From an archaeon (lineage in GTDB: Archaea; Nanobdellota; Nanobdellia; SCGC-AAA011-G17; PNOQ01): a stretch of DNA of 58,033 bases. Each line of letters opens with the position of its first letter. Positions within the stretch are counted from its first letter, which is position 1. The position numbers were made by a program, and so were the translations under genes. Below are positions 1 to 58,033 of this stretch, in pieces. The stretch spans positions 1-58,033 of the forward strand of contig JABICB010000009.1 in the NCBI GenBank assembly GCA_018652475.1. The letters run 5' to 3'. The notes under the pieces are model-generated. The model was not told where the DNA came from. It made no database searches and saw only the letters and a list, made by a program, of their open reading frames with translations.

Positions 1-150
1 AGGGATAAGAGCTGAAAGCATCTAAGCTCGAAGCCCACCCCGAAAAGAGACATTACAAATACTCGCAAAAGACGAGGTTGATAGAAATGACGTGTAAGTA
101 TCGAGGCAACGAGATATTCAGCGTGCATTTACTAATAGTTTGGACCTTTT
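1..150 (+). rRNA. rrl: 23S rRNA, 3'-terminal ~150 nt (partial, continues off the left edge)
   Basis: GGGATAAGAGCTGAAAGCATCTAAGCTCGAAGCCC ... GGTTGATAG ... TTACTAATAG matches the conserved 3' end of LSU rRNA. It is a GC-richer island. The 3' boundary is approximate. Confidence 0.85.
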
Positions 151-206
151 AAGGAATATATTTACCTATGTACAACCTATGATATTTTACTAATTTTATA
201 GGAAGT

Positions 207-214
207 TTTTATAA
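207..214 (+). promoter_or_regulatory. TATA box (TTTTATAA) about 30 nt upstream of ATG 241
   Basis: Same TTTATAAA-like element at the same spacing as upstream of many other genes and RNAs in this window. Confidence 0.45.
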
Positions 215-240
215 GCTAGAGTGTGCTCTCTTTTTTTATT

Positions 241-960
241 ATGACTACAATTGTTGGAGTTAAAACCACTACAGGATTAGATGCCATTGTTTTAGCAGCT
301 GATTATACTAAGACTACTTTTTATGGTGCTTCTGGAGGAAATTCTATAAATAATGCCGAATCTGGTAAAATGAAAAAATTATATTGTGCAAGAAATTTCG
401 CATTTGGATTTGCCGGAAAGATGGATTTAGATCATATTGGTGAGTTATGGCAAAAATTAAAAATTAAAAATAAAAAAAATAAAAATTATATTGATGTTTC
501 AGAACAATTAAGAAATGGATATTTTGAAGAAATTGCAATGATGAATAGCATACAAACTACTATGGGGGATTATATAGATTCTACTGCTCAAACTGAATTT
601 ATTTTTGGAACTAATGAAGGTGATGAATTAAGTTTGCACCATGTTTCTCCTCTTGGGGCCGTTACAAATTTTGATAATTATGTGTTTAGTGGTTCTGGAA
701 GTGAATATGTTGAAGAGTATTTAGAAGATGCTTATGATATTAGATCGCTAGATGGGCCTTCTATTAATTTAAGAAAGGCAGTTAATTTAGCTAGAAAAAG
801 TATTCATTTAGCTAAAAAAGATATGTATAGTGGTACAGAAATATTAGATTTTACTATTATAACTAAAGATTCTATAACCTATTATGGTGATAATCTTAGA
901 AAAAAGTTAAAGAAGTTCAAAAATAAGGAAATAAAAAAGATAATAACATCTTATCATTAG
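241..960 (+). CDS. Ntn-hydrolase, proteasome beta / HslV-like subunit (divergent)
   Basis: ATG 241 gives M-TTIVGVK, with Thr directly after Met. KKLY, GFAG and SGSGSEYVEEYLE motifs occur in the order seen in proteasome beta/HslV. The ORF-track start at 223 is GTG and lies only ~10 nt after the TATA box. Confidence 0.6.
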   Translation: MTTIVGVKTTTGLDAIVLAADYTKTTFYGASGGNSINNAESGKMKKLYCARNFAFGFAGKMDLDHIGELWQKLKIKNKKNKNYIDVSEQLRNGYFEEIAMMNSIQTTMGDYIDSTAQTEFIFGTNEGDELSLHHVSPLGAVTNFDNYVFSGSGSEYVEEYLEDAYDIRSLDGPSINLRKAVNLARKSIHLAKKDMYSGTEILDFTIITKDSITYYGDNLRKKLKKFKNKEIKKIITSYH

Positions 961-1060
961 TCCGAAGCTTTATAAATGACCTTATATTATATATTTTGTA
1001 ATTTAGTTATTTGTATTTATACAAAGTCTATTTTTATATAAATTCGTAGGAGGAATTAGA

Positions 1061-1246
1061 ATGAATTATACAGAAGAAATGAAAGCACAGATAAAGGAAG
1101 TATATTCTAATATTTCAGAAACCAGTAAAAAATATGAAAAGCATTTTTTAGAAATGCCAACTTATTTGAACGGTGCAGGAAATAGAATAAAAGATCTTAT
1201 TTCTGGAGAAGAAATAAATGATAATTTAGAAGGAAAACTTCTATAA
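1061..1246 (+). CDS. hypothetical small protein (61 aa)
   Basis: ORF preceded by AGGAGG 7 nt upstream of the ATG and followed by a T-run. No recognisable motif. Confidence 0.45.
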   Translation: MNYTEEMKAQIKEVYSNISETSKKYEKHFLEMPTYLNGAGNRIKDLISGEEINDNLEGKLL

Positions 1247-1260
1247 TTTTCTTTTTTTTT
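1247..1260 (+). terminator. oligo-T tract (TTTTCTTTTTTTTT), archaeal-type terminator candidate
   Basis: T-run immediately after stop 1244..1246 and before the RNase P RNA promoter. Confidence 0.35.
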
Positions 1261-1271
1261 AAAATAGTTAA

Positions 1272-1280
1272 TTTTATAAA
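1272..1280 (+). promoter_or_regulatory. TATA box (TTTTATAAA) ~26 nt upstream of RNase P RNA 5' end
   Basis: Consensus-like archaeal TATA at canonical spacing from the P1 stem start. Confidence 0.5.
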
Positions 1281-1301
1281 GTAAAATTTTGTTAATTTTT
1301 A

Positions 1302-1607
1302 TGTAGGTAGGTACTTAACTATCCTGTCAATGGGAGGAAAGTCCGCACACTATAAACGGTCGCTTACGTAAGTTAAGTCGGAGAAATTCGAGGCAACCGC
1401 TCAGAAACGACACGTCCTTATATTGTTATAAAGATGTGGCATGCGAAGCTTTTCGCGAGAGAAGTGAGTTAACCTGCTGAATAGATATAAGGGATCGATG
1501 AAACGGCGAGTCCCGATTTGTGCAAGTCAGTGAGACGCTTAGTTGAATGTTAAGATGATCTGTTCGATTACGAAGATCAACAAAATGCGGCTTATGCTTA
1601 CCTACAT
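1302..1607 (+). ncRNA. rnpB: RNase P RNA
   Basis: GGGAGGAAAGTCCGCAC (CR-I) near the 5' end and ACAAAATGCGGCTTA (CR-V) near the 3' end. Terminal P1 pairing GTAGGTAGG / CTTACCTAC. GC-rich, ORF-free, ~305 nt. Confidence 0.9.
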
Positions 1608-1617
1608 TTTCAGTTAA

Positions 1618-1626
1618 TTTTATAAA
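1618..1626 (+). promoter_or_regulatory. TATA box (TTTATAAAA) ~26 nt upstream of ATG 1648 (leaderless-type spacing)
   Basis: Sequence and spacing. Confidence 0.5.
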
Positions 1627-1647
1627 ATATCTTTTTAAGTTATCTTT

Positions 1648-2880
1648 ATGAAGAGTATGTTTTTGATTTTACTAATTATTTGTATGCCTTTTGTTTATTC
1701 TATAGATATTGAAGAAATTTCTACTCTTGGAGGAAATTTAGGGGGCGAAGAAAGTATTACTCGTTATGTTTATGGTTTAAATGGGCTAGTTGCTTCAGTA
1801 AAAGATAATAAGATAAGATATCATCAGAATGATCGTATTGGGAGTAATCGTTTGATAATAGATGACTTTGGATTAGTTAAAAATAAATTTAAATCTTTAC
1901 CTTTTGGACAGGAAATCGAGAATACGGGAATAAAATTTAGTTTTGCAACTGGAAAAGAATTAGATGATTCTGGTTTGTATTATTTTGGTGCCAGGTATTA
2001 TGATTCTGATTTGGGCAGGTTTATATCTGTTGATCCAGTTCCTTCCGAGCCTGCATATCAATATGTTTCTAATAATCCTTTGAATTTAGTAGATTTGAAT
2101 GGGAATGAACCTTCTGTGTATAATTCTCAGACAGGTAATAAATTTCCAAATCCTATTAGTATCAATGATCTTGGAACTAAGTCATTTAATACTCAGCTTT
2201 ATATTTTTGATGAATTTATTGAATATAAAGGAGGGGCTTTATCAGAAGGTATAACTCTGAATATTGGTGCAGAGGGAAATAATGCTAGAGTTTCTACCAA
2301 TACTATAAATCTAAAAAGTAATGCCCATCCTAGTGCATTCGCTCATGAATTCGAACACCTCAGAACAGCTGGCACGAGAGGGGCTCTACGTGAGGGATTA
2401 GCATTCAAAGAAGGAGGATTATTTACTCAACACCTTAATAAAAAGTATAAGACAAATTTACATATTAATTCTGCTGAACGTGCTGCTATGAATGGTCCGA
2501 ACTCTTTTTTCAATTGGTATACTGACAAAAGTCCTTACTTGAAAGGTTATCCAGAACATAGTCCTTGGAATGCTGCAAAGGAGCTTGGACAAAGTAGATT
2601 ATTTAATCTTCCAAGAATTGCTAGGGCGACTGCATTTCAAAAATTATCTTCAACTTCATATAAGGGGGCAGCTAGCATTTTAGGTGCTTCATCAAAACTT
2701 CTTGGTGTAGCAGTGGTGGCGACTGCAATGGGATCAAGTGGGTTTTCAGTAGGTAATTTAAATGATAAAATACTTCAGTTTCAACCCGATCAGATGAAAT
2801 TAAACAGTTGCATGAGGTGCCATTCTTTTCAAGCTGTTGAAAATCAAGAACAGTATGGAGGGTGGAGTAATAAATATTAA
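1648..2880 (+). CDS. secreted RHS repeat-associated-core protein with C-terminal HExxH metallopeptidase-like domain (mini-RHS 1)
   Basis: Signal peptide MKSMFLILLIICMPFVYS. Core motifs YHQNDRIGSNRL, LPFGQE, GLYYFGARYYDSDLGRFISVDP, NNPLNLVDLNG. HEFEH encoded at 2344..2358. Gly/Ala-rich hydrophobic stretch near the C-terminus. Confidence 0.8.
   Translation: MKSMFLILLIICMPFVYSIDIEEISTLGGNLGGEESITRYVYGLNGLVASVKDNKIRYHQNDRIGSNRLIIDDFGLVKNKFKSLPFGQEIENTGIKFSFATGKELDDSGLYYFGARYYDSDLGRFISVDPVPSEPAYQYVSNNPLNLVDLNGNEPSVYNSQTGNKFPNPISINDLGTKSFNTQLYIFDEFIEYKGGALSEGITLNIGAEGNNARVSTNTINLKSNAHPSAFAHEFEHLRTAGTRGALREGLAFKEGGLFTQHLNKKYKTNLHINSAERAAMNGPNSFFNWYTDKSPYLKGYPEHSPWNAAKELGQSRLFNLPRIARATAFQKLSSTSYKGAASILGASSKLLGVAVVATAMGSSGFSVGNLNDKILQFQPDQMKLNSCMRCHSFQAVENQEQYGGWSNKY
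1747..2103 (+). repeat. dispersed 357-nt (119-codon) RHS-core module, copy 1
   Basis: Alignable codon-for-codon with 5726..6082 and 12510..12866. A 66-nt run at 1958..2023 is identical to 12721..12786. Confidence 0.85.
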
Positions 2881-2887
2881 TAACAAA

Positions 2888-2895
2888 TTTTATAA
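2888..2895 (+). promoter_or_regulatory. TATA box (TTTATAAA) ~29 nt upstream of ATG 2921
   Basis: Sequence and spacing. Confidence 0.45.
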
Positions 2896-2920
2896 ATACA
2901 TTTAGTTCTTATTTTTCATC

Positions 2921-3088
2921 ATGGCAAAAGATAAAATACAAATGCCTTCCAGCGGTGGAGGATTAGTGAGATATTTTGATGAATATAAGAGTAAGTTCAT
3001 GTTTAAACCAGGAACTATTGTTTTTTGGATTGTATTAGTTATTATTATTGAGATTTTATTACATACTTATGGGGGTAATTTAATTTAA
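2921..3088 (+). CDS. secG: preprotein translocase subunit Sec61-beta (SecG, archaeal); 55 aa, absent from the ORF track
   Basis: Manual translation gives MAKDKIQMPSSGGGLVRYFDEYKSKFMFKPGTIVFWIVLVIIIEILLHTYGGNLI. It has the conserved PSSGGGL(I/V)RYFDE motif plus a C-terminal TM helix. The stop lies 1 nt before the NAC ATG. Confidence 0.8.
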   Translation: MAKDKIQMPSSGGGLVRYFDEYKSKFMFKPGTIVFWIVLVIIIEILLHTYGGNLI

Positions 3089-3089
3089 A

Positions 3090-3416
3090 ATGATGCCAGG
3101 TATGGATCCTCGGAAAATGCAAAAGATGATGAATCGTATGGGTATCAAACAACAAGAAATTGATGCTATTGAAGTAATCATAAAGACAACTGATAAAAAT
3201 TTAATTATAAGAAATCCTAGTGTTACTAAGATTGATATGATGGGTCAAAAAACTCTTCAAATTACTGGTGATATTGAGGAAGAAAGTTCTATTTCTGAAG
3301 AAGATATTAAAACCGTTTCTGAACAAGCTGAAGTTCTTGAAGAAGAAGCTAAAAAAGCACTAGAAGAGTCAGATGGTGATTTAGCTGAAGCTATACTAAA
3401 TCTTAAAAAAGAATAG
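3090..3416 (+). CDS. nac: nascent polypeptide-associated complex protein (NAC domain + UBA)
   Basis: MMPGMDPRKMQKMMNRMGIK ... VIIKT ... C-terminal ALEESDGDLAEAIL UBA-like tail. Confidence 0.85.
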   Translation: MMPGMDPRKMQKMMNRMGIKQQEIDAIEVIIKTTDKNLIIRNPSVTKIDMMGQKTLQITGDIEEESSISEEDIKTVSEQAEVLEEEAKKALEESDGDLAEAILNLKKE

Positions 3417-3457
3417 TTTTTTAAATTGACGTATATGCTGCAGTATATAGGTTTAAA

Positions 3458-4120
3458 ATGAATAAAATTAAAAAATCACTATTAACTGCTGGTATGTTAG
3501 GTTTGTTAGGATATGGGATGTTAACAAATCCTCCTAAATTAATTAGTAGTTCTGAGTTTGATGATAATGGGGTGAATTTGGAGTTGAGATTGGATTCTAC
3601 TTCATTTTTAGATATATCTGATAAGGAAATGGGATTGTCAAGAGAGAGAGTTGAATCTCTATTTTCTAATAATGGTGCTAGTTGTGCAGGGGCACTTTCA
3701 GTTTGTTATGCTGAAGTATTTAGGGGAAGAAGATTTGGCGGATTGATTGGTGCACATTATAAAGGGGATAATGGTGGAGTTTATGGTAATGCTTGGGATA
3801 TGAGAGATAATGTTATTTCACAGGGTGGAGAAGTAATATATTCTGGTGATTATGATAATTTCAAATCTATAGATTTCGATATAGGTTCACTTAGTTCAGG
3901 AGATATTCTTGGAATTTATTATGATGGAAGTAATTATAAAAAACCTGCGAAGGAATCCTTGGGTGATAATTATTACACTCATGTGGGTTTAATAATTGGA
4001 GAAAATGATTTAAATGAACCCATTATTATACATTATGTGAACAAACAGTTAATTGTTGAACCCTTGAAAGATTTAATTGATAAAAAAGATTACTCCCTTA
4101 AGGAAGTTTTCAGACCTTAA
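3458..4120 (+). CDS. secreted/anchored NlpC/P60-CHAP-like papain-fold hydrolase
   Basis: N-terminal hydrophobic anchor. Cys (ASCAGAL), GNAWDMRDN, YTHVGLII and IIHY align with the C-terminal domain of 5612..6727 (QCARGV, GNAWDMRKN, YTHVGFVV, IAHF), giving a Cys-His-His arrangement. Confidence 0.6.
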   Translation: MNKIKKSLLTAGMLGLLGYGMLTNPPKLISSSEFDDNGVNLELRLDSTSFLDISDKEMGLSRERVESLFSNNGASCAGALSVCYAEVFRGRRFGGLIGAHYKGDNGGVYGNAWDMRDNVISQGGEVIYSGDYDNFKSIDFDIGSLSSGDILGIYYDGSNYKKPAKESLGDNYYTHVGLIIGENDLNEPIIIHYVNKQLIVEPLKDLIDKKDYSLKEVFRP

Positions 4121-4172
4121 TTCTTAATAAGAAATCTTTAAAAATAACATTAATTTCTATTTTTTTGTAATC

Positions 4173-5576
4173 ATGGTGGACAACTATCAATCATATATGG
4201 AGTATGCACTTTTTAATAAAAATTTAACTTCTGAAGATGCAGAATATGTTATAAAAAATGTAGTTAAGAGAAAAGAGGATTTTGATACAGAAAAATTAAA
4301 ATTAATTTCTGAAGGTCATAGCGAAACAGAAACTTTACGATCAATTTATACAAATAGGATGGAAAATAGATTTATTCCAAAAAAATATTTACCTTCTTTT
4401 GTTGATGCTGCTATAGAATACTGGATGGGAAACAAATCTGATTTGAATTTTTCAAAAATTAATTCTGAAATTGTCAATAAATTATCAAAAACTGAAAATG
4501 TTGGTATCTCTTTTGCAAAAAGTTTGGCAGATAATCTTTTTGAAAATTATCATAATTCTATAATTTTAGATTCAATTAATGGTGAATTCAGTGAACTTGA
4601 AGTTTTAGTAAATGGTGAATTTGATGAATATTCCTATGATTATCCAGAAGGAGAGAATAATTTCCATTCTTTTATTAGAAAGTGTGATTTGAAAAGTATA
4701 TATTCAAATTATTTTAGTGATAAACGTCCAGTGAATCATCCTGAGTTTGGTTATGATAAACTATTTGTATTGACTTCAAGTAAGAATTGTTTTTTAGATA
4801 GTTTAAATTCATTAAATAATAAGGATTATTCTAGTTTTAGAAAAAACCCAATTATTCGTACTATTAATAAAATTCAAAGTGATGTGCCTAATTTATTTGG
4901 AAGTGTTTTATTAACACGAATGAAATCTGGGGGGAGGGCTGCAGATAAAATATTAAATGATGCTAGTCATCATGATATATTCGGAGTTAAATTATTAGTA
5001 GAAGATACTTCATATTTTTTCCCAGATTTTTCTGAAGACTTGTTCGATAATGATGAATTAAAAAATAATATAAGATTTAAATTAGAATCTTATTTGAAGA
5101 TTTCTTCATCCGAAGAGGTTACTTCGTTTTTAAAATCTGCATTGAATATATATGATACTGAAACCCATAGATTACCAATTCCTGCCACTTTAGATAATTC
5201 AAATGATATTTTTTCAATTGATAATCCTTATTTTTCTTTACTAATTCGTGCTTATGAAGTAATTGATTTTTTGGATAATTCAGATAAGTATAATTATCGT
5301 GTTTTAAATAGATTTACTAGGAAGGAATATCCTTCTGTCGTTTTCAAAATTGATGATGTTGATAATGATGAATCATTGGAGTTATTATTAGAACTTAACA
5401 AAACTGAAGATAAACTTTCTCATGATAATTATGTGACTCGGCGAGATCAGGTTACTAAATATTTAAAGAAAGTAATTCCTGAATTAGGTTCACTTAGTGA
5501 GTTTATTGATAATAAGTTATATCCTTCTCTAGATTTAGTTAATTTACAAAAATATTCTGATATTGATGAAAATTAG
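4173..5576 (+). CDS. hypothetical protein (467 aa, cytoplasmic, no recognised domain)
   Basis: Long ORF with ATG start and no signal peptide or TM segment. Lies between the two NlpC/P60-like genes. Confidence 0.6.
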   Translation: MVDNYQSYMEYALFNKNLTSEDAEYVIKNVVKRKEDFDTEKLKLISEGHSETETLRSIYTNRMENRFIPKKYLPSFVDAAIEYWMGNKSDLNFSKINSEIVNKLSKTENVGISFAKSLADNLFENYHNSIILDSINGEFSELEVLVNGEFDEYSYDYPEGENNFHSFIRKCDLKSIYSNYFSDKRPVNHPEFGYDKLFVLTSSKNCFLDSLNSLNNKDYSSFRKNPIIRTINKIQSDVPNLFGSVLLTRMKSGGRAADKILNDASHHDIFGVKLLVEDTSYFFPDFSEDLFDNDELKNNIRFKLESYLKISSSEEVTSFLKSALNIYDTETHRLPIPATLDNSNDIFSIDNPYFSLLIRAYEVIDFLDNSDKYNYRVLNRFTRKEYPSVVFKIDDVDNDESLELLLELNKTEDKLSHDNYVTRRDQVTKYLKKVIPELGSLSEFIDNKLYPSLDLVNLQKYSDIDEN

Positions 5577-5581
5577 AAATA

Positions 5582-5589
5582 TTTTTATA
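5582..5589 (+). promoter_or_regulatory. TATA box (TTTTTATA) ~26 nt upstream of ATG 5612
   Basis: Sequence and spacing. Confidence 0.45.
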
Positions 5590-5611
5590 GGAGATATATA
5601 AATAATAGACT

Positions 5612-6727
5612 ATGAAAAGAGGTTTTGTATTAGTTTTAGCATTTTTGTTATGTATTAGTTTTGTTAGTGCAAAAATTCCTATTAAAGATATTTCCGTTTC
5701 AGAAATTAATATTGATGAGCAAAGGGAAGAAAGTATTACTCGTTATATCTATGGGCTAAATGGTTTAGTTGCTTCTGTATCTGATTCTGGGATTAATTAT
5801 TATCATTCTGATAGATTAAAAAGTAATAGATTAATAACTAACTCTTTTGGTGAAATTATTAAACAGTTTAACTCCTTGCCTTTTGGGCAGGAAATTGAGA
5901 ATACTGGAATAAAATTTAGTTTTGCGACTGGAAAAGAATTAGATGAAAGTGATCTTTATCATTTTGGTGCACGTTATTATGATTCTGATTTGGGCAGGTT
6001 TACATCTATTGATCCAGTTAAAGAAAATCATGCTTATTCTTATGTTAGAAATAATCCTATGAATTTAGTTGATCCTAATGGTAGGGATGCTGTCAGTTTA
6101 AAACAAATTAATCTTCCTTCTGGTTATACTAATAATATTTTTGAATCTATGAGGGCTAATTTTGAGAATGTACACAATGCCGGCAAATATCAATGTGCAA
6201 GAGGGGTGAGTTATGCATATCAAACTTGGGCAGATATATCTAAAGATGAAAGAATTAAAAATACTAAGGTAACTGGTAATGCGTGGGACATGAGAAAAAA
6301 TATTGATAATTCAATATTAACAAAAAAGGTTACAGCTTATTCCGATTTTACTTCTGAAGAATTAAATTTATTTAAAGAAGGTGATATAATAGGAATTTAT
6401 AATCGTGATAGCAGTTATAATACTGCTGCAAAGGTGAAATTAGGTAACAATAATTATTATACTCACGTAGGTTTTGTTGTTGATGTTTTAAAAGATGGTA
6501 ATCCTATTATTGCACATTTTATAAAAGATACTATGAAAGTTGAAACTCTTTCTAATCTATTATCGGGGAAATTCGAATTTAGGGAATTATTGCGTCCAAA
6601 TCATTCTATTCAAGTAAACCTTAGGGAATGGTCTAAAGAGTATAAAGAAACTGGAAGTTCATCTATTAATACTTTTCACCACACAGTATCAGATAATCTG
6701 CCTGTAGAATTGCCTATTCCAGATTAG
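5612..6727 (+). CDS. secreted RHS repeat-associated-core protein with C-terminal NlpC/P60-CHAP-like domain (mini-RHS 2)
   Basis: Signal peptide ending VSA-K. Core motifs YYHSDRLKSNRL, LPFGQE, LYHFGARYYDSDLGRFTSIDP, NNPMNLVDPNG. The C-terminal domain is homologous to 3458..4120. Confidence 0.8.
   Translation: MKRGFVLVLAFLLCISFVSAKIPIKDISVSEINIDEQREESITRYIYGLNGLVASVSDSGINYYHSDRLKSNRLITNSFGEIIKQFNSLPFGQEIENTGIKFSFATGKELDESDLYHFGARYYDSDLGRFTSIDPVKENHAYSYVRNNPMNLVDPNGRDAVSLKQINLPSGYTNNIFESMRANFENVHNAGKYQCARGVSYAYQTWADISKDERIKNTKVTGNAWDMRKNIDNSILTKKVTAYSDFTSEELNLFKEGDIIGIYNRDSSYNTAAKVKLGNNNYYTHVGFVVDVLKDGNPIIAHFIKDTMKVETLSNLLSGKFEFRELLRPNHSIQVNLREWSKEYKETGSSSINTFHHTVSDNLPVELPIPD
5726..6082 (+). 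repeat. dispersed 357-nt RHS-core module, copy 2
   Basis: Aligns with copies 1 and 3. Long identical runs with copy 3 extend up to the DPxG junction, and similarity ends after it. Confidence 0.85.
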
Positions 6728-6732
6728 ATAAT

Positions 6733-6741
6733 CTTTAAATA
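6733..6741 (+). promoter_or_regulatory. TATA-like box (CTTTAAATA) ~26 nt upstream of ATG 6763
   Basis: Sequence and spacing. Confidence 0.4.
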
Positions 6742-6762
6742 TTTCACTTAACTTCCATATTT

Positions 6763-7257
6763 ATGGAAGAATTTCGTAAGTTAGTGGCGAAGGCAAATAA
6801 ACATTATAAAATTGCAGATCATATGACTTATGTAAGTTATAGACTATTAACTGACTTAAAAATTTTAATTAATGTTATTGAAAATATCAACAAGTCTTTG
6901 AAAGGTGGTGTTGATGCTTTATTGAAGTTAGATTACATTTACAAAAGAGTTAATTCCTATCCGCCTACTTTTGATGAAAGATTTATTTTATTTAAACAAC
7001 ATTGTATGAATCGTTATAAAATTGGAACTGAACAAATGTTATTGATTAGGGAATTAGATAGTATTTTAGCTCAGTATAAAAAAAGTCCAATGGCCTTTAC
7101 TCGTAATGAAAAGTTTGTTATTTATTCGGACGGATATAAAACTATGGAAACTTTGGATTTGAAAATTGTCAAATCTTATCTTTTAAAAGCAAAGGTTTTT
7201 ATATTAATATTGAATAATATACTACAAGAGAAGAATGCAGACTATAGACTTAGCTAA
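6763..7257 (+). CDS. hypothetical helical protein, paralogue of 7235..7675 (HEPN-like helical domain?)
   Basis: KIADHMTYVSY ... SYPPTFDERF pattern shared with the next ORF and with the C-terminal domains of the NTase proteins at 36925 and 45145. Overlaps the next gene. Confidence 0.55.
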   Translation: MEEFRKLVAKANKHYKIADHMTYVSYRLLTDLKILINVIENINKSLKGGVDALLKLDYIYKRVNSYPPTFDERFILFKQHCMNRYKIGTEQMLLIRELDSILAQYKKSPMAFTRNEKFVIYSDGYKTMETLDLKIVKSYLLKAKVFILILNNILQEKNADYRLS

Positions 7258-7675
7258 AGAGGAATTAAAACGTGTTGATCATATGTTCTATGTTAGTTTA
7301 AAATATACTAGGACTTGTGACGTCATTAGGAATATCATCAATAGGATGATAGCATCATATAATTATGTCTTTTCAGCAATTTTAGAGGATTTAGAATCTG
7401 ATGATAAAATTAGCGCTATACCTACTCATGATAGATTACGTGCGGAGAAAGTATTAGAATTGAAAAAAAATCATAAAGAATTCATCCAGCATTATTTTTT
7501 ATTGAGAAAAATTCATGATGCTGAATTCGATAGGCGTGAAGAATATAGAAAACATGTTACTTTGCTTGCCAAGTTCGGAGAGGATACAATCTTCGAAGTA
7601 AATGTTCCCTTAATTTTAGATTATTATAAAAAAGTCATAGAATATATAAAAATGGTTGAAGAGGAATTAAAATGA
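7235..7675 (+). CDS. hypothetical helical protein, paralogue of 6763..7257
   Basis: KRVDHMFYVSLKY ... AIPTHDRLRAEKVL. Its start overlaps the upstream stop and its stop overlaps the minD ATG (ATGA). Confidence 0.55.
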   Translation: MQTIDLAKEELKRVDHMFYVSLKYTRTCDVIRNIINRMIASYNYVFSAILEDLESDDKISAIPTHDRLRAEKVLELKKNHKEFIQHYFLLRKIHDAEFDRREEYRKHVTLLAKFGEDTIFEVNVPLILDYYKKVIEYIKMVEEELK

Positions 7676-8421
7676 CAAAATTTATAGGAATATTATCTGG
7701 AAAAGGGGGCGTTGCTAAAACAACTACTGTTGTAAATTTAGGGGCAGCTATGAATTATTTTGGCAGAGATGTTACACTTGTTGATGGAAATTTATCTACT
7801 CCTCACTTAGGTATTCATTTAGGGGTTCCGATTGTGCCTATCAGTTTGCACGATGCATTGAGTGGAAAAAATTCTTTGATTGAAGCAATGTATTTGCATC
7901 AATCGGGCATGAAGATCATTCCAGCAGGATTGTCTCTTAAGGATCTTATTGAAGTAGATCATTCAAAATTAAAAGAAGTTTTACCTACTTTGGAAGGTTT
8001 AACTGACATAGTATTAGTTGATGCTTCAGCAGGTTTAAGTGGCGAAGCTAGTGCAGTTTTAGACTGTGTACAAGATGTTATTGTGATTACTAATCCGGAA
8101 TTGCCTGCAGTTACAGATGCATTAAAAACTGTTAAATTGGCAGAGAGTAAAGGTAAAAATGTTAAGGGAATCATTGTTGCAAAAACAGGAGATGTTACTG
8201 ATATTCCTGTTGAAAATATTGCGGCATTAATTGAAAAACCAATATTAGCTATTATTCCTTTTGATAAATCAATTAGACAGTCTTTAATAAAAAAAGATCC
8301 AGTAATTTATACAAATCCTACTTCTAAAAGTGCACTTGCTTATAAAAAATTAGCTGCAGATTTAATTGGAATGGAATATAGGGTTGAAAAAAATAGCTGG
8401 TATAAATTTTGGAAGAAATAA
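7672..8421 (+). CDS. minD: MinD/ParA-family P-loop ATPase (archaeal MinD type)
   Basis: Deviant Walker A motif SGKGGVAKTT. Typical MinD length and motif order. Confidence 0.85.
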   Translation: MTKFIGILSGKGGVAKTTTVVNLGAAMNYFGRDVTLVDGNLSTPHLGIHLGVPIVPISLHDALSGKNSLIEAMYLHQSGMKIIPAGLSLKDLIEVDHSKLKEVLPTLEGLTDIVLVDASAGLSGEASAVLDCVQDVIVITNPELPAVTDALKTVKLAESKGKNVKGIIVAKTGDVTDIPVENIAALIEKPILAIIPFDKSIRQSLIKKDPVIYTNPTSKSALAYKKLAADLIGMEYRVEKNSWYKFWKK

Positions 8422-8426
8422 TAACA

Positions 8427-8435
8427 CTTATAAAC
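8427..8435 (+). promoter_or_regulatory. TATA box (CTTATAAAC) ~30 nt upstream of tRNA-His
   Basis: Sequence and spacing. Confidence 0.4.
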
Positions 8436-8461
8436 GAATTTTATAATCTTTTTTGTATAAT

Positions 8462-8534
8462 GACGATGGTAGTATAGTGGTTAGTACAGGCGGTTGTGGT
8501 CCGCCAGACCGGGGTTCAATTCCCCGCCATCGTT
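8462..8534 (+). tRNA. tRNA-His (GUG), genomically encoded G-1, no encoded CCA
   Basis: Cloverleaf by hand: acceptor ACGATGG/CCATCGT, D arm GTAT..GTAC, anticodon arm GGCGG-TTGTGGT-CCGCC, T arm CGGGG-TTCAATT-CCCCG. An extra G precedes position 1. Confidence 0.9.
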
Positions 8535-8581
8535 CTTTCTTTATCAAAAACTATTTAAAATACTAAATTTAATTCTAATCT

Positions 8582-9730
8582 ATGGAAACTATAAAGGGAT
8601 TCAAAGATTATACTGGAGAAGAAGCTGTTAAAAGAAAACAGATGAAAGATGTTTTAACTAGATACTTCACTTTATATGGTTTTGAACCTGCCGAAAGTCC
8701 CATTATAGAATATGAAACTTTTGTTAAGGGAGATAATGCTGATGACGATGCTATTTCGGAGATTTTTAAATTAAAAGACAGAGGTAAGCGAAAGTTAGCA
8801 TTGAGATATGAATTTACATTTCAATTAAGTCGACTTGCAAGGAATAAAAAATTACCTTATAAAAGATATCAACTTGGTTATGTGTTTAGGGATGAACCTA
8901 CTTCTACAAATAGATTCAGACAATTTACTCAGTGCGATGCCGATATTGTGGGGTCATCAATAAAAGATGAGGCAGAAATATTATCTCTTGCTTCCAATAT
9001 TCTTAATGAGTTTGGATTGAAAACTGTAATTAATATTAATAATAGAAAATTATTAAATGAAATTTTAGATTCTGAAGGAATAAAAAAGAAAGAAGAAGTT
9101 ATTAGAGAAATAGATAAACTTGATAAATTATCTGAATTAGAAATTAAGAAAAATCTAAAAAAATACAATGCAGAAAAAATGTTAGATTTATTTAAAAAAC
9201 CTGAATCTTATTTCAAAAAATACGATTCTTATTCTGAAATTATTAAATTGAAGGGATATTGTAAAATGTATGGTGTTAAAGTTAATTTTCAACCTTTTTT
9301 GGCAAGGGGATTATCTTACTATAATGGATCAATTTTTGAGATTAAATCAAAAAAAATGAAGGAAACTTTGATTGCAGGTGGTTCATACATTGTTAATAAT
9401 TTTCAAAGTACAGGAATATCGTTCGGATTAGAAAGATTATCTAATTTAAGTGATTATAAAAAAGATAACTCTTCAATTTTAGTTGTTTCTTTAAGTCAAG
9501 ATTCTGAATCTATAGATTTAATTAGTGACTTTAGAAATAACGGAATTATTAGTTCATTATATTATGGTAAACCTAGTAAGGCATTACAATATGCTGATAG
9601 TAAAAGCATAGATTATGTTTTGTTTGTTGGCGAAAAGGAAATTAAAAATAAAAAATATACTTTGAAAGATATGAAAACTGGGAAAGAAGTTTCGGCCAGT
9701 ATAAGTTCCATATTGAAAAAATTAATTTAA
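8582..9730 (+). CDS. hisS: histidyl-tRNA synthetase
   Basis: Class II motifs: YVFRDEP...RFRQFTQCD and AGGSY...GISFGLERL. C-terminal anticodon-binding-like domain. Confidence 0.8.
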   Translation: METIKGFKDYTGEEAVKRKQMKDVLTRYFTLYGFEPAESPIIEYETFVKGDNADDDAISEIFKLKDRGKRKLALRYEFTFQLSRLARNKKLPYKRYQLGYVFRDEPTSTNRFRQFTQCDADIVGSSIKDEAEILSLASNILNEFGLKTVININNRKLLNEILDSEGIKKKEEVIREIDKLDKLSELEIKKNLKKYNAEKMLDLFKKPESYFKKYDSYSEIIKLKGYCKMYGVKVNFQPFLARGLSYYNGSIFEIKSKKMKETLIAGGSYIVNNFQSTGISFGLERLSNLSDYKKDNSSILVVSLSQDSESIDLISDFRNNGIISSLYYGKPSKALQYADSKSIDYVLFVGEKEIKNKKYTLKDMKTGKEVSASISSILKKLI

Positions 9731-10459
9731 TTTATTTTTTAAAAATATTTCTATCTCTCCAAAATCATCTTTTTGATTCATGTTAACTTTTTTTTGATTT
9801 TCTAAATGTAGCAAGGGTACAAAAGTCATAATTTTATCTGATTTAGACTCTGAAGGGATTAAATTTGAAAATGTAAGTTTTTCTTTATCTTTATTGGAAA
9901 AGTAACTAATTATTGTTTGATATAATCCTTTTATTTGATGAGAAATATCAACATTTCTATCTGGTAATTTAAATGTATCTGGTATGCTATCTATTTTTAG
10001 TTTTTTAGTTTTTCTTCTTTGATCAACTTCAATTGCTGACTCTAATGCATTAACTAAATCATTCAATGATACTTTCCGTTTTCTTGCTTGTGGTGTTTTT
10101 ATAGTTAATCGAGGTTCTAAGTAATCATGATCTTCAAAGTCCTCTGCCGATTCTAAGTAATCTCCTTCAAAATCTTCTTCATCTGAATGATATAATATAT
10201 TATCAAAATTTTCTATATGTTCTGTTAGTAATCTTTTCGATTTTATGTTTAATAAAAATGAAGCTGCCAATACTATCTTTCCTGAAACAAAAAAATTCAT
10301 TTTTTTCATGCTTTTTACAGTCTTCAAATATTCATTTGATAGGACTGATATGTCAATATTCCAAGGATCCATTTCATTTGTTTTTATTAAATCTCTAAGA
10401 ATAGTTTGCCAAGTAATCTCATCCTCTTTTAAAAGCATATCTAATATTTGATCTTGCAT
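9722..10459 (-). CDS. scpA: segregation and condensation protein A (kleisin ScpA)
   Basis: N-terminal ITWQTILRDL...MDPWNIDISVL..YL and a winged-helix-like C-terminus, typical of ScpA. Confidence 0.7.
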   Translation of the reverse strand: MQDQILDMLLKEDEITWQTILRDLIKTNEMDPWNIDISVLSNEYLKTVKSMKKMNFFVSGKIVLAASFLLNIKSKRLLTEHIENFDNILYHSDEEDFEGDYLESAEDFEDHDYLEPRLTIKTPQARKRKVSLNDLVNALESAIEVDQRRKTKKLKIDSIPDTFKLPDRNVDISHQIKGLYQTIISYFSNKDKEKLTFSNLIPSESKSDKIMTFVPLLHLENQKKVNMNQKDDFGEIEIFLKNKLN

Positions 10460-10518
10460 GGGGCTTTTTTAATTTAGAATTATATAAATATTTCCGTAGA
10501 AAATAATGTGAATATAAA

Positions 10519-10585
10519 CCCTGGCAGGACACCCGAAAAATAGTTTAAGGGCGCAAGGTAAAACCTTACTTTAGTCCTGCTGGGG
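10519..10585 (-). ncRNA. candidate structured RNA / structured 5' leader of scpA (three-way junction)
   Basis: A 12-bp closing stem CCCTGGCAGGAC / GTCCTGCTGGGG encloses two short hairpins (AAGG-n5-CCTT; GCCC-n14-GGGT on the minus strand). GC-rich in an AT-rich spacer. The palindromic TTTATAAA at 10620..10627 would place a minus-strand TSS just upstream. The RNA class was not identified. Confidence 0.3.
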
Positions 10586-10663
10586 AAAAAGAGGTGATAT
10601 TTATGAGGATAACCCCTCCTTTATAAATCTTTCTATTTAACACTACTGATGAATAGTTACAAA

Positions 10664-10852
10664 TTATTCTTTCTTTATTTTGAATTCTACGTAGTGACAT
10701 TTACCACAATGATATCTATCCTTATGGTTTGCTAAGAAAATTCCAGGTCCACATTTTGGACAAGTTTTTTCTCTTTCTATTTTATCCCCAGCGATAGTAT
10801 ATTTTTCGTATTTTTTACTAGGTGTTTTATTCTTTACTTGTTTTTTAGCCAT
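10664..10852 (-). CDS. rps27ae: ribosomal protein S27ae (eS31)
   Basis: CPKCGPG...HCGKCHY zinc ribbon. Neighbours S24e as in other archaea. Confidence 0.9.
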   Translation of the reverse strand: MAKKQVKNKTPSKKYEKYTIAGDKIEREKTCPKCGPGIFLANHKDRYHCGKCHYVEFKIKKE

Positions 10853-11168
10853 TTTGTGTCTCCGTTTTCAATTCTGGTTTAGCTTCTTCTTTTTTTTCTT
10901 CAACTGGTTCTTCCATAGGTTTTGCTTTTCCTATTTTTTCTAAAGCTTCTTTCGAATCATAAATATAAGCAATTATTTTGGATTTACCTTTTCCATAAGA
11001 AGTATAAATATGATCTACATATATCGTGTTTTTTTCTTTTTTGAATTCTTTTGCAATTTCTGCAACTAATTCTGCTCTTGAAGGAGTTTTTTTCTCGTTA
11101 TGTACTATCTCTAGTTCTAATTCAATCCTAGATAACATTGGTGATTTTTTTTCATTTATTTTTTTCAT
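10845..11168 (-). CDS. rps24e: ribosomal protein S24e
   Basis: NPMLSRIELELEIVH...TPSRAEL motif. I prefer ATG 11168 (MKKINEKK) because the ORF-track start at 11186 would overlap the spt4 3' end. Confidence 0.85.
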   Translation of the reverse strand: MKKINEKKSPMLSRIELELEIVHNEKKTPSRAELVAEIAKEFKKEKNTIYVDHIYTSYGKGKSKIIAYIYDSKEALEKIGKAKPMEEPVEEKKEEAKPELKTETQNG

Positions 11169-11169
11169 T

Positions 11170-11349
11170 TTAAACTTTAATTGCATATTCTCCTTTTATT
11201 GTTATTCCAACTTGTTTTGCCACTTCTGAATGTTCTGGATCAATAACTGCTATTTTTCCTTTCCAATTCTCTGAAAATTTATTTCCCTTGCAATTTGGGC
11301 AAACATTTCCATCAACTATTAATTTACAATTTTTACATGCTTTCTTCAT
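11170..11349 (-). CDS. spt4: transcription elongation factor Spt4 (RpoE''); 59 aa, absent from the ORF track
   Basis: Manual translation gives MKKACKNCKLIVDGNVCPNCKGNKFSENWKGKIAVIDPEHSEVAKQVGITIKGEYAIKV. It has a Cys4 zinc ribbon, an ATGA overlap with the rpoE' stop, and sits in the conserved archaeal rpoE'-spt4-S24e-S27ae order. Confidence 0.8.
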   Translation of the reverse strand: MKKACKNCKLIVDGNVCPNCKGNKFSENWKGKIAVIDPEHSEVAKQVGITIKGEYAIKV

Positions 11350-11912
11350 TCTTTCTCTCCTGTTTTTTCCTTATTCTTTGCTAGGTCTTCTTTTATCCAC
11401 ATCTCATTACCTAACCAAGGTTGTCTCATTGTTAATCCAATTTTTGGATTTGTAAGATCTTTATAACTTATTGCTATGATTCTAGCTCTACAAATATCTC
11501 CTGTTTTTATAGTTCTATTTGATTCTTTACCTAATAATACGTTTTCTTTACTGAAGGATACATAATCGTCCATTGTTTGACCAATGTGAATCATACCATC
11601 TATAGGTCCAATTTCTAAAAATGCTCCGAAATTCGTTATTTCGCTAATCTTTCCTACAACTAATTCTTGTAATTCTGGTTTGAATGTATATACGATAAAA
11701 TTAGTTTCATAATATACTCCCCCATCTCCAGATAATATTTTTCCTTCTCCGATTTCATTTACATCAGAGATACCAATTACAAAGCCTAGTTCTTCTGAAG
11801 CATAACCTTCAAATTTTTCATTTAAGCTTTTTATTACTGATTCCTTTATATTATCATTAAATTGAGTTGGATCTACTCTTATATGATCTTTTATTTTAAT
11901 TTCGTAAAACAT
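11346..11912 (-). CDS. rpoE: DNA-directed RNA polymerase subunit E' (Rpo7)
   Basis: MFYEIKIKDHIRVDP start and a C-terminal S1 domain (GKISEITNFGAFLEIGPIDGMIH). Confidence 0.9.
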   Translation of the reverse strand: MFYEIKIKDHIRVDPTQFNDNIKESVIKSLNEKFEGYASEELGFVIGISDVNEIGEGKILSGDGGVYYETNFIVYTFKPELQELVVGKISEITNFGAFLEIGPIDGMIHIGQTMDDYVSFSKENVLLGKESNRTIKTGDICRARIIAISYKDLTNPKIGLTMRQPWLGNEMWIKEDLAKNKEKTGEKE

Positions 11913-11953
11913 TTTATTTTTGAAGTAAAATATGATTTAATAAAGCTTTCTAT

Positions 11954-12322
11954 TTAAAAGGTTTTCAATATTAGATGTTTCTTTTGTCTTAATGTAATCA
12001 TGGGTATCATTTTTTCTTTTAATCTGTCTTTTAACCCCTTATCTTGGGTTGCTATTATTGTATTCTCTGTAAGGTTTTCTAATATTAAATCATCTACAAT
12101 TTTGTCTTTATTTGTGGTTACTTGTTGAATATTTTTTGTTTTTATTAATTGTAATGCTAATTTTGCTTCTTTTTCTTTTAAATTTTCTAATTCTTCAATT
12201 GTTTTATCTATTATGAATAATTCATAATTAAAATTACAAATTCTTTTTATTTCTTCAAAAATATCAATATTGAATTGAAATGGAATCATTAAAAAATTTG
12301 AATCTAATATTATTTTTTTCAT
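11954..12322 (-). CDS. PIN-domain protein (conserved neighbour of rpoE')
   Basis: MKKIILDSNFLM acidic PIN start and ATQD motif. Conserved archaeal position upstream of rpoE'. Confidence 0.65.
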   Translation of the reverse strand: MKKIILDSNFLMIPFQFNIDIFEEIKRICNFNYELFIIDKTIEELENLKEKEAKLALQLIKTKNIQQVTTNKDKIVDDLILENLTENTIIATQDKGLKDRLKEKMIPMITLRQKKHLILKTF

Positions 12323-12368
12323 AGTTTAATCTCCCTTTTTTGTTATATAAGCGTTTTTATTGATAATC

Positions 12369-12376
12369 TTTATAAA
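12369..12376 (+). promoter_or_regulatory. TATA box (TTTATAAA) ~27 nt upstream of ATG 12399
   Basis: Sequence and spacing. Confidence 0.5.
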
Positions 12377-12398
12377 TATATATAATTGATTATTAATT

Positions 12399-13571
12399 AT
12401 GAAAAGGGGTCATGTACTGGTGTTAGTATTTTTGTTATGTATCAGTTTTGCTAGTGCAAAAGTTTCTATTAAGGATATTTATTCAGGGGGTGATCTTGAT
12501 GAGCAAAGGGAAGAAAGTATTACTCGTTATATTTATGGGTTAAATGGTTTAGTTGCATCTGTATCTAATTCTGAGATTAATTATTATCATTCTGATAGAT
12601 TAAAAAGTAATAGGGTTGTTAGTGATGAAGATGGTCAACTAGTTAGTAAATTCAAATCATTACCTTTTGGACAGGAAATTGAAAACACTGGAATTAAATT
12701 TAGTTTTGCAACTGAAAAGGAATTAGATGATTCTGGTTTGTATTATTTTGGTGCCAGGTATTATGATTCTGATTTGGGCAGGTTTACATCTGTTGATCCA
12801 GTTAAAGAAAATCATGCTTATTCTTATGTTATGAATAATCCAATGAATTTAGTTGATCCTACTGGTATGGCTGGGACTACTATTATTCCTGATGACTCTA
12901 CTTTTATAGGCCCATTAGAAGAAGATAAAATGTATGCTTCGGATTATTTATTTTCTTGGTATTCCGGTTTATCTTCTGGTGAACAAAATACCCTGCTTAA
13001 TGCAGGTGCAGGAAGTTTAGTAACTGATGAATTAACGGGAAATTCTATCACTGGATATAGTAAGGGTGGACATAAGGGTTTAAAAATCAGTATTAATAAT
13101 TATTTTACATTATTATTTAAAATTAATAAAGAGGTACCCAATAATAAAATTTCTTTTTCTGATATTATCATTACAGAAGTTTCAAGGCATCAAACGGGGA
13201 GCGATATACATTCTAATATTAAATCAGATGGGAGTACCATAGCATTTCAACCAGATGTTGCTAGCAATCAACAATTATATTTGACTAAAAAACCCGGATC
13301 AAACACTAGATCTGAATTTCAAACGTTGAAGACTGGCAAGGATTTAACTAATGTGTTAGATGTAGATAGTTTAACTGCAAAACATAAATATACTAATAAA
13401 ATGGATTATGCCCAAATCCATGGTATTGGATGTTCAATAGGTTGTTATATGACTTCTAATGCAAGGGTTATTTCAAACTATATTAGTAATTCTAATACTA
13501 AATATAATAATGTTATTCGAGCTGCTGGTTTTGTAAATGCGCTTCCTTTATTTATAAAAAATATACAATAA
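12399..13571 (+). CDS. secreted RHS repeat-associated-core protein with unrecognised C-terminal domain (mini-RHS 3)
   Basis: Signal peptide ending ASA-K. The core module is near-identical to copy 2 (YYHSDRLKSNRV, LPFGQE, LYYFGARYYDSDLGRFTSVDP, NNPMNLVDPTG). The 235-aa tail has no recognisable motif. Confidence 0.8.
   Translation: MKRGHVLVLVFLLCISFASAKVSIKDIYSGGDLDEQREESITRYIYGLNGLVASVSNSEINYYHSDRLKSNRVVSDEDGQLVSKFKSLPFGQEIENTGIKFSFATEKELDDSGLYYFGARYYDSDLGRFTSVDPVKENHAYSYVMNNPMNLVDPTGMAGTTIIPDDSTFIGPLEEDKMYASDYLFSWYSGLSSGEQNTLLNAGAGSLVTDELTGNSITGYSKGGHKGLKISINNYFTLLFKINKEVPNNKISFSDIIITEVSRHQTGSDIHSNIKSDGSTIAFQPDVASNQQLYLTKKPGSNTRSEFQTLKTGKDLTNVLDVDSLTAKHKYTNKMDYAQIHGIGCSIGCYMTSNARVISNYISNSNTKYNNVIRAAGFVNALPLFIKNIQ
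12510..12866 (+). repeat. dispersed 357-nt RHS-core module, copy 3
   Basis: See copies 1 and 2. 12721..12786 is identical to 1958..2023. Confidence 0.85.
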
Positions 13572-13651
13572 ATTGATGATTTTTCATATATTTTTTAAAA
13601 TTTGAATTTAAAGAGTACAAAGGCTGTACTACCAAAATTCTACCAGAAACC

Positions 13652-13659
13652 TTTATATA
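13652..13659 (+). promoter_or_regulatory. TATA box (TTTATATA, preceded by AGAAAC) upstream of gyrB; SD-like AAGGGG at 13687..13692
   Basis: Sequence. The same AGAAAC+TATA arrangement occurs at 32935..32949. Confidence 0.45.
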
Positions 13660-13688
13660 CTAGTGTTGATTTTTCTTATCCTAATTAA

Positions 13689-16483
<2,795 letters not shown>

Positions 16484-16497
<14 letters not shown>

Positions 16498-18886
16498 ACC
16501 TATCTTAATTGAAACTGAGATGAAAGAAAGTTATGTAGATTATGCTATGTCAGTAATAGTTGGACGTGCACTTCCAGATGTTAAAGATGGTTTAAAACCA
16601 GTTCATAGGAGAATTCTTTATGCGATGCATAAGACTGGAATGTATCATAATAAACCGTTTAAAAAATGTGCAAGAATTGTTGGAGAAGTATTAGGTAAAT
16701 ATCATCCCCATGGTGATCTTGCTGTTTATGATTCTTTAGTTAGGATGGCTCAAGATTTTTCATTAAGATATCCACTTATTTTGGGGCAAGGTAATTTTGG
16801 TAGTGTTGATGGTGATTCTGCCGCAGCTATGAGATATACTGAGTCAAAATTGTCAAAGATTTCTGAAGATATGTTAAAAGATATTGAAAAAAATACTGTT
16901 AAGTTCGTTCCAAACTTTGATGATAGTTTAGAAGAACCCTTATACCTTCCTGCAAAGTTACCAAATTTATTAATTAATGGAAGTTCAGGTATCGCAGTAG
17001 GTATGGCGACAAATATTCCACCTCATAATGTTGGTGAGATTATTGATGCTGTTAACCTTGTTATTGATGATAAGGATGTAGAATTTTCTGAATTATTGAA
17101 GGTTGTTAAAGGTCCTGATTTTCCGGGTGGGGGAATTATTTATGGTAAAAATGGAATTATTAATGCCTACAAAAGTGGAAGGGGAAAAATAAAAGTTCGT
17201 GCAGATTGTGATATTGAAGAACGAAAAATAATTGTTAATGAAATTCCTTATCAAGTAAATAAAACTACTCTGATTGAAACTATTGCTAGGCTTGTAAAAG
17301 ATAAAAAAATAGTCGGTATTTCTGATCTTAGGGATGAAAGTGATAGAAAGGGAATGAGGATAGTTATTGAACTTAAACGTGATGCAAATCCTGAATTAAT
17401 TTTAAATCAACTTTATAGGCACACTCAATTACAAACTACTTTTGGAACTATAATGTTGTCTTTAGTGGATGGCCAACCTAGGGTTCTTTCATTAAAAGAA
17501 ATGATAACTTATTTTATTGAACATAGGGTTAATGTGGTGCATGATAGAACTAAATTCGAATTAGATAAATCTGAAAAAAGAGCACATATAGTTAGCGGAT
17601 TAAAAATTGCTCTTTCAAACATAGATGCAGTAGTTAGGACTATTAAATCAAGTAAAGATTCTACTGAAGCAAAGCTTGCTTTGATTGAAGGATATAATCT
17701 TAGTGAAATTCAATCTCAATCAATTTTAGATATGAAATTACATAGGTTAACTTCATTAGAAACAAATAAATTAACTGAAGAATATGATTCTTTGATTAGC
17801 GTAATTTCTGAATATAAAGGTATTTTAGCAGATGAATCAAAAGTTTATTCAATTATTAAAGGGGAACTGTCAGAGTTAAAACAAAAATATTCGGATGAAC
17901 GTAGAACTAAAATTTTAGACGTTGCAGAAGATATTGAAGATGAAGATTTAATTAAGAAAGAAGATGTAGTTATTACTACTACTCATGAAGGTTATGTAAA
18001 TAGATTGCCTGTTGATACTTATCGTCAACAAAATAGAGGTGGAAGGGGAATAAAGGCTACAGGTACGAAAGAGGAAGATTTTGTAGAAGATGTTTTCATG
18101 ACAAATACCCATAATCATTTATTATTTTTCAGTAATCTTGGAAAAATATATTGGAGTAAAGCATATAATATTCCTTCTGGTTCAAGATATTCAAAAGGAA
18201 TGAATCTTGTCAATTTATTAAAGATGAGTAAGGATGAAAGAATTAATACTATTATTCCTGTTGCTGAATTTAACAAAGATCATTACTTAAATATTTTTAC
18301 GAAAAAAGGATTGATAAAGAAAACTTCTCTAGAAGAATATTCTCGTCCAAGAAATGGAGGGATTGTGGCTGTTAATTTGAAAGAAGGCGATGGTCTTGTA
18401 GATGTCAGATTAACAAAAGGTGGAGAAGAATTAATTATTGCTACTGCTAATGGAAAAGCTATAAGATTTAGTGAAAATCAAGTTAGGTCGGTTGGTAGAA
18501 ATTCATTAGGAGTTAAGGGAATTCATCTTAAACCTGGCGATGAAGTAATTGGTGCCGATATTGCTAGAGATAGTGTTTATACAATAACTGAAAATGGATT
18601 CGGAAAAAGAACCGATATTGGAGATTATAGGGTAATCAATCGTGGTGGTTCTGGAGTTATTAATATCAAAACTAGTGAGCGTAATGGTAAGGTTGTTGGG
18701 GTTCGTTGCGCAAGTAAAGTGGAAGATATATTAATTGTAACTAAGAATGGAATTCTTATTCGGAGTTCTGTTGAAGATGTTTCTAAAATTGGAAGAAATA
18801 CTCAAGGGGTAAGATTGATAAGATTGGATGCAGATGATAAGGTAATATCTATTGCTAGAGTTCCCAAGAGTGAAGAATCATCTTGA
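16484..18886 (+). CDS. gyrA: DNA gyrase subunit A
   Basis: [24 protein letters not shown], the active-site region AAMRYTE, and C-terminal beta-pinwheel repeats. ATG 16484 is preferred over TTG 16478. Confidence 0.95.
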
Positions 18887-19534
18887 TTTTTTTACATTAA
18901 TTTTATTACAATAATTATTTATTGGACATTTATTACAATGTGGAGAAATTGGCCTACACAAGTTTTGTCCGAAAGCTACTAGTATTGAATTTATTGTTTT
19001 CCAATATTTTTTTGGAAGTTTCTCTCTTAATGTCATTTCTGTTTCGTAAGGTGTGTTTGTTTTTATGTAACCAAATCTATTCATTATTCTATGTACATGT
19101 GTGTCTACACAGATTCCATGTTTGTTAAATGCTATAGTCATTACTAAGTTTGCAGTTTTTCTTCCAACTCCAGGGAGTTTTATTAATTCTTCAATTGATT
19201 CTGGTATTTTATTATTGAATTCTTTTTTCAGAATATATGGTAATTGTTTTAGGTGTTTTGCCTTTGTTTTATAGAATCCAACAGGATGGATTAATTTTTC
19301 AATTTCTCTTTGTGAAAATTTATTTAAATCATCTATTTTTTTTATTTTTATAAATAATTTTTTTGCAGCTTTAGAAGTAGTTTCATCTTTGGTTCTTGCA
19401 GAAAGAATAGTAGTTATTAATACTTTGAATGGGTTCTTGGTTTGGATTTGAATTAAATCCACAATTGGAACATTATAATTAATTATTTCTTTTTTTAAGA
19501 TTAAATATATTTTGTCAATATTTACTTGTTTCAT
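18878..19534 (-). CDS. nth: endonuclease III (HhH-GPD DNA glycosylase, Fe-S)
   Basis: HhH motif [19 protein letters not shown], and a C-terminal Cys cluster Cx6CxxCxxxxxC. Confidence 0.85.
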
Positions 19535-19562
19535 AGTATTATATCAATTGAAGAATTTTCAG

Positions 19563-19952
19563 TTATGAATTTTTCCATAATCCATGCAGATTACAATATG
19601 CCCTTACTTTAAAATCAGAATTAATCATTTTGAAGTTTGCTTCTGGTTTTTGTCCAGGTCTTAAATGTTGCCTATAAAGTTTATTTCGAGTTATTAATTC
19701 AATCCATTCAATGTAGTGAGTTTCGTCCATAGGGTGTTCTATTGAACCTACTTTGATAGTTATGTTAGATTCATTTTTTTCAATTATGGGAATATGTTTT
19801 TCTTCTGCGGCTTCTTCTATGTTTTCTTTTATTTCAGTCATTTGAGTTCCACAACAAGATAAAGAAGCGTTCGCCTCATGTAATATCTCAATTATATTTC
19901 CACAGGCTAGACATTTGTAAATTTGTTCTTTTTTAGTCATTATATCACTCAC
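19563..19952 (-). CDS. dfx: desulfoferrodoxin (2Fe superoxide reductase)
   Basis: N-terminal desulforedoxin CxxC...CC motif (YKCLACGN...SCCG) and a C-terminal SOR domain with HxxxH...CNLHGLW. Confidence 0.8.
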   Translation of the reverse strand: MSDIMTKKEQIYKCLACGNIIEILHEANASLSCCGTQMTEIKENIEEAAEEKHIPIIEKNESNITIKVGSIEHPMDETHYIEWIELITRNKLYRQHLRPGQKPEANFKMINSDFKVRAYCNLHGLWKNS

Positions 19953-19959
19953 GTTAATA

Positions 19960-21198
19960 TTAATTTATTTCAGAATAACCAATTAGTCTCCATCTGGAAC
20001 CAATTAATCTTGAAATTGTAATTCTATCTTTTTCTTGAGCACAGATTGGAACTTTCAATTTAACTTTAACTGCATCCTTTGTTGCACTTGTTACCATACC
20101 TACAGTTACTGTTGCATTAATATTCAACATTAAGTTTTCATTAATTTTAATATCTTCAGTTTTCAAATCTGATTTTGAACCAACTACTCTTTCTAATAAT
20201 ACTGGTTTAAGGTTTAATTCGTGCCAAACTTTTGGAACTTTATCTTCTACTCCTGCTAAGTTTCCTACCAATGAATCTGATTTTACTATTGATGGGTCTA
20301 ATTCAGTTAATATTCCTGCTGATCCCCCGGGGGTTAATTCTTTTAGTTGTTTTCCACCCTTTTCTAATCCAATTATTTTTGTTTTTACGGGTTCCCAACT
20401 AATTTTCCCATCTTTTTCTGTTTTGATTCCTGGTCTCAATCCTATTTTCTCACCAATTTTTAATAAACCTTGTTTTAGTGAACCACCAAGTACGCCACCA
20501 TTCATATTTTTTATTAAACTTCCAGGTTTATTTATATCAAATGACCTTGCAATTAAGAAAATCGGATCTTTTGTTTTATCTAATTCCTTGGATTTAAAAT
20601 TTTCTTGAATTGTTTTTATTAATACATCAACATTAATATTTTGTTGAGCAGAAATTGGGATGATTGGAACATTTTCGGCTATAGTTCCTTTAACAAACTT
20701 TTTTATTTGTTTATAATTTTCTAAAACTTGTTCTTCTGGAACTAAATCTATTTTATTTTGAACTATTATTATATCTTTTATTCCTGAAATTTCTAATGCC
20801 ATTAAATGTTCTCTTGTTTGTGGTTGTGGGCATTCTTCATTTGCAGAAATCATTAATAGTGCTGCATCCATAATCGCTGCTCCGGAAAGCATTGTTGCCA
20901 TCAAAGTTTCGTGGCCAGGTGCATCTATCAAACTGATATTTCTTAAAGGTATACCTTTAGTTTTACAGTTTGGGCATTTTTTTGAAGTAGAATAACATTC
21001 AGGATCTTTACATTCAGGACATTTGTACACAGTGGTGTTAGCATAACCTAACCTAATTGTAATTCCTCTCTTTATTTCTTCTGAATGAGTATCTGCCCAT
21101 TTACCTGATAAAGATTGGGTTAAAGTAGTTTTACCATGATCTACATGACCTACTAGGCCTATATTTAATTCTGGTAATACTTCCTTTTTTTCACTCAT
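19960..21198 (-). CDS. eif2g: translation initiation factor aIF2 gamma
   Basis: GHVDHGKTT, a zinc knuckle (CPECKDPEC...CPNC), DAPGHE and NKID. Confidence 0.95.
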   Translation of the reverse strand: MSEKKEVLPELNIGLVGHVDHGKTTLTQSLSGKWADTHSEEIKRGITIRLGYANTTVYKCPECKDPECYSTSKKCPNCKTKGIPLRNISLIDAPGHETLMATMLSGAAIMDAALLMISANEECPQPQTREHLMALEISGIKDIIIVQNKIDLVPEEQVLENYKQIKKFVKGTIAENVPIIPISAQQNINVDVLIKTIQENFKSKELDKTKDPIFLIARSFDINKPGSLIKNMNGGVLGGSLKQGLLKIGEKIGLRPGIKTEKDGKISWEPVKTKIIGLEKGGKQLKELTPGGSAGILTELDPSIVKSDSLVGNLAGVEDKVPKVWHELNLKPVLLERVVGSKSDLKTEDIKINENLMLNINATVTVGMVTSATKDAVKVKLKVPICAQEKDRITISRLIGSRWRLIGYSEIN

Positions 21199-21199
21199 T

Positions 21200-21697
21200 C
21201 TATTCTTCTTTTTTCCCTTCAGTTGTTTCTTCTTTTACTTCTTCTTTTTGTTCTGCTGCTGCCTTTGCTTCTTCAGCTTTTTTATCTGCTTCAGCTTTTT
21301 CAGTTTCTTCAACTTTAGTTAAGAATCCAAGATCTATTAATGAATCTTTTCCAACTTTGATTATTTTTAAATTAACTTGTTTAGTTTTTGAATTTATTGT
21401 GTTTCCAACAATTGTTTTTCTTTGTTTTACTCCTTTATCTTTTTCTCTAAATCCAACACCTTTTACAAGTAATGGTCTTGTTCTGTTTGTACCTTCAGTA
21501 TCTTTCCTCATAGGGAATCCTTGTGAGTCTGATCCGCCTGTGATTTCTAATTCATATCCTTTTAATCCAAGTGAATCTCCAGATATTGTATTTTTAATTT
21601 TCTTACCATTAAGTACGTCTACAGCTGGTCCTTCGATTACTTTTTTGTAACTTTTTCCAGTTTTCGGATCATTTATTGTTATTTTAAATTCTGCCAT
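21200..21697 (-). CDS. rps6e: ribosomal protein S6e (with K/E-rich C-terminal tail)
   Basis: MAEFKITINDPKTGKSY...ITGGSDSQGFPMR. Confidence 0.9.
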   Translation of the reverse strand: MAEFKITINDPKTGKSYKKVIEGPAVDVLNGKKIKNTISGDSLGLKGYELEITGGSDSQGFPMRKDTEGTNRTRPLLVKGVGFREKDKGVKQRKTIVGNTINSKTKQVNLKIIKVGKDSLIDLGFLTKVEETEKAEADKKAEEAKAAAEQKEEVKEETTEGKKEE

Positions 21698-21710
21698 TTT
21701 TTGTTTTCCG

Positions 21711-23432
21711 TTATATACCCCAAACTGGGTTTTCTTTTCTCTTCAATTCTGCCAATTCTTTTAATGTTTCCACTTCTTTCCTATTTAAATATTTTTGTAA
21801 TGTCTTTATTTTCTTAAAATCATCCTGGGGGATGTCTGAATATAATATATCGCCTTCTTTTATTTGCCTTCCTACTGTTAATTTAGGTAATGATGCTGCT
21901 ACTTGTTTTCCTTCTTTTGCTTCACTAACATTTTTCCCTTCTAATTGTATTTCTTTTATCATTCCTAACTTTTTACCATCTATTGTTACGGGAGTATTAG
22001 TTTTCAAATTTCCTGCTAAGATTTCTACTCCTACTACTGCAGGGTGAGATTGTCTAAAAGTATGGTTTTTTAGTATTTCAACTTTGAGAGGTTTTACTAA
22101 TCCTTCTAATTCGCTTGCTTCAATTCTGTTTTTTTCATCTACTAACCACTTTTCTAAATCTTCAATAATTTTGTAGATGATTTTATTTGTAATTAACTTT
22201 GCATTTTCTTCCGGCTTAGCTAATACATCTACATTAAACCCTAATATTACTCTATTTAACGGATCTTTTCCAGATTCTGCAGTAACTATGTCTTTCTTAT
22301 TAATTGGTCCAACTGCTGCTTTTTTTATCTTTATATCAATATTTTTTAATAAATTTACTAATGCCTCTAATGATCCTAGTGTATCTGCTTTGATGATTAT
22401 TCCATCTTGATCAGTTTCAATCATCACTTCATCTATTCCCGATTGAATTTCTTTCTTTATAACTTCTAAATTTTCATTAGCTACTATTAATGGCATTCCC
22501 GGAATAACTTCGTCTAAGTTAGGTGCAGATATTTTTACTCCTGCAGATGCATAAACTTCCTTTACTGATTTTAATTTTGTTCCTTCATATTTGAATAACG
22601 CTTTAATCTTGGTGACGGTTGGTTCTTCTACCCCTCCAATAACTATAGTGTCTCCTGTTTTTAGAACTCCGTCGTAAATTATAGTATCTATTACTGAACC
22701 AATTCCAGTTTCTTCAGTTTTTTCTAATACTGTTGCTTTTCCTGGACCATTTAATTCAGTTTTTAGATTATCTTCTAAAAATCTTTGAGCCAACCCAGAA
22801 ACTACCATTAATAATTCTGGCAGCCCCTCTCCTGTTTTTGCAGAAGTTGGAATTATGGCAATTTGTTTTGTATAATCTTGAATCCTATCATATCTTTCTG
22901 AGTTTAAACCATATTCAGCAAATCTACCTACTAATTCGTATAATTTTGTTTCAATTTCATTTTGTGTATTGTCTGATTGTGTTTTGATATTTTTCAATAA
23001 GTTTGTATCTTTTTGTTCTCTCCAACCATTCAGTCTATCTAGTTTGTTTGCTGCAATGACAAAAGGAGTTTTATAATGTTGTAGGATTTTTATTGCTTCA
23101 ATTGTTTGAGGTTTTAAACCTTCATTCATATCTACAACTAGGATTGCAATATCCGATATATTCCCCCCTCTTTTTCTTAATGAAGTAAATGCTTCATGTC
23201 CTGGACTATCTACAAATAATATTCCTGGAATAGTAAAATCTAAATTTAATTGATCTAATAATGGGCCACAAATGGATTTAATTTTGTTTAATTCAACTGA
23301 ATGTGCAGTTATATTTTGAGTAATCCCTCCTGCTTCTTTATCTGCTACGGAGGTTCCCCTAATCCAATCTAATATTGAAGTTTTTCCATGATCCACATGA
23401 GCCAAAAGCACACAAATTGGTTGTCTAATCAT
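21711..23432 (-). CDS. infB: translation initiation factor aIF5B (IF2)
   Basis: RQPICVLLAHVDHGKTS, DSPGHEAF and NKLD GTPase motifs, with aIF5B domain order. Confidence 0.95.
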   Translation of the reverse strand: MIRQPICVLLAHVDHGKTSILDWIRGTSVADKEAGGITQNITAHSVELNKIKSICGPLLDQLNLDFTIPGILFVDSPGHEAFTSLRKRGGNISDIAILVVDMNEGLKPQTIEAIKILQHYKTPFVIAANKLDRLNGWREQKDTNLLKNIKTQSDNTQNEIETKLYELVGRFAEYGLNSERYDRIQDYTKQIAIIPTSAKTGEGLPELLMVVSGLAQRFLEDNLKTELNGPGKATVLEKTEETGIGSVIDTIIYDGVLKTGDTIVIGGVEEPTVTKIKALFKYEGTKLKSVKEVYASAGVKISAPNLDEVIPGMPLIVANENLEVIKKEIQSGIDEVMIETDQDGIIIKADTLGSLEALVNLLKNIDIKIKKAAVGPINKKDIVTAESGKDPLNRVILGFNVDVLAKPEENAKLITNKIIYKIIEDLEKWLVDEKNRIEASELEGLVKPLKVEILKNHTFRQSHPAVVGVEILAGNLKTNTPVTIDGKKLGMIKEIQLEGKNVSEAKEGKQVAASLPKLTVGRQIKEGDILYSDIPQDDFKKIKTLQKYLNRKEVETLKELAELKRKENPVWGI

Positions 23433-23513
23433 TTGTATTTTATCATTTTGATTGTTTTAAAAAGGTTTTGCCACAATCAAAACGTTTAAAAGTAGTATTT
23501 ATTTATAAAATAG

Positions 23514-23792
23514 ATGGCAAATTTAGTAAAAGTTAAGGAAATTTTTGAAAATTATACTAATTCTAATATTCAATTGAATAATGCTAGTCTTTATAGAATT
23601 GCAAGGGATATCAAACCTTATATTTCTAGAGAAGAATACCTTGCAGTTGATGAAATGTTAACTAAGTATAATTCTGAAAATTCTATACAAATAAATAATA
23701 GAAGTTTAGATTTGATTTATAATAATTTAGAGTCAAAAATACTTTTATTGGATGAATGTATCTGTCTTGAAAATTGTAGATCTAGAAATTAA
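23514..23792 (+). CDS. hypothetical small protein with an internal duplication
   Basis: NSNIQLNNASLYRIARDI resembles ENSIQINNRSLDLIYNNL. No known motif. Confidence 0.4.
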   Translation: MANLVKVKEIFENYTNSNIQLNNASLYRIARDIKPYISREEYLAVDEMLTKYNSENSIQINNRSLDLIYNNLESKILLLDECICLENCRSRN

Positions 23793-23819
23793 TTTAATTT
23801 TATTTAATTAGAAGATAAA

Positions 23820-24299
23820 TTATAGTGTGTGCTCTTCATGGCTAAGTTTGTAACTATGTAGTTCATCTATACTGAACCATAAAGCGACTTCTTGTTTTGC
23901 TTCATCAGAATTTCCAGATGCATGAATTAAATTTTCTATAGCCTTGCCCTGTTCATCTGCATGACCATATGAAGTGTGTGCATAATCTCCTCTAATTGTA
24001 CCTACATCTGCACCCTTTGGTTCTGTTGAACCAACAATTTTTCTAACAACTTCTACTGCATCTATCCCTTCTATAATCATTGCTACTATCGGTCCAGAAA
24101 TTATGAATTTTTCTAAGCCTAGATAAAATTTTTTATCTATGTGTGCTGCATAATGCTTTTTTGAGAAATCAGGATCAACTCGAACCATTTTTATACCTAC
24201 TATTTTTAGGCCTCTTAATTCAAATCTTTTGGTAACTTCGCCTATTAGACCTCTTTTTACTCCATCAGGTTTGATTAAAACTAATGTTTGTTCTATCAT
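23820..24299 (-). CDS. ndk: nucleoside diphosphate kinase
   Basis: MIEQTLVLIKPDGVKRGL...NLIHASG. ATG 24299 is preferred (ATGA overlap with the L24e stop) over the upstream GTG at 24320. Confidence 0.9.
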   Translation of the reverse strand: MIEQTLVLIKPDGVKRGLIGEVTKRFELRGLKIVGIKMVRVDPDFSKKHYAAHIDKKFYLGLEKFIISGPIVAMIIEGIDAVEVVRKIVGSTEPKGADVGTIRGDYAHTSYGHADEQGKAIENLIHASGNSDEAKQEVALWFSIDELHSYKLSHEEHTL

Positions 24300-24466
24300 T
24301 CTTCTTTTTGTTTTGTCCACTTAAATTTCACTGGTTTTCTTTTCAATTTAAGTAAGTTTTTTTCACATTTTCTAGAGCAAAAATTAGCTGTTTTTCCAGT
24401 AACATAAACATATAGTTTTCCTGTTCCAGGTTCAATTGATTTATTACAGAATGAACATTTAGCCAT
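24296..24466 (-). CDS. rpl24e: ribosomal protein L24e; 56 aa, absent from the ORF track
   Basis: Manual translation gives MAKCSFCNKSIEPGTGKLYVYVTGKTANFCSRKCEKNLLKLKRKPVKFKWTKQKEE. It has the L24e zinc-ribbon signature and sits in the conserved L7Ae-S28e-L24e-ndk order. Confidence 0.85.
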   Translation of the reverse strand: MAKCSFCNKSIEPGTGKLYVYVTGKTANFCSRKCEKNLLKLKRKPVKFKWTKQKEE

Positions 24467-24467
24467 T

Positions 24468-24740
24468 TTATTTGCTCCTCTTATTTAGTTTTCTAGCTTC
24501 TATTTCAGTTTCTCTAAGCATTAAGATATCTCCTATCTTTACTGAGCCTTTAAGATTCCTTCTAAGAATTTTACCTTCATCCCTTCCAGACAAGACTTTT
24601 ACTCTTACTTGAGTAGCTTCACCCCTCACTCCAGTCCTACCTACTAATTCTTCTACTTTAGCTGGAACTGCAAGAGTGAAAATGTTAGATGTAGTTTTTT
24701 CATCCTTAGCTTTTTTCTTTGTCTGTTCTTCTTTAGCCAT
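24468..24740 (-). CDS. rps28e: ribosomal protein S28e (N-terminally extended)
   Basis: [17 protein letters not shown]...[16 protein letters not shown]. Confidence 0.9.
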
Positions 24741-24742
24741 TT

Positions 24743-25084
24743 TTATAATGCTTTAATAATATCTTTAGAATCGCCTTCTTTGATTATTGCTATTGCAGTT
24801 GTTGCAACACTTAATCCAGCTGCTGCACCAAGTTCTTCTTTACTAGGGATTATTATGAATTTTATTTCTTTTTCCTTGCAAAGAGGTTCTAAATGTAATA
24901 CAACTTCTTTAGGTGATACGTCCTCAGCAGTTAAAACTAATTTAGCAACGCCTCTTTCTATAGATTTTGTAACTTCATTAACTCCTTTCTTGATCTTACC
25001 AGTTTTTCTAGCAATCTCAACTGCTTCATAAGCTTTTTTTATTGTTTCTTGTGTAACTTCGGCAACCATGTTTGATGTCTCCAT
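24743..25084 (-). CDS. rpl7ae: ribosomal protein L7Ae (K-turn binding)
   Basis: [25 protein letters not shown]... Confidence 0.9.
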
Positions 25085-25129
25085 AAATTATAATTATGTT
25101 TAGCGAATTCTATTCGTTTTTAAAGGTTT

Positions 25130-26770
25130 CTATCTATGGGTGTAATAAAAAATATATTTATTTTTTTCTTTTTTATCTAGTTTACAGAAACCAAATCTTT
25201 CAAACTGAATAACTTCATTTAATTTTATGTTTTTTATGTTTGATTCTGCTAATCCTTTGATTATTGAGTTATCATTCATTACAATTTCTACTTCTATATT
25301 GTTTTTTGAAACAGGTAACCAATGAATTAATTTCGCTTTTAGTTTCGAATCATAATCTTCTGATAAAAATTCATTATTTTTAAAATTGAATAAATGCATA
25401 AATCTGTAAGGTTGATCTTTTTCTGATTTATCTGATTTTTGAATGTAGAATTCATTATGGGTTTCAAAGTTCCGATATCCTTTATCTGTTTCTGGGTGTA
25501 GTGGTGCCTTTATTTTTTGTTTTTTAGCACCCTTTATTTTTATTTTTATTGGTTTTTCGATAAATGAATATCTACTTGCAGTCTTATCTATGTATTTTTT
25601 ATTTAATACAATTAAATTATCCCAAGTTAGTGTTCCTTCTGCCTTAGAAATTCCAGTAGATATTATAAAATCTTTAATTGCCTCTGGTAAAAATCCCCTT
25701 CTTCTTAATGCTGCAAGTGTTGTTAATCTTGGATCGTCCCATCCTGAGAGTTCTTTGCTTTCTATTTTTTCTCTTATCTCTCTTCCGCTACTTAATACTC
25801 CTTCTAAATTAAATCTTGCAAATTCATATGTTGTTGTGTTGTAGAGCTTTAGTAATTTTTGTATGTATGTTTGTAATTCACTTCTCAATTCAAATTCTTT
25901 ACTTCTTAGTCTATGAGTTATTCCATATTTTCCATCCATTATGGCATTTTGAAAATCATAATTTGGCCAAACTCTATATTTATTTTTTAATCTTGCATGA
26001 GTTTTATCTATAATTCTGAATATTGTCGGATCCCTCATAACTGTGTTTTGATGCTTCATATCGATCCTCAATCTTACACTTGCTGAACCTTGTTTTGCTT
26101 TGAAATAATCTTTCCAATGTTTTAACTGATTTTCATTGTTATGGCATTCACAAGTTGTTCCACTTCTTCTGTTTTTACTTATGGTTTCTCTATCACAGTA
26201 ACAGAGATAAGCATCTCCTGATTTTATTAGTTGTTCTGCGTATTTGTAGAATAACTCCATGTTGTCTGAAGCATATTGTATGTTGTCCCACCTTACACCT
26301 AACCATGTGAAATCATCTTCCATAATTTTATAGAATTCTTTTTTTACCAAAGTGGGGTTTGTATCTTCAAATCTCAGAATAAATTTTCCATTGTATTCCT
26401 TCGCTAATAAATAATTTAGTAAGATTGCCTTTGCATGGCCTATGTGAGGATATTTTTCTGGTCCAGGAGGAAAAGCTGTTATTATTTTGTCCCCTTTTTT
26501 TATTCTTAAGAAATCAAATAAACCAGCTTGTTTCTTTTGTTTCTTTTGTATTTCTCCTGTTTGTTCTAATTCTTTTTTTTGTTCTTCTAATGATAATTTG
26601 TTTACTTTTTTAATTGCTACTTGAACTTCTTTGGAAATTTCTTTAGCTTTTTGTTTTAATTTTGGATCCATGCCAAAGACTAAGCCCATGATTGATCCAG
26701 GATTAGCCCTTCCTTCATATTTGATTGCATTTTGCAATGCTAGAATGTAAATTGTTTTTTTTATATCCAT
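25130..26770 (-). CDS. gltX: glutamyl-tRNA synthetase (archaeal type)
   Basis: HIGH region PGPEKYPHIGHAK, RFEDTNP, and the archaeal-type N-terminal helical extension. Confidence 0.85.
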   Translation of the reverse strand: MDIKKTIYILALQNAIKYEGRANPGSIMGLVFGMDPKLKQKAKEISKEVQVAIKKVNKLSLEEQKKELEQTGEIQKKQKKQAGLFDFLRIKKGDKIITAFPPGPEKYPHIGHAKAILLNYLLAKEYNGKFILRFEDTNPTLVKKEFYKIMEDDFTWLGVRWDNIQYASDNMELFYKYAEQLIKSGDAYLCYCDRETISKNRRSGTTCECHNNENQLKHWKDYFKAKQGSASVRLRIDMKHQNTVMRDPTIFRIIDKTHARLKNKYRVWPNYDFQNAIMDGKYGITHRLRSKEFELRSELQTYIQKLLKLYNTTTYEFARFNLEGVLSSGREIREKIESKELSGWDDPRLTTLAALRRRGFLPEAIKDFIISTGISKAEGTLTWDNLIVLNKKYIDKTASRYSFIEKPIKIKIKGAKKQKIKAPLHPETDKGYRNFETHNEFYIQKSDKSEKDQPYRFMHLFNFKNNEFLSEDYDSKLKAKLIHWLPVSKNNIEVEIVMNDNSIIKGLAESNIKNIKLNEVIQFERFGFCKLDKKEKNKYIFYYTHR

Positions 26771-26811
26771 TATGATTAAATCTTTCTTAAAAGTTTATAA
26801 ATTTATTTCTT

Positions 26812-28629
26812 TTATTTCTTACTGAAAAAATCTTCTATATCTAGTGAACTTCCCCCTGACTGAGGCATAGTGTCTCTTGGAAAATATTTTGAATACATAC
26901 TCCATGCAAATCTTTCATCCAAATATATTATTACTCCTCTGTCATGCTCACTTCTTATACATCTCCCCGCATTTTGTAAAACTTTCATAAATGCTGGAAT
27001 ATTATATCCATAATCTTGTCCTTTTCCAAATTTACCTTCATAATATCTAACTAATTCTTTTGACATAATATCAAATTTTGCAAAAGGTATTCCGATAATT
27101 ATTACTCCAGATAATGCATCGCCCTCTAAATTTATACTTTCTCCAAAGCTTCCTGCACTTACTGCCAATAATGTGTTATTTCTAGAATTTCTTAATTTAT
27201 CTAAAATTGCTTCTTTTTTATATTTAGTCATACCAGGCTCTTCTATAATTACATTATCAGTTAATTCCAGGTATGGCTTAATTTTATCAATCATATTATA
27301 ACTAGGGAAAAATAAAATTTTATTTCCTGGAATCAATTCAATTATATTAGTAGCATACTTTCCAATTTTGTTATACATTTCTTCACTTCTTTCTGTGAAT
27401 TTCGTACTTACTCCAGGAACAGTTAAATGCATCCTGTTTTTTTTTGGGAATGGGTTCGGATATTCAACCTTTAATGGTAACTCTAGTCCAAAAATGTCTT
27501 CAAACATTTCTAAAGGATATAAAGTTCCACTCATAAAAATGTTTGAATGTGCCCCTCCAATTACATCTTGCAAGGTTAGTGAAGGATCTAAACAATTTTT
27601 TTCTAATGTGAAAATTTCTTTTCCTTTTTTAATTGTTTTTCTAAATATTCTAACATATTCAGTTCCTTCTATGTTCCAACTTGATAAAAAATTAGCTAAA
27701 CTTTTCAAATAACTTCTTTGTTTTTCTTCTAAAATTGTATCTGCAAGAGAATGTAATTTATCAATAAATGCTGAACTGTAACTTCCAAATTCTTCTTTTG
27801 AAATTATAGTTTCATCTTTCTTATATTTTTCAGACATTTTTTCAATTTTATTTCTTAACTTTTCAATGTCATTCATAATTTTTTCATCTAATTTTTCTGC
27901 TTCTAACATTGCGTACCTTAGGGATTGATTATTTGTTGAACTACTCATTAAATCCATTGATCTTCCAGCAACATTATGTGCTTCATCCCAGATTATTATG
28001 CAATCTTTTAGCTCTTTTTTTATTTTTTTAAGAAATGTTTCTCTTATTGAACTATCTAATATATGAAAATAATCTGCGATGATTACATTGCTTTCTTTTG
28101 CTAACATATTGGTTGCTTCATAAGGACAAACTTTTTCATTTTTACACCATTCAACGACTTCTTCTACATTTAATATATTATTTTTTAATTTATCAAATAA
28201 ATTTTTGTTTTGAAAGAATCTATTTTTATCGTGAAAATTTTCATAGTATTCACATTCTTGATTTTCAATTAAATGTTTACAAAAGTCTGGAAAGTTTGTA
28301 GCTTTTCGTGGATCGATATCATTTCTACCACACATATGTACTTTACCAATAAAATCTGCTACTTTCAGATCTAAATCATTCTTTTCTTTTATGTCTCTTA
28401 ATGTTTCAACAGCTATTTTATGATGTGTGTGTTTTGAAGTTAGAAATATTATTTTTTTTTTGTGTTCTATTGCATATTTTAATGCTGGACTAAGGACTGC
28501 CGCAGTTTTTCCGACTCCTGTTGGTACTTGAGCCAATACATCTTTTTTATGAGTTATTGCAGTTCTTACTACTTTAACAAATGAATCTTGTCCCGCCCTA
28601 TAAGTCTCATATGGAAAAAAATCTTTCAT
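26812..28629 (-). CDS. xpd: XPD/Rad3-family Fe-S DNA helicase
   Basis: YRAGQ, Walker A PTGVGKT, a 4-Cys insertion (CGRN..C..C..C), DEAHN, and the C-terminal helicase motif GRCIRSEHDRG. Confidence 0.85.
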   Translation of the reverse strand: MKDFFPYETYRAGQDSFVKVVRTAITHKKDVLAQVPTGVGKTAAVLSPALKYAIEHKKKIIFLTSKHTHHKIAVETLRDIKEKNDLDLKVADFIGKVHMCGRNDIDPRKATNFPDFCKHLIENQECEYYENFHDKNRFFQNKNLFDKLKNNILNVEEVVEWCKNEKVCPYEATNMLAKESNVIIADYFHILDSSIRETFLKKIKKELKDCIIIWDEAHNVAGRSMDLMSSSTNNQSLRYAMLEAEKLDEKIMNDIEKLRNKIEKMSEKYKKDETIISKEEFGSYSSAFIDKLHSLADTILEEKQRSYLKSLANFLSSWNIEGTEYVRIFRKTIKKGKEIFTLEKNCLDPSLTLQDVIGGAHSNIFMSGTLYPLEMFEDIFGLELPLKVEYPNPFPKKNRMHLTVPGVSTKFTERSEEMYNKIGKYATNIIELIPGNKILFFPSYNMIDKIKPYLELTDNVIIEEPGMTKYKKEAILDKLRNSRNNTLLAVSAGSFGESINLEGDALSGVIIIGIPFAKFDIMSKELVRYYEGKFGKGQDYGYNIPAFMKVLQNAGRCIRSEHDRGVIIYLDERFAWSMYSKYFPRDTMPQSGGSSLDIEDFFSKK

Positions 28630-28724
28630 ACTTTCAGGTTTTAATATTTCTTTATAAAAACTATTGTTGTATCTGTCAATCTTATAACAAAACGCTTAAT
28701 AAGTATCTTTTATTCTTTTTTTTA

Positions 28725-29453
28725 ATGAGACATTTAGTATTTGGAGATATGCATGGAAAGAGAATTAATGAGCTAGAAAGTGTTATAGACTCTGAAAAAA
28801 TTGATTCATTTATCTGTTTAGGGGATTTTGATCAAGTTAATGTAATTAAAGATGTTATTGATCTTGAAAAAAGATTTAATGCTGATGGAAAATCTTCAAT
28901 TATTGTTCCAGGGAATCATGATTATGCAATTTTCCATAATAAAGATCTTTATTCAGGTACCTTAGATATGCAAGACAAAACAGTATTCGATTTATACTCT
29001 GAGTTACATCATAATTCTGAAGCTAAAGAATATATATCTTATTTATTAAATAAAACTCATGGTGTTGAAACTAATATTGGGAATAATTCTACTTATGTTG
29101 TTCATGGTGGCCTTGATGGGAGTTTAATGAGTTATTTTAGATGTCCAGAAGAAATAGAGGATTTGTGGTTTAGAATAGATTATGGAGATATGGATTATCC
29201 TAAAAATTTTAGTAGAATGAAAGAAAATGGTTATAATCTTCTTTTGAGGGGACACGACCACCATAGATTGTATGGTTATGAAGTTTCTGGGAATACTTCT
29301 TTTTCTGAATTTGTAACAAAAGGTGGAAAATTCGAATTAAAAGATAGTGAAAGGCATGTTGTTAATCCTGGCGCTTGGTTTAATGGAGATTATCTTATTA
29401 TTGATGACTCTGAGAATAATGTAAGTTTGGATTATAAAAATATCAATGATTAA
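28725..29453 (+). CDS. calcineurin-like metallophosphoesterase
   Basis: MRHLVFGDMHG, GDFD, GNHD, HGG and GHDH motifs in order. The ORF-track N-terminal extension (28581) runs antisense over the xpd start and is rejected. Confidence 0.75.
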   Translation: MRHLVFGDMHGKRINELESVIDSEKIDSFICLGDFDQVNVIKDVIDLEKRFNADGKSSIIVPGNHDYAIFHNKDLYSGTLDMQDKTVFDLYSELHHNSEAKEYISYLLNKTHGVETNIGNNSTYVVHGGLDGSLMSYFRCPEEIEDLWFRIDYGDMDYPKNFSRMKENGYNLLLRGHDHHRLYGYEVSGNTSFSEFVTKGGKFELKDSERHVVNPGAWFNGDYLIIDDSENNVSLDYKNIND

Positions 29454-29483
29454 TTTTATATAGGTGGCATTATATTTTATTTT

Positions 29484-29945
29484 ATGAAAAATATTAGAAC
29501 TCTTACTCCATTAAAGGCTAAGGAAGTAAAAAAAATATTCAAACAGATTGATGAACAATTCAATATAGGTAATGTTGAATTAGATTATTACTTCTTTATT
29601 AGTAGAAAAGATAGAGTATATATTATTTCTAGGGGTCTTGGAGAAAATGATTTGTTGAGTTTAAGACTTAGTCATAGTGGACTTTATTTCTGCACTATTG
29701 AAAAAGATGGCATTAGGATGAGTATAGAGGGAAGTCAATTAATTGGAAAATATGCTAAACAGAATGTTATCACTGTGGATGATGATCATAGAGATTTGTG
29801 GATTACTGGAAGTGATTTACATTTATCTGAAGAGGATTTAGGATATGTTTTGATAAAGAATGGTAGTGATTTTTATGGGTGTGGGCGTAATGTTGGAGAT
29901 AAAATATTAACTTATATTCCCAAAAGTAGAAGGGTTTTCATTTAA
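29484..29945 (+). CDS. hypothetical protein, possibly a NIP7/PUA-like RNA-binding protein
   Basis: Size and the C-terminal GYVLIKN...GCGR pattern are reminiscent of PUA-domain proteins. The assignment is weak. Confidence 0.3.
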   Translation: MKNIRTLTPLKAKEVKKIFKQIDEQFNIGNVELDYYFFISRKDRVYIISRGLGENDLLSLRLSHSGLYFCTIEKDGIRMSIEGSQLIGKYAKQNVITVDDDHRDLWITGSDLHLSEEDLGYVLIKNGSDFYGCGRNVGDKILTYIPKSRRVFI

Positions 29946-30303
29946 TTTCTATGTTAATTTTCTGAGTTGGATCTTTTAATAATTTAATCATTTTTCTATC
30001 GAAATCTTTTGCAGCTTTATCTGCCCTGATAGCATAAGTTCTATCATCTAAAAAACCAGATATTCTTATTACAAATTCTTTTTCGTGGTTAAAATGTGGA
30101 TTTGCTTCCGCAGTTATCTCTTCTTTAAATTTTTTAACTGAAATTATTATTTTTATTAATCCTGTTTTTGCTTCAGGTATTTTATCTAATTTTATTCCAA
30201 CTATACAATCCCCTTGTTTTGTTAAGTAGTCATCTTTAGTAAATTCAAAAGTATTTTTGTGAGTTGCTAAAAGATTTTCATGTCCGTATGCTTTAAATTT
30301 CAT
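29938..30303 (-). CDS. DUF371-like conserved archaeal protein
   Basis: MKFKAYGHENLLATHKNTFEFTKD...GDCIVG resembles the DUF371 N-terminal signature. Confidence 0.4.
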   Translation of the reverse strand: MKFKAYGHENLLATHKNTFEFTKDDYLTKQGDCIVGIKLDKIPEAKTGLIKIIISVKKFKEEITAEANPHFNHEKEFVIRISGFLDDRTYAIRADKAAKDFDRKMIKLLKDPTQKINIEIK

Positions 30304-30634
30304 TTTTTCTCTTTAATTTTAAATACAAGACATTACAAGGCATATAATCATTTCCCATCAATTTAGTTATATATTCGCACCTATCTTTGTTTAATGTACA
30401 TGGCGATTCCTTTGTTCTGTTAAAATAGATACGATTACAAAGATAATCCCCTTCATAATCTTCTGGATCTTTATAATGTTTTTTCATAATCATTTCATTG
30501 AGTTCTTCTTTTGACAATTCTCGTTCTAATGCGGAGATTTGAAAGTTATTTTTTCGTGTTTCTAATTCAGCTATTTTTTTAAATAAAGGCATCATTTTTT
30601 TTAAGAATGGTTTCGTATTTGGAGTGTGTACCAT
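30293..30634 (-). CDS. hypothetical Cys-containing protein
   Basis: ORF overlapping the downstream gene by 11 nt. No known motif. Confidence 0.4.
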   Translation of the reverse strand: MVHTPNTKPFLKKMMPLFKKIAELETRKNNFQISALERELSKEELNEMIMKKHYKDPEDYEGDYLCNRIYFNRTKESPCTLNKDRCEYITKLMGNDYMPCNVLYLKLKRKNEI

Positions 30635-30684
30635 GATAATTAAGGAATAATAAGTTTTTTAAATATTATTATTTAATCATTAAT

Positions 30685-31293
30685 ATGAAAGATAAGATTA
30701 AACAGGCGATAAAAACATATAATAAAATTGCAAAAATTTATTCAGAACATACTGAAAATATTTTAATGCAATATCAATTATCCAAATTTTCTTCGCTTTT
30801 ATCTGGAAAAAAGATTCTTGATGCAGGGTGTGCCTCTGGAAGGGATGCTGCTTATTTTTTTGAAGATGGTTTTGATGTAGTTGGCGTTGATATTTCTGAA
30901 TCAATGATTAAGTTAGCTAAGAAAAAAATAAAAAAAGCTAAATTCAAAGTTATGGATTTTAGAAAAATGTCTTTTAAAGATAAATCTTTTGATGGTATCT
31001 GGAGTATGGCAAGTTTGGTCCATATTGATAGGTCACAAATATCAAAAGTTTTGAAGGAATTTTTTAGGGTTCTCAGTTCTAAAGGCATATTATATATCTC
31101 GGTTAAGGAAGGAAATGGTGACGAAGAGATTAGGCAGGTCAAATATGAAAATGAACCAAGACATTTTTTTTATTTTAAGAAAGATGAATTTGAAAAATAT
31201 TTAACTGATGCAGGATTTAGTGTTCTTACTTCCGAAGTTAGTGAACTAGAGAGTGGAACAAAATGGTTAGAAATTTTTGCTAAAAAGAATTAA
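30685..31293 (+). CDS. class I SAM-dependent methyltransferase
   Basis: Motif I ILDAGCASGRD. Rossmann-type motif order. Confidence 0.8.
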   Translation: MKDKIKQAIKTYNKIAKIYSEHTENILMQYQLSKFSSLLSGKKILDAGCASGRDAAYFFEDGFDVVGVDISESMIKLAKKKIKKAKFKVMDFRKMSFKDKSFDGIWSMASLVHIDRSQISKVLKEFFRVLSSKGILYISVKEGNGDEEIRQVKYENEPRHFFYFKKDEFEKYLTDAGFSVLTSEVSELESGTKWLEIFAKKN

Positions 31294-32297
31294 TTTTTAT
31301 ATGCTGCTTCATGTAATTTTATTAATTTTTTATTTGTTCTGAAATTTTTCAAGATTATATTTATTTCATCTGCAACGCCCATTTTCAAATCCATTGGGTG
31401 AAGTTTTTCTGCAATAAAATCTTTTTCAATTTCAACATAGTTGTTATAAATTATTTTTCCACCAAATTTTTCTGGCCTGTTTATTATGAATTTTTCTTTT
31501 TTATCTTCTTTTAATACCATTATAAAATATTTTAATAATGCCATTAAACCATTATTTATATCGCCCGGAACACATTCTGCTTTGTTTATTTTTTTCTTTA
31601 CAGTCTTTTCATCATCTAATGTATCTATTTTTGTTGCTTCAATACTTGAAGACATTTTTTCTCCAATAAGTCCCCTAATTAATGGATTTAGTAGTTCAAT
31701 TCTTTTTTTGTATCCTATTTTCGGTAAATATTCTCTGGCAAAAACCATGATTTTTCTTTGATCCATTCCACCAAATTGCATATCCACATCTAAGTATTCT
31801 TCATCTAATGCTTGCATTAATGGGTAAATTATTCCTGATAGTTTTGGATTGTCTCCAAGTTTTACAACTTCTGATGCTGCTTTTTTTGCACCGTGAATTG
31901 TAGAATAAGTACTCATTTTTAATAAATCATTAAAGTATTTTTCATTTAATTGAATTTCACTACCTTTGACAAATTCTAATTTTGATATATCTACATCTAT
32001 GGTTTTTAAAATAGTAATAATTAATTCTTGATAATATTTGTATCGTTTTTCTAAAATTTCCCAAGGTACACTATCTAGTGCTGCATGTAAATCTGCTAAT
32101 AAAATTTTAACTTTTAATCCTGCCTTTAGAAAATCTGCTATTTTCAACATTGGAAAGAAATATGCTATTGATACACTTCCTGTTGGCATCGTTCCCCAAT
32201 ATACTGAGGGAGTTTTTTTCTTTTTTAATAACTCTTTCAATTCTTTTACTTCAATTATCTCTTGAAGGTTTCGAGTTATTAATTCATATTTTTCCAT
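31290..32297 (-). CDS. tyrS: tyrosyl-tRNA synthetase (archaeal type)
   Basis: GGMDQRKIMVFAREYLP and KMSSS (KMSKS) motifs, and an ADLHA region. Confidence 0.8.
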   Translation of the reverse strand: MEKYELITRNLQEIIEVKELKELLKKKKTPSVYWGTMPTGSVSIAYFFPMLKIADFLKAGLKVKILLADLHAALDSVPWEILEKRYKYYQELIITILKTIDVDISKLEFVKGSEIQLNEKYFNDLLKMSTYSTIHGAKKAASEVVKLGDNPKLSGIIYPLMQALDEEYLDVDMQFGGMDQRKIMVFAREYLPKIGYKKRIELLNPLIRGLIGEKMSSSIEATKIDTLDDEKTVKKKINKAECVPGDINNGLMALLKYFIMVLKEDKKEKFIINRPEKFGGKIIYNNYVEIEKDFIAEKLHPMDLKMGVADEINIILKNFRTNKKLIKLHEAAYKN

Positions 32298-32323
32298 TAA
32301 TTTAATTTTACCTTGAGAAGTAT

Positions 32324-32719
32324 TTAAAGTTTATCTTTCCAAATTAAGTATATTAAAATTATTGCACCCATAACATTGGCAGAATCTGCTATATTAAATA
32401 TCGGCCAAAATTTTAAATCTATGAAATCCCTAACATAACCAAAATTTACTCTATCTATAAAATTTCCAATTGTCCCACCTAATAAAAGTGCTAAAGGGAT
32501 TGCTGCATTCGAATGTTTTTTATAAAAATATATTATTGCTCCTATCATAAAAAATGAAATTATTGTTAAAATTGTTGTTGAATTACTAAATAGGCTAAAT
32601 GCTGCTCCTGTGTTTGTTGCATAATTTATTATTCCAAAATGTTTGTTTTGTAATAAAATTTTAGTTATTTGATCTAAAATTACTATTATTATTGCTATAA
32701 TCCAAAATTTTAGTTTCAT
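32324..32719 (-). CDS. lspA: lipoprotein signal peptidase (signal peptidase II), bacterial type
   Basis: NTGAAFSLF, GGTIGNFIDR, VRDFID and FNIADS motifs with four TM segments. Confidence 0.8.
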   Translation of the reverse strand: MKLKFWIIAIIIVILDQITKILLQNKHFGIINYATNTGAAFSLFSNSTTILTIISFFMIGAIIYFYKKHSNAAIPLALLLGGTIGNFIDRVNFGYVRDFIDLKFWPIFNIADSANVMGAIILIYLIWKDKL

Positions 32720-32826
32720 AATTTCAATTTTATTTTGTTACTTATATAGTTATATATATATTTTATTGATTAGAAAAATTTATATATCATTTTTGTTAAA
32801 ATGTTTATGTATTTGATTGAAGTTGT

Positions 32827-32901
32827 CTTTCGGGATTTCTTTTTTCTTATACATCGTACTTTCGCTTGGATTTGCTTTCGGGTATTTCCTTGTGTTCGTA
32901 C
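32827..32901. repeat. imperfect tandem duplication in a 253-nt spacer (CTTTCGGG(A/T)ATTTC...CGTAC twice)
   Basis: 32827..32859 and 32875..32901 share CTTTCGGGnATTTC...TCGTAC. The region is GC-richer than neighbouring spacers. Confidence 0.35.
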
Positions 32902-32941
32902 ACCTTATTTTCTGTTGTTATTTTTGGTAAAGATAGAAACG

Positions 32942-32949
32942 TTTAAAAA
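32942..32949 (+). promoter_or_regulatory. TATA-like box (TTTAAAAA preceded by AGAAAC) ~27 nt upstream of ATG 32973
   Basis: Sequence and spacing. Same AGAAAC context as the gyrB promoter. Confidence 0.4.
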
Positions 32950-32972
32950 GTTCTAAACCAGAATTTTATATT

Positions 32973-34430
32973 ATGGGTGATAGTATAGTTTCTCTTAGGG
33001 AAGAATTGAAGAAAAAAGATTTAACTGGAAGTCAAAAACAAGATATCCGGGCCAGGTTAGTGAATCTTATACGTAAGGAGACTATTGTCAAACTTTCTAA
33101 TAATGAACCATTAGAGTATCATATTACTTATGATACCTTTCAACAATCCTTGGAGCCAGTATATTTTTGGACATTAGATTTTATGAGAAATACAGTTCCA
33201 AGCGGATTAGGATTGGAAGTAAATAAAGTTGAAGAAGAGTTCGAAGCCAGCGTAGGTGGAGGATATTATGGTGAAATGGGTCAAAGGGCTTCATTAATGC
33301 AAGAAAAAGCTATGCAAATACTTGGGCATGTGAATACTGTTATTAGAAGTGTTTTGAATTTAATTTATAATTTAAGAGAATTTGATATGAGATTGGAGAT
33401 ATATGACGAGGCAGATCCAAAAAAACAAAAAGATTTCAAACAAAGGCAAGCTGCTGAATATTCCTTAAAATCTGTATGGATGGATCAAGTAGATATTAAG
33501 ACTGGGGGAGGTTCAATAAATAATCTTGCAAGAGGGGATTTACAGTTTGTTACTTTAAGAGATGCCTTTTTCCAAGTTGGGGATGTTAAAACAGTTGATA
33601 AATTAGATCTTAATCGTAGAGTAAAAATACTATTAAAGAAAAAAATTATAGAATATAGTAAATGGAGGGAGATTAGTGAACAAGAACTAAGAAAGAGACA
33701 TTCCATTGAAAAAACATATTTACGTTCACAAATTGATTCTCTGAGGTTATATACGAAGTGGGCAAAACCTTATTTTAGGGCTGCTCAAAAATTAGGCATG
33801 AAGGAATTCAAGACTGATTCGGGGCTACCTAGTCCTGATATGGTATCTGCATTTAGTAATATGCAGATGGAACTTACTTTGATGGGTAAAAGAGAAATCA
33901 AACCTTCTAAGGTTCATCCTTCTTATGCAGGGTTTAAATTTAAGGATAAATATTTTTCAGTTCTTGAAATTAATTTCAAGTATAGGACTTTACCTCAATC
34001 AGTTAGGACTGAGCAAGGTAATCAATATGTAAATTCGGGAGTGGTAGATATCAAGTTTAATGGATATGCAATGACTGATCAAGATATTAATGATATTGAG
34101 GCCCATGAAACTTTTCAGGATATGGAGTTGGTTGAAAGTCTAACTGAATTTAGCTTGAAAGAATTACAAGATGATATTGAGGATTATTTAGAAATTAAAA
34201 AAGAAGATGAACCAGAAAAGAAAAAAGAAAAAAATATTCTTATGAGTTTGGCAGGAGGATTTTCTGATATTGGTAAATCCTTGGGTGCAGGTTTTTTAAG
34301 TAATGGTGAAAGGGATCCTGGAAAGTTCAGAATTAAATTAGTTAAGAAGGCTGCTCAATCTGCAGCACTAGACACATGTGTTTTAACTTATGATGTATTC
34401 AAAAAAGCTCATCGTATGACTACTTGGTAA
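32973..34430 (+). CDS. hypothetical protein (485 aa), first gene of an uncharacterised operon
   Basis: Long ATG-initiated ORF with no signal peptide, TM segment or nucleotide-binding motif. Mixed helical and beta-like segments with an acidic/lysine-rich linker near the C-terminus. Confidence 0.65.
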   Translation: MGDSIVSLREELKKKDLTGSQKQDIRARLVNLIRKETIVKLSNNEPLEYHITYDTFQQSLEPVYFWTLDFMRNTVPSGLGLEVNKVEEEFEASVGGGYYGEMGQRASLMQEKAMQILGHVNTVIRSVLNLIYNLREFDMRLEIYDEADPKKQKDFKQRQAAEYSLKSVWMDQVDIKTGGGSINNLARGDLQFVTLRDAFFQVGDVKTVDKLDLNRRVKILLKKKIIEYSKWREISEQELRKRHSIEKTYLRSQIDSLRLYTKWAKPYFRAAQKLGMKEFKTDSGLPSPDMVSAFSNMQMELTLMGKREIKPSKVHPSYAGFKFKDKYFSVLEINFKYRTLPQSVRTEQGNQYVNSGVVDIKFNGYAMTDQDINDIEAHETFQDMELVESLTEFSLKELQDDIEDYLEIKKEDEPEKKKEKNILMSLAGGFSDIGKSLGAGFLSNGERDPGKFRIKLVKKAAQSAALDTCVLTYDVFKKAHRMTTW

Positions 34431-34431
34431 A

Positions 34432-35031
34432 ATGATTGATAAATTAAAAAAAGAACTTAGCAAATTAGAATCTAATGAAAAAAAGATATCTAAATTAACT
34501 CAGATAATTGAAACTATTGATGAGAAAAAAACTAAGAAACAGGTTGAGAATTTATTAATGGAATTAAAAAATAAAGAGGGAAAAAAGTCCTTTGATATGG
34601 ATGTTATCGAATCCACTGTGCCTCAATCTAATAATCCTCTCGTATCAATTTCTAAGTCTATAGAAGATGTTGCTGACTCTGAATTAACTAAGGAAGATAA
34701 ATTAGTGGATGAAGTTGTAAAAAGTTCTAAAATTAATAAAAAATATGAATCAGAAAAAGATACAATTGATTATGTAATTTCTGGTGAAAAACAAGATAAT
34801 TATAGTTCTTCTGAATATTCAAATAATGTAAATAATATTAATTTCAATTCTAATAATTCAGTTTTAAAAGAGGGCATGACTCAAGCAAATCAAAATTCTA
34901 AAGAAGATAGTTATAAAACTAATTTTTCAGATGTTTCCAATCTTTCACAATCTACTAGTTTAAATGTTGACGAAATTGTTACTAATGAACAGGAGAAGAT
35001 TACTAAAATCAAATATCAAAAAAATGGATGA
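34432..35031 (+). CDS. hypothetical coiled-coil / low-complexity (N,S-rich) protein
   Basis: Starts 1 nt after the upstream stop. Heptad-like K/E-rich N-terminus and an N/S-rich tail. Confidence 0.5.
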   Translation: MIDKLKKELSKLESNEKKISKLTQIIETIDEKKTKKQVENLLMELKNKEGKKSFDMDVIESTVPQSNNPLVSISKSIEDVADSELTKEDKLVDEVVKSSKINKKYESEKDTIDYVISGEKQDNYSSSEYSNNVNNINFNSNNSVLKEGMTQANQNSKEDSYKTNFSDVSNLSQSTSLNVDEIVTNEQEKITKIKYQKNG

Positions 35032-36877
35032 TTATAATAATTTTTATGGGGAATATAGGGGAAGCATGGATGAAGGTAGTTTCCATTTACCTTTCGGATT
35101 ACAATCTTCTCCAACTAGTCCCATGATTCCTAATCAGTTAGAAGAGTTAGGAAAAAGGTTAAATGAAGGTGTAAAAAATGTTGAAATTGGCGCCATAAGT
35201 CAAGATGTTTTTGAAACTATTCCTGTTGGTCACTTTAAGGAAATTGGAAGGTTGGCCAAATTAACTGATTCTAAGGTTTCTGTTCATGCTCCAATTGTTG
35301 ATCCGGCAGGATTTACTCAAGAGGGATGGAAGGAATCTAACCGTGAACAAACTGAAGAATATTTAAAATCTATTGTAGATAGAACTCAATCAATCAATCC
35401 AGATGGAAATACAGTAATTAATCTGCATACCACTGGGGGCGTTCCAGCATATGAGTGGAAAAAGGGACTTCCTGGTGAAAAAAATATGATGTTTGTAGTT
35501 AATCAAGAAACCGGACAATTAGCGCCATTAAAATATGAAAAATTAAATTATTTGGGGGAAGTAAAGGATTGGACTCCTGATCAAAAATTAGAACAATTAA
35601 ATGAATCTACTTGGGAAAATGAAAAATTAAAATTAATTAGTTATGATAAGGCAAAGGATGAATCTGAACGTATGATAATGAGGGAAAAATCTAATCCTGC
35701 TTATCAGAGTGCCTTGTATGCACAAAGACAAGGTCATTCTTTAACATCTGAACAAATTGATTATATAAAATCTGTAGGTAGAAGGCTTGATTCATATAAA
35801 CAACAAATTGAAAGTTATGATAAGGTTATCATAGAAGGTTTACAAAAAATGAATCATAACTATAAGGAATTTCATTCTATAGATACTACCGAACAAAGTT
35901 CAGTAGTATCAGCTAATGAAAAGGCATTGTCTACTCTTGGTAAAAAGTTTAGAATACAAGAAGATATCACTGAAGAAGCAAAACGAAGGGAAAATGAAGC
36001 ATTTTCTCAACTTTCTATTGATAGTTCTGATTCTGAAAGATTAAGAATATCTGGCGAAATAAATCAATGGAAAAATAATGAAATAAATTCAAAAGTTGGT
36101 GAAAAATTAGATTCGAGTTATTTATTGAGTAAACTAAATAAATTACCTGCTCCTGAACTTTTTCGTCCAGTGGATGATTTTACAAAAGAAAAAACTGTTG
36201 AAACCTTAGCAAATGTTGCTGCACATGCATATGAGAAATATGGTGAAAATGCCCCTATTTTATCTACTGAAAATTGGGAGCCAGGTTCTGCATTATCTAG
36301 GGCTGACAGCATGAAAGAATTAATTGTAGAATCTAGAGATAAGTTATCAGAAAAATTAATTGAAAGTAAAAATTTATCAAAAACTGAGGCAGACAGGGTT
36401 GCTGAGAAATTGATAGGTGCAACATGGGATATTGGGCATATTTATCAATTAAAAAAACATGGTTATTCAAAAGAAGATATTATCGAAGAGACTGAAAAAA
36501 TTTCTCCTTATTTAAAACACGTTCACCTTACAGATAATTTTGGTTATACTGATAGTCATTTAGCTCCTGGTATGGGTGATGTTCCGGTCAAAGAGATGAT
36601 TGAAAAAATGAGGGCAGGAAGTAATGCAGATATGACTTTTGTTAATGAGGCAGGAGGATTTGTAAAAAATTTCAAACAGAGTCCATTACCCCATACATTA
36701 GAGGCATTAGATTCTCCTATTTATGCAATGGATAAAGGTCCTAATTGGTCACAGGTTAAGGACTTTTATGCATCTTATACATTAGGATATAATGATTTAT
36801 TAACTGATCAACAATATACTGGTGGATTTTCAGGATTGCCCCTAGAACTTGGCGCTAGACAACGAAAAAATGAATAA
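35024..36877 (+). CDS. xylose-isomerase-like (AP endonuclease 2 family) TIM-barrel protein split by a ~270-aa helical insertion
   Basis: Ordered family motifs: NVEIG, SVHAP, VINLHTTGG, [insertion ~35445..36250], LSTENWEPG, WDIGH, HVHLTDN..DSHLAPGMGDVP. ATG 35024 overlaps the upstream stop by 8 nt. Confidence 0.6.
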   Translation: MDDYNNFYGEYRGSMDEGSFHLPFGLQSSPTSPMIPNQLEELGKRLNEGVKNVEIGAISQDVFETIPVGHFKEIGRLAKLTDSKVSVHAPIVDPAGFTQEGWKESNREQTEEYLKSIVDRTQSINPDGNTVINLHTTGGVPAYEWKKGLPGEKNMMFVVNQETGQLAPLKYEKLNYLGEVKDWTPDQKLEQLNESTWENEKLKLISYDKAKDESERMIMREKSNPAYQSALYAQRQGHSLTSEQIDYIKSVGRRLDSYKQQIESYDKVIIEGLQKMNHNYKEFHSIDTTEQSSVVSANEKALSTLGKKFRIQEDITEEAKRRENEAFSQLSIDSSDSERLRISGEINQWKNNEINSKVGEKLDSSYLLSKLNKLPAPELFRPVDDFTKEKTVETLANVAAHAYEKYGENAPILSTENWEPGSALSRADSMKELIVESRDKLSEKLIESKNLSKTEADRVAEKLIGATWDIGHIYQLKKHGYSKEDIIEETEKISPYLKHVHLTDNFGYTDSHLAPGMGDVPVKEMIEKMRAGSNADMTFVNEAGGFVKNFKQSPLPHTLEALDSPIYAMDKGPNWSQVKDFYASYTLGYNDLLTDQQYTGGFSGLPLELGARQRKNE

Positions 36878-36924
36878 AAAAGTTTTTAAAGAATAAAAAT
36901 AAAATTTAATAAAGAGGGATTAAT

Positions 36925-37767
36925 TTGGTAGCAAAGAAAAAAACAAAGGTAAAAAAGAAGTCAGTTCTTGAAACAGATTATGATATTGCTTATGATTTTT
37001 CAATGAAGGCATATAAGCAATTTAAGGAAGTTATAAAGTCCATTGTATTATTTGGAAGTGTTGCTGAAGGTAAAGTAAAAAAAGGTAGTGATATTGATTT
37101 AGTTATAATTATAGATGATTGCACTATAGATTGGGATCAAGAATTAATAGCTTGGTACAGGGAAGAATTAGGAAAATTAGTTTCTGAACAAGGTTATAAA
37201 AAAGAATTACACATTAATACTGTTACATTGAGTGCTTTCTGGGAAGAAGTTAAAATCGGAGATCCTATTGCTATCAATGTTATAAGATATGGTCAACCTC
37301 TTGTTGATTTTGGAGGTTATTTTGCACCATTAAAGATATTATTAGCTAAGGGTAAAATTCGTCCAACTCCCGAAGCAGTTTATACAACGCTAAGGAGATC
37401 TCCCCTACACATCTCTAGGGCTAAATTCAATATTGTCAGTTCTATAGAAAATCTTTATTGGGCAATGGTAGATTCTGCACATGCTGCGCTTATGGCCGCT
37501 GGTCAAGTTCCTCCAAGTCCGGAACATGTTGGTGATTTGTTGAATGTCATATTTGTTAGTAAAAAAAGATTAAATAAAAAATATATTTCTTGGTTTGAAG
37601 AAATGCATGTTCTTGCACATGATGTTATTCATGGGAATGTCAAACATCTCAAAGGAGAAATAATTGATAAATATATGGATAGGACTATTGAATTTGAAAA
37701 AGTTATGCGTGCTATCACTTCTAATCTTTTAGAACGAGAAAAAATAATAAGAACAAAAAGGGACTAA
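36925..37767 (+). CDS. nucleotidyltransferase (MNT/Pol-beta type) fused to a HEPN-like helical domain
   Basis: LFGSVAEGKVKKGSDIDLVIIIDD (GS...DxD). The C-terminal helical domain is alignable to that of 45145..46893. TTG start with an upstream AGAGGGA. Confidence 0.65.
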   Translation: MVAKKKTKVKKKSVLETDYDIAYDFSMKAYKQFKEVIKSIVLFGSVAEGKVKKGSDIDLVIIIDDCTIDWDQELIAWYREELGKLVSEQGYKKELHINTVTLSAFWEEVKIGDPIAINVIRYGQPLVDFGGYFAPLKILLAKGKIRPTPEAVYTTLRRSPLHISRAKFNIVSSIENLYWAMVDSAHAALMAAGQVPPSPEHVGDLLNVIFVSKKRLNKKYISWFEEMHVLAHDVIHGNVKHLKGEIIDKYMDRTIEFEKVMRAITSNLLEREKIIRTKRD

Positions 37768-37789
37768 TCCCTCTTTGTAATTTTTTTAG

Positions 37790-38479
37790 TTATTCAGTAC
37801 TATTTTCTTCTGTTAAAATATGGTATGAATTTCCAGCAATTGTTTTTAATACTTCATATTTAGAAGCTTCTTCTTCATTGCTTGCTAGGTGACTCATATA
37901 TCCTTCAAATTTATCTTTTTGAAATACATCTTCATCAACAAATTCATATGCCATCTTTTGTACATTTGCTTGGATTATGCCTTGATAAATTCCAAATAAA
38001 CTATCTGCGTGATTTTGTGCATGATATACTACACCCTTTTCTACGCCATATTTATCTATTAGTTCTTCAGCTGCAGAATTTATATCCTTATTTTTCAAAA
38101 CTTCTTCAGATCTTTTTACTTCTTTATGTATTTCTGTTAAGTCAGAATATTCTCCTGATTCAAAATATGGTAAATTTAATGCAAAACCTGTAGCAATTTC
38201 TGGCTTATCTATTTTAGTAGTTAATGTTTTTACTAAATCTTCTAGATTTTGTTCTGTTTTTGTCATTAAATCATTAGTTTTATTTTCTTTTTGTTCTATT
38301 GCATACATTGAAACAACATCTAATGGTGCATTGTTTAGTGCAATTGGACTTCCGAAAATTCCTTGTGAAATTTGTTGTTTAATTCCTGGTTTTTGTGGAG
38401 AATCATCAAAGATTTTATTTAATTGTTCCCATTTACTATAATCTTCAAATATTCCCATATATTCAGTTTTATTTAACAT
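37790..38479 (-). CDS. hypothetical protein (229 aa)
   Basis: ORF only; no motif recognised. Confidence 0.45.
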   Translation of the reverse strand: MLNKTEYMGIFEDYSKWEQLNKIFDDSPQKPGIKQQISQGIFGSPIALNNAPLDVVSMYAIEQKENKTNDLMTKTEQNLEDLVKTLTTKIDKPEIATGFALNLPYFESGEYSDLTEIHKEVKRSEEVLKNKDINSAAEELIDKYGVEKGVVYHAQNHADSLFGIYQGIIQANVQKMAYEFVDEDVFQKDKFEGYMSHLASNEEEASKYEVLKTIAGNSYHILTEENSTE

Positions 38480-38516
38480 TATTATGCCTCCTTATTTACT
38501 ACTAAACAGTAACTAA

Positions 38517-40868
38517 CTATTTATAAAGGTTTCTATTTCTTGATTCTAGAAGTAATTTTTTCTCTTCTTCTGCAACAACTTGACTTATTTTATTCACTGC
38601 ATCTATATTTGCAGAAATACTATCTATGCCTATTTTTGTCAGGTATCTGGCCATTTTTTCATTTGATCCTGCCTGTCCACAAATACTAGTTGTTACATCA
38701 TATTTTTTACAAATATTGATTACATGTTTTATTTGTCTCAATACTGCTGGGTGCATAGGGGAGTATAATTTTTGAATTTTTGCGTTGTTTCTGTCTACAG
38801 CTAATGTGAACTGAGTTAGATCATTTGTACCAATACTTACAAAATCAATTCCTTCTTCACAAAAATCTTTTATCATTTGTACGGCGGCAGGTGTTTCGAC
38901 CATAATTCCAAATTTTATATCTTTTTGTGGTTCTAGTCCAACTTCCCTAAGAATTTCTTTTGCTTTCTTTATTTGTTTGACTCCTGTCACTAAAGGTATC
39001 ATTATGCCTATATTTGTTAATCCAGATTCTCTTACTTTTTTTATTGCTTCAAATTGCGCCTTTAATAATTCTGGTTCGTCTAAATCTCTTCTTATTGATC
39101 TCCATCCCATCATAGGATTATCTTCATGAGGTTCATTTTCTCCACCATGCATATTTCTAAATTCATCTGTTGGCGCATCTAATGTTCTATACCAAACTGG
39201 TTTTCCTTCAAACTTTGAAACTATTGTTTTTAGATCTTTTACTAGTCCTTCAACTAATTCATCTTTTCTTCCTTGTTTTATCATATAACTTGGGTGATCT
39301 TTATTATTTAAAATCATAAATTCACATCTTAATAATCCAATTCCATCTGCCCCTGTTTGCGCAGCCCTATCTACTAGATGAGGAATATCAATATTTACTT
39401 TTATTTGAGTTAAGGTATCTTGTTTTTTGATAATTTCTGGTTTATGTTCTTCTAATGATATTTTTTCTATTTCTGAAATAGGAGAATCATCTTTGTATAC
39501 TTTTCCTGTTGACCCATTCACAATTACTCTATCTCCTTCTTGTAATTTTTCTGTAGAATTCATTGTCCCAACTACTGCAGGAATACCCATTTCTCTAGAA
39601 ACTATTGCCGCATGACAAGTACTTCCACCCTCATCAGTTATAATTGCTGATGCACGCTCCATAACTGCCACATAGTCAGGGTTTGTCATTTTAGCTACCA
39701 AGACATCACCTTTTTTTATTTTGTGTAATTCTTCCTTATTATTGATTATTTTTACTGTTCCTTTTCCTATTCCTGGTGACGCAGCTATTCCTTCTAAGAA
39801 GATTTCTCTATTTTTAGTTTCTTCTGATTTTGATGTTTCAGCTATTATTTCTTCTGTTTTTTTTATTGTAGTAATTGGTCTTGTTTGAACTATGAATGTT
39901 CCATTATCAATTGCAAATTCTATATCTTGCGGCACACCATAATGTTTTTCTATCCTTTTTGCCAGAGTTGCTAATTTTAAAATTTCATCATCAGTAAGTT
40001 TTTGTTTTTCTCTTTCATTAGTCCTAACTTCTTTTTTTATTGTTCTTCCAGTGTTTACATCTCTTATGAACATCCATGCTTGATGGTTAATATTTTTATC
40101 TTTAATTGATAAGGGATTTTTTACTACTACATATCTGTCTGGGGATATTGATCCAGAAACAATTGCATCGCCTAATCCAAATCCTGCTTCTATAATGATT
40201 TCATTTTCATTATTAGTAGTGGGATTTATACTAAACATTACTCCTGCCTTTTCAGAATTTATCATTTTTTGAATGATTACTGCAATGAATACTTTTTCGT
40301 GTTCAAATCCATTTTTCTCTCTATAATAAATTGCTCTTGCAGTGTATAATGATGCCCAACATTGTTTTACTGCTTGTACAACATTACTCGCATTTTTTAC
40401 ATTTAAGAATGTACTTTGTTGTCCAGCAAATGAAGCTTCAGGTAAATCTTCTGCAGTTGCTGAGGACCTTACTGCAACAAAAGGGGATTCTCTTCCTGAT
40501 CTAATAAATTGAAGTGCAGCTCCTGCTGCAATTAATGCTTCTTTATTTACATCCATTTCGTTATATGATTTTGCAATTTCTTGTTTAATTGTTTCTGGCA
40601 TTTCTTGCTCTAAAATTAAATCTTCTACTTGTTTTGCTTTTTCATTTAATTGATTCGAATTTTCTATATCTAAATTAGATAATATGTTATTTATTTCTGG
40701 CTGAATATCAGTTTTTTCTAGAAATTGTTTGTATGCATCTGCTGTAACTACGAATCCTCGTGGTACGTGGAATCTTGCATTAGTCATCTCACCAAGATTT
40801 GCTCCCTTTCCCCCTACTTGAGGAATAGAATCTTTATTCACATCTTTAAACCAAAGTATATTTACCAT
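38517..40868 (-). CDS. ppsA: phosphoenolpyruvate synthase (pyruvate, water dikinase)
   Basis: VGGKGANLGEM, the phosphohistidine region GGSTCHAAIVSRE, and the C-terminal PEP-utilising TIM domain. ATG 40868 is preferred over the TTG at 40889. Confidence 0.9.
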   Translation of the reverse strand: MVNILWFKDVNKDSIPQVGGKGANLGEMTNARFHVPRGFVVTADAYKQFLEKTDIQPEINNILSNLDIENSNQLNEKAKQVEDLILEQEMPETIKQEIAKSYNEMDVNKEALIAAGAALQFIRSGRESPFVAVRSSATAEDLPEASFAGQQSTFLNVKNASNVVQAVKQCWASLYTARAIYYREKNGFEHEKVFIAVIIQKMINSEKAGVMFSINPTTNNENEIIIEAGFGLGDAIVSGSISPDRYVVVKNPLSIKDKNINHQAWMFIRDVNTGRTIKKEVRTNEREKQKLTDDEILKLATLAKRIEKHYGVPQDIEFAIDNGTFIVQTRPITTIKKTEEIIAETSKSEETKNREIFLEGIAASPGIGKGTVKIINNKEELHKIKKGDVLVAKMTNPDYVAVMERASAIITDEGGSTCHAAIVSREMGIPAVVGTMNSTEKLQEGDRVIVNGSTGKVYKDDSPISEIEKISLEEHKPEIIKKQDTLTQIKVNIDIPHLVDRAAQTGADGIGLLRCEFMILNNKDHPSYMIKQGRKDELVEGLVKDLKTIVSKFEGKPVWYRTLDAPTDEFRNMHGGENEPHEDNPMMGWRSIRRDLDEPELLKAQFEAIKKVRESGLTNIGIMIPLVTGVKQIKKAKEILREVGLEPQKDIKFGIMVETPAAVQMIKDFCEEGIDFVSIGTNDLTQFTLAVDRNNAKIQKLYSPMHPAVLRQIKHVINICKKYDVTTSICGQAGSNEKMARYLTKIGIDSISANIDAVNKISQVVAEEEKKLLLESRNRNLYK

Positions 40869-40924
40869 GTTGCCTCTTTTATAATCCAATTACGTTTATA
40901 CTTATATAAATATTTCTATGAAAT

Positions 40925-41410
40925 TTATTTATGCTCAATTATTTTTGTTATTTCTTCTAATGTTTGTAAATATTTATGATTTATATCTATTAAATTTTGA
41001 TCCCTCTTTGAAGAATATTTATTTAATTCTGTATTTTTTGTATAAATGTCAAATTTAAATGTCTCTTTATGATAATAATCATAATTGTTTATTATCCCAT
41101 CTAAATTATAATCTCTGAATAGTTCAGTTATAATTTTTATTTTTCCACCTCTTGAAAATTTTTTTGTTTTTCTGATTAGTAGTCCATCTCCAGAATCAGG
41201 TTCATGATTTTTATTTGCATCTTTATAATTTATAGTATATGTTGTTCCAGCTTTATTCAATACTATTAACTGTCCACCTAGGCTCGGCCTACCTTCACTA
41301 AGGGAATAATTAGAAATTTTTTGAGCATAATATTCATTGGTTTTTGCAGGTGCAAGGTTAATTGCACCGATCATTATTCCAGTTAAGAGATATTTAACAC
41401 CTTTTTTCAT
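40925..41410 (-). CDS. secreted hypothetical protein
   Basis: N-terminal signal/anchor MKKGVKYLLTGIMIGAINLAPA and a DYNLDGIINNYD (Ca-binding-loop-like) motif. Confidence 0.45.
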   Translation of the reverse strand: MKKGVKYLLTGIMIGAINLAPAKTNEYYAQKISNYSLSEGRPSLGGQLIVLNKAGTTYTINYKDANKNHEPDSGDGLLIRKTKKFSRGGKIKIITELFRDYNLDGIINNYDYYHKETFKFDIYTKNTELNKYSSKRDQNLIDINHKYLQTLEEITKIIEHK

Positions 41411-41458
41411 AAATATAATTTAATCTAGAATTATTTAATAATTTGTATTGTATAACTT

Positions 41459-41980
41459 TTATTCTATAACTACAATTTCTACCTTTCCAGGTAATCTTGG
41501 TCCAGCTTTTTTCATATATTTCTTTGCAATTTCAATATTTTTTGCATGTGTTTTACATTCAAAAATAGTTGTTCCTTTTTTTGCTCTTGCGGCTAAACCC
41601 ATTGCTTTTCCAAATGAATGCTTCATACCACTCTGCATTCTATCTGCCCCAGCACCGGTAAGCATTTTATTTTCTCTTAATACTTGGTGAGGTACTATGT
41701 TTACTTTGAAATGATATTCCTTTGGACCAAAACTTTCATTTAATTTTCTGTTTATTAAAGTTCTACATGATTCTAAAGAATTATGTCTAATATGATACGC
41801 TTCTTTTGTAACTAATCTAATTGATACAGGGAAGTCAACTTTTGTGTTTCCCATATGGTATCTTGCTAATTTTGAAATTGGCACTGACTTGATGAATCCC
41901 TTTCTTCTATATTTCGATTTCCTTGTGTAGGGCCTTGTCGTTATATGTTTGTAACAATGTCCTTTTCTTAAGCCTGCCAT
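41459..41980 (-). CDS. rpl10e: ribosomal protein L10e (uL16)
   Basis: MAGLRKGHCYKHITTRPYTRKSKY... Confidence 0.9.
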   Translation of the reverse strand: MAGLRKGHCYKHITTRPYTRKSKYRRKGFIKSVPISKLARYHMGNTKVDFPVSIRLVTKEAYHIRHNSLESCRTLINRKLNESFGPKEYHFKVNIVPHQVLRENKMLTGAGADRMQSGMKHSFGKAMGLAARAKKGTTIFECKTHAKNIEIAKKYMKKAGPRLPGKVEIVVIE

Positions 41981-41981
41981 T

Positions 41982-42239
41982 TTATTCTATTTTTACCTTA
42001 GTACCTATAGCTTGTCCAGGTAATCCTTTATAAAATTTTACACGAACAGCACCACTATTGCCATGTTCTTTTAAAACAATTCCTGTCATCTCTTTATCAG
42101 AAGGTGTTAACCAAGTTACTTTTTTCTTAACTAATTCTTTAGCTTTCTCTTTAGAATCTATGCCTTCAACAGTTATAATCATTTGATTAGGATACTGTGT
42201 TTTGTGGCTTCCTCTGTAATTAACAATAATTCCTTCCAT
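41982..42239 (-). CDS. rpl35ae: ribosomal protein L35Ae
   Basis: EGIIVNYRGSHKTQ...HGNSGAVRVKF. Confidence 0.85.
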   Translation of the reverse strand: MEGIIVNYRGSHKTQYPNQMIITVEGIDSKEKAKELVKKKVTWLTPSDKEMTGIVLKEHGNSGAVRVKFYKGLPGQAIGTKVKIE

Positions 42240-42267
42240 TTTTTCGATTTTGGTTAATCCTGACTAT

Positions 42268-42972
42268 TTAAAAAACTTTTGTTTTATTTGATGATTTTTT
42301 AGTTGCGCAGTGATTTATGAAGTGATTAAATAATGGATGATATTCTTCTTTTTCCATAGCTTCAGGGTGCCATTGTACTCCTAAAAATAGTGGTTCAAAT
42401 TTAGATTCTATTGCTTCTATAATTCCATCTTCACTAATTGCTGCTATATTAAAATCTGTTGATAATGCTTTAATTTCTTTTAAATGAAATGAATTAGTTA
42501 ATAATTCTTCTTTGTTGTATATTTGTCTTAAAAGTGTTTCATCTTCGATAGTTATTGTGTGTCTTGTTTTTTTACAATTATGATCTATATCTTTTGTGTT
42601 ATCAATATAATCTACTGCGCCCCCAAATACTTCATTTATCATCTGTGTTCCCTTACAAATACCTAAGACTGGAATATTATTTTTTCTGCAATAATGTATT
42701 AATTTTTTTTCAAAAATATATCGTTCAGGATTTGCTTCTTCTAATGTGGGCCTAAATTTTATTTTTTCTGAATATTTTCCTCCCCCAACTAAAACTACTC
42801 CATCTAAACCCATTAATTCTAACTCATCCTCATAAGTTATTTTTACGATATTTAGTTTGATTTCTTCTTTTGTAGATGCTTTCAATGAATGAACATACTT
42901 ATGATTTACTATGTATTTTACAACTCCATCTATCTCTTTTAAGTCTAATAAAATTCCGAGATTTAATATCAT
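42268..42972 (-). CDS. class I glutamine amidotransferase-like / peptidase C26 (gamma-glutamyl hydrolase family)
   Basis: Nucleophile elbow GICKGTQ and VQWHPE. Confidence 0.75.
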   Translation of the reverse strand: MILNLGILLDLKEIDGVVKYIVNHKYVHSLKASTKEEIKLNIVKITYEDELELMGLDGVVLVGGGKYSEKIKFRPTLEEANPERYIFEKKLIHYCRKNNIPVLGICKGTQMINEVFGGAVDYIDNTKDIDHNCKKTRHTITIEDETLLRQIYNKEELLTNSFHLKEIKALSTDFNIAAISEDGIIEAIESKFEPLFLGVQWHPEAMEKEEYHPLFNHFINHCATKKSSNKTKVF

Positions 42973-43024
42973 AATTTAGTATTTTATTTGATATTATTTA
43001 AATAATTATATAGCATAAACTATA

Positions 43025-44032
43025 TTACTTTAGAATTTCATTTAATTTTTCAATTTCAACTTCATATGGATTGAAATTATTTTTTAATGGGCCTATTACT
43101 CCAGGAAATGCATTCATCTCTAAAACATAAGGATTAAATTCTTTATCAAAAATTATATCTACTCCCGCTATTTTTGTATTGAATGAATTTGTAGCAGATC
43201 TTGCTAACTCTTCTGCTTCTTTTAATTTTGTTTTTGGAATTTTGTTTAATACCTTAACTGAATCAGTTGCACCTTTACTGATATTTGTACAAATAGAAGA
43301 CTGTTCTGCCATTCTTGCATATATGAATTCAATATCATCCATTATGTATAACATCCTCACATCAAATTTTTTATTATCTATTATTGGTAAATTTATATAT
43401 TGTTGAAATATAAATTCTGTTTCAGTTTTCATTATTTCTTCAATTTTTTGTTTGGCTTTTTCATCATTATATGTTGAAAAATTGTCAGAATTATAATTTG
43501 TTTCGAAGTTTAAATTTCCGTTATTCAAATTTATCAATCCAATTCCAGAACCCATTGAGCCAGTTTTAGGTTTCATTATAAGTTCTATGGTTTGAGGTGA
43601 ATCTATTATTGTTTCAAGGCACCCATAAGATTTCATTTTATAACTTTCTGGAGTGGGGATGCAATCATCTTTTAATATTTCTTCAGTTATTTTTTTATCT
43701 CTCATGTTTTTTATTGATTCGGGAGAGTTTATTTTGATTGTTTCTGAAAAATTTTCATCTATTTTATCCAACAAGTAATAATAATATTTATCAGTCATAT
43801 TTCTTGAACTGTTTTTTAGTATAGGTTTTAGTTTTTCTTCATACCAAGGTGAAGCTATTCTAAGAAAGTTGTTTTCATGATTGAATTTTTTTATTAATTC
43901 TACTGATCCTGGATTAATCATATCAAACCAAGAAAATAGTTTATAATCAAAATTTGCATGTTTTATTAATGCATCATGATATAATTTATTCCGTACATCA
44001 TCATGTTTATCTCCTATATATATTAAACTCAT
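43025..44032 (-). CDS. ATP-grasp ligase (RimK / YheC-YheD-like)
   Basis: MKPKTGSMGSGIG, FIFQQYI, FDVRMLYI, TNISKGA and GVDIIFD...YVLEMNAFPG. Confidence 0.7.
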   Translation of the reverse strand: MSLIYIGDKHDDVRNKLYHDALIKHANFDYKLFSWFDMINPGSVELIKKFNHENNFLRIASPWYEEKLKPILKNSSRNMTDKYYYYLLDKIDENFSETIKINSPESIKNMRDKKITEEILKDDCIPTPESYKMKSYGCLETIIDSPQTIELIMKPKTGSMGSGIGLINLNNGNLNFETNYNSDNFSTYNDEKAKQKIEEIMKTETEFIFQQYINLPIIDNKKFDVRMLYIMDDIEFIYARMAEQSSICTNISKGATDSVKVLNKIPKTKLKEAEELARSATNSFNTKIAGVDIIFDKEFNPYVLEMNAFPGVIGPLKNNFNPYEVEIEKLNEILK

Positions 44033-44033
44033 T

Positions 44034-45062
44034 TTATCCCAAAATCCAATTTGATTTTTTATAAACTGGGATATCTATCCCAACATCCTTTATTTTTAAT
44101 GCATTCTCAAATAATCTTGTTCCCATATACAAATCTAATTCTGGCAATCCTACCGCATTAAAGAATATTGGTTCATCCCCTTCCCTTCCCTTCTTTAATC
44201 CCGTGATTACTTCTCCTAAATTTCCATATATATCTCTATCTAATATCATTTTTTGATTATGTGCAAAAGCAACGTCCTGTATGTCTCTTTTTTTTACATA
44301 TGCCCAATCGTCACAGATTATTTTTCCATTTTTCCCACAATATTCTATATACTCCAAGTCATCATCTTGGCCGCCTAAATGAATGTGTGTTGAATTTGGT
44401 TTTATATTGGATAAATTGAATAGCGTTTCAGTAGTATTACTTAATGAAACAGTTACATCTGCTTCTGAAATTGCTTTTTCTAAATCAGATACTTGATTTA
44501 TTTCTCCAGTTATATTTAATTTATCAGTTAATATGTCTTTGAAATTATTTGCATGATCTTGGTCTCTGGAATAAAAATTAAAATTATTTATTTTATTTCT
44601 TGATGCTTCATATGAAAATATTGTTGCAGCTGCAGCTTTTGCGATTACTCCTGTTCCAATAAATAGTACGTTATTATCTTTTTTTGCTAAATGTTCAATT
44701 CCTAATGCTACATATGCCCCAGTTCTTAATGCAGAAATTAAACTTCCTTCCATTATTGCTACAGGTTTTCCTGTTTGTTTTTCATTTAAAAATAACATTG
44801 GAAATGATCTTTGCAAATTATCTTTATGATTTTCTACATTTGCTCCTAACCATTTACATGAGGAATATTCTCCATTCGTAGCGATTAGTGCATTAAATTT
44901 ATGCCCGTAGGATAAATCTATTGCTATTTTATCTGATAGTGTTTCTTGATTAGTGTGAGAAATTAATGCTAATTTTACGTCAGTTACTGCTGCGCTATAG
45001 TCTAATAGACCACATTTTATTAAATCTTCTTGACATAAATATTTAATATTGTTTTGTTCCAT
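44034..45062 (-). CDS. ornithine cyclodeaminase / mu-crystallin family NAD(P) enzyme
   Basis: LRTGAYVALGIEHLA...FIGTGVIAKAAA Rossmann signature of the OCD family. Confidence 0.7.
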   Translation of the reverse strand: MEQNNIKYLCQEDLIKCGLLDYSAAVTDVKLALISHTNQETLSDKIAIDLSYGHKFNALIATNGEYSSCKWLGANVENHKDNLQRSFPMLFLNEKQTGKPVAIMEGSLISALRTGAYVALGIEHLAKKDNNVLFIGTGVIAKAAAATIFSYEASRNKINNFNFYSRDQDHANNFKDILTDKLNITGEINQVSDLEKAISEADVTVSLSNTTETLFNLSNIKPNSTHIHLGGQDDDLEYIEYCGKNGKIICDDWAYVKKRDIQDVAFAHNQKMILDRDIYGNLGEVITGLKKGREGDEPIFFNAVGLPELDLYMGTRLFENALKIKDVGIDIPVYKKSNWILG

Positions 45063-45144
45063 AATTTAATCTGTGCTCAAACTTTATAGTTATATATAAA
45101 GCTTACTCTTGGAACTAACTAAAAATTAATAAATCTATCTTATT

Positions 45145-46893
45145 TTAAAGAATTATTTCAATATCTTGACCAAATAATTCCTTAAGATCAGAAAATAAGC
45201 TTTTCTTTATTGTCAAACTTTCCTTTATTGGATTTTTCATGATAGCATCTTCTAATTCTTGAAAATTACCTTTGGTTACTTTTCCTAATCCACCTTCTTT
45301 TGTTAATTTAGCTTTTTGTATTGTTTTTTCTTCACTTTTCAGATCAGGAGTGATAAATGCTGTGTTTCCTAACATTAAAAGTTCTCCAAATGTATCTCCA
45401 TATTTGAATCTAACTGTAGCTTTTTCTAATTCTGCTCTTTTTGTCCTTTGAATATGTTCTGCTAATGTTTTTATGAAAATTCTCGATTCTCTTTTTAATT
45501 TGTCTACTTCTGCTTTTGTTAGTTTTTTAGCTTGGAGATCTTTTTTAGCTCTTATTACTGATTTTAAAGTATCTACTAATCTTAATGGCAGTCCTTTTTG
45601 TTCACAATATTTTTTCAATCTTGTTTCTATTTTTATTTTCGAATCTTTTCCAATGACATCTTTTGTTATTTTCATAATTGTTGAATAAACTTCAGAAAAT
45701 GTTTCTTTTTCTTTTGTTTTTTCAATTTGATTAAATAATTTCTTTATTCTTTTCAAGTAATCATCTGCTTCAGCTAAGAATGCATCTATTTCTGCTCCAG
45801 ATACTTCCTTTGTTTTTCCGTGCTCGATTGCTTTATAGAATTTGAATATTTTTTCTAATGAATCAACATATTTTTTCTCTAATATTTTTTCTTTTTTCAC
45901 AAAAATTTCATCTAATAATTTTATTGTTTCTTTTGGTGTTGAGGGCGGAATTCCATATAACATTAGGGCTGCCTGGGAAGGATTTAATAGTGCGTAATAC
46001 AATTCTTCACCCGCTATACTCAATAGTTTTTTCTTTGCTCTATCGACTAATTTTTCACCTATATCCATATGCATTTCTATTGCTTCAGGACTTGGTTTTA
46101 TTCTTCCCATCTTTAATAATAATTTCCAGGGCATGAAAGTTCCCCTATCATAAATTGGGATACCATCTCTTAAAAATGTGAAAATTACTGGGTTTGCATC
46201 TCTTACGGAGTCCCAGAAATCTGTCAAAATATAAACTTGAATGTGAAAATGTTTTTTAACTCCAGTCATTGCAGTTGCTTGATAACCCTGACTAATAATT
46301 ATTGATTTTAATTTATCTTTTAATTCAGTTCTTGTCATACGTTTTACATCGGTGTCATCAATTACTAAATATGCATCAATATCATTTGCTTTTTCTCCTC
46401 TGAACATTGATCCTGCAACAACATAACTAACTATATATTTCTCAAATTTTTTTAGAACCATTGTTTTGTGTATTTCTGCAGTTTTTAATGCAATTAATAC
46501 ATCTAATGGATCATAAGTTGGTGCAGACATAGCAATCAATTGTAATACTTCTTGTTTACCATCCATGCAAGATTCTTTTAATTCTGAACCTAACATAATT
46601 TCTAAATTTAATTTTTTATCTATTTTTTCTGCTATTTTAGAAAGTTCTTCAATTCCTTTTTCTTTTAATTTAAAATCAGGAATTATTTTTGAATTTGCAT
46701 CATCTAATAATACTAAAACATTTATGGATTCCTTGTCTTTTTCCTTTGGAGGTAAAAGCGCTATACCAATTATTTCTTTTTTTAGAACTTTTAATGAAGA
46801 TTCTTGAAATTTATCTAATTTTGATTTAATTTGTTTTTGTTTCTTTTTTATTTCTTCAAGTTTCTCTTTAGGTATATTTGGTTGTTGTTCCAT
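45145..46893 (-). CDS. large nucleotidyltransferase + HEPN-like protein (degenerate N-terminal NTase-like repeat, active-looking second NTase)
   Basis: VAGSMFRGEKANDIDAYLVIDD, GRIKPSPEAIE...GIPPSTPKETIKLLDEIF aligned to 36925..37767. ATG 46893 (MEQQPN) is preferred. Confidence 0.6.
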   Translation of the reverse strand: MEQQPNIPKEKLEEIKKKQKQIKSKLDKFQESSLKVLKKEIIGIALLPPKEKDKESINVLVLLDDANSKIIPDFKLKEKGIEELSKIAEKIDKKLNLEIMLGSELKESCMDGKQEVLQLIAMSAPTYDPLDVLIALKTAEIHKTMVLKKFEKYIVSYVVAGSMFRGEKANDIDAYLVIDDTDVKRMTRTELKDKLKSIIISQGYQATAMTGVKKHFHIQVYILTDFWDSVRDANPVIFTFLRDGIPIYDRGTFMPWKLLLKMGRIKPSPEAIEMHMDIGEKLVDRAKKKLLSIAGEELYYALLNPSQAALMLYGIPPSTPKETIKLLDEIFVKKEKILEKKYVDSLEKIFKFYKAIEHGKTKEVSGAEIDAFLAEADDYLKRIKKLFNQIEKTKEKETFSEVYSTIMKITKDVIGKDSKIKIETRLKKYCEQKGLPLRLVDTLKSVIRAKKDLQAKKLTKAEVDKLKRESRIFIKTLAEHIQRTKRAELEKATVRFKYGDTFGELLMLGNTAFITPDLKSEEKTIQKAKLTKEGGLGKVTKGNFQELEDAIMKNPIKESLTIKKSLFSDLKELFGQDIEIIL

Positions 46894-46931
46894 AATAATG
46901 CAAAAATACAAAAAGAACTATTTAAATGTTT

Positions 46932-47048
46932 TTATAAATTTGTTTTTATCATCGAGGCAAATATTATTGCCATGCTAAATGTAATGAATACTGCTGAACT
47001 AGATAGTAGTCTAGCCATTTCTTTTATTATTATTTTTTTTATTTCCAT
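46932..47048 (-). CDS. possible 38-aa membrane peptide (MEIKKIIIKEMARLLSSSAVFITFSMAIIFASMIKTNL)
   Basis: Manual translation. Lies directly downstream of the small lipoprotein gene. Support is weak. Confidence 0.25.
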   Translation of the reverse strand: MEIKKIIIKEMARLLSSSAVFITFSMAIIFASMIKTNL

Positions 47049-47058
47049 TTTTTAAAAA

Positions 47059-47235
47059 TTAAATGTCTAGATCGTCAAGATCTAGATCGTCCCATATCAT
47101 ATCAAGTTCATCAACATCTGAGATTTCATTACCAAGATTATCTGTTGATTCTTCTTCAATGTTATTTCTTTCTAATATTTCGCATCCACTTACTATAATC
47201 ACTGCAATCAATAAAATTGAAAGTATTATTTTCAT
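47059..47235 (-). CDS. small acidic lipoprotein candidate (58 aa), absent from the ORF track
   Basis: Manual translation gives MKIILSILLIAVIIVSGCEILERNN...DVDELDMIWDDLDLDDLDI. It has a canonical lipobox V-S-G-C and starts 1 nt after the upstream stop. Confidence 0.55.
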   Translation of the reverse strand: MKIILSILLIAVIIVSGCEILERNNIEEESTDNLGNEISDVDELDMIWDDLDLDDLDI

Positions 47236-47236
47236 T

Positions 47237-48100
47237 TTATTGAGTTTGTAATGTTAATGTTGGAAAGCTACCTTGATTAGTTCGATATAATTTAACCAAA
47301 TGTTTCAAGTCTTTGTGTGCTTCTTTCAAGTAGGTATTTGAAGTTTTTAGATATTCTTTAACATCCTTCAAGGAATTATTTACTGCCTTTAATGAATTCA
47401 GTTGTGAATAAGCATTTACTGCTTTATCATATTCCTTTCTAGCATGATTTAATTTTATATCTAATTCCTTCAAGATGTTTTGCATTTCTATAACTTCTTT
47501 AGAAGTTTGATCTAAAATATCTATTTTTTCATGTAATTTATCTGATAGAGTTTCTGTTTTTGTTAATACTTTTTCTACTTTGGCAGATAATATTTTAGAA
47601 GTTATTTCTTTTAATACAATCCTGTTGGTTGTCCAAAATTCTTTAAGTTCATTGCTTATTTCTTTCAACTCTTTAACATTTGAAGTATTTCCTATACTTT
47701 TTTGAAATATAGTTAATTCAGTTGATATTAATTCGAGGTCTTTATCAATTTCTACATTATTCATAATTCGCTCATTCCAATTTTGTAATATATCTATGTG
47801 CCCTTCCATTTTTTCTATTGTTTTTAAGATATATTTTTTTGTTTCTTCAAAGTGTAAATCCTGTTCTTCTAATGAAAGTTGATCAAATTTTTTTAATTTT
47901 TCTTTTGCAATCAAATATTTCACTTTGCTATCTTGCCATTCTCCCTTTACTTTCATATATTTTTGTTTTAGTTGATTATATTCTCCTACTACTTTCAATT
48001 CTTGATCTGACATGCTTAATCTAGGTTGAGCTGCTGTTGTCATTGGAATTGAACTTATTAGGAATAATCCTACTAACAATAATGCCATTGTTTTTTTCAT
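47237..48100 (-). CDS. secreted all-helical coiled-coil protein
   Basis: Signal peptide MKKTMALLLVGLFLISSIPMTTAAQP, followed by K/E/L-rich heptad-like sequence. Confidence 0.6.
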   Translation of the reverse strand: MKKTMALLLVGLFLISSIPMTTAAQPRLSMSDQELKVVGEYNQLKQKYMKVKGEWQDSKVKYLIAKEKLKKFDQLSLEEQDLHFEETKKYILKTIEKMEGHIDILQNWNERIMNNVEIDKDLELISTELTIFQKSIGNTSNVKELKEISNELKEFWTTNRIVLKEITSKILSAKVEKVLTKTETLSDKLHEKIDILDQTSKEVIEMQNILKELDIKLNHARKEYDKAVNAYSQLNSLKAVNNSLKDVKEYLKTSNTYLKEAHKDLKHLVKLYRTNQGSFPTLTLQTQ

Positions 48101-48257
48101 TTTTAGTTCCTCTTCGCTTGAATGCGATGTATCTAAATTGTTTGTTTTGTTTATAAGTAAACTTTTTATCGGAGAGTTTAGAAGCTTTAGGAACCTTTAA
48201 TCCATTTTAAAGTTTTAAATCGCTAGTTTTTTATAGTGATAAATCTAATTTCAGTTT

Positions 48258-48899
48258 ATGAAAAAATTGTTGATTTTATTGATGTTATTTTGTATTCCTT
48301 TCGTTAGTGGTGCAACTTTGCATGGAGAAATTTATGATTTAGGTTTTGATTTAGTTGAAAATGTTATAGTTGAAATTAATTCTGAACCGATGCAAAGTGT
48401 TGTGGCTTCAGATGGGAGTTATAGTTTTGAGCTAAATGTCGGAGAGTATATTCTTGTCGCTAAGTATTATGTTGGTCAAGAATTGATATCTAGTGTTGAA
48501 GATGAGATTATAATCATAGAAGAAGGCGATTATGTTTTAGATTTGATTTTATTTCCTGTTTATGATGATTTTTTAGATGAAGATTTGGAAATTGATATTA
48601 TAGGAGATACAGAAGGATTTTTTCTTTATTATTTAATCGGAATTGTTATGGGTTTAATTGGATTGTATTTCTTTGTTAGAAAAAAGAAAAATATATCATT
48701 ATTTGAAGAATCTGACGAACTAGATGATGTTTTAAAATTTATTAAAAAAAGTGGTGGAAGAATTACTCAAAAAGATCTGCGTAAAAATTTGGGTTTAAGT
48801 GAAGCTAAGGCTAGTTTAATAATTACAGAATTAGAACATAAGAAGATTGTTCAGAGAATAAAGAAAGGAAGAGGTAATGTTATTATCTTAACTAAATAG
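48258..48899 (+). CDS. membrane-spanning winged-helix protein: signal peptide + CarboxypepD_reg-like beta-sandwich + TM + cytoplasmic wHTH
   Basis: GATLHGEIYD...DGSYSFELNVGEYILVAKY, a TM segment (FFLYYLIGIVMGLIGLYFFV), and a C-terminal ITQKDLRKNLGLSEAKASLIITELEHKKIV. Confidence 0.6.
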   Translation: MKKLLILLMLFCIPFVSGATLHGEIYDLGFDLVENVIVEINSEPMQSVVASDGSYSFELNVGEYILVAKYYVGQELISSVEDEIIIIEEGDYVLDLILFPVYDDFLDEDLEIDIIGDTEGFFLYYLIGIVMGLIGLYFFVRKKKNISLFEESDELDDVLKFIKKSGGRITQKDLRKNLGLSEAKASLIITELEHKKIVQRIKKGRGNVIILTK

Positions 48900-48905
48900 A
48901 AAAGC

Positions 48906-48913
48906 TTTTAAAA
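48906..48913 (+). promoter_or_regulatory. TATA-like box (TTTTAAAA) ~28 nt upstream of tRNA-Val
   Basis: Sequence and spacing. Confidence 0.4.
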
Positions 48914-48937
48914 TAAAATTATGTTCTTGTTTATCAT

Positions 48938-49012
48938 GAGCCCGTGGCTTAGTCTGGTTAGGGCGTCACGTTTACACCGTGAAGATCGCCGGTTCGAATC
49001 CGGCCGGGCTCA
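48938..49012 (+). tRNA. tRNA-Val (UAC), no encoded CCA
   Basis: Acceptor GAGCCCG/CGGGCTC, anticodon arm TCACG-TTTACAC-CGTGA, T arm GCCGG-TTCGAAT-CCGGC. Confidence 0.9.
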
Positions 49013-49198
49013 TTCTAATATTTTAGTTTCTAGACTATCTGATTTAATATCATAGTATTCAAGAGAATCTACTTGTTCCTCATAATTTAATTCTGGCCCT
49101 AATATTTGGTGTGGGCCTTCACAGTGTTTTATTGAATAAACTAATACCGTTGTTGCTAAGATCATGCTACCATATAATCCAATTTCTTTCCATTTCAT
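49010..49198 (-). CDS. hypothetical small membrane-anchored protein
   Basis: One N-terminal TM helix. Its stop overlaps the tRNA-Val 3' end on the opposite strand. Confidence 0.35.
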   Translation of the reverse strand: MKWKEIGLYGSMILATTVLVYSIKHCEGPHQILGPELNYEEQVDSLEYYDIKSDSLETKILE

Positions 49199-49277
49199 AA
49201 TATATGATTGGGTGAAGCAAATTTATTAAATTATCTTTTCAGGTTAATTTTATATATTAGATTTAAAATAGTATGTT

Positions 49278-49475
49278 ATGTCAAATATTATTAGTAGAAC
49301 TATTGCAGGAATTGGATTAATAATATTGGGTAGTATTTTTTTAGTTTTATCATTTTTTCATTGGAAATTGTTAATATATGCTATTTCGTTTTTAGTATTA
49401 GGAATTTGGATTTTCTTAAATGATAAAGAAGATGATATTGAAAAAATTAAATATAATGGGAGAAAAAGAAAATGA
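49278..49475 (+). CDS. small two-TM membrane protein
   Basis: Two hydrophobic helices. ATGA overlap with the next gene. Confidence 0.45.
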   Translation: MSNIISRTIAGIGLIILGSIFLVLSFFHWKLLIYAISFLVLGIWIFLNDKEDDIEKIKYNGRKRK

Positions 49476-49801
49476 ATGAGATAATTGTGATTACTACTGA
49501 TGCTTTGCCTGGTATGCAAGTTGCTGAGATATTAGGAGTTGTTAAAGGAAGTACTGTAAGAACTAGAAATATTGGACGAGACATAGGTGCAAGTTTAAAG
49601 ACTATCATAGGTGGCGAAATAAAAACTTATACTGCTATGGCTAGTGCTGCTAGGGATGAATCTTATAATAGAATGGTTAATGAAGCAATAGAACTGGGTG
49701 CTGATGCAATTATTGGCGCTAGATTTGTTACTTCCATGATAATGCAGGGTGCTTCCGAAATGTTAGCATATGGTACTGCAGTGAAATTGCATAAAAAGTA
49801 A
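49472..49801 (+). CDS. YbjQ/UPF0145 family protein
   Basis: GVVKGSTVRTRNIGRDI...IGGE...Y...R..A...M...A..LGADAIIGARF. Confidence 0.8.
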   Translation: MNEIIVITTDALPGMQVAEILGVVKGSTVRTRNIGRDIGASLKTIIGGEIKTYTAMASAARDESYNRMVNEAIELGADAIIGARFVTSMIMQGASEMLAYGTAVKLHKK

Positions 49802-49809
49802 GGGAGGAA

Positions 49810-51138
49810 TTAATTCATCCCTTTTTGTTTTGTATGTTTGAAAGGCCTATGTATACCAATCTTTTCTAATTGTTTAAGAATATCTTGTTCTTCCTTGTCA
49901 ACATCTCTTTTTTCTATTAGATATACCTTGTCAACATTTCTTAATTTTTCTTTAACTTTGAATGAGATTTCATCTCCTTTTTTTGCTTTCTTTATTTTTT
50001 TATCTTCTAATCTAATTTCTTTTATTTTAGTTTTATAATATCCAGTTGTTGGTCCCATGAAACAAACTTCATCACCAATTTTCACTTCTCTATTTTCTTC
50101 TATTTTTATTGCAACCACTTTCAATTTTGGAAAAAATTGAGTAACTTTTCCTAACTTTGATTTTTTTTCAGTTGCTATTGAACCATAAAATTTTGCCCAT
50201 GAATCATTTGTTGGAGTTCCTAGGAAGAAATTTGTTGAAAATCCCCTATTGAATACTTTATGTAATTTATTTACTAATTTTATCATTTCTTTCTTTGTAA
50301 ATTTTTTCTTGTCGATTAAATCAATTGCAGCCCTGTATGCCCTGGTAACCTCGTAGACATATTCTGGTCCTTTTGCTCGTCCTTCTATTTTAAAAACATC
50401 AATTCCCGCTTCTACTAACTTATCTAAAATTGGGAGTGCACAAAGATCCTTGGGAGACATAACATATCCTCCATCTAGAATAAATTCTCTTCTCGAATCT
50501 TCAATATCAGTTATTTTGTATCTTCTCCTACATTCTTGTAAACATTGTCCCCTATTTGCTGATAATCTATTATGGAACTGACTCATGAAACATCTTCCAG
50601 AATATGCCACGCAAAGTGAGCCATGAACAAAGGTTTCTAATTCTATTTCCCTTCCATTAAAATTTAATTTATTTTTCTTTATTTTTTCTTTAATAGATTT
50701 TATTTGATCTATTGTACATTCTCTTGCTAATACTATTCTTGGTGCAAATTTTGAAAAGAATTTTATTGCTTCATAATTTGATGCAGATAATTGTGTGCTA
50801 GTATGTACTTCTATATCATTATCATTACAAAGTTGTATTATTGCCATATCTGTTGCTATTACTGCATCAACTTTTGATTTTTTTATTTCTTTCAGAATTC
50901 TTTTAACTTTTGTAAGTTCATGATCATAAATTAATGTATTCAAAGTTAGATAACCCTTCATTTTATTTTTATGAAGTTTTTTCATCAATTTGTCTAATTC
51001 AGTTATATCGAAATTCCTTGCTGATGCTGAACGCATATTTATCCATTTGATTCCAAAATATACTGAGTCTGCCTTAGCTTTAATTGCTGCAGATAAAGTT
51101 TCCCAATCTCCTACTGGTGCTAAAAGTTCTGGTTTCAT
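49810..51138 (-). CDS. peptidase U32 family protein (RlhA/TrhP-like RNA hydroxylation family)
   Basis: MKPELLAPVGDWETL...ADSVYFG and the Cys-rich centre HGSLCVAYSGRC...QC. Confidence 0.8.
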   Translation of the reverse strand: MKPELLAPVGDWETLSAAIKAKADSVYFGIKWINMRSASARNFDITELDKLMKKLHKNKMKGYLTLNTLIYDHELTKVKRILKEIKKSKVDAVIATDMAIIQLCNDNDIEVHTSTQLSASNYEAIKFFSKFAPRIVLARECTIDQIKSIKEKIKKNKLNFNGREIELETFVHGSLCVAYSGRCFMSQFHNRLSANRGQCLQECRRRYKITDIEDSRREFILDGGYVMSPKDLCALPILDKLVEAGIDVFKIEGRAKGPEYVYEVTRAYRAAIDLIDKKKFTKKEMIKLVNKLHKVFNRGFSTNFFLGTPTNDSWAKFYGSIATEKKSKLGKVTQFFPKLKVVAIKIEENREVKIGDEVCFMGPTTGYYKTKIKEIRLEDKKIKKAKKGDEISFKVKEKLRNVDKVYLIEKRDVDKEEQDILKQLEKIGIHRPFKHTKQKGMN

Positions 51139-51368
51139 ATTATTTTTTCGTTATCTTTTTCTATGTGAATAACATTTACTGGGCAGGATTCTGCCACTTC
51201 TTTACTTTGGTCAAAGTTTTCTTCAAGTTCTTTTTCATTTTCTGTATTTTCTAATAAGTTTGCTTTTCCATCTTCGGAACTCATTTCCCAATTGTTAGGA
51301 TCTAATGATGCGCATGCTCCACAACCTATACATCCTTCTCTATCGTGTATTATTTTGTATTTTGCCAT
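51135..51368 (-). CDS. fdx: small ferredoxin (single Fe-S cluster type)
   Basis: CIGCGAC...CP motif. Its stop overlaps the U32 start (4-nt overlap). Confidence 0.75.
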   Translation of the reverse strand: MAKYKIIHDREGCIGCGACASLDPNNWEMSSEDGKANLLENTENEKELEENFDQSKEVAESCPVNVIHIEKDNEKII

Positions 51369-51408
51369 AGAATTAAATTTTTTAATTGGTTTAAAAAGTT
51401 AACTATAA

Positions 51409-52314
51409 TTAGTTTTTTTGTTTTAAATAGAATATGAATATTCCCCAGATTGCAACTATTGATGCTAAAATATAGTAGAATGCAAATGGATTATTTTGTA
51501 AGGGTAAGGTAATATTCATACCATAAATTCCTGAGATTGCTGCCGGAACTGTAATTAGAATAGTAAATACTGTTAGTGCTGTAATAAGTTTGTTTAATTT
51601 ATTTGATAAGGTAACTTCCAAGTGATTTCTAAGGTTTGAAATCTTTTTTAGTGATGCTCTACAAAGATCTAATCCTTGTCTGGCTTCAATTTTCAAATCT
51701 TCCATTTGTTCTTTATCTTCATCTAATAATTTTATGTGTTTTATTATTCTTTCATATACTAAACTTGTGTAATAATATGAAGATACATAATTGTTTAGGG
51801 TATCTTCTTGGAGTAATAATGAATTAATATCTCTTTCAGACAATTTATCTATAAGTGATTTTTTTTCAGAATTCACACTCCTAACAATCCTTAATGTTGC
51901 TTTCTCAAATTCTTCATTTATTGTAGCTAACAATTTTAATAATGAAGTTATTTTTAGAGTTGTTGTGAACTTTGTTGTCCCATCTATTAAGTTAGTAATA
52001 AATTTTGGTTGAGTTCTAGATAATGTTAAAATAAAGTTCTTTGTTATTACTATCAGAAAAGTTTCTAATTCTTTTTTATTTGGTGATAAAATTTTTAATA
52101 ATATATAAATTCCCTCTTCACTTTTTTCTACTCTAGGAATTTCATTTTTATCTGTTCCGGAAATTATATTCTGTTCATCTAATTCATAAGTTTCAGATAA
52201 ATACTTTATTTCCTTTTCAGTCGGATTTACTACATTAACCCAGCATCCTTTTTCATAAGATTTCAATTTTTTCAATTTTCTATCTTTTAGTGCTTTCTTG
52301 TAGTAAGTAATCAT
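51409..52314 (-). CDS. corA: CorA-family magnesium transporter
   Basis: YGMN motif followed by two C-terminal TM helices. Confidence 0.85.
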   Translation of the reverse strand: MITYYKKALKDRKLKKLKSYEKGCWVNVVNPTEKEIKYLSETYELDEQNIISGTDKNEIPRVEKSEEGIYILLKILSPNKKELETFLIVITKNFILTLSRTQPKFITNLIDGTTKFTTTLKITSLLKLLATINEEFEKATLRIVRSVNSEKKSLIDKLSERDINSLLLQEDTLNNYVSSYYYTSLVYERIIKHIKLLDEDKEQMEDLKIEARQGLDLCRASLKKISNLRNHLEVTLSNKLNKLITALTVFTILITVPAAISGIYGMNITLPLQNNPFAFYYILASIVAIWGIFIFYLKQKN

Positions 52315-52356
52315 ATTACTTTTTTCATTTATTGCTTTAAAAGGGTTGTTATAGAA

Positions 52357-52578
52357 TTATATTTTTATTACTTCATACATAGATACAAATTTTTCCATTT
52401 CTTTTTTTGGAATATTATAACTCGCACTTTTTTTAACAAAATCTTCAGTAAAAAAATTTATAGTGTATAAATCACTATTTCTAGTTGGACCTTCATTTTT
52501 TATGCAAATATATTTGATTTCTTTACTAAGTAATCTTTCTAAATTTTCTCTTGCCTGTTCAGTTATATCTGTACTCAT
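52357..52578 (-). CDS. hypothetical small protein
   Basis: ORF only. Confidence 0.4.
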   Translation of the reverse strand: MSTDITEQARENLERLLSKEIKYICIKNEGPTRNSDLYTINFFTEDFVKKSASYNIPKKEMEKFVSMYEVIKI

Positions 52579-52643
52579 TGTATAGTAGTACTAATGGTAA
52601 CCTTTATAAAGTATTCTCTTTTTCTGTTTTTACATATAGTCAT

Positions 52644-54590
52644 ATGGTAAATAAAAATAATTTAGAGACAATCCTCCAAAAGGATGTGGGCTCTAAATCT
52701 GATTCTAAGTTGAAAAAATTTGGTTCAAATTTATTTAATAAAAAACATTGGAAAACGATTGGGAATAAATTAAATACTACAAAAAAACTTGATTTGAAAT
52801 CTTCATTATTGTTTTCTTCTTTATCGGGGCTGGGTGCAGCAGAGTTAATAGTCCGGGGCCATGTTGAAGAAGGAGTTCTACTTTCCACATCATTTGGTTC
52901 ACTTGCATATGCATATACAAATGTGCCTGCCGCATATAGGATCTTTAAACTGGATGAAAATAGATTGGATACTGTAGATAAATTAGTTAATAAAATTGGC
53001 GATGATTCTTTTTTAAATCAAGATTTAAAAAAATCTCTAAAAGTTTTTAATAAAAGTTCCGATGAAGATTTCGAAATAATTAAAGCATATATAGATACGT
53101 CAATTGATAAATCAGTTATATACTCAAAATTTTTAAATAATATTCATGAATCTATCTCTGGAAAATCAGTTGATATAAAAAAGTTCATTAAAAATTATGT
53201 AACTAATCCTCAGTTTCATTTATATCTTAATGAAAGTTCTGAAATAAGTGATATTCTAGAAACAAAATCGGATAAAGTTATAAAACTAGCAACAATTGCT
53301 GCCAAATCTAATCAAGTTAAACAACAATTTAGTTATTTATATAATTTAGATACTGATAATTATTTTGAGATTTATAAAAATCTTTTAGAATTAGAGGGAG
53401 GAGATACTTATGCAGTCCATTGTCTAGATCTTCAATTAAGGAGAAATATTGGTGATGATAAATTAAATTCATCCTTATCTCGTGCAGTTAAAAGAGGTTT
53501 AAAATTTAATAATTTAGGCAATCTACTCTCAAAATATAGCGATATGGAAAAAGGTGATAAAAGAAAAGATATTCTTTTGGATATCTCTGAACGAGTGTCA
53601 AGAACTTATTTTAATGATGCTGTTGATTTTATATCTGATCTTAGTTTAACTAATTCTTTTCTTTCTAAACAAGAGATATCTCAACGTAAGAAGTTAATTA
53701 ATACAATTCATGATATGGGAAAAAAGAAAAAAGCTAAGTTTTTCCATAGGGTAGTTCCCTTGTATAGGTTGTGTTCTGATAATATTTTATCTGTTTTAAG
53801 TTCATTTTCTAAGGATTATGATTTTACAAATATTGATAACTTCGATACAAATATAACTAATTATATTCAAGATTATTTTTCAATAGATGAAATTTCTTCA
53901 ACACTGAGTATGGATGAACAGATGCAGGTTTTTGCAAGTTATTCACATAACTGGAATGTAAGAAATTCGCTTAAATTTTCTAGTACTCTTTTGAGGGGTG
54001 GAGATATTTGGGAATATCGGTTTTCTAATTATCCTACTTTTAAAAAACATGATCAATTTCATAATTTGGCAAAAAATTATGTTTATGAAACGATATCTTC
54101 TAAAGGCGAAGACACACAATTTACTTATTTTACTCCTACTACACTTAAGGAATTCGCATTCATAGGAGAATATCCTTCTAAAACTTGTTTGGGGTTAAAT
54201 CGAATGAATTCAGATTGTTTAGTGAGGATGGCAGAAAATCCTAATATGATACCTTTTGTAGCATCTAACTCCGAAGGGAAAATTGTTAAGAGGGCCTTTT
54301 TATGGGATTCAGAAGATTATGTAATGATTGATGATATTTATGGTGATCAAAATATTGATATTATTCCTCAAGCTAAAATTTTTTCAGAAACTCTTGGGAA
54401 AAAATTAGTAGTACCTAATAGAATTTTTAATAATTATGTTTCTAGTTTAGATTCTGATGAAAAAGAAATTTTTTCAAATACTACCTTAGAAGAAATCACT
54501 ATTGATTTTGGTGAGCTTTCTTATTCAAATTCAGTGCCCGGAAGAGTTTCTGGTGAAAAGACATTGGAATGTTATATTCTCAATGATTAA
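52644..54590 (+). CDS. large hypothetical membrane-associated protein (648 aa)
   Basis: ATG 52644 (MVNKNN). Two hydrophobic segments near the N-terminus and no recognisable domain. The ORF-track extension from 52551 overlaps the divergent gene. Confidence 0.6.
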   Translation: MVNKNNLETILQKDVGSKSDSKLKKFGSNLFNKKHWKTIGNKLNTTKKLDLKSSLLFSSLSGLGAAELIVRGHVEEGVLLSTSFGSLAYAYTNVPAAYRIFKLDENRLDTVDKLVNKIGDDSFLNQDLKKSLKVFNKSSDEDFEIIKAYIDTSIDKSVIYSKFLNNIHESISGKSVDIKKFIKNYVTNPQFHLYLNESSEISDILETKSDKVIKLATIAAKSNQVKQQFSYLYNLDTDNYFEIYKNLLELEGGDTYAVHCLDLQLRRNIGDDKLNSSLSRAVKRGLKFNNLGNLLSKYSDMEKGDKRKDILLDISERVSRTYFNDAVDFISDLSLTNSFLSKQEISQRKKLINTIHDMGKKKKAKFFHRVVPLYRLCSDNILSVLSSFSKDYDFTNIDNFDTNITNYIQDYFSIDEISSTLSMDEQMQVFASYSHNWNVRNSLKFSSTLLRGGDIWEYRFSNYPTFKKHDQFHNLAKNYVYETISSKGEDTQFTYFTPTTLKEFAFIGEYPSKTCLGLNRMNSDCLVRMAENPNMIPFVASNSEGKIVKRAFLWDSEDYVMIDDIYGDQNIDIIPQAKIFSETLGKKLVVPNRIFNNYVSSLDSDEKEIFSNTTLEEITIDFGELSYSNSVPGRVSGEKTLECYILND

Positions 54591-55677
54591 TTTTTATTAT
54601 TTTTTCCCATGCAAAATCTTCATTTGTGAAATGACCATTTGTTGAAGTTTGTTTGTAGATTGGTTTTCTCAAATCAAAATATTCAATTATTTCTGAGGGT
54701 TTTAATGGAAAGTTTTCTTTTACTATTTTTATCAATTTTTCTTCTGATAATTCTGAAGTTCCAAATGAATCTATGAATATACTTACTGGTTCTGCAACTC
54801 CTATTGCATAACTTAAACCAACTTCACATCTTTGACATAGTTTATTTGCAACTAGGTTTTTTGCTATGAATCTCGCTGCGTATGCTGCACTCCTATCAAC
54901 TTTTGAAGGATCCTTGCCAGAAAATGCTCCCCCTCCATGTTTCCCCATTCCCCCATAGGTATCCACTATTATTTTTCTTCCTGTTACTCCTACATCAGCT
55001 TCTGGTCCGCCCTTAATGAAACTTCCAGTAGGATTTATTAAAAATTTAGTATTTTCATCTAAATAAGTTTTACAAACAGGTTTGATTACCTTTTCTAGGA
55101 TATCTCTTTCTAAGATATTCCTGTCTATTTCATTATGTTGAGTTGATAGAACTATAGTTTGAATTTTATTTGGTTTTGATTCGTGATATTTTACAGTTAC
55201 CTGGGATTTTCCATCAGGCATAATATAATTTATTTCTTTACTTTTTCTCAATTCTGTTAATTTCTTTGTTAGTTTATGTGCTAAGTAAATTGGTAGTGGC
55301 AAGTAGTTATCTGTTTCATTACATGCGTAACCAAACATCATACCTTGGTCTCCTGCACCTTGTTCTTTATTTTCTTCTTTATTTACTCCTTGAGAAATTT
55401 CTTGACTTTGTTTTGTTACATTTATAATTATTTTAGGATTATACTCATATCCAATTTCTTTTATTACATTCCTTGCTGTTTCGGCCAAATTTACTTTCGC
55501 ATTTGAAGATATTTCTCCCGCCAAGATTACTAAATCATTCTTTACTAGAGTTTCAATAGCTACTCTTGAGTTTTTATCTTGTTTTAGGTGTTCATCTAAG
55601 ATTGCGTCTGAGATTTGGTCACACATTTTATCAGGGTGACCTTCAGTTACTGATTCAGAAGTAAATAATTTTTCCAT
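54580..55677 (-). CDS. metK: S-adenosylmethionine synthetase, bacterial/eukaryotic type
   Basis: ESVTEGHPDKMCDQISDAILD, GAGDQGMMFGYA and GGGAFSGKDPSKVDRSAAY. Confidence 0.9.
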   Translation of the reverse strand: MEKLFTSESVTEGHPDKMCDQISDAILDEHLKQDKNSRVAIETLVKNDLVILAGEISSNAKVNLAETARNVIKEIGYEYNPKIIINVTKQSQEISQGVNKEENKEQGAGDQGMMFGYACNETDNYLPLPIYLAHKLTKKLTELRKSKEINYIMPDGKSQVTVKYHESKPNKIQTIVLSTQHNEIDRNILERDILEKVIKPVCKTYLDENTKFLINPTGSFIKGGPEADVGVTGRKIIVDTYGGMGKHGGGAFSGKDPSKVDRSAAYAARFIAKNLVANKLCQRCEVGLSYAIGVAEPVSIFIDSFGTSELSEEKLIKIVKENFPLKPSEIIEYFDLRKPIYKQTSTNGHFTNEDFAWEKIIKINH

Positions 55678-55749
55678 GTATTTTTAATTTGAAACTGTAT
55701 TATAAATCTTTTCAAAACCTTTAAAAAAGATTATTTTTTGCATAAACTT

Positions 55750-56025
55750 ATGAAAATATATAAAACTAAAAATAATTGCGGAGATTTTCACGTGCAAATT
55801 TCAAAAAGTACGGTTGAGACTATAGTTAGATCTAGTATGGATACTCCTGGAAGTTGTTCAAAATATTATTCTGCTGCAGATAGATTATCTTATGATTTAA
55901 ATTTTAGTGGATTTTCGGAAGAAGAATTAATTTCTAAATATGAGTTAAAAACTTGTCCTTTGGGAAAAGATAGTTGTCCTAAATTGTTAGTTAATTTATT
56001 AAAACAATATAATTCAGAAAATTAA
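55750..56025 (+). CDS. hypothetical Cys-containing small protein
   Basis: ORF; the ATG at 55750 is preferred to the TTG at 55738. Confidence 0.35.
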   Translation: MKIYKTKNNCGDFHVQISKSTVETIVRSSMDTPGSCSKYYSAADRLSYDLNFSGFSEEELISKYELKTCPLGKDSCPKLLVNLLKQYNSEN

Positions 56026-56603
56026 AATTCACCAAATATTTTCATTACTGCTTTTTTGAATTGTGTATACATATCTGTATCTGCTATACTTTCGTTTTCA
56101 TTAAATGATTTACACATTGATATATAATACCATTTTTGTTCTTCTTTTGGTGCATGAAATTTTTCCCAAACTTTTTCACCCATTATTTTATGATCTTCTA
56201 TTGTTGTCCTTATATTTGAAAGTTTATCTGCACAAGAAAGCATTTTCATATCCCGGTTTGCAGTTTTTATGAATTTGATAGTGTGGCTTTTATTGGTTTT
56301 CCATATATTTTCTGGTTTAATTGTTATTTTTTTCTTTTCTAGTTTTGATGGTTCTGTTGCCCCTCTAACTAATTCTGCTACCCCTCTTCCAAATTCTTTT
56401 TCAATATCCTCCATAGTGGTATCGGTATCTTCTACTGTGTCGTGTAAAAGTCCTGCAATTACTGCATTAGGAGTTGCATTATTTTTCATTAAAATTATTG
56501 ACACTTCCATTGGGTGGATGATATATGGTGCCCCAGTTCCTTTTCTTTTTTGACCTAAATGTGCCTCGTGTGCAAATTCAAATGCTTTAGTTATTCTTTC
56601 CAT
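56022..56603 (-). CDS. stand-alone RelA/SpoT-type HD-domain hydrolase (small alarmone hydrolase / Mesh1-like)
   Basis: AHLGQKRKGTGAPYIIHPMEV...AGLLHDTVEDT...FGRGVAELVRG. Confidence 0.8.
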   Translation of the reverse strand: MERITKAFEFAHEAHLGQKRKGTGAPYIIHPMEVSIILMKNNATPNAVIAGLLHDTVEDTDTTMEDIEKEFGRGVAELVRGATEPSKLEKKKITIKPENIWKTNKSHTIKFIKTANRDMKMLSCADKLSNIRTTIEDHKIMGEKVWEKFHAPKEEQKWYYISMCKSFNENESIADTDMYTQFKKAVMKIFGEF

Positions 56604-57828
56604 GTTTAATTAATTTAATTTCTTCTATTCTTTGCATATCTATTTTTGTTATAATTATTTCTATATCATCTATTTTCAATTTATCTTTTTTCTTTGGAAT
56701 TCTTCCAAGTTTATCTAAGATTAATCCACTAATTGTGTTTGAATCTTCTCTTTCTTCAAGTTCTAATTTTAATCTTTCATTGATCAAATCTAACTCAGTA
56801 TTTCCTTTAATTAAATATGTTCTTGATTCAATTCTTTTGATGGGTTTTTCTTCTTTATCAGTTTCATCATAGATTTCTCCAGTTATCTCTTCTAATAAAT
56901 CTTCAAGAGTTACTAAACCTTCAATTCCACCGTGTTCATCAACTACCATCGCCATATGCATTTTTTTATTTTGAAATTCTTTTAGTAGTAAATCTATTCT
57001 TTTATTTCTTGGAACAAATAATGTTTTTCTTGCTATTTTTTTAAGATTGATTTTTCTTTTTGTATTTAAGTAAGGGATTAAATCTTTTATATATAAAAGG
57101 CCAATAATATTATCTTTATTCTCTTCGTATATTGGTATTCTTGAAAATCCAGATTCCTTAATTGTTTTTTTAATTTCATTAAGTTTTGAATTTACTTCTA
57201 AGGAAGTTACATTAGTTCTTGGAGTCATAACTTCCCAAGTATGAATATCATTGAATGTGAAAATGTTATGAATCATCTCTTTCTCTATCTTTTCAATTGC
57301 TCCTTCTTCTTCACCCATTGTAACTAATGTTTTAATTTCATCTTCTGTTATTTTTGGTATATTCTTATCTCTCATTACTGCCTTAGTTAATCCTTCGAAT
57401 AAACTTATTAGGGGTTTTAGTCCTATTCCTATAATATAAATTGGTTTTGCAGCCATCAGTGCTATTTTTTCTGCATGTTTTGTTGCTATAGTTTTCGGTA
57501 TTATCTCTCCAAATGTTAATATTAAAAAAGTCATAACTCCTGTTGCAATTCCAACTCCTTTACTTCCAAACATTTCTATAGCTATTGCTGTTGCAAAAGA
57601 AGCTCCGAAAATATTCACTACATTATTTGCTATTGCGATATTTATTAATAACTGGTGTGGATTCTCTCTTATTTTTTTCAAAGTTAAAGAACCCTTTCTC
57701 TTTTGATCTACTAAATGCCTTATTTTCAATCTACTTAATGATATTAAAGCAATTTCACTGCTCGAAAAAAAAGCTGATAGAAACAAGACTATAGTTAATG
57801 TTATTATTTCTGTATACATGTAGTGCAC
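56587..57828 (-). CDS. CNNM/CorC-family transporter (DUF21 + CBS pair + CorC_HlyC)
   Basis: N-terminal TM DUF21 region, a CBS pair, and a C-terminal transporter-associated domain. Confidence 0.8.
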   Translation of the reverse strand: MHYMYTEIITLTIVLFLSAFFSSSEIALISLSRLKIRHLVDQKRKGSLTLKKIRENPHQLLINIAIANNVVNIFGASFATAIAIEMFGSKGVGIATGVMTFLILTFGEIIPKTIATKHAEKIALMAAKPIYIIGIGLKPLISLFEGLTKAVMRDKNIPKITEDEIKTLVTMGEEEGAIEKIEKEMIHNIFTFNDIHTWEVMTPRTNVTSLEVNSKLNEIKKTIKESGFSRIPIYEENKDNIIGLLYIKDLIPYLNTKRKINLKKIARKTLFVPRNKRIDLLLKEFQNKKMHMAMVVDEHGGIEGLVTLEDLLEEITGEIYDETDKEEKPIKRIESRTYLIKGNTELDLINERLKLELEEREDSNTISGLILDKLGRIPKKKDKLKIDDIEIIITKIDMQRIEEIKLIKHGKNN

Positions 57829-57863
57829 CTAGGATTATTATGTGTATATTTTTATTTAAAAAT

Positions 57864-58033
57864 TTATTGGAATTGATCCAATGTAGTTTTTTCTAATATT
57901 TCTTCATATTTACTACATTCACAAAAAATATGTCCACTTTTTTGATAATCTTCAATGTTTTCTGTTTGTGTTTTTTCTTGAATTAATTTACATTCTTTTA
58001 CTGCATGATCAACTAATTCTTGATTTACTTCTA
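57864..58033 (-). CDS. 3' end of an unidentified gene (partial, continues off the right edge)
   Basis: Open frame to the window edge: ...EVNQELVDHAVKECKLIQEKTQTENIEDYQKSGHIFCECSKYEEILEKTTLDQFQ*. Confidence 0.35.
   Translation of the reverse strand, partial: EVNQELVDHAVKECKLIQEKTQTENIEDYQKSGHIFCECSKYEEILEKTTLDQFQ

What the first reader, a model, noticed from the sequence alone, without database searches (positions are those of the whole stretch)
1648..2880. Shell-less 'mini-RHS' 1: signal peptide + RHS-associated core only + HExxH C-terminal domain
Seen in sequence: a cleavable-looking signal peptide is followed directly by about 119 aa matching the RHS repeat-associated core. The core motifs are YHxxDRxGSNRL, LPFGQE, GLYYFGARYYDSDLGRFISVDP and NNPLNLVDLNG. 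No YD/RHS repeat shell precedes it. After the DxNG boundary come 258 unrelated residues with HEFEH (2344..2358) and a Gly/Ala-rich hydrophobic tail. Established: in characterised Rhs/Tc proteins this core plugs a shell of more than 1000 aa and carries the aspartyl autoprotease that frees the C-terminal toxin at the DPxG boundary. Inference: this is a secreted, self-cleaving delivery module that works without a shell. In a DPANN-like archaeon it could be an effector aimed at a host or competitor. Polymorphic-toxin-like loci have been predicted in archaea, so the unusual points are the minimal architecture and the multiplicity in one small region.
Basis: partly seen in the sequence, partly recalled or inferred. 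Interest (0 to 1): 0.78.

Follow-up and report, generated by a model that had tools for sequence, protein, structure and literature searches.

The report
Shell-less RHS-core secreted effector, archaeal
A tiny symbiotic-type archaeon (Woesearchaeota) carries many small secreted proteins that keep only the self-cutting end piece of the large bacterial "RHS" toxin cage, joined to an ever-changing cargo domain. This suggests either a stripped-down toxin delivery module or the detachable plug of a cage encoded by a separate gene.

Summary
ORF 1648..2880 (410 aa) has a Sec-type signal peptide and an 18-aa linker. About 118 aa then match the RHS-associated core (TIGR03696, 63 bits against a cutoff of 32.5; TccC2/TccC3/YenC2 at E~1e-12). 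Both catalytic-position Asp residues are present (D129, D149). An unrelated 257-aa C-terminus follows, with HEFEH at 2344..2358.

No YD shell precedes the core, and this is not a truncation. The window holds three paralogs. About 57 loci in 14 DPANN assemblies, nearly all labelled Woesearchaeota or 'archaeon', show the same signal peptide-core-variable C-terminus layout. Their 53 C-termini fall into 46 clusters. The genes sit in conserved slots between housekeeping genes.

"Works without a shell" is not shown. Five related genomes encode large secreted YD/SpvB proteins that lack the core, one directly upstream of a mini-RHS gene. One DPANN protein fuses shell, dockerin, linker, core and toxin.

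The metallopeptidase reading is weak. No model or structure matches, and there is one marginal relative with an aligned HExxH.

Caveats: copy 1 has DLNG, not DPxG, and a second assembly frameshifts it at codon 68.

Verdict: a new variant of RHS polymorphic toxins. Interest 0.6.

The parts
1617..1628 (+). A/T-rich TATA-like box (TTTTATAAAATA), about 20-30 nt upstream of the ATG. Suggests the gene has its own archaeal promoter and a near-leaderless mRNA.
   Evidence: Read directly from the sequence. Not tested further.
1648..2880 (+). Mini-RHS copy 1, whole ORF (410 aa + stop).
1648..1701 (+). Predicted Sec signal peptide, aa 1-18 (MKSMFLILLIICMPFVYS | ID).
   Evidence: Hydrophobicity window and -3/-1 rule. 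The same N-terminus is present in 37 of 41 family members.
1753..2106 (+). RHS-associated core module, aa 36-153. It comprises the last two or three YD-type beta-hairpins plus the aspartyl-protease 'plug'.
   Evidence: TIGR03696 at 63.2 bits. Aligned to TccC3/TccC2/YenC2 C-terminal plugs. dN/dS is 0.28-0.35 between paralogs.
2032..2034 (+). D129 codon (SVDP). Equivalent to the first DPxGL Asp, TccC3 D651.
   Evidence: Alignment. Invariant in the family. DP in 49 of 51 relatives.
2092..2106 (+). Second protease motif, D149-L-N-G-N153. Predicted self-cleavage after N153, so the cargo would start at E154.
   Evidence: Aligned to TccC3 DPDGL. Cleavage rule and D1338N data for Rhs1 are in PMC8636562. 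Asp-Asp spacing is 20 in 50 of 51 relatives. L at position 2 occurs in only 2 of 51.
2107..2664 (+). Orphan cargo domain, aa 154-339, with HEFEH at 2344..2358 at the start of a predicted long helix.
   Evidence: No homolog other than itself. No family hit. Marginal relative in L047 with aligned HExxH. Helix 228-267 in the single-sequence AF2 model, which has low confidence.
2665..2877 (+). Mobile C-terminal tail module, aa 340-410. It has a Gly/Ala-rich hydrophobic segment, GNLND, and a CMRCH (CxxCH) motif at 2809..2823.
   Evidence: Homologous tail on the unrelated JAB-like cargo of the L038 mini-RHS, and a separate 91-aa ORF right after the L036 mini-RHS.
5612..6727 (+). Mini-RHS copy 2 (371 aa). 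Same signal peptide + core, with a papain-like (CHAP/NlpC-P60-type) cargo.
12399..13571 (+). Mini-RHS copy 3 (390 aa). Same signal peptide + core, with an unrelated orphan cargo.
3458..4120 (+). Stand-alone secreted or membrane-anchored homolog of the copy-2 cargo domain (220 aa), with no RHS core.
   Evidence: tblastn 33% identity over 163 aa, E=1e-17. Weak Peptidase_C92 hit.

Best explanation
ORF 1648..2880 is one member of a lineage-specific family of Sec-exported polymorphic effectors, expanded in Woesearchaeota. Of the RHS apparatus it retains only the C-terminal core: the last YD hairpins plus the aspartyl-protease plug.

Proposed course:
1. The signal peptide takes the protein across the membrane.
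2. The roughly 118-aa core folds.
3. Its two conserved aspartates (D129, D149) cut the chain just after the second motif (DLNGN|E154), as in TcC and Rhs proteins.
4. This frees a 257-aa cargo.

The conserved core also serves as the common recombination handle onto which unrelated cargo domains are swapped.

The cargo of this copy has two parts. The first is an orphan, largely helical domain with a possible zincin HExxH site. The second is a separately mobile hydrophobic/CxxCH tail.

Copies 1 and 3 have no neighbouring immunity gene, and several family cargos are peptidoglycan-hydrolase-like. The likely targets are therefore other organisms (bacteria or the host cell surface) rather than kin.

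Shown: the architecture, the family, the cargo hypervariability, the genomic setting, and conservation of the catalytic residues.
Inferred: export, self-cleavage, toxicity and target.
For: - Core identity: TIGR03696 at 63.2 bits against 32.5. The PDB alignment to TcC/Rhs plugs includes both Asp positions. The cleavage rule comes from PMC8636562.
- Family: 128 relatives in species-representative genomes. The best 57 loci are all from 14 DPANN assemblies, with at least 10 copies in some.
- Size and layout: most complete family ORFs are 340-430 aa with the signal peptide directly before the core; a minority of 430-560 aa carry a low-complexity stalk in between. Bacterial hits are mostly 1400-3000 aa.
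- Catalytic conservation: D129, P130, D149 and G152 are invariant. Asp-Asp spacing is 20 in 50 of 51.
- Selection: dN/dS is 0.28-0.35 on the core.
- Cargo hypervariability: 53 C-termini form 46 clusters. DNA identity drops from about 0.9 to about 0.45 exactly at the boundary, with conversion tracts inside the core. Within-genome cores are more alike than same-slot cores of other genomes.
- Cargo types in the family: CHAP, pesticin-lysozyme, LysM; NlpC/P60+LysM and Tox-MPTase2; Peptidase_M91 and a GDSL lipase as precomputed Pfam labels.
- Setting: the genes occupy variable slots in a conserved housekeeping array (proteasome | slot | Sec61beta-NAC | slot | ...MinD-HisRS... PIN | slot | GyrB). 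The flanking genes are backbone genes, not immunity genes.
- The gene has its own TATA-like box.
- Bacterial signal-peptide + core proteins without YD repeats also exist in Dyella.
Against: - No experiment shows that an RHS plug can fold or cleave outside a shell. In solved structures it is buried in the barrel (PMC8636562).
- AF2 with a 29-sequence alignment gives only pLDDT 55, and the plug part falls below 50.
- Copy 1 has DLNG instead of DPxG.
- Copy 1 is frameshifted in a second assembly.
- Coreless YD shells are encoded in related genomes. The module may therefore not act alone.
- Most cargos, including this one, have no recognisable toxin fold.
- Some family members do have conserved small downstream genes that could be immunity genes, such as the L013/L015 pair.
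Confidence: 0.5

Rival explanations
1. Split RHS/Tc-like cocoon. The mini-RHS is the detachable plug-plus-toxin subunit of a cage whose YD-repeat shell is encoded by a separate secreted gene. In some genomes an SpvB/TcB-like piece is also encoded separately. Many interchangeable plug-toxin proteins would share one shell, by analogy with the two-gene TcB+TcC cocoon.
For: - All five large YD-repeat ORFs found within 10 kb of mini-RHS genes in five Woesearchaeota genomes lack the RHS core. Pfam shows RHS_repeat on all five, with SpvB on two and CBM_4_9 on two, and they carry signal peptides.
- In the complete genome CP060219.1, a 1145-aa shell gene is followed 6 nt after its stop by a mini-RHS gene. 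An 1898-aa SpvB/RHS gene and three more mini-RHS genes lie just upstream.
- L033 ('Nanoarchaeum sp.') is a Rosetta-stone fusion of YD shell, dockerin, acidic linker, core and cargo in one ORF.
- The isolated core is not predicted to fold confidently. In known structures the plug is buried inside the shell.
Against: - No YD-repeat ORF occurs in the 58-kb window. The strict YD motif count is 0 and the largest ORF is GyrA.
- None occurs in the flanks of the closest relatives, with about 100 kb of JABHIB01 loci examined.
- Mini-RHS genes are scattered among housekeeping genes, not in operons with shells.
- Both partners would have to assemble after Sec export, and a 250-aa cargo would have to be threaded into a pre-made shell. 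There is no precedent for this.
- Three of the five shells, like the fused L033 protein, end in dockerin-like tails. This suggests a different role in surface attachment.
Confidence: 0.27
2. The C-terminal domains are not toxins but secreted or surface-displayed enzymes and binding domains used for host attachment, cell-wall remodelling or scavenging. The RHS core would then be merely a cleavable pro-region or stalk tip.
For: - No immunity gene lies next to copies 1 and 3, and tandem mini-RHS genes have no intervening gene.
- Some relatives have long N-glycosylation-sequon or acidic stalks between the anchor and the core.
- Recognisable cargos are mostly hydrolases or glycan binders: CHAP, NlpC/P60, LysM, lysozyme-like and lipase.
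- A core-less stand-alone homolog of the copy-2 cargo sits at 3458..4120.
Against: - Extreme cargo turnover occurs at fixed loci. Bona fide toxin families appear on close cores, namely Tox-MPTase2 and pesticin-like domains. Both are hallmarks of conflict systems.
- Peptidoglycan hydrolases in an organism without peptidoglycan are themselves weapons against bacteria (PMC12352652).
Confidence: 0.15
3. These are orphan or decaying fragments of full-length rhs genes. They would be silent C-terminal cassettes kept for recombination, or pseudogenes.
For: - NCBI annotates relatives as 'RHS repeat-associated core domain-containing protein, partial'.
- Some copies are disrupted, including L017 and L007 slot 1. 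Copy 1 is frameshifted in a second assembly.
- The homology break at DPxG is sharp, as in bacterial orphan arrays.
Against: - Each copy has its own start codon, signal peptide and upstream TATA-like box.
- The core is under purifying selection.
- Length is uniform at 340-430 aa across 14 genomes.
- No full-length rhs with a core was found in these loci for the cassettes to recombine into. The shells seen are coreless.
Confidence: 0.06

Closest known systems
Rhs / YD-repeat polymorphic toxins (e.g. Photorhabdus laumondii Rhs1, P. aeruginosa RhsP/Tse5, Gram-positive WapA)
   Same: - RHS-associated core with two Asp-containing motifs.
- A hypervariable C-terminal domain that starts right after the second motif.
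- Multiple paralogs per genome, with a conserved region acting as a recombination handle.
- In WapA-type proteins, Sec-type export.
   Different: - No YD-repeat cocoon in the polypeptide (about 118 aa instead of more than 1000 aa).
- No N-terminal plug, PAAR or VgrG adaptor.
- No adjacent immunity gene for this copy.
- Archaeal (DPANN) host.
- Motifs are degenerate: DPVPS and DLNGN instead of DPxGL, with 15 rather than 17-18 residues between them.
Tc toxin B and C subunits (TcdB2-TccC3, YenB-YenC2)
   Same: - Best sequence matches of the core in the PDB (E~1e-12).
- Aspartyl autoprotease that releases the C-terminal hypervariable region.
- A precedent that one cocoon can be built from two separately encoded proteins.
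- SpvB-domain and RHS-repeat proteins are encoded near mini-RHS genes in some Woesearchaeota.
   Different: - TcC itself contributes about 600 aa of shell, which the window protein does not.
- No TcA-like injector was found.
- Any shell partner would have to be joined after Sec export.
- No shell gene occurs in this window.
Orphan rhs-CT / cassette arrays of Enterobacteria and bee-gut bacteria
   Same: Short ORFs that keep only the end of the core plus a new toxin domain, with a sharp homology break at DPxG.
   Different: Bacterial orphans lack start signals and export signals, lie directly downstream of a full-length rhs gene, and come with immunity genes. The genes here have their own signal peptide and promoter-like box, are dispersed among housekeeping genes, and are under purifying selection.
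Self-cleaving 'releasing peptidase' modules of polymorphic toxins (HINT, ZU5, PrsW etc.; Zhang et al. 2012, PMC3482391)
   Same: A compact domain placed just before the toxin, with the proposed role of freeing the toxin after export.
   Different: The RHS core has so far been treated as part of the shell, not as an independent releasing domain. Independent activity is unproven.
Zincin metallopeptidase toxins (Tox-MPTase families, Peptidase_M91)
   Same: HExxH lies at the start of a predicted helix. Related cores elsewhere carry Tox-MPTase2 or a precomputed Peptidase_M91 label.
   Different: The cargo of this copy matches none of these models. The third metal ligand is not identifiable, and only one marginal relative exists.

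Membership tests
RHS/YD-repeat polymorphic toxin | RHS repeat-associated core domain (TIGR03696) near the toxin boundary | tested here: met
   63.2 bits against a cutoff of 32.5, residues 85-152. Copies 2 and 3 likewise.
RHS/YD-repeat polymorphic toxin | Long array of YD/RHS repeats forming a beta-cocoon (more than about 600-1000 aa) N-terminal to the core | tested here: not met
   No RHS_repeat or TEN_YD-shell hit, even at E<=10. Only about 45 residues of hairpins lie before the core. The signal peptide ends 17 residues upstream. The same holds for the ~50 archaeal family ORFs examined, apart from the fused L033 protein.
RHS/YD-repeat polymorphic toxin | Two DPxGL-type motifs with the catalytic Asp in the second, followed by cleavage | tested here: inconclusive
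   Both Asp residues are present and align to TccC3 D651/D674, and both are invariant in the family. In this copy the motifs read DPVPS and DLNGN, and L at position 2 occurs in only 2 of 51 relatives. Cleavage itself is not testable with these tools.
RHS/YD-repeat polymorphic toxin | Hypervariable C-terminal domain starting at the motif boundary | tested here: met
   Alignment breaks at DPxG. 46 clusters among 53 C-termini. DNA identity collapses at the boundary.
RHS/YD-repeat polymorphic toxin | Cognate immunity gene immediately downstream | tested here: not met
   Downstream of copy 1 lie Sec61beta and NAC. Copy 3 is followed by gyrB. The ORFs after copy 2 are conserved backbone genes that are present even where no mini-RHS is.
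RHS/YD-repeat polymorphic toxin | N-terminal trafficking element (PAAR/VgrG-binding, T7SS, or signal peptide) | tested here: met
   Sec-type signal peptide by heuristic. No dedicated predictor was available.
Tc-type split cocoon (TcB + TcC) | Separately encoded shell-forming partner (SpvB/RHS-repeat protein) linked to the core-toxin gene | tested here: not met
   Not present in the 58-kb window. Present in five related genomes, and directly adjacent in one. The rest of this genome could not be searched.
Tc-type split cocoon (TcB + TcC) | Physical assembly of the partners with the toxin enclosed | not testable with these tools
   No multimer prediction was allowed, and no experiment was possible.
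Zincin metallopeptidase | HExxH in an active-site helix | tested here: met
   HEFEH at aa 233-237, at the start of predicted helix 228-267 in a low-confidence model.
Zincin metallopeptidase | Significant similarity to a peptidase family or structure, and an identifiable third ligand | tested here: not met
   No Pfam, NCBIfam or PDB hit. No homologs were found from which to judge conservation, except the L047 cargo at pairwise E=3e-4. E250 and E256 are only candidate ligands.

The most novel reading that the evidence does not exclude
DPANN archaea run a modular, trans-assembling RHS/Tc-like system. One or a few secreted coreless YD shells, some with SpvB, carbohydrate-binding (CBM) or dockerin parts, accept any of a dozen separately secreted 'plug + cargo' proteins. 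The mini-RHS genes in this window would be such proteins. This would be the first RHS cocoon whose plug and toxin are supplied in trans and exchanged at the protein level rather than by recombination, and it would be used by an episymbiotic archaeon against its host or neighbouring bacteria.
Probability: 0.25. Interest if true: 0.85.

Novelty: new variant of a known kind. Interest (0 to 1): 0.6.

Why it matters
RHS and Tc toxins are understood as cages, with the shell regarded as the delivery device and the core as its plug.

A large family under purifying selection that keeps only the plug challenges that view in one of two ways. Either the aspartyl-protease core is an autonomous self-cleaving module that can be reused on its own, or RHS cages can be assembled from separately exported parts.

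Either answer is directly testable with a 410-aa protein.

It also gives genome-reduced Woesearchaeota a large, fast-evolving secreted arsenal, with at least 10 genes per roughly 1-Mb genome. Several members have peptidoglycan-hydrolase-like cargos. This bears on the open question of how DPANN archaea interact with hosts and bacteria.

Annotation pipelines currently label these genes 'partial', so they are easily overlooked.

Tried and rejected
- **Homolog searches for the cargo (aa 153-410).** The word-indexed search of 5.8 billion proteins found only the protein itself. The exhaustive HMMER search of 1.84 billion representatives found itself plus a spurious repetitive protein, P0032.
- **AF2 of the full protein without an alignment.** Mean pLDDT was 35, so the model is unusable.
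- **AF2 of the N-module.** The allowed 29-sequence alignment gave pLDDT 55. Foldseek then listed Rhs, teneurin and Tc structures first, but at TM~0.3, which is not informative.
- **Profile of CT1 plus the L047 cargo against the PDB.** Nothing relevant was found.
- **Metagenome scan with the shell C-terminus.** The derived pattern was a generic YD repeat and returned ordinary bacterial Rhs at 28-38% identity. The scan was wasted for the linkage question.
- **Viral contigs.** Only distant hits at 27-38% identity, so the family is not virus-borne.
- **orf6763 and orf7235 as immunity genes for copy 2.** Rejected. They are conserved backbone genes, present next to NAC even where no mini-RHS is inserted.
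- **Stop-codon recoding to explain the in-frame ORF after the L036 mini-RHS.** Rejected. All the stops are TAA, and the small ORF has its own ATG.
- **The shared 'TRYxYG' strand at shell ends and mini-RHS starts as evidence for a precise fission point.** Dropped, because every YD hairpin looks alike.
- **Length distribution from the profile search.** All 120 listed hits are shorter than 300 aa and the window's own copies are missing. This looks like a property of the search, so it was not used.
- **Literature.** No paper in the library combines DPANN or Woesearchaeota with RHS or YD repeats. Makarova et al. 2019 (mBio) could not be opened.
Full report

ORF 1648..2880 (+ strand, ATG start, 410 aa) is present. 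HEFEH is at aa 233-237 = nt 2344-2358. The Gly/Ala-rich hydrophobic stretch is at aa 340-369.

The N-terminus MKSMFLILLIICMPFVYS|ID has a basic residue, a 13-residue hydrophobic core, and V/S at -3/-1. This was judged by rule only, because no signal-peptide predictor was available.

NCBIfam TIGR03696 (Rhs_assc_core) matches residues 85-152 at 63.2 bits against a cutoff of 32.5. phmmer against the PDB aligns residues 37-152 to the C-terminal plug of TccC2, TcdB2-TccC3, YenC2 and mosquito SGS1 at E=1e-12 to 1e-9.

In the TccC3 alignment, D129 (SVDP) and D149 (VDLNG) fall on the two aspartates of the DPxGL motifs. For Photorhabdus Rhs1, the second-motif Asp (D1338) is required for C-terminal cleavage, and the toxin starts five residues after it (PMC8636562). 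By that rule the cut here would be N153|E154.

No RHS_repeat or YD-shell model matches the N-terminal 160 aa, even at E<=10. Only 17 residues separate the signal-peptide cut from the first core-homologous strand. The architecture is as described.

**2. It is not a truncation artefact, and it is a family.**

tblastn finds two paralogs in the window, at 5612..6727 and 12399..13571. Their first ~155 aa are 62-77% identical, and their C-termini are unrelated.

A protein search with the N-module returned many short proteins. They begin with MKK plus a hydrophobic segment, run straight into the core, and diverge right after VDPxG.

A scan of one genome per species found 128 relatives. The best 57 loci are all from 14 DPANN assemblies, nearly all labelled Candidatus Woesearchaeota or 'archaeon'. 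Several genomes hold at least 10 copies.

Most complete ORFs in those loci are 340-430 aa, with 95-125 residues before YYFGAR. A minority of 430-560 aa carry a stalk or membrane anchor before the core. Bacterial hits are mostly 1400-3000 aa classical Rhs. 37 of 41 complete archaeal ORFs pass the signal-peptide heuristic.

D129, P130, D149 and G152 are invariant. The Asp-Asp spacing is 20 in 50 of 51, and the residue before the predicted cut is Met in 29 of 51. dN/dS over the core between the three window copies is 0.28-0.35.

A TATA-like box lies about 20-30 nt upstream of the ATG.

**3. Polymorphic behaviour and genomic setting.**

53 complete C-termini fall into 46 clusters.

DNA identity between the window copies is 0.8-0.95 up to gene nt ~480 and about 0.45-0.5 after it. 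A 120-nt tract that is 88-97% identical between copies 1 and 3 looks like gene conversion. Cores within a genome resemble each other more than cores in the same slot of other genomes. For example, the two L007 slots are 98% identical, against 57-77% across genomes.

The first 15.6 kb of the window is syntenic with five Woesearchaeota loci. The order is: proteasome subunit | slot 1 | Sec61beta, NAC | slot 2 | orf6763, orf7235, MinD, HisRS, ScpA-like, S27ae, S24e, RpoE', PIN | slot 3 | GyrB.

Mini-RHS genes are present, absent, doubled, or carry different cargos in these slots.

The genes after copy 1 (Sec61beta, NAC) and after copy 3 (gyrB) are housekeeping genes. The two ORFs after copy 2 are backbone genes that are also found where no mini-RHS is inserted. 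None of the three window copies therefore has an adjacent immunity gene.

A few relatives do have co-varying small downstream genes, such as L013/L015.

**4. What the cargos are.**

Recognisable cargos are few:
- CHAP/papain-like (window copy 2);
- pesticin-type lysozyme;
- LysM;
- a T9SS-type sorting tail;
- DUF4846;
- on close cores from metagenomes, LysM+NlpC/P60 and Tox-MPTase2, and by precomputed Pfam labels Peptidase_M91 and a GDSL lipase.

Archaeal peptidoglycan hydrolases have been shown to kill bacteria (PMC12352652). Woesearchaeota have been proposed to attack bacteria (PMC9723730).

The cargo of copy 1 is an orphan. It has no homolog in the 5.8-billion or 1.84-billion protein libraries apart from itself, and no Pfam, NCBIfam or PDB match.

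HExxH would occur in about 1% of shuffles of this domain. Across the family it occurs in 3 of 53 cargos (expected 0.29, P=0.005), each 77-89 residues from the boundary. The L047 cargo aligns to CT1 at 28% identity over 101 aa (pairwise E=3e-4), with HExxH, RGxLxE, GPxxF and KSxYxxYPE in register. After correcting for about 50 comparisons this is marginal. A zincin-like enzyme is possible but not demonstrated.

The last ~70 aa form a separate mobile module: a Gly/Ala hydrophobic segment, GNLND, and CMRCH. A homologous tail ends the unrelated JAB-like cargo of the L038 mini-RHS. In L036 it is a separate 91-aa gene that starts two codons after the toxin's stop. Its role is unexplained. It could be a membrane anchor, a helper or an immunity-like partner.

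**5. The shell question.**

The window has no YD-repeat ORF.

In five other mini-RHS-bearing genomes, the 10-kb flanks contain large secreted YD-repeat ORFs of 640 to more than 1900 aa. None of them has the RHS core. Pfam confirms RHS_repeat on all five, with SpvB on two and CBM_4_9 on two.

In the complete genome CP060219.1, a 1145-aa shell gene is followed 6 nt after its TAG stop by a mini-RHS gene with its own membrane anchor. An 1898-aa SpvB/RHS protein and three further mini-RHS genes lie upstream.

L033 ('Nanoarchaeum sp.') encodes YD shell, dockerin, acidic linker, core and cargo in one reading frame.

Other relatives insert only low-complexity stalks between the anchor and the core. 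These are NxT sequon repeats or acidic repeats, not YD repeats.

AF2 on the N-module with 29 sequences models the hairpins at pLDDT 70-80, but the plug falls below 50. In solved Rhs structures the plug is buried in the barrel.

Together these points keep open a split, Tc-like arrangement in which the shell is supplied in trans. Against it:
- the mini-RHS genes of this lineage are dispersed among housekeeping genes;
- no shell was seen in about 100 kb of the closest relative's loci;
- assembly would have to follow Sec export.

Bacterial signal-peptide + non-YD-domain + core proteins in Dyella also lack shells.

**6. Caveats specific to copy 1.**

Its second motif is DLNG, and L at that position occurs in only 2 of 51 relatives.

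A JGI contig of 41.6 kb with identical gene order calls the gene as 68 aa + 342 aa with a 4-nt overlap. This is reproduced by removing one T from the TTT at 1850-1852. The window's intact frame is homologous to the paralogs on both sides of that point, so it is the ancestral state. Whether the frameshift is an assembly error or a real variant is unknown.

**7. Conclusion.**

The most likely account (about 0.5) is this. The gene encodes a Sec-exported polymorphic effector. Its retained RHS core acts as a self-cleaving carrier and recombination handle for a swappable cargo. The family is expanded in Woesearchaeota and is probably aimed at non-kin targets.

The main rival (about 0.27) is that these proteins are plug-toxin subunits for separately encoded coreless shells.

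I found no description of either arrangement for archaea in the searchable literature. The key archaeal survey (Makarova et al. 2019) could not be read. NCBI labels relatives as 'partial' RHS-core proteins.

I rate it a new variant of a known kind, with interest 0.6.

Noticed in passing
window 1850-1852 (within ORF 1648..2880): A JGI contig (sample 3300072015, 41,576 bp, same gene order) splits this gene into 68 aa + 342 aa (P0001, TTG start at L69). This fits TT instead of TTT in cgTTTga. It could be an assembly error or a real frameshift variant of copy 1.
   Followed up: partly
window 2665-2877; L038 2567-2734; L036 11183-11458: The hydrophobic Gly/Ala + GNLND + CxxCH tail of copy 1 is a mobile ~70-aa module. 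It is fused to an unrelated JAB-like cargo in L038 and encoded as a separate 91-aa gene right after the toxin gene in L036. Its function is unknown. The only weak Pfam echo is the heme-binding Tll0287 region (E=0.09).
   Followed up: partly
window 3458-4120: A stand-alone 220-aa protein with an N-terminal hydrophobic segment and a papain-like domain. It is homologous to the cargo of mini-RHS copy 2 (33% identity, E=1e-17), so the same domain exists with and without the RHS core in one locus.
   Followed up: partly
L042 11294-16987; L046 6143-9577 and 9581-11176 (CP060219.1, about 485-496 kb); L022 5361-7865; L035 3-2333; L036 3-1931; L045 4639-10467: Large secreted YD-repeat proteins in Woesearchaeota, some with SpvB or CBM_4_9 domains, all lack the RHS core. 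Three of the five end in dockerin-like repeats. One is followed 6 nt after its stop by a mini-RHS gene.
   Followed up: partly
L033 2-2623 (PNOQ01000025.1, 'Nanoarchaeum sp.'): A single ORF fuses YD shell, dockerin-like repeats, a ~170-aa acidic linker, the RHS core and a cargo. It is a Rosetta-stone link between coreless shells and mini-RHS proteins.
   Followed up: partly
L050 9626-10930; L051 9590-10921; L042/L046 mini-RHS genes: Long-N variants insert low-complexity stalks between the signal or anchor and the core. These are NIT/NxT sequon repeats or DVVKN acidic repeats. This suggests glycosylated surface display of the core.
   Followed up: no
window genes 1648.. and 12399.., gene nt 240-360: DNA of copies 1 and 3 is 88-97% identical over about 120 nt inside the core, while the flanks are 52-72% identical. 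This is a likely gene-conversion tract.
   Followed up: partly
window 6763-7257 and 7235-7675: Two small overlapping ORFs (164 and 146 aa) of unknown function are conserved at 64-68% identity upstream of the MinD-like gene in four close Woesearchaeota loci, and more weakly (35-50%) in a fifth. They are weakly similar to each other and are not immunity genes.
   Followed up: partly
window 15592-16497: A 301-aa ORF with a lipoprotein-like N-terminus sits between gyrB and gyrA and overlaps both ends.
   Followed up: no
L017 10001-11122; L007 1820-2983: Some family members are broken into two ORFs, by a frameshift or a stop inside the core or cargo. There is therefore turnover or pseudogenisation within the family.
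   Followed up: no
L063 9521-11014; L073 9554-10945 (Dyella): Bacterial proteins with a signal peptide, a ~140-aa non-YD domain, the RHS core and a cargo. Shell-less core proteins are therefore not confined to archaea.
   Followed up: no
(database behaviour): All 120 listed hits of the profile search are shorter than 300 aa, and the window's own 371-410-aa copies were not returned. NCBI names relatives 'RHS repeat-associated core domain-containing protein, partial [archaeon]', even in the middle of long contigs.
   Followed up: no

Follow-up and report, generated by a model that had tools for sequence, protein, structure and literature searches.

The gene at positions 5612..6727 encodes a protein whose tail is assigned, by sequence comparison and a structural model, to the NlpC/P60 superfamily, as a divergent predicted cysteine hydrolase with the triad Cys195-His285-His302. 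The comparisons divide the product into three parts, namely a Sec-type signal peptide, an RHS-associated core and this hydrolase tail. It is rather likely that such a Sec-secreted, shell-less mini-RHS, in which a C-terminal RHS segment of only ~120 residues is joined to a hydrolase of ~170 residues, is directed against the wall of a neighbouring bacterium. The reading frame, referred to as mini-RHS 2, extends from ATG to stop (371 aa plus stop in the ORF list) on the forward strand, as do all features described here, and a recorded protein (P0001) is identical to its product. The window, i.e., the whole stretch of 58,033 nucleotides analysed, features archaeal informational genes throughout, and related loci show archaeal marker genes as well as synteny. 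The host genome is small, archaeal and Woesearchaeota-like.

By sequence reading, the N-terminus MKRGFVLVLAFLLCISFVSA/K features n-, h- and c-regions as in Sec signal peptides, and a hydrophobicity scan gave a window score of 3.13 for the predicted signal peptide (aa 1-20, 5612..5671). The same scan revealed a comparable pattern in 41 of the 45 members of the mini-RHS family. The subsequent RHS stub (aa 41-158, 5732..6085) comprises the last YD-type strands and the C-terminal plug, or aspartyl-protease region. Residues 41-164 match the C-terminal end of solved RHS/Tc/teneurin shells with E-values down to 6e-14, the aligned shell ends being those of SGS1, TccC3, YenC2 and teneurin-like proteins, and TIGR03696 (Rhs_assc_core) matches aa 90-157 with 66.1 bits against a cut-off of 32.5 (E 3e-18). 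The RHS-associated core amounts to 119 aa. A YD-repeat beta-shell for encapsulation of the tail is absent: N-terminal to the core there is room for aa ~41-89 only, in a protein of 371 aa in total. Two DPxGL-type motifs have been defined for Rhs proteins, with the catalytic aspartate located in the second (Jurenas et al., 2021, PMC8636562). The stub features D134-P and D154-P-N-G, and DPNGR (6071..6085), the counterpart of the second motif, coincides with the boundary of conserved and variable sequence and is the predicted self-cleavage site. D124, D134, D154 and G157 are invariant (45/45 family members), and the fifth residue of the motif is M in 24/45. Self-cleavage of RHS proteins has been demonstrated only within a complete shell, and the motif of the present stub has R after the G instead of L or M.

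The stub recurs within the window. Residues 1-159 are 62% identical (BLASTP E 5e-62) to ORF 1648..2880 (mini-RHS 1, 410 aa), in which the same secreted stub carries an unrelated tail with HEFEH at aa 233-237. Together with the TIGR03696 match, this bears out the likeness of signal peptide and RHS core that the first-pass annotation had seen between these two copies, although its count of two falls short by one: a third copy (mini-RHS 3, 12399..13571, 390 aa) has a stub 80% identical to that of copy 2, again followed by an unrelated tail. The likeness of mini-RHS 1 and 2 runs up to VDPNG (G157) and is lost from the next residue, and the start of the tail was set at about residue 159. On the DNA level, identity between the window copies drops from 73-98% to the background of about 47% after codon 157. 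The alignment of the tail with a free-standing protein, claimed in the same annotation, was equally reproduced. This paralogue (3458..4120, 220 aa), which has an N-terminal hydrophobic anchor or signal as well as C76, H175 and H192, is 33% identical over its aa 62-220 to aa 181-329 of the tail (BLASTP E 1e-19), with all quoted motifs aligned (QCARGV/SCAGAL, GNAWDMR(K/D)N, GDI(I/L)GIY, YYTHVG and II(A/I)H). An orthologue of it (P0002) is found in the same place after the NAC gene in locus L007. The C-terminal extension of mini-RHS 2 (aa 330-371, 6599..6724), for which relatives were not detectable, is missing from the paralogue.

The hydrolase domain was assigned to aa 181-329 (6152..6598) by BLASTP, HMMER, AlphaFold, hhalign and Foldseek. 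Conservation, the model and an alignment with MepS agree on Cys195 (codon 6194..6196) as predicted nucleophile, His285 (6464..6466, in YYTHVG) as predicted general base and His302 (6515..6517, in IIAHF) as predicted third triad residue. Across the 134 tail relatives collected by an exhaustive HMMER search, these positions are occupied by Cys in 123/124, His in 134/134 and His in 127/132 cases, respectively, while W225 and S267 are near-invariant as well, and the Cys/His positions are kept in all four mini-RHS orthologue tails. The AlphaFold model of the tail (pLDDT 86.7) puts the triad in the canonical papain/NlpC-P60 placement, with Cys195 (model residue 36) one residue inside the N-terminal end of helix 35-48, His285 as first residue of strand 126-133 and His302 on the next strand (139-145). 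This model took in only residues 330-340 of the C-terminal extension, with low confidence there, whereas a single-sequence prediction for the full 371-aa protein was unusable (pLDDT 35.7).

The superfamily assignment relies on hhalign, which aligned the family with seven NlpC/P60 proteins over 100 columns including the triad (Prob 92.8%, E 4.1e-7) and placed Cys195, His285 and His302 on the MepS motifs DCSGF, RHVG and FVHA, respectively; the RHS stub as negative control reached a Prob of 0.04%. The target alignment consisted of E. coli MepS, MepH, NlpC and YafL and three PF00877 proteins. It was used instead of one single NlpC/P60 sequence, against which the family profile was too weak (Prob 2%), and the E. 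coli paralogues were added from RefSeq because a homologue search with the NlpC/P60 protein of locus L004 gave only four proteins. None of the Pfam, NCBIfam or PHROG models matched the tail above threshold. The best Pfam match, CHAP (PF05257), spans the segment from Cys to His with 19.7 bits (E 0.0012) at a gathering threshold of 26 bits. PF00877 (NLPC_P60) matched neither the tail nor the free-standing paralogue at E <= 1 and was not among the families matched by 95 relatives at E <= 0.01, which showed weak similarity to Amidase_6, CHAP (in 4/95) and C92. In Foldseek, the best PDB matches were papain-like, CHAP and NlpC/P60 entries (9l5u, the CHAP domain 5t1q, staphopain, 2hbw/2evr), and CHAP proteins headed the viral library BFVD (prob 1.0, TM 0.44); nearly all of the top matches were papain-like but weak, at TM 0.36-0.44 and a best E of 1.6e-3. 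The top PDB entry, 9l5u, is not a wall enzyme but a papain-like toxin that acts inside cells and has an immunity partner. A sequence-profile search against the PDB yielded marginal matches to YiiX, a Tn916-like wall hydrolase and 3kw0 (E 0.09-1.3). Used alone as query of a word-indexed homology search, the tail retrieved nothing but itself, and a 20-sequence profile search added solely unnamed proteins, so that the family is nameless in the sources searched. DUF1615 was dismissed as identity of the domain, since it forms a domain of its own, which follows the hydrolase in some relatives on the C-terminal side.

With the NlpC/P60 endopeptidases (PF00877; MepS/Spr, MepH, NlpC, YafL), the tail family shares the Cys-His-His order, its placement on the secondary structure and the hallmark motif GD(I/L)v...THvG. 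It differs from them by the lack of a PF00877 match, an identity of 11% in the aligned region, an invariant A-W (224-225) and S267 of its own and a long insert from the Cys helix to the beta sheet. CHAP amidases and endopeptidases (PF05257; phage endolysins, S. aureus amidase 5t1q) provided the best matches in Pfam and in the viral Foldseek library, but the score is sub-threshold and the TM only 0.27-0.44. Moreover, the third triad residue of CHAP enzymes is usually Asn, Glu or Asp, whereas that of the tail is His. The two outcomes that the first pass had named as refuting, a non-hydrolase fold in profile searches and poorly conserved Cys/His positions among orthologues, did not arise: the searches put the tail in the papain-like NlpC/P60-CHAP fold, and the Cys/His positions are conserved. 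The Cys-His-His arrangement, which had been ascribed to NlpC/P60 and CHAP alike, follows the NlpC/P60 pattern and not the usual CHAP pattern.

Regarding the substrate, the domain partners of the relatives point to peptidoglycan. PG_binding_1 is carried by 22/95 relatives and PG_binding_3, LysM or SLT by others (Pfam), and a 2,730-aa archaeal protein joins SLT with a tail-type hydrolase domain. The tail probably functions in cutting bacterial cell walls, and a walled partner as target, as suggested earlier, has become more plausible through the fusions with PG_binding_1, LysM and SLT. According to the mechanism proposed, mini-RHS 2 would be exported by the Sec pathway, with the stub acting as a common handle for export and processing and also for recombination. 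Rhs proteins are cleaved autocatalytically behind DPxGL, and the stub may undergo the same reaction behind DPNG(R). The tail, freed or still tethered, would then attack a neighbouring bacterium by cleaving peptide or amide bonds in the stem peptides of its peptidoglycan wall. The 2,730-aa protein also matches the giant murein-transglycosylase proteins of Woese- and Pacearchaeota (PMC8204110).

It is unlikely, but deserves consideration, that the papain-fold hydrolase acts on another substrate, i.e., on protein, S-layer glycoprotein, pseudomurein or lipid of an archaeal host or neighbour. Relatives of NlpC/P60 enzymes include proteases, acyltransferases and phospholipases (LRAT/PLAAT family) and amidases of other polymers, two papain-like protease toxins (9l5u, 8ssk) are among the best PDB fold matches, as are staphopain and cathepsins, and Pfam revealed no PG-binding or other wall-binding module within the tail. 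Cultured DPANN archaea, moreover, have archaeal hosts. Nevertheless, the repeated fusion of the domain to murein-specific SLT, PG_binding_1 and LysM and the profile match to murein endopeptidases, which share its Cys-His-His triad, argue for peptidoglycan, and neither the tail nor the 95 relatives matched the pseudomurein endoisopeptidase family or pseudomurein-binding repeats in Pfam. Far less probable is a classical polymorphic toxin acting inside a competitor cell, with immunity conferred by one of the two small co-directional genes directly 3' (6763..7257, p164, and 7235..7675, p146). The intracellular toxin 9l5u with its immunity partner as top fold match would suit this scenario. The two genes, however, belong with MinD to a conserved operon for cytoplasmic proteins, in which their reading frames overlap one another as well as the start of MinD. 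They lack signal peptides and are 64-65% identical across relatives, compared to 44% between the whole toxin protein and its orthologues P0005/P0006; they were consequently discarded as immunity proteins. Both are absent next to the orthologue P0004; in locus L001, a convergent methyltransferase gene comes next, in a different neighbourhood, and for most genes of the mini-RHS family the next gene is either convergent or of housekeeping type. No immunity-like gene was found 3' of 5612..6727, and no immunity gene is conserved across the mini-RHS family. This context fits the earlier inference that an archaeon without such a wall would need none, and in the mechanism proposed here the producer, having no murein, would likewise do without an immunity protein.

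It is distinctly improbable that the protein serves the archaeon's own housekeeping, for instance by remodelling the envelope or separating cells, and that the gene order at the MinD operon mirrors this. The position of 5612..6727 in the order NAC ... mini-RHS-hydrolase - p177 - p144 - MinD - HisRS is kept in related genomes, the free-standing paralogue is likewise syntenic and the tail is conserved among orthologues; a lineage-specific housekeeping role would also fit the conserved housekeeping neighbourhood and the orthologue-conserved tail. The variability attributed to the tail in the first pass holds across the mini-RHS family but not at this locus. Against a housekeeping role stands the extreme variability of the multi-copy family that shares the stub, as is typical of conflict or host-interaction genes: on related metagenomic contigs, 45 distinct tails, which fall into 35 unrelated BLAST clusters, are attached to one conserved secreted stub. 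In addition, the orthologue in L001 sits elsewhere, and genes for murein or pseudomurein synthesis were not among the 28 Pfam-scanned ORFs of the 58-kb window, which include most of the larger ones. The idea that the gene is merely an orphan RHS tip without function, left behind by recombination like the cassettes downstream of bacterial rhs genes, is scarcely credible. Like bacterial orphan cassettes, e.g., a 274-aa ORF after a 1,403-aa RHS protein in the bacterial locus L009, it contains a core fragment only. Yet it starts with an ATG and a signal peptide of its own and has an uninterrupted frame, invariant catalytic residues in stub and tail and a length that is conserved at 340-450 aa in the 45 variants, with one exception of 546 aa, and a full-length RHS gene occurs neither in the window nor in any archaeal locus fetched.

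Beyond the single gene, it is quite possible, though put forward here tentatively, that Woesearchaeota-like DPANN archaea secrete a class of polymorphic effectors not described before, the shell-less mini-RHS proteins. The plug would be reduced to a self-cleaving handle for Sec export and recombination, and its dozens of interchangeable tails (wall hydrolases, LysM, C39-like, zincin-like and many unknown folds), which lack immunity genes, would form an arsenal against bacterial hosts or prey. The proteins resemble Rhs/TcC polymorphic toxins in the Rhs-associated core, the invariant aspartates, the DPxG boundary with unrelated tails directly after the motif, the presence of several copies per genome and the signs of recombination between copies. 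In contrast to those toxins, they have no YD shell, with ~70 residues from signal peptide to core, neither T6SS, T7SS, TcA/TcB partner, PAAR nor VgrG but a plain Sec signal for predicted export, no immunity gene and an archaeal host. Bacterial polymorphic toxins with NlpC/P60 tips have been described before, and classical polymorphic toxin systems were reported to be rare in archaea (Zhang et al., 2012, PMC3482391). The literature searched, to which Makarova et al. (2019, mBio, on archaeal polymorphic toxins) did not belong, contains no mention of RHS in DPANN.

A further close counterpart of the proposed enzyme is found in the peptidoglycan hydrolases of archaea, including the giant SLT proteins known from Woesearchaeota and Pacearchaeota. 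They are secreted murein-directed enzymes of wall-less DPANN, the tail-type hydrolase domain also being part of the 2,730-aa SLT protein. Such enzymes have been interpreted as tools against bacteria (Castelle et al., 2021, PMC8204110; Vigneron et al., 2022, PMC9723730; Strock et al., 2025, PMC12352652). These studies searched with known catalytic domains plus wall-binding domains, or for GH23, an approach that would overlook the fusion with an RHS core as well as the unannotated hydrolase domain. The tail represents an unannotated branch of the NlpC/P60 superfamily, which surveys of archaeal wall hydrolases by known domains currently miss. No member of the Woesearchaeota has been cultured, which leaves their hosts and lifestyles obscure, and a murein-type hydrolase that is predicted to be secreted and comes without self-protection lends weight to published suggestions that some Woesearchaeota live or prey on bacteria. 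The mini-RHS family provides a ready list of candidate effectors, and if it is indeed an effector class, the range of its tails would reveal the targets of these uncultured archaea. The persistence of an RHS core without its shell further raises the question of a role of its own, either in self-cleavage or as recombination handle. As to the distribution of the hydrolase, tblastn of the tail against GenBank phages gave no match, and the relative P0017 matches a gut phage only outside the hydrolase domain. The hydrolase branch is common to archaea, a protein with a bacterial-type neighbour gene and phage-like proteins.

We conclude that the tail of mini-RHS 2, the part beyond its RHS stub, forms a divergent branch within the NlpC/P60 superfamily, one that has escaped annotation so far. 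The gene (5612..6727, + strand) is a complete reading frame of 371 aa, whose N-terminus resembles a Sec signal peptide on direct reading and in a hydrophobicity scan. Residues 1-159 share 62% identity (E 5e-62) with the start of mini-RHS 1 (ORF 1648..2880), and TIGR03696, the RHS repeat-associated core model, matches residues 90-157 with 66 bits at a curated cut-off of 32.5. The similarity between both copies stops after VDPNG. Beyond this point, residues 181-329 match the free-standing paralogue (ORF 3458..4120, residues 62-220; 33% identity, E 1e-19), with all motifs quoted in the first-pass annotation in register. The core shared with copy 1 and the tail shared with the free-standing protein were thus confirmed, far beyond chance.

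The tail itself belongs neither to PF00877 nor to PF05257 as judged by the thresholds of these models. Its best Pfam match, CHAP, is sub-threshold (E 0.0012, 19.7 bits vs 26), NCBIfam and PHROGs gave zero matches, and a word-indexed search of 5.8 billion proteins returned the query alone. When a profile built from both window copies was run in an exhaustive HMMER search, 134 cluster representatives were obtained at E <= 0.001. The Cys and His positions, which the first-pass annotation had proposed as catalytic, proved conserved in the aligned domain segments of these relatives (Cys195 in 123/124, His285 in 134/134, His302 in 127/132), as are Trp225 (127/127) and Ser267 (132/134). With Cys-His-His, the triad follows the NlpC/P60 pattern, not the typical CHAP one. 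In an AlphaFold model of the domain, based on a 55-sequence alignment (mean pLDDT 86.7, pTM 0.84), Cys195 is the second residue of a helix, His285 begins a beta strand and His302 is located on the following strand, which is the canonical non-permuted papain/NlpC-P60 arrangement as far as the model is concerned. Foldseek returned no close structure (TM 0.36-0.44); nevertheless, the top matches were almost all papain-like, including the papain-like toxin 9l5u, the CHAP-containing S. aureus amidase 5t1q, staphopain and the NlpC/P60 endopeptidases 2hbw and 2evr, and CHAP-domain proteins ranked first in the viral library (probability 1.0, E 1.6e-3). Profile-profile comparison of the tail family with an NlpC/P60 reference set, consisting of E. 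coli MepS, MepH, NlpC and YafL (RefSeq) and three archaeal proteins passing PF00877, yielded Prob 92.8% and E 4e-7 over 100 columns. Here, the Cys, His and His of the family fall on three MepS motifs, DCSGF, RHVG and FVHA, while the RHS stub as negative control scored Prob 0.04%. The assignment of the tail to the papain-like NlpC/P60-type fold is close to certain. Two outcomes that would have spoken against the first-pass reading, a non-hydrolase fold in profile searches and poorly conserved Cys/His positions, did not occur.

In alignments, residues 41-164 correspond to the very C-terminus of RHS-type shells with known structure (mosquito SGS1, TccC3, YenC2, teneurin-like proteins and T6SS Rhs; E down to 6e-14). 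The shell is absent, with about 70 residues between signal peptide and core in a protein of 371 aa. The stub is the counterpart of an RHS shell's C-terminal plug, which in Photorhabdus Rhs1 comprises about 95 residues with two DPLGL motifs, the second containing the catalytic aspartate and being followed by the cleavage site (PMC8636562). D124, D134, D154 and G157 are invariant in 45/45 mini-RHS sequences, and we argue from this invariance that some function of the aspartate motif would be maintained. Conservation breaks off one residue past G157, where Met occurs in 24/45 sequences and Arg in mini-RHS 2. At the DNA level, the three stubs of the window (5612..6082, 12399..12866 and 1648..2103) show 73-98% identity, and directly beyond codon 157 the value drops to about 47%; this is a cassette structure as known from polymorphic toxins. 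Within the stubs, 60-nt blocks of 97-98% identity are embedded in surroundings of 60-85%. Such blocks, together with the abrupt drop after codon 157, suggest recombination or gene conversion between dispersed copies.

Scanning JGI metagenome contigs revealed 48 mini-RHS-related loci, often several per contig. The encoded proteins consistently feature 340-450 aa, and a signal peptide was predicted at the N-terminus of 41/45. Clustering of their 45 distinct tails gave 35 groups without detectable mutual similarity, with only a few tails matching Pfam (LysM, Peptidase_C39_2, weak CHAP, fn3). One cluster, with four members, comprises the hydrolase tail of the window copy and those of the orthologues P0004, P0005 and P0006. 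In the closest relatives, this tail keeps the same chromosomal position (NAC ... mini-RHS-hydrolase, 177-aa gene, 144-aa gene, MinD, HisRS). Tails thus vary from one family member to another, whereas at this locus the tail is stable. Mini-RHS 3 (12399..13571, +; 390 aa) has a stub 80% identical to that of copy 2 and an unrelated tail with zero detectable relatives. It lies between a PIN-domain gene and gyrB; in a Woesearchaeota MAG this slot holds two tandem mini-RHS genes (L008:4726-7149), and in the related locus L004 a secreted canonical PF00877 NlpC/P60 protein (L004:16090-16698). The tail of mini-RHS 1 contains HEFEH (aa 233-237, 2344..2358), a zincin-type HExxH motif, and may be a metallopeptidase; no Pfam model matches it. 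A mini-RHS immediately upstream of a hydrolase-tail orthologue (L004:6453-7646) carries a different tail with a Cys...His pattern of its own, PCTAGACAV ... VGHTVIV, possibly a second, unrelated cysteine hydrolase.

The expectation that mini-RHS 2 needs no immunity gene fits its gene context. Directly downstream on the + strand, two small genes (6763..7257 and 7235..7675; 164 and 146 aa) overlap each other and the start of a MinD/ParA ATPase gene (7672..8421). Their products are helical, weakly similar to each other, without signal peptides and without family assignment. Counterparts in relatives share 64-65% identity, the value for whole mini-RHS 2 against P0005 and P0006 being 44%, and the trio with MinD is kept at 64-78% in related genomes (L003-L006). 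A role as immunity proteins was therefore rejected, as both behave as a conserved cytoplasmic operon with MinD, which may constitute an uncharacterised MinD-associated module. Next to P0004, a convergent methyltransferase gene follows, and family-wide the gene after mini-RHS is mostly convergent or housekeeping, e.g., gyrB. That no cognate immunity gene is present agrees with tails whose targets are structures lacking in the producer. No murein or pseudomurein synthesis genes occur among the 28 Pfam-scanned ORFs (most of the larger ones) of the 58-kb window, which is too short to settle their absence.

Peptidoglycan is the most likely substrate, as predicted by association, because the domain is repeatedly paired with murein-specific modules. 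Among 95 relatives scanned, PG_binding_1 was present in 22/95, PG_binding_3 in 8/95, SLT in 3/95 and LysM in 1/95, with longer relatives arranged as LysM-domain-DUF1615, SLT-domain-DUF1615 or PG_binding_1 followed by the domain; the mini-RHS 2 tail itself lacks a wall-binding module. One relative, a protein of 2,730 aa (L062:6001-14193), contains both an SLT lytic-transglycosylase domain and this Cys-His-His domain; it is encoded on an archaeal contig with ribosomal proteins S3Ae, S8e and L37e as neighbours. It corresponds to the giant murein transglycosylases reported to be typical of Woesearchaeota and Pacearchaeota with small genomes (PMC8204110), which are read as tools to bind or degrade bacterial walls (PMC8204110; PMC9723730). 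Other relatives adjoin NAC on an archaeal contig (P0008), adjoin a bacterial-type YkuD transpeptidase gene (P0041) or come from a phage-like contig with small ORFs (P0017). DUF1615, fused C-terminally to the hydrolase domain in several relatives (P0041, P0058 and P0086), also occurs as a free-standing protein right after the 2,730-aa protein (L062:14475-15089) and may be another muralytic or wall-binding module.

In the best-supported reading, which we consider moderately probable and in which substrate, self-cleavage and target are inferred, mini-RHS 2 would be exported by the Sec pathway, the stub would possibly cut itself at DPNG, and the tail would then cleave bacterial peptidoglycan, the producer needing no immunity. 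NlpC/P60 peptidases were described as bacterial polymorphic-toxin tips in 2012, with classical polymorphic toxin systems being rare in archaea and Sec-dependent export of RHS-containing toxins being listed (PMC3482391). Haloarchaeal peptidoglycan hydrolases were shown to kill bacteria, and such archaeal enzymes were reported to be especially common in GTDB Nanoarchaeota, the phylum including Woesearchaeales (PMC12352652). As a bacterial target was already proposed for Woesearchaeota from SLT proteins (PMC8204110; PMC9723730), the ecological reading is not new. What appears new is, first, that the shell-less, Sec-exported mini-RHS forms an expanded polymorphic family without immunity genes in these archaea and, second, an unannotated NlpC/P60-like family to which mini-RHS tails and free-standing secreted proteins belong along with the giant SLT proteins and muralytic proteins of phage-like type. 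The literature searched, which did not cover a 2019 survey of archaeal polymorphic toxins, contained no link between RHS and DPANN, and an earlier description is possible.

With a GC content of about 29%, the window is a low-GC part of an archaeal chromosome and carries the archaeal marker genes NAC, eIF2-gamma, aIF5B and XPD; as further markers, Sec61-beta, ribosomal proteins S27ae and S24e, Spt4 and Rpo7 were assigned via syntenic counterparts in related loci. The order ScpA, S24e, Rpo7, PIN, mini-RHS, gyrB, gyrA is common to the window and a 'Candidatus Woesearchaeota archaeon' MAG, the closest named relative in the genome collection, and from this synteny the organism is treated as a Woesearchaeota-like DPANN archaeon. 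An acidic 467-aa protein is encoded between the free-standing hydrolase and mini-RHS 2 (4173..5576, +), with neither signal peptide nor Pfam match nor homologue in any related locus compared; in L007, a mini-RHS directly follows the free hydrolase. A DUF4015 'putative glycosyl hydrolase' gene (15592..16497, +; E 2e-47) lies between gyrB and gyrA and overlaps both, these being adjacent without it in the Woesearchaeota MAG L008. Besides, a bacterial-type S-adenosylmethionine synthetase (MetK, three Pfam domains; 54580..55677, - strand) is found amid otherwise archaeal genes.

Follow-up and report, generated by a model that had tools for sequence, protein, structure and literature searches.

An archaeal family of short RHS-core proteins with exchangeable tails, and one orphan tail as a candidate effector

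Bacterial Rhs and TcC proteins have an RHS core that ends in a plug, with a hypervariable C-terminal domain right after it. The plug is recognised by two Asp-Pro motifs ca 17–23 residues apart, the second of which has the form DPxG plus a hydrophobic residue and lies at the boundary between core and tail, and it is at this DPxG junction that the tails are exchanged by recombination. In the case of Rhs1, the chain is cleaved after DPLGL, the second motif supplies the catalytic Asp, and the D1338N substitution abolishes cleavage (PMC8636562). A second related group are the soluble, Sec-dependent ('T2SS-type') polymorphic toxins, in which the variable toxin tail is preceded by a signal peptide, a short N-terminal region that is conserved, and an autoproteolytic element (Zhang et al. 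2012, PMC3482391). Polymorphic toxin systems are regarded as rare in archaea, which lack most of the immunity superfamilies (PMC3482391).

Features of both groups recur in the gene considered here, which belongs to a marine DPANN archaeon of the Woesearchaeota type. It lies on contig JABICB010000009.1 (assembly GCA_018652475.1), which was analysed over its 58,033 nucleotides (called the window below), and it consists of the following parts.

12369–12378, + strand: TATA-like box TTTATAAATA, centred ca 26 nt 5′ of the ATG, as read from the sequence
12399–13571, + strand: RHS-core mini-gene (copy 3), 390 aa
12399–12458, + strand: predicted Sec-type signal peptide, aa 1–20 (MKRGHVLVLVFLLCISFASA, followed by K), with basic n-region, hydrophobic core and A-x-A cleavage site
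12459–12866, + strand: RHS terminal module, aa 21–156, with two to three YD-type beta hairpins and the RHS repeat-associated core (plug/aspartyl-protease region of Rhs/TcC shells)
12795–12800, + strand: first Asp-Pro motif, D133-P134, invariant in the 13-sequence family alignment
12855–12869, + strand: second motif (DPxG), D153-P-T-G-M157, with D153 and G156 invariant in the same alignment
12867–13568, + strand: orphan C-terminal tail, M157–Q390, 234 aa, candidate released effector

The tail was originally given as 235 aa, one residue too many. That it is a real coding frame follows from its 234 open codons, which have a chance of ca 8e-9 at the given base composition, from the 9–36 stops in the other five frames across it, and from its host-like GC3 of 0.175, as compared to 0.16–0.18 for gyrA and gyrB. 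In addition, an exact metatranscriptome contig of 141 nt from the marine run X7 falls within the tail (13064–13204, + strand, depth 3.7). It carries adapter remnants at both ends, and the same run also gives contigs in gyrB and across the gyrB 3′ end at similar depth. The gene is thus live as judged by the long host-like frame and the exact contig, the transcript evidence being weak because a single low-depth contig could also stem from DNA carry-over. The TATA-like box may be an archaeal promoter for a leaderless mRNA, an assignment that we infer only, because TATA-like strings are common in DNA of 30% GC.

Upstream of the gene lies a divergent PIN-domain gene, and downstream lies gyrB. A secreted DUF4015 glycosyl-hydrolase-like gene is located 2 kb downstream, and no full-length RHS gene is present within the window.

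The end of an RHS shell behind a signal peptide

The preliminary description had assigned a signal peptide and an RHS core to this protein, and both assignments are borne out. The strongest hydrophobic 19-residue window of the whole protein begins at aa 4–7, the structural model of the module has an N-terminal helix at aa 4–18, and the segment equivalent to the signal peptide is conserved in all full-length family members. The core (aa 89–157) matches TIGR03696 (NCBIfam) over model positions 3–76 of 76, with E 2.8e-19 and a score of 69.4 bits, the curated cut-off being 32.5, and the two paralogues in the window pass this cut-off as well. A 13-member family profile matches the last ca 100–125 residues of TccC3, TccC2, YenC2, T6SS Rhs, teneurin-like and SGS1 chains with E-values of 3e-16 to 2e-4. 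All alignments to Rhs/TcC chains end at profile G156, near or at the C-terminus of cleaved or truncated chains. To judge from these matches, the module corresponds to only the last ca 110 residues of an RHS shell, that is, to the terminal YD repeats and the aspartyl-protease plug.

The pair of Asp-Pro motifs that characterises Rhs/TcC plugs is found in the protein, with D133-P134 and D153-P-T-G-M157 separated by 20 residues. Rhs1 has two motifs of the DPxGL type (PMC8636562), and D133-P134 is the counterpart of the first. By analogy with Rhs1, D153-P-T-G-M157 is the predicted site of autoproteolysis, with cleavage after M157.

What is missing is the large YD-repeat shell, as only ca 135 mature residues precede the junction. 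Since no more than the last ca 110 residues of a shell are present, the module cannot enclose a domain of 234 aa. Nor do Pfam and NCBIfam reveal any N-terminal trafficking domain (PAAR/VgrG-binding, TcB-binding or T7SS), and the signal peptide leads straight into the YD hairpins. The term delivery module, which had been used for this part of the protein, does therefore not hold in the Rhs sense. The AF2 model of the module is of moderate quality (pLDDT 62), and its top 35 Foldseek hits are all Rhs, teneurin or Tc structures. It should be pointed out that the known Rhs/TcC plugs work inside a cocoon, and that folding and cleavage of a shell-less fragment of ca 135 aa are a prediction.

Tail exchange at a fixed junction in an archaeal family

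A tblastn search with the module finds only three copies in the window, the gene at 12399–13571 and two paralogues.

1648–2880, + strand: copy 1, same module, singleton tail with HEFEH (HExxH motif) and higher GC (0.36)
5612–6727, + strand: copy 2, same signal peptide and module, papain-like (CHAP-type Cys...His) tail

Copy 2 matches CHAP with E 1.2e-3 when the whole protein is used and with E 4.4e-4 when only its tail is used, neither match reaching the Pfam cut-off. Its tail is 33% identical to ORF 3458–4120 (E 1e-20). Over aa 1–156, copy 3 is identical to copy 2 at 79.6% and to copy 1 at 62.5% of the amino acids. At the DNA level, the modules of copies 3 and 2 are 84% identical, with four identical runs of 33–39 nt. 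The earlier statement that they are almost identical is right as to the high similarity and somewhat overstated in degree. In 30-nt windows, the DNA identity of the two copies is 43–57% upstream of 12387 and from 12860 on. As these flanks are at the background identity of 30% GC DNA, the paralogues are similar from the start codon up to DPTG (G156 at 12864–12866), which agrees with the end of similarity first noted at VDPTG. Beyond it, the tail resembles neither of the other two tails (phmmer E > 1), as had been reported, nor anything else in the window (tblastn).

The same junction is seen outside the window. Divergent marine metagenome contigs stop matching at 12865–12870, and the depth of metagenome contigs over the module is several-fold that over the tail; some of the contigs that break at the junction are possibly paralogues of the same genome and not other strains. 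A Woesearchaeota contig with conserved gene order (L002, MinD 81% identical) has a LysM tail at the site that is orthologous to copy 2, whereas its CHAP-like tail belongs to the other copy. A conserved N-terminus is thus combined with a hypervariable tail that is exchanged at a fixed DPxG junction, as observed in the window, in related genomes and in a family of more than 100 members. D153-P-T-G-M157, the predicted cleavage site, would accordingly be placed at the recombination junction as well. In one related contig, a mini-RHS gene has an in-frame stop in its tail, which means that decay does occur in the family.

Relatives of the module were found in at least 583 of 598 candidate stretches in GTDB genomes and in at least 486 of 600 in metagenomes. 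Among the matches listed, the combination of signal peptide and module occurs almost only in archaeal MAGs that are either unclassified or of the Woesearchaeota/Nanoarchaeota type, and a genome has several copies. In bacterial relatives, 1400 to more than 2000 codons precede the same module match, and the short bacterial ORFs among the relatives include Bacteroidales loci with only 4–30 codons upstream of it. The gene is thus one of a lineage-specific, shell-less RHS family of Woesearchaeota-type (DPANN) archaea. Its members have 304–475 aa, and with a median tail of 238.5 aa in 112 complete genes, a tail of 234 aa is typical. The first tail residue is Met in 60 of 114 members. These 114 tails form 70 clusters, with 47 singletons among them, and Pfam has no match for ca 90% of 71 representative tails. 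Five domains, PF15644 (papain-fold toxin 1, glutamine deamidase), Peptidase_C39_2, CHAP, LysM and isochorismatase, are each found in one representative tail and give the sibling tails an effector character, although some sibling tails look binding-like rather than enzyme-like (FlgD_ig/Por_Secre_tail-like, LysM). The tail of copy 3 is indeed unrecognisable, as was first stated, and in this it follows the rule of the family and is no exception.

A further property of the family concerns immunity genes. The cognate immunity gene of polymorphic toxin systems (Zhang et al. 2012) is not found at ORF 12399–13571. In line with the preliminary description, there is no ORF of at least 30 aa on either strand between its stop (13571) and gyrB (13701). 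Of the 92 family genes for which 700 nt or more of 3′ sequence were available, 11 (ca 12%) have a small same-strand ORF within 150 nt downstream, three of these ORFs being a MinD-linked housekeeping gene, and for 51 of the 92 (55%) the next gene is convergent. One family gene (L003) is followed by three membrane-protein paralogues. ORFs 6763–7257 and 7235–7675, 3′ of copy 2, were considered as immunity genes and rejected, because the pair accompanies MinD and not the mini-RHS gene in two other contigs (L002 and L023). The missing immunity gene is thus a rule of the family, which weakens the analogy with classical toxin–immunity systems and points to targets that are absent in the producer. Of the polymorphic-toxin analogy drawn originally, the variable tails at a fixed DPxG junction remain.

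The orphan tail and its possible action

The tail is an orphan as far as sequence comparison reaches. Two protein searches, one of them exhaustive, gave no credible match in ca 15 billion proteins. Namely, a k-mer-indexed search of 5.8 billion clusters returned only the protein itself, and an exhaustive phmmer search of 1.84 billion representatives returned the protein and five weak multi-stretch matches (E 5e-9 to 7e-4). No recognised toxin family was matched, as neither the whole tail nor three sub-segments have a match in Pfam, NCBIfam or PHROGs at E ≤ 10, and none was found for the tail among PDB sequences. The contigs of GTDB genomes, JGI metagenomes and IMG/VR contain no relative of the tail, tblastn against 159 fetched family loci gave nothing, and hhalign against 69 other family tail clusters gave at best 2.4% probability. 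Exact matches to the tail are present in marine metagenomes from three studies. The contigs that cover the tail in six metagenome runs do not differ from the window, so that natural variation is absent from this sample, and because there are no homologues, the tail offers neither a conservation signal nor a measure of selection.

Two stretches within the tail are of interest for its function.

13185–13313, + strand: PD40/TolB-type propeller repeat-like stretch, tail aa 107–149 (RHQTGSDIHSNIKSDGSTIAFQPDVASNQQLYLTKKPGSNTRS), a single stretch with motif-level resemblance
13419–13445, + strand: HGIGCSIGC, the only two cysteines of the tail beside a histidine, also readable as G-x-S-x-G

Four of the five exhaustive-search matches are PD40/TolB-type repeat proteins that hit tail aa 107–149 three to eight times with at most 15.6 bits each, and the fifth (P0034) is a large repetitive protein aligned to tail aa 15–67. 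They were rejected as homologues, being sums of short single-stretch matches of at most 15.6 bits in the alignments inspected. Membership in the PD40/TolB propellers was likewise not accepted, as there is no Pfam PD40 match at E ≤ 10, no internal repeat and only the one repeat-like stretch. The structure prediction and Foldseek search proposed at the outset speak neither for nor against an effector, as the AF2 model made without an alignment has pLDDT 37 and the best Foldseek match has E 0.73, the matches being noise; for the middle of the tail, the model suggests a beta-rich structure at low confidence.

The motif HGIGCSIGC may be a catalytic or metal site. No D, E or H follows it, and it has no family match. 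An alpha/beta-hydrolase G-x-S-x-G at GCSIG was not adopted, since the canonical order of the triad is impossible without a later Asp or His. A permuted papain-like His...Cys hydrolase (H108/H115...C189) has a compatible residue order and no profile support, and was not adopted either. The deaminase HxE/PCxxC, ART R-S-E and HNH motifs are absent from the tail. Neither a membrane anchor nor a lipobox nor a C-terminal sorting signal is found in the protein, whose only strongly hydrophobic stretch is the signal peptide.

The most likely reading, to which we assign a probability of roughly 0.5, is that of an exchangeable, self-cleaving effector, exported by Sec and directed at other cells, for which an immunity protein is not required. 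The signal peptide (aa 1–20) would carry the protein across the membrane, and the mature aa 21–156 would represent the terminal strip of an RHS shell, that is, two to three YD hairpins and a plug with the paired Asp-Pro aspartyl-protease motifs. As in Rhs and TcC, the plug would cut its own chain just after D153-P-T-G-M157, and a tail of 233 or 234 aa would be freed outside the cell. The conserved 468-nt segment shared by the paralogues would serve as the homology arm for tail exchange at one junction. The tail would be the working part, a secreted effector on the envelope or surface of another cell, either a bacterial neighbour or the host of the archaeon. Because the proposed target is absent from the producer, an immunity gene would be unnecessary. 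Of this reading, the sequence data show the domain anatomy, the junction, the polymorphism of the tails, the family, the lack of immunity genes and the orphan state of the tail; export, self-cleavage, extracellular action and any activity of this tail are inferred.

More tentatively, one can speculate that this is a previously undescribed, cocoon-less RHS effector system of Woesearchaeota-type DPANN archaea, in which a Sec signal peptide and a bare self-cleaving plug would export and release hundreds of mostly novel-fold effectors aimed at bacteria or host cells, no immunity genes being involved. The segment 12867–13568 would then be a new effector fold and activity, possibly a His/Cys hydrolase at HGIGCSIGC.

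As another option, the tail may be a surface or binding domain that is not toxic, for example an adhesin or a host-recognition domain by which the symbiotic archaeon attaches to partner cells, with the RHS strip anchoring or presenting it. DPANN archaea depend on cell contact, which would fit such a role, as would the beta-rich middle of the tail, the PD40-like stretch and the Ig-like FlgD_ig/Por_Secre_tail and LysM binding modules among the sibling tails; a harmless protein would also be expected to lack an immunity gene. However, the PD40 resemblance is confined to a single repeat of at most 15.6 bits that Pfam does not support at E ≤ 10, the protein has none of the anchors or sorting signals listed above, and the conserved Asp-Pro cleavage motifs imply release and not display. 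We consider this option unlikely.

We have also considered that the tail is a secreted scavenging enzyme for nutrition on extracellular polymers, and the family a diversified set of exo-enzymes. The recognisable sibling tails include hydrolases (CHAP, C39-like, isochorismatase-like), the DUF4015 glycosyl-hydrolase-like gene lies nearby, and peptidoglycan-degrading genes have been reported in Woesearchaeota (PMC9723730). What makes this quite improbable is the pattern of diversity, as 47 singletons among 114 tails and a differing tail at an orthologous locus are the signature of conflict-driven diversification, and one sibling carries the dedicated polymorphic-toxin domain PF15644. Scavenging enzymes are normally conserved across relatives.

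The general polymorphic-toxin architecture, and the small same-strand ORF directly downstream of 8–11 of the 92 family genes (for example after L003), could also indicate a classical polymorphic toxin harmful to its producer, with the immunity protein encoded elsewhere or unrecognisable. Against it speak the locus itself, where nothing suitable is adjacent between the divergent PIN-domain gene and gyrB, the convergent gene that comes next in 55% of the family, and the absence of most immunity superfamilies from archaea (PMC3482391), so that we give this scenario little credence. Finally, a decaying or non-functional cassette, a recombination remnant no longer under selection, would be in line with the missing homologues and the in-frame stop in a related contig, but is very improbable in view of the 234 open codons (P ca 8e-9), the stop-filled other frames, the composition ameliorated to the host, the typical tail length (median 238.5 aa) and the identical sequence in metagenomes of three studies and a metatranscriptome contig.

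Relation to known systems

To our knowledge, little is known about the interactions of DPANN archaea with neighbouring cells, or about their attacks on them. If the effector reading is true, the family would show that an RHS plug can work, or has been re-used, outside a cocoon, and it would provide testable candidates for weapons of archaea against bacteria, or of symbionts against hosts, that do without immunity. The combination of signal peptide, module and DPxG would be a sequence handle by which hundreds of uncharacterised secreted domains of uncultured archaea could be harvested. The pay-off from the single tail at 12867–13568 is smaller, as it is one of many orphan tails and not marked out from the others.

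With the bacterial Rhs and TcC proteins, the archaeal protein shares the RHS core, the two Asp-Pro motifs of which the second is DPxG followed by a hydrophobic residue, the hypervariable domain after it and the exchange of tails at the junction. In contrast to them, it has no YD-repeat cocoon, and with ca 135 mature residues instead of roughly 700–1400, encapsulation is not possible. It has a plain Sec signal peptide in place of a PAAR, VgrG or TcB-binding N-terminus, lacks a downstream immunity gene, and comes from an archaeal host.

The T2SS-type toxins have the same kinds of parts, and one of their domains, Papain-fold toxin 1 (PF15644; Zhang et al. 2012, PMC3482391), forms a sibling tail. 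The predicted processing element is here an RHS plug and not HINT, ZU5 or PrsW, and immunity genes are generally missing. The secreted peptidoglycan hydrolases of archaea that act against bacteria (PMC12352652), including the murein hydrolases of Woesearchaeota (PMC9723730), have a target absent in the producer and need no immunity, as is proposed here, and they resemble the family in the CHAP-, C39- and LysM-type sibling tails. These hydrolases fall into conserved families that can be recognised, and no fusion of them to an RHS core is reported, whereas the tail at 12867–13568 carries no recognisable hydrolase signature.

Similar in length and content are the orphan rhs-CT cassettes of bacteria, which also consist of the end of a core and a tail of ca 200 aa; short bacterial ORFs of this kind, such as the Bacteroidales loci, are among the relatives of the module. 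The cassettes have no start or export signal, lie beside a full-length rhs gene and keep their immunity gene. The archaeal copies, on the other hand, each have their own signal peptide and a likely promoter, and stand among housekeeping genes.

Anatomy and neighbourhood of the mini-RHS genes

A tblastn search of the whole window with the module, that is, residues 1–156 of copy 3, comprising the signal peptide and the terminal RHS piece, finds three copies and no others:

1648–2880, + strand: mini-RHS copy 1, a paralogue
5612–6727, + strand: mini-RHS copy 2, a paralogue
12399–13571, + strand: mini-RHS copy 3, an ORF of 390 aa

The module of copy 3 is 79.6% identical to that of copy 2 and 62.5% to that of copy 1. 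At the DNA level the identity to copy 2 is 84%, with four perfect runs of 33–39 nt, and it is 43–57%, the AT-rich background level, upstream of ca 12387 and from 12860 on. The similarity is thus limited by the start codon and D153-P-T-G156 (12855–12866), in agreement with the sharp end at DPTG given in the preliminary description.

Residues 1–20 (MKRGHVLVLVFLLCISFASA, followed by K) look like a Sec signal peptide, which would most simply explain the export of copy 3. Residues 89–157 match TIGR03696 (RHS repeat-associated core) with 69.4 bits (cut-off 32.5). Among solved structures, a module profile built from 13 family members aligns solely with the very C-terminal end of RHS-type shells (E 3e-16 to 2e-4); TccC3, TccC2, YenC2, several T6SS Rhs proteins, a teneurin-like protein and SGS1 of mosquitoes are among the proteins matched. 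Nearly all of these alignments stop at position 156 of the profile and thereby reach, or almost reach, the end of the cleaved or truncated chain; in the 690-residue YenC2 chain the last residue aligned is 689. The AlphaFold model of the module, based on an alignment of 28 sequences, is of moderate confidence (pLDDT 62; 70–84 in the YD hairpins), and its top 35 Foldseek matches are all Rhs, teneurin or Tc structures.

In the family alignment D133-P134 and D153-P-x-G156 are invariant, and in 60 of 114 members G156 is followed by Met. The paired DP motifs match those of P. laumondii Rhs1, in which residues 1263–1357 form a C-terminal plug; this aspartyl protease has a pair of DPLGL motifs with a spacing of 17 residues, the cut comes after the second motif, and D1338N abolishes it (PMC8636562). 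The module is made up only of the last two to three YD hairpins and the plug, which by analogy with Rhs1 would be self-cleaving. Having ca 135 mature residues, it is unable to form a cocoon, which makes the earlier term 'delivery module' a poor name. The most fitting interpretation of the RHS piece is that of a self-processing element that also provides a handle for recombination.

The window is an archaeal contig of low GC content (about 29%). From their translations, not from database matches, we take further ORFs to encode the ribosomal proteins S27ae and S24e, Spt4, the RNA-polymerase E' subunit, aIF2-gamma, aIF5B and gyrB/gyrA, and the small divergent ORF upstream of copy 3 to be a PIN-domain gene. 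The apparent gap after copy 1 (2921–3416, + strand) contains two short ORFs, presumably Sec61-beta (55 aa) and a nascent-polypeptide-associated complex protein (108 aa). Their order is unchanged in L002, a family locus on the Woesearchaeota MAG contig CAZTYO010000017.1, so that the mini-RHS copies lie among core genes and not in an island. Other neighbours are:

4173–5576, + strand: 467-aa protein without family match, between two mini-RHS copies; same position in L002 (47% identity)
6763–7257 and 7235–7675, + strand: two overlapping small genes (164 and 146 aa) without family match, upstream of MinD (7672–8421)
15592–16497, + strand: secreted DUF4015 gene, putative glycosyl hydrolase (E 2e-47), between gyrB and gyrA
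56587–57828, − strand: TlyC/CorC-type ORF with multiple N-terminal membrane helices, as read from the translation

The two small genes carry the motifs ADHMTYVSY and VDHMFYVSLKY, respectively, and are kept (66–68% identity), always directly upstream of MinD, in L002 and in the family loci L023, L085 and L087. On related Woesearchaeota contigs their position is tied to MinD irrespective of the mini-RHS location, and they probably constitute a MinD-associated module. The DUF4015 gene overlaps the ends of gyrB and gyrA by a few bases, an unusual insertion in the gyrase pair. The TlyC/CorC gene type has been counted as 'pore-forming toxin' in Woesearchaeota (PMC9723730); the product encoded here resembles an ordinary transporter of the CorC/HlyC family and is perhaps no toxin.

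The mini-RHS family and the exchange of its tails

The module profile has at least 583 relatives among 598 candidate stretches from GTDB genomes and at least 486 among 600 from metagenomes. Among the GTDB matches listed, those spanning the signal peptide come nearly all from Woesearchaeota, Nanoarchaeota or unclassified archaeal MAGs, and the bacterial module matches either have 1400 to more than 2000 codons of shell in front or are start-less orphan fragments. The best 80 of the metagenome relatives are mostly complete 'signal peptide + module' forms, often with two to three copies on one contig. Tandem arrays of two to four mini-RHS genes are seen at L014 (2048–7120) and L046 (758–3435), and across the fetched loci (L001–L159) the genes tend towards transcription-unit ends among housekeeping genes.

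The fetched loci yielded 127 copies, 112 of them complete, with a median tail of 238.5 aa, which makes the length of the copy 3 tail typical. Clustering of 114 tails gave 70 clusters. Of these, 47 have a single member, among them tails 1 and 3 of the window; for tail 2 there are three relatives. On 71 representative tails only eight Pfam families were met, each once: Isochorismatase, Gln_amidase (PF15644, 'papain fold toxin 1'), LysM, Peptidase_C39_2, DUF4846, FlgD_ig, CHAP and Por_Secre_tail. An unrecognisable tail is thus the family norm.

Tail exchange is directly visible when L002 is compared with the window, with which it is syntenic (MinD 81%, the 467-aa neighbour 47% and the two MinD-linked genes 66–68% identical). 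The L002 locus orthologous to copy 2 has a tail containing LysM, and a CHAP-like tail, broken by a stop codon, is found there on another mini-RHS copy. The sequences concerned, together with two from the window, are:

L002:1832–3100: first mini-RHS gene of L002, in-frame stop after 267 aa
2116–2877, + strand: tail of copy 1, with an HEFEH (HExxH, zinc-peptidase-like) motif; a family singleton
3458–4120, + strand: stand-alone secreted protein of 220 aa with its own N-terminal hydrophobic segment

Past the stop in L002, the frame encodes the remainder of the CHAP-like domain (...YTHLAVTVG...FRP); a pseudogene, a sequencing error or read-through could account for it. The C-terminal 160 aa of the stand-alone protein, whose ORF is absent from L002, are 33% identical to the copy 2 tail (E 1e-20), with the Cys (SCAGA/QCARG) and His (YYTHVG) kept as in a CHAP/NlpC-P60-type hydrolase; one cargo domain thus occurs both free and fused to the RHS module. 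The copy 1 tail has a GC content of 0.36 (GC3 0.22), clearly above the rest of the window (~0.30), which suggests a recently acquired cassette. In marine metagenomes the depth over the copy 3 module is several-fold above that over its tail, and several divergent contigs cease matching at 12865–12870 and continue into unrelated sequence, although some of these may be same-genome paralogues.

Our main reading, to which as a whole we assign a probability of about one half, is that the copy 3 product would be exported by Sec, that the RHS plug would cut its own chain after DPTGM, that the released effector of 233/234 aa would act on the envelope or surface of another cell, and that the tails would diversify via recombination through the conserved 468-nt segment. 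The anatomy, the junction, the polymorphism of the tails, the family and the lack of an immunity gene are established; export, cleavage in the absence of a shell and any activity of the copy 3 tail are inferred. Most of the tails that can be recognised are papain-like hydrolases or modules that bind cell walls, and one is a dedicated polymorphic-toxin domain. Tails of the binding type fit the rival reading of the copy 3 tail as a released or displayed binding domain, which we consider unlikely, and hydrolase tails fit that of a scavenging exo-enzyme, which we rate slightly lower still.

Immunity

As stated earlier, there is no small downstream immunity gene: no ORF of at least 30 aa lies between the copy 3 stop codon and gyrB, and no adjoining gene on either side qualifies as a candidate. 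This absence is a property of the family. Among 92 family genes for which the sequence extends 700 nt or more downstream, the next gene is convergent in 51 (55%), another same-strand gene in 19, a further mini-RHS in 7, and no ORF follows in 4. In 11 of the 92, a small ORF on the same strand lies within 150 nt, three of these ORFs being the conserved gene that accompanies MinD, not mini-RHS. Three paralogous small membrane-protein genes directly after a mini-RHS gene (L003:7246–8579) are possible immunity candidates.

A classical toxin whose immunity gene is unlinked would also leave copy 3 without such a neighbour, and given the family-wide pattern we hold this to be improbable. Most simply, the producer would lack the targets, bacterial peptidoglycan being one example. 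Peptidoglycan hydrolases with which archaea kill bacteria (PMC12352652) and murein hydrolases in Woesearchaeota (PMC9723730) have been reported.

The copy 3 tail and the place of the family

The copy 3 tail spans 12867–13568 and has 234 aa, not 235 as first described. It is genuine coding sequence: the chance of 234 open codons at its base composition is about 8e-9, the remaining five frames contain 9–36 stops, and its GC3 (0.175) matches gyrA/gyrB. That it is a decaying cassette is, against this intact frame, very improbable.

The tail is unrelated to the other two tails, as had been claimed, and to the remaining window sequence. An indexed search of 5.8 billion protein clusters retrieved nothing beyond the query protein, and an exhaustive HMMER scan of 1.84 billion representatives added five weak matches (E 5e-9 to 7e-4). 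Four of these are PD40/TolB-type propeller proteins, many repeats of which each align to tail residues 107–149 with at most 15.6 bits, and the fifth is a large repetitive protein aligned to residues 15–67; since the significance is a sum over repeats, all five were rejected as homologues. Tail sub-segments matched neither PD40 nor any other Pfam family at E ≤ 10. There was likewise no match in Pfam, NCBIfam, PHROGs, PDB sequences, GTDB genomes, JGI metagenomes, IMG/VR or the 159 fetched family loci, and the best hhalign probability against the 69 other tail clusters was 2.4%. The tail is thus as unrecognisable as first reported, with no credible relative in protein, profile, structure-sequence or contig searches. 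The structure prediction and Foldseek search proposed at that stage gave a model (AlphaFold without alignment, pLDDT 37) whose matches are noise. The tail is rich in Ser, Asn, Thr and Ile, lacks a hydrophobic anchor, and has its only two cysteines within HGIGCSIGC near the C-terminus; this motif and the composition are leads, not findings.

Exact-match contigs cover the tail at 2–6x depth in four runs of one marine study, and partially in two other studies. The metatranscriptome of the first study contains an exact 141-nt contig inside the tail (13064–13204), at a depth similar to gyrB contigs, which weakly suggests transcription of copy 3, with DNA carry-over possible. One putative upstream signal was noted:

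12369–12378, + strand: TATA-like box, ~26 nt before the ATG

Both this box, a possible archaeal promoter element, and the T-runs after the stop codon are no more than suggestive in such AT-rich DNA.

Some family proteins carry the NCBI label 'RHS repeat-associated core domain-containing protein [Candidatus Woesearchaeota archaeon]', so the domain is already known at the annotation level. In the searchable literature, to which the Makarova et al. 2019 review of archaeal polymorphic toxins did not belong, we found no paper on RHS repeats in Woesearchaeota, nor any that links YD repeats and toxins with DPANN. The family-level pattern is of greater interest than the single copy 3 tail. The family appears to comprise shell-less, Sec-exported, immunity-less RHS-core proteins of DPANN archaea, and the copy 3 tail would be one of many orphan cargo domains. 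In contrast to classical bacterial polymorphic toxin systems, mini-RHS genes generally stand without an immunity gene, which is consistent with a report that archaea lack most immunity superfamilies (PMC3482391).
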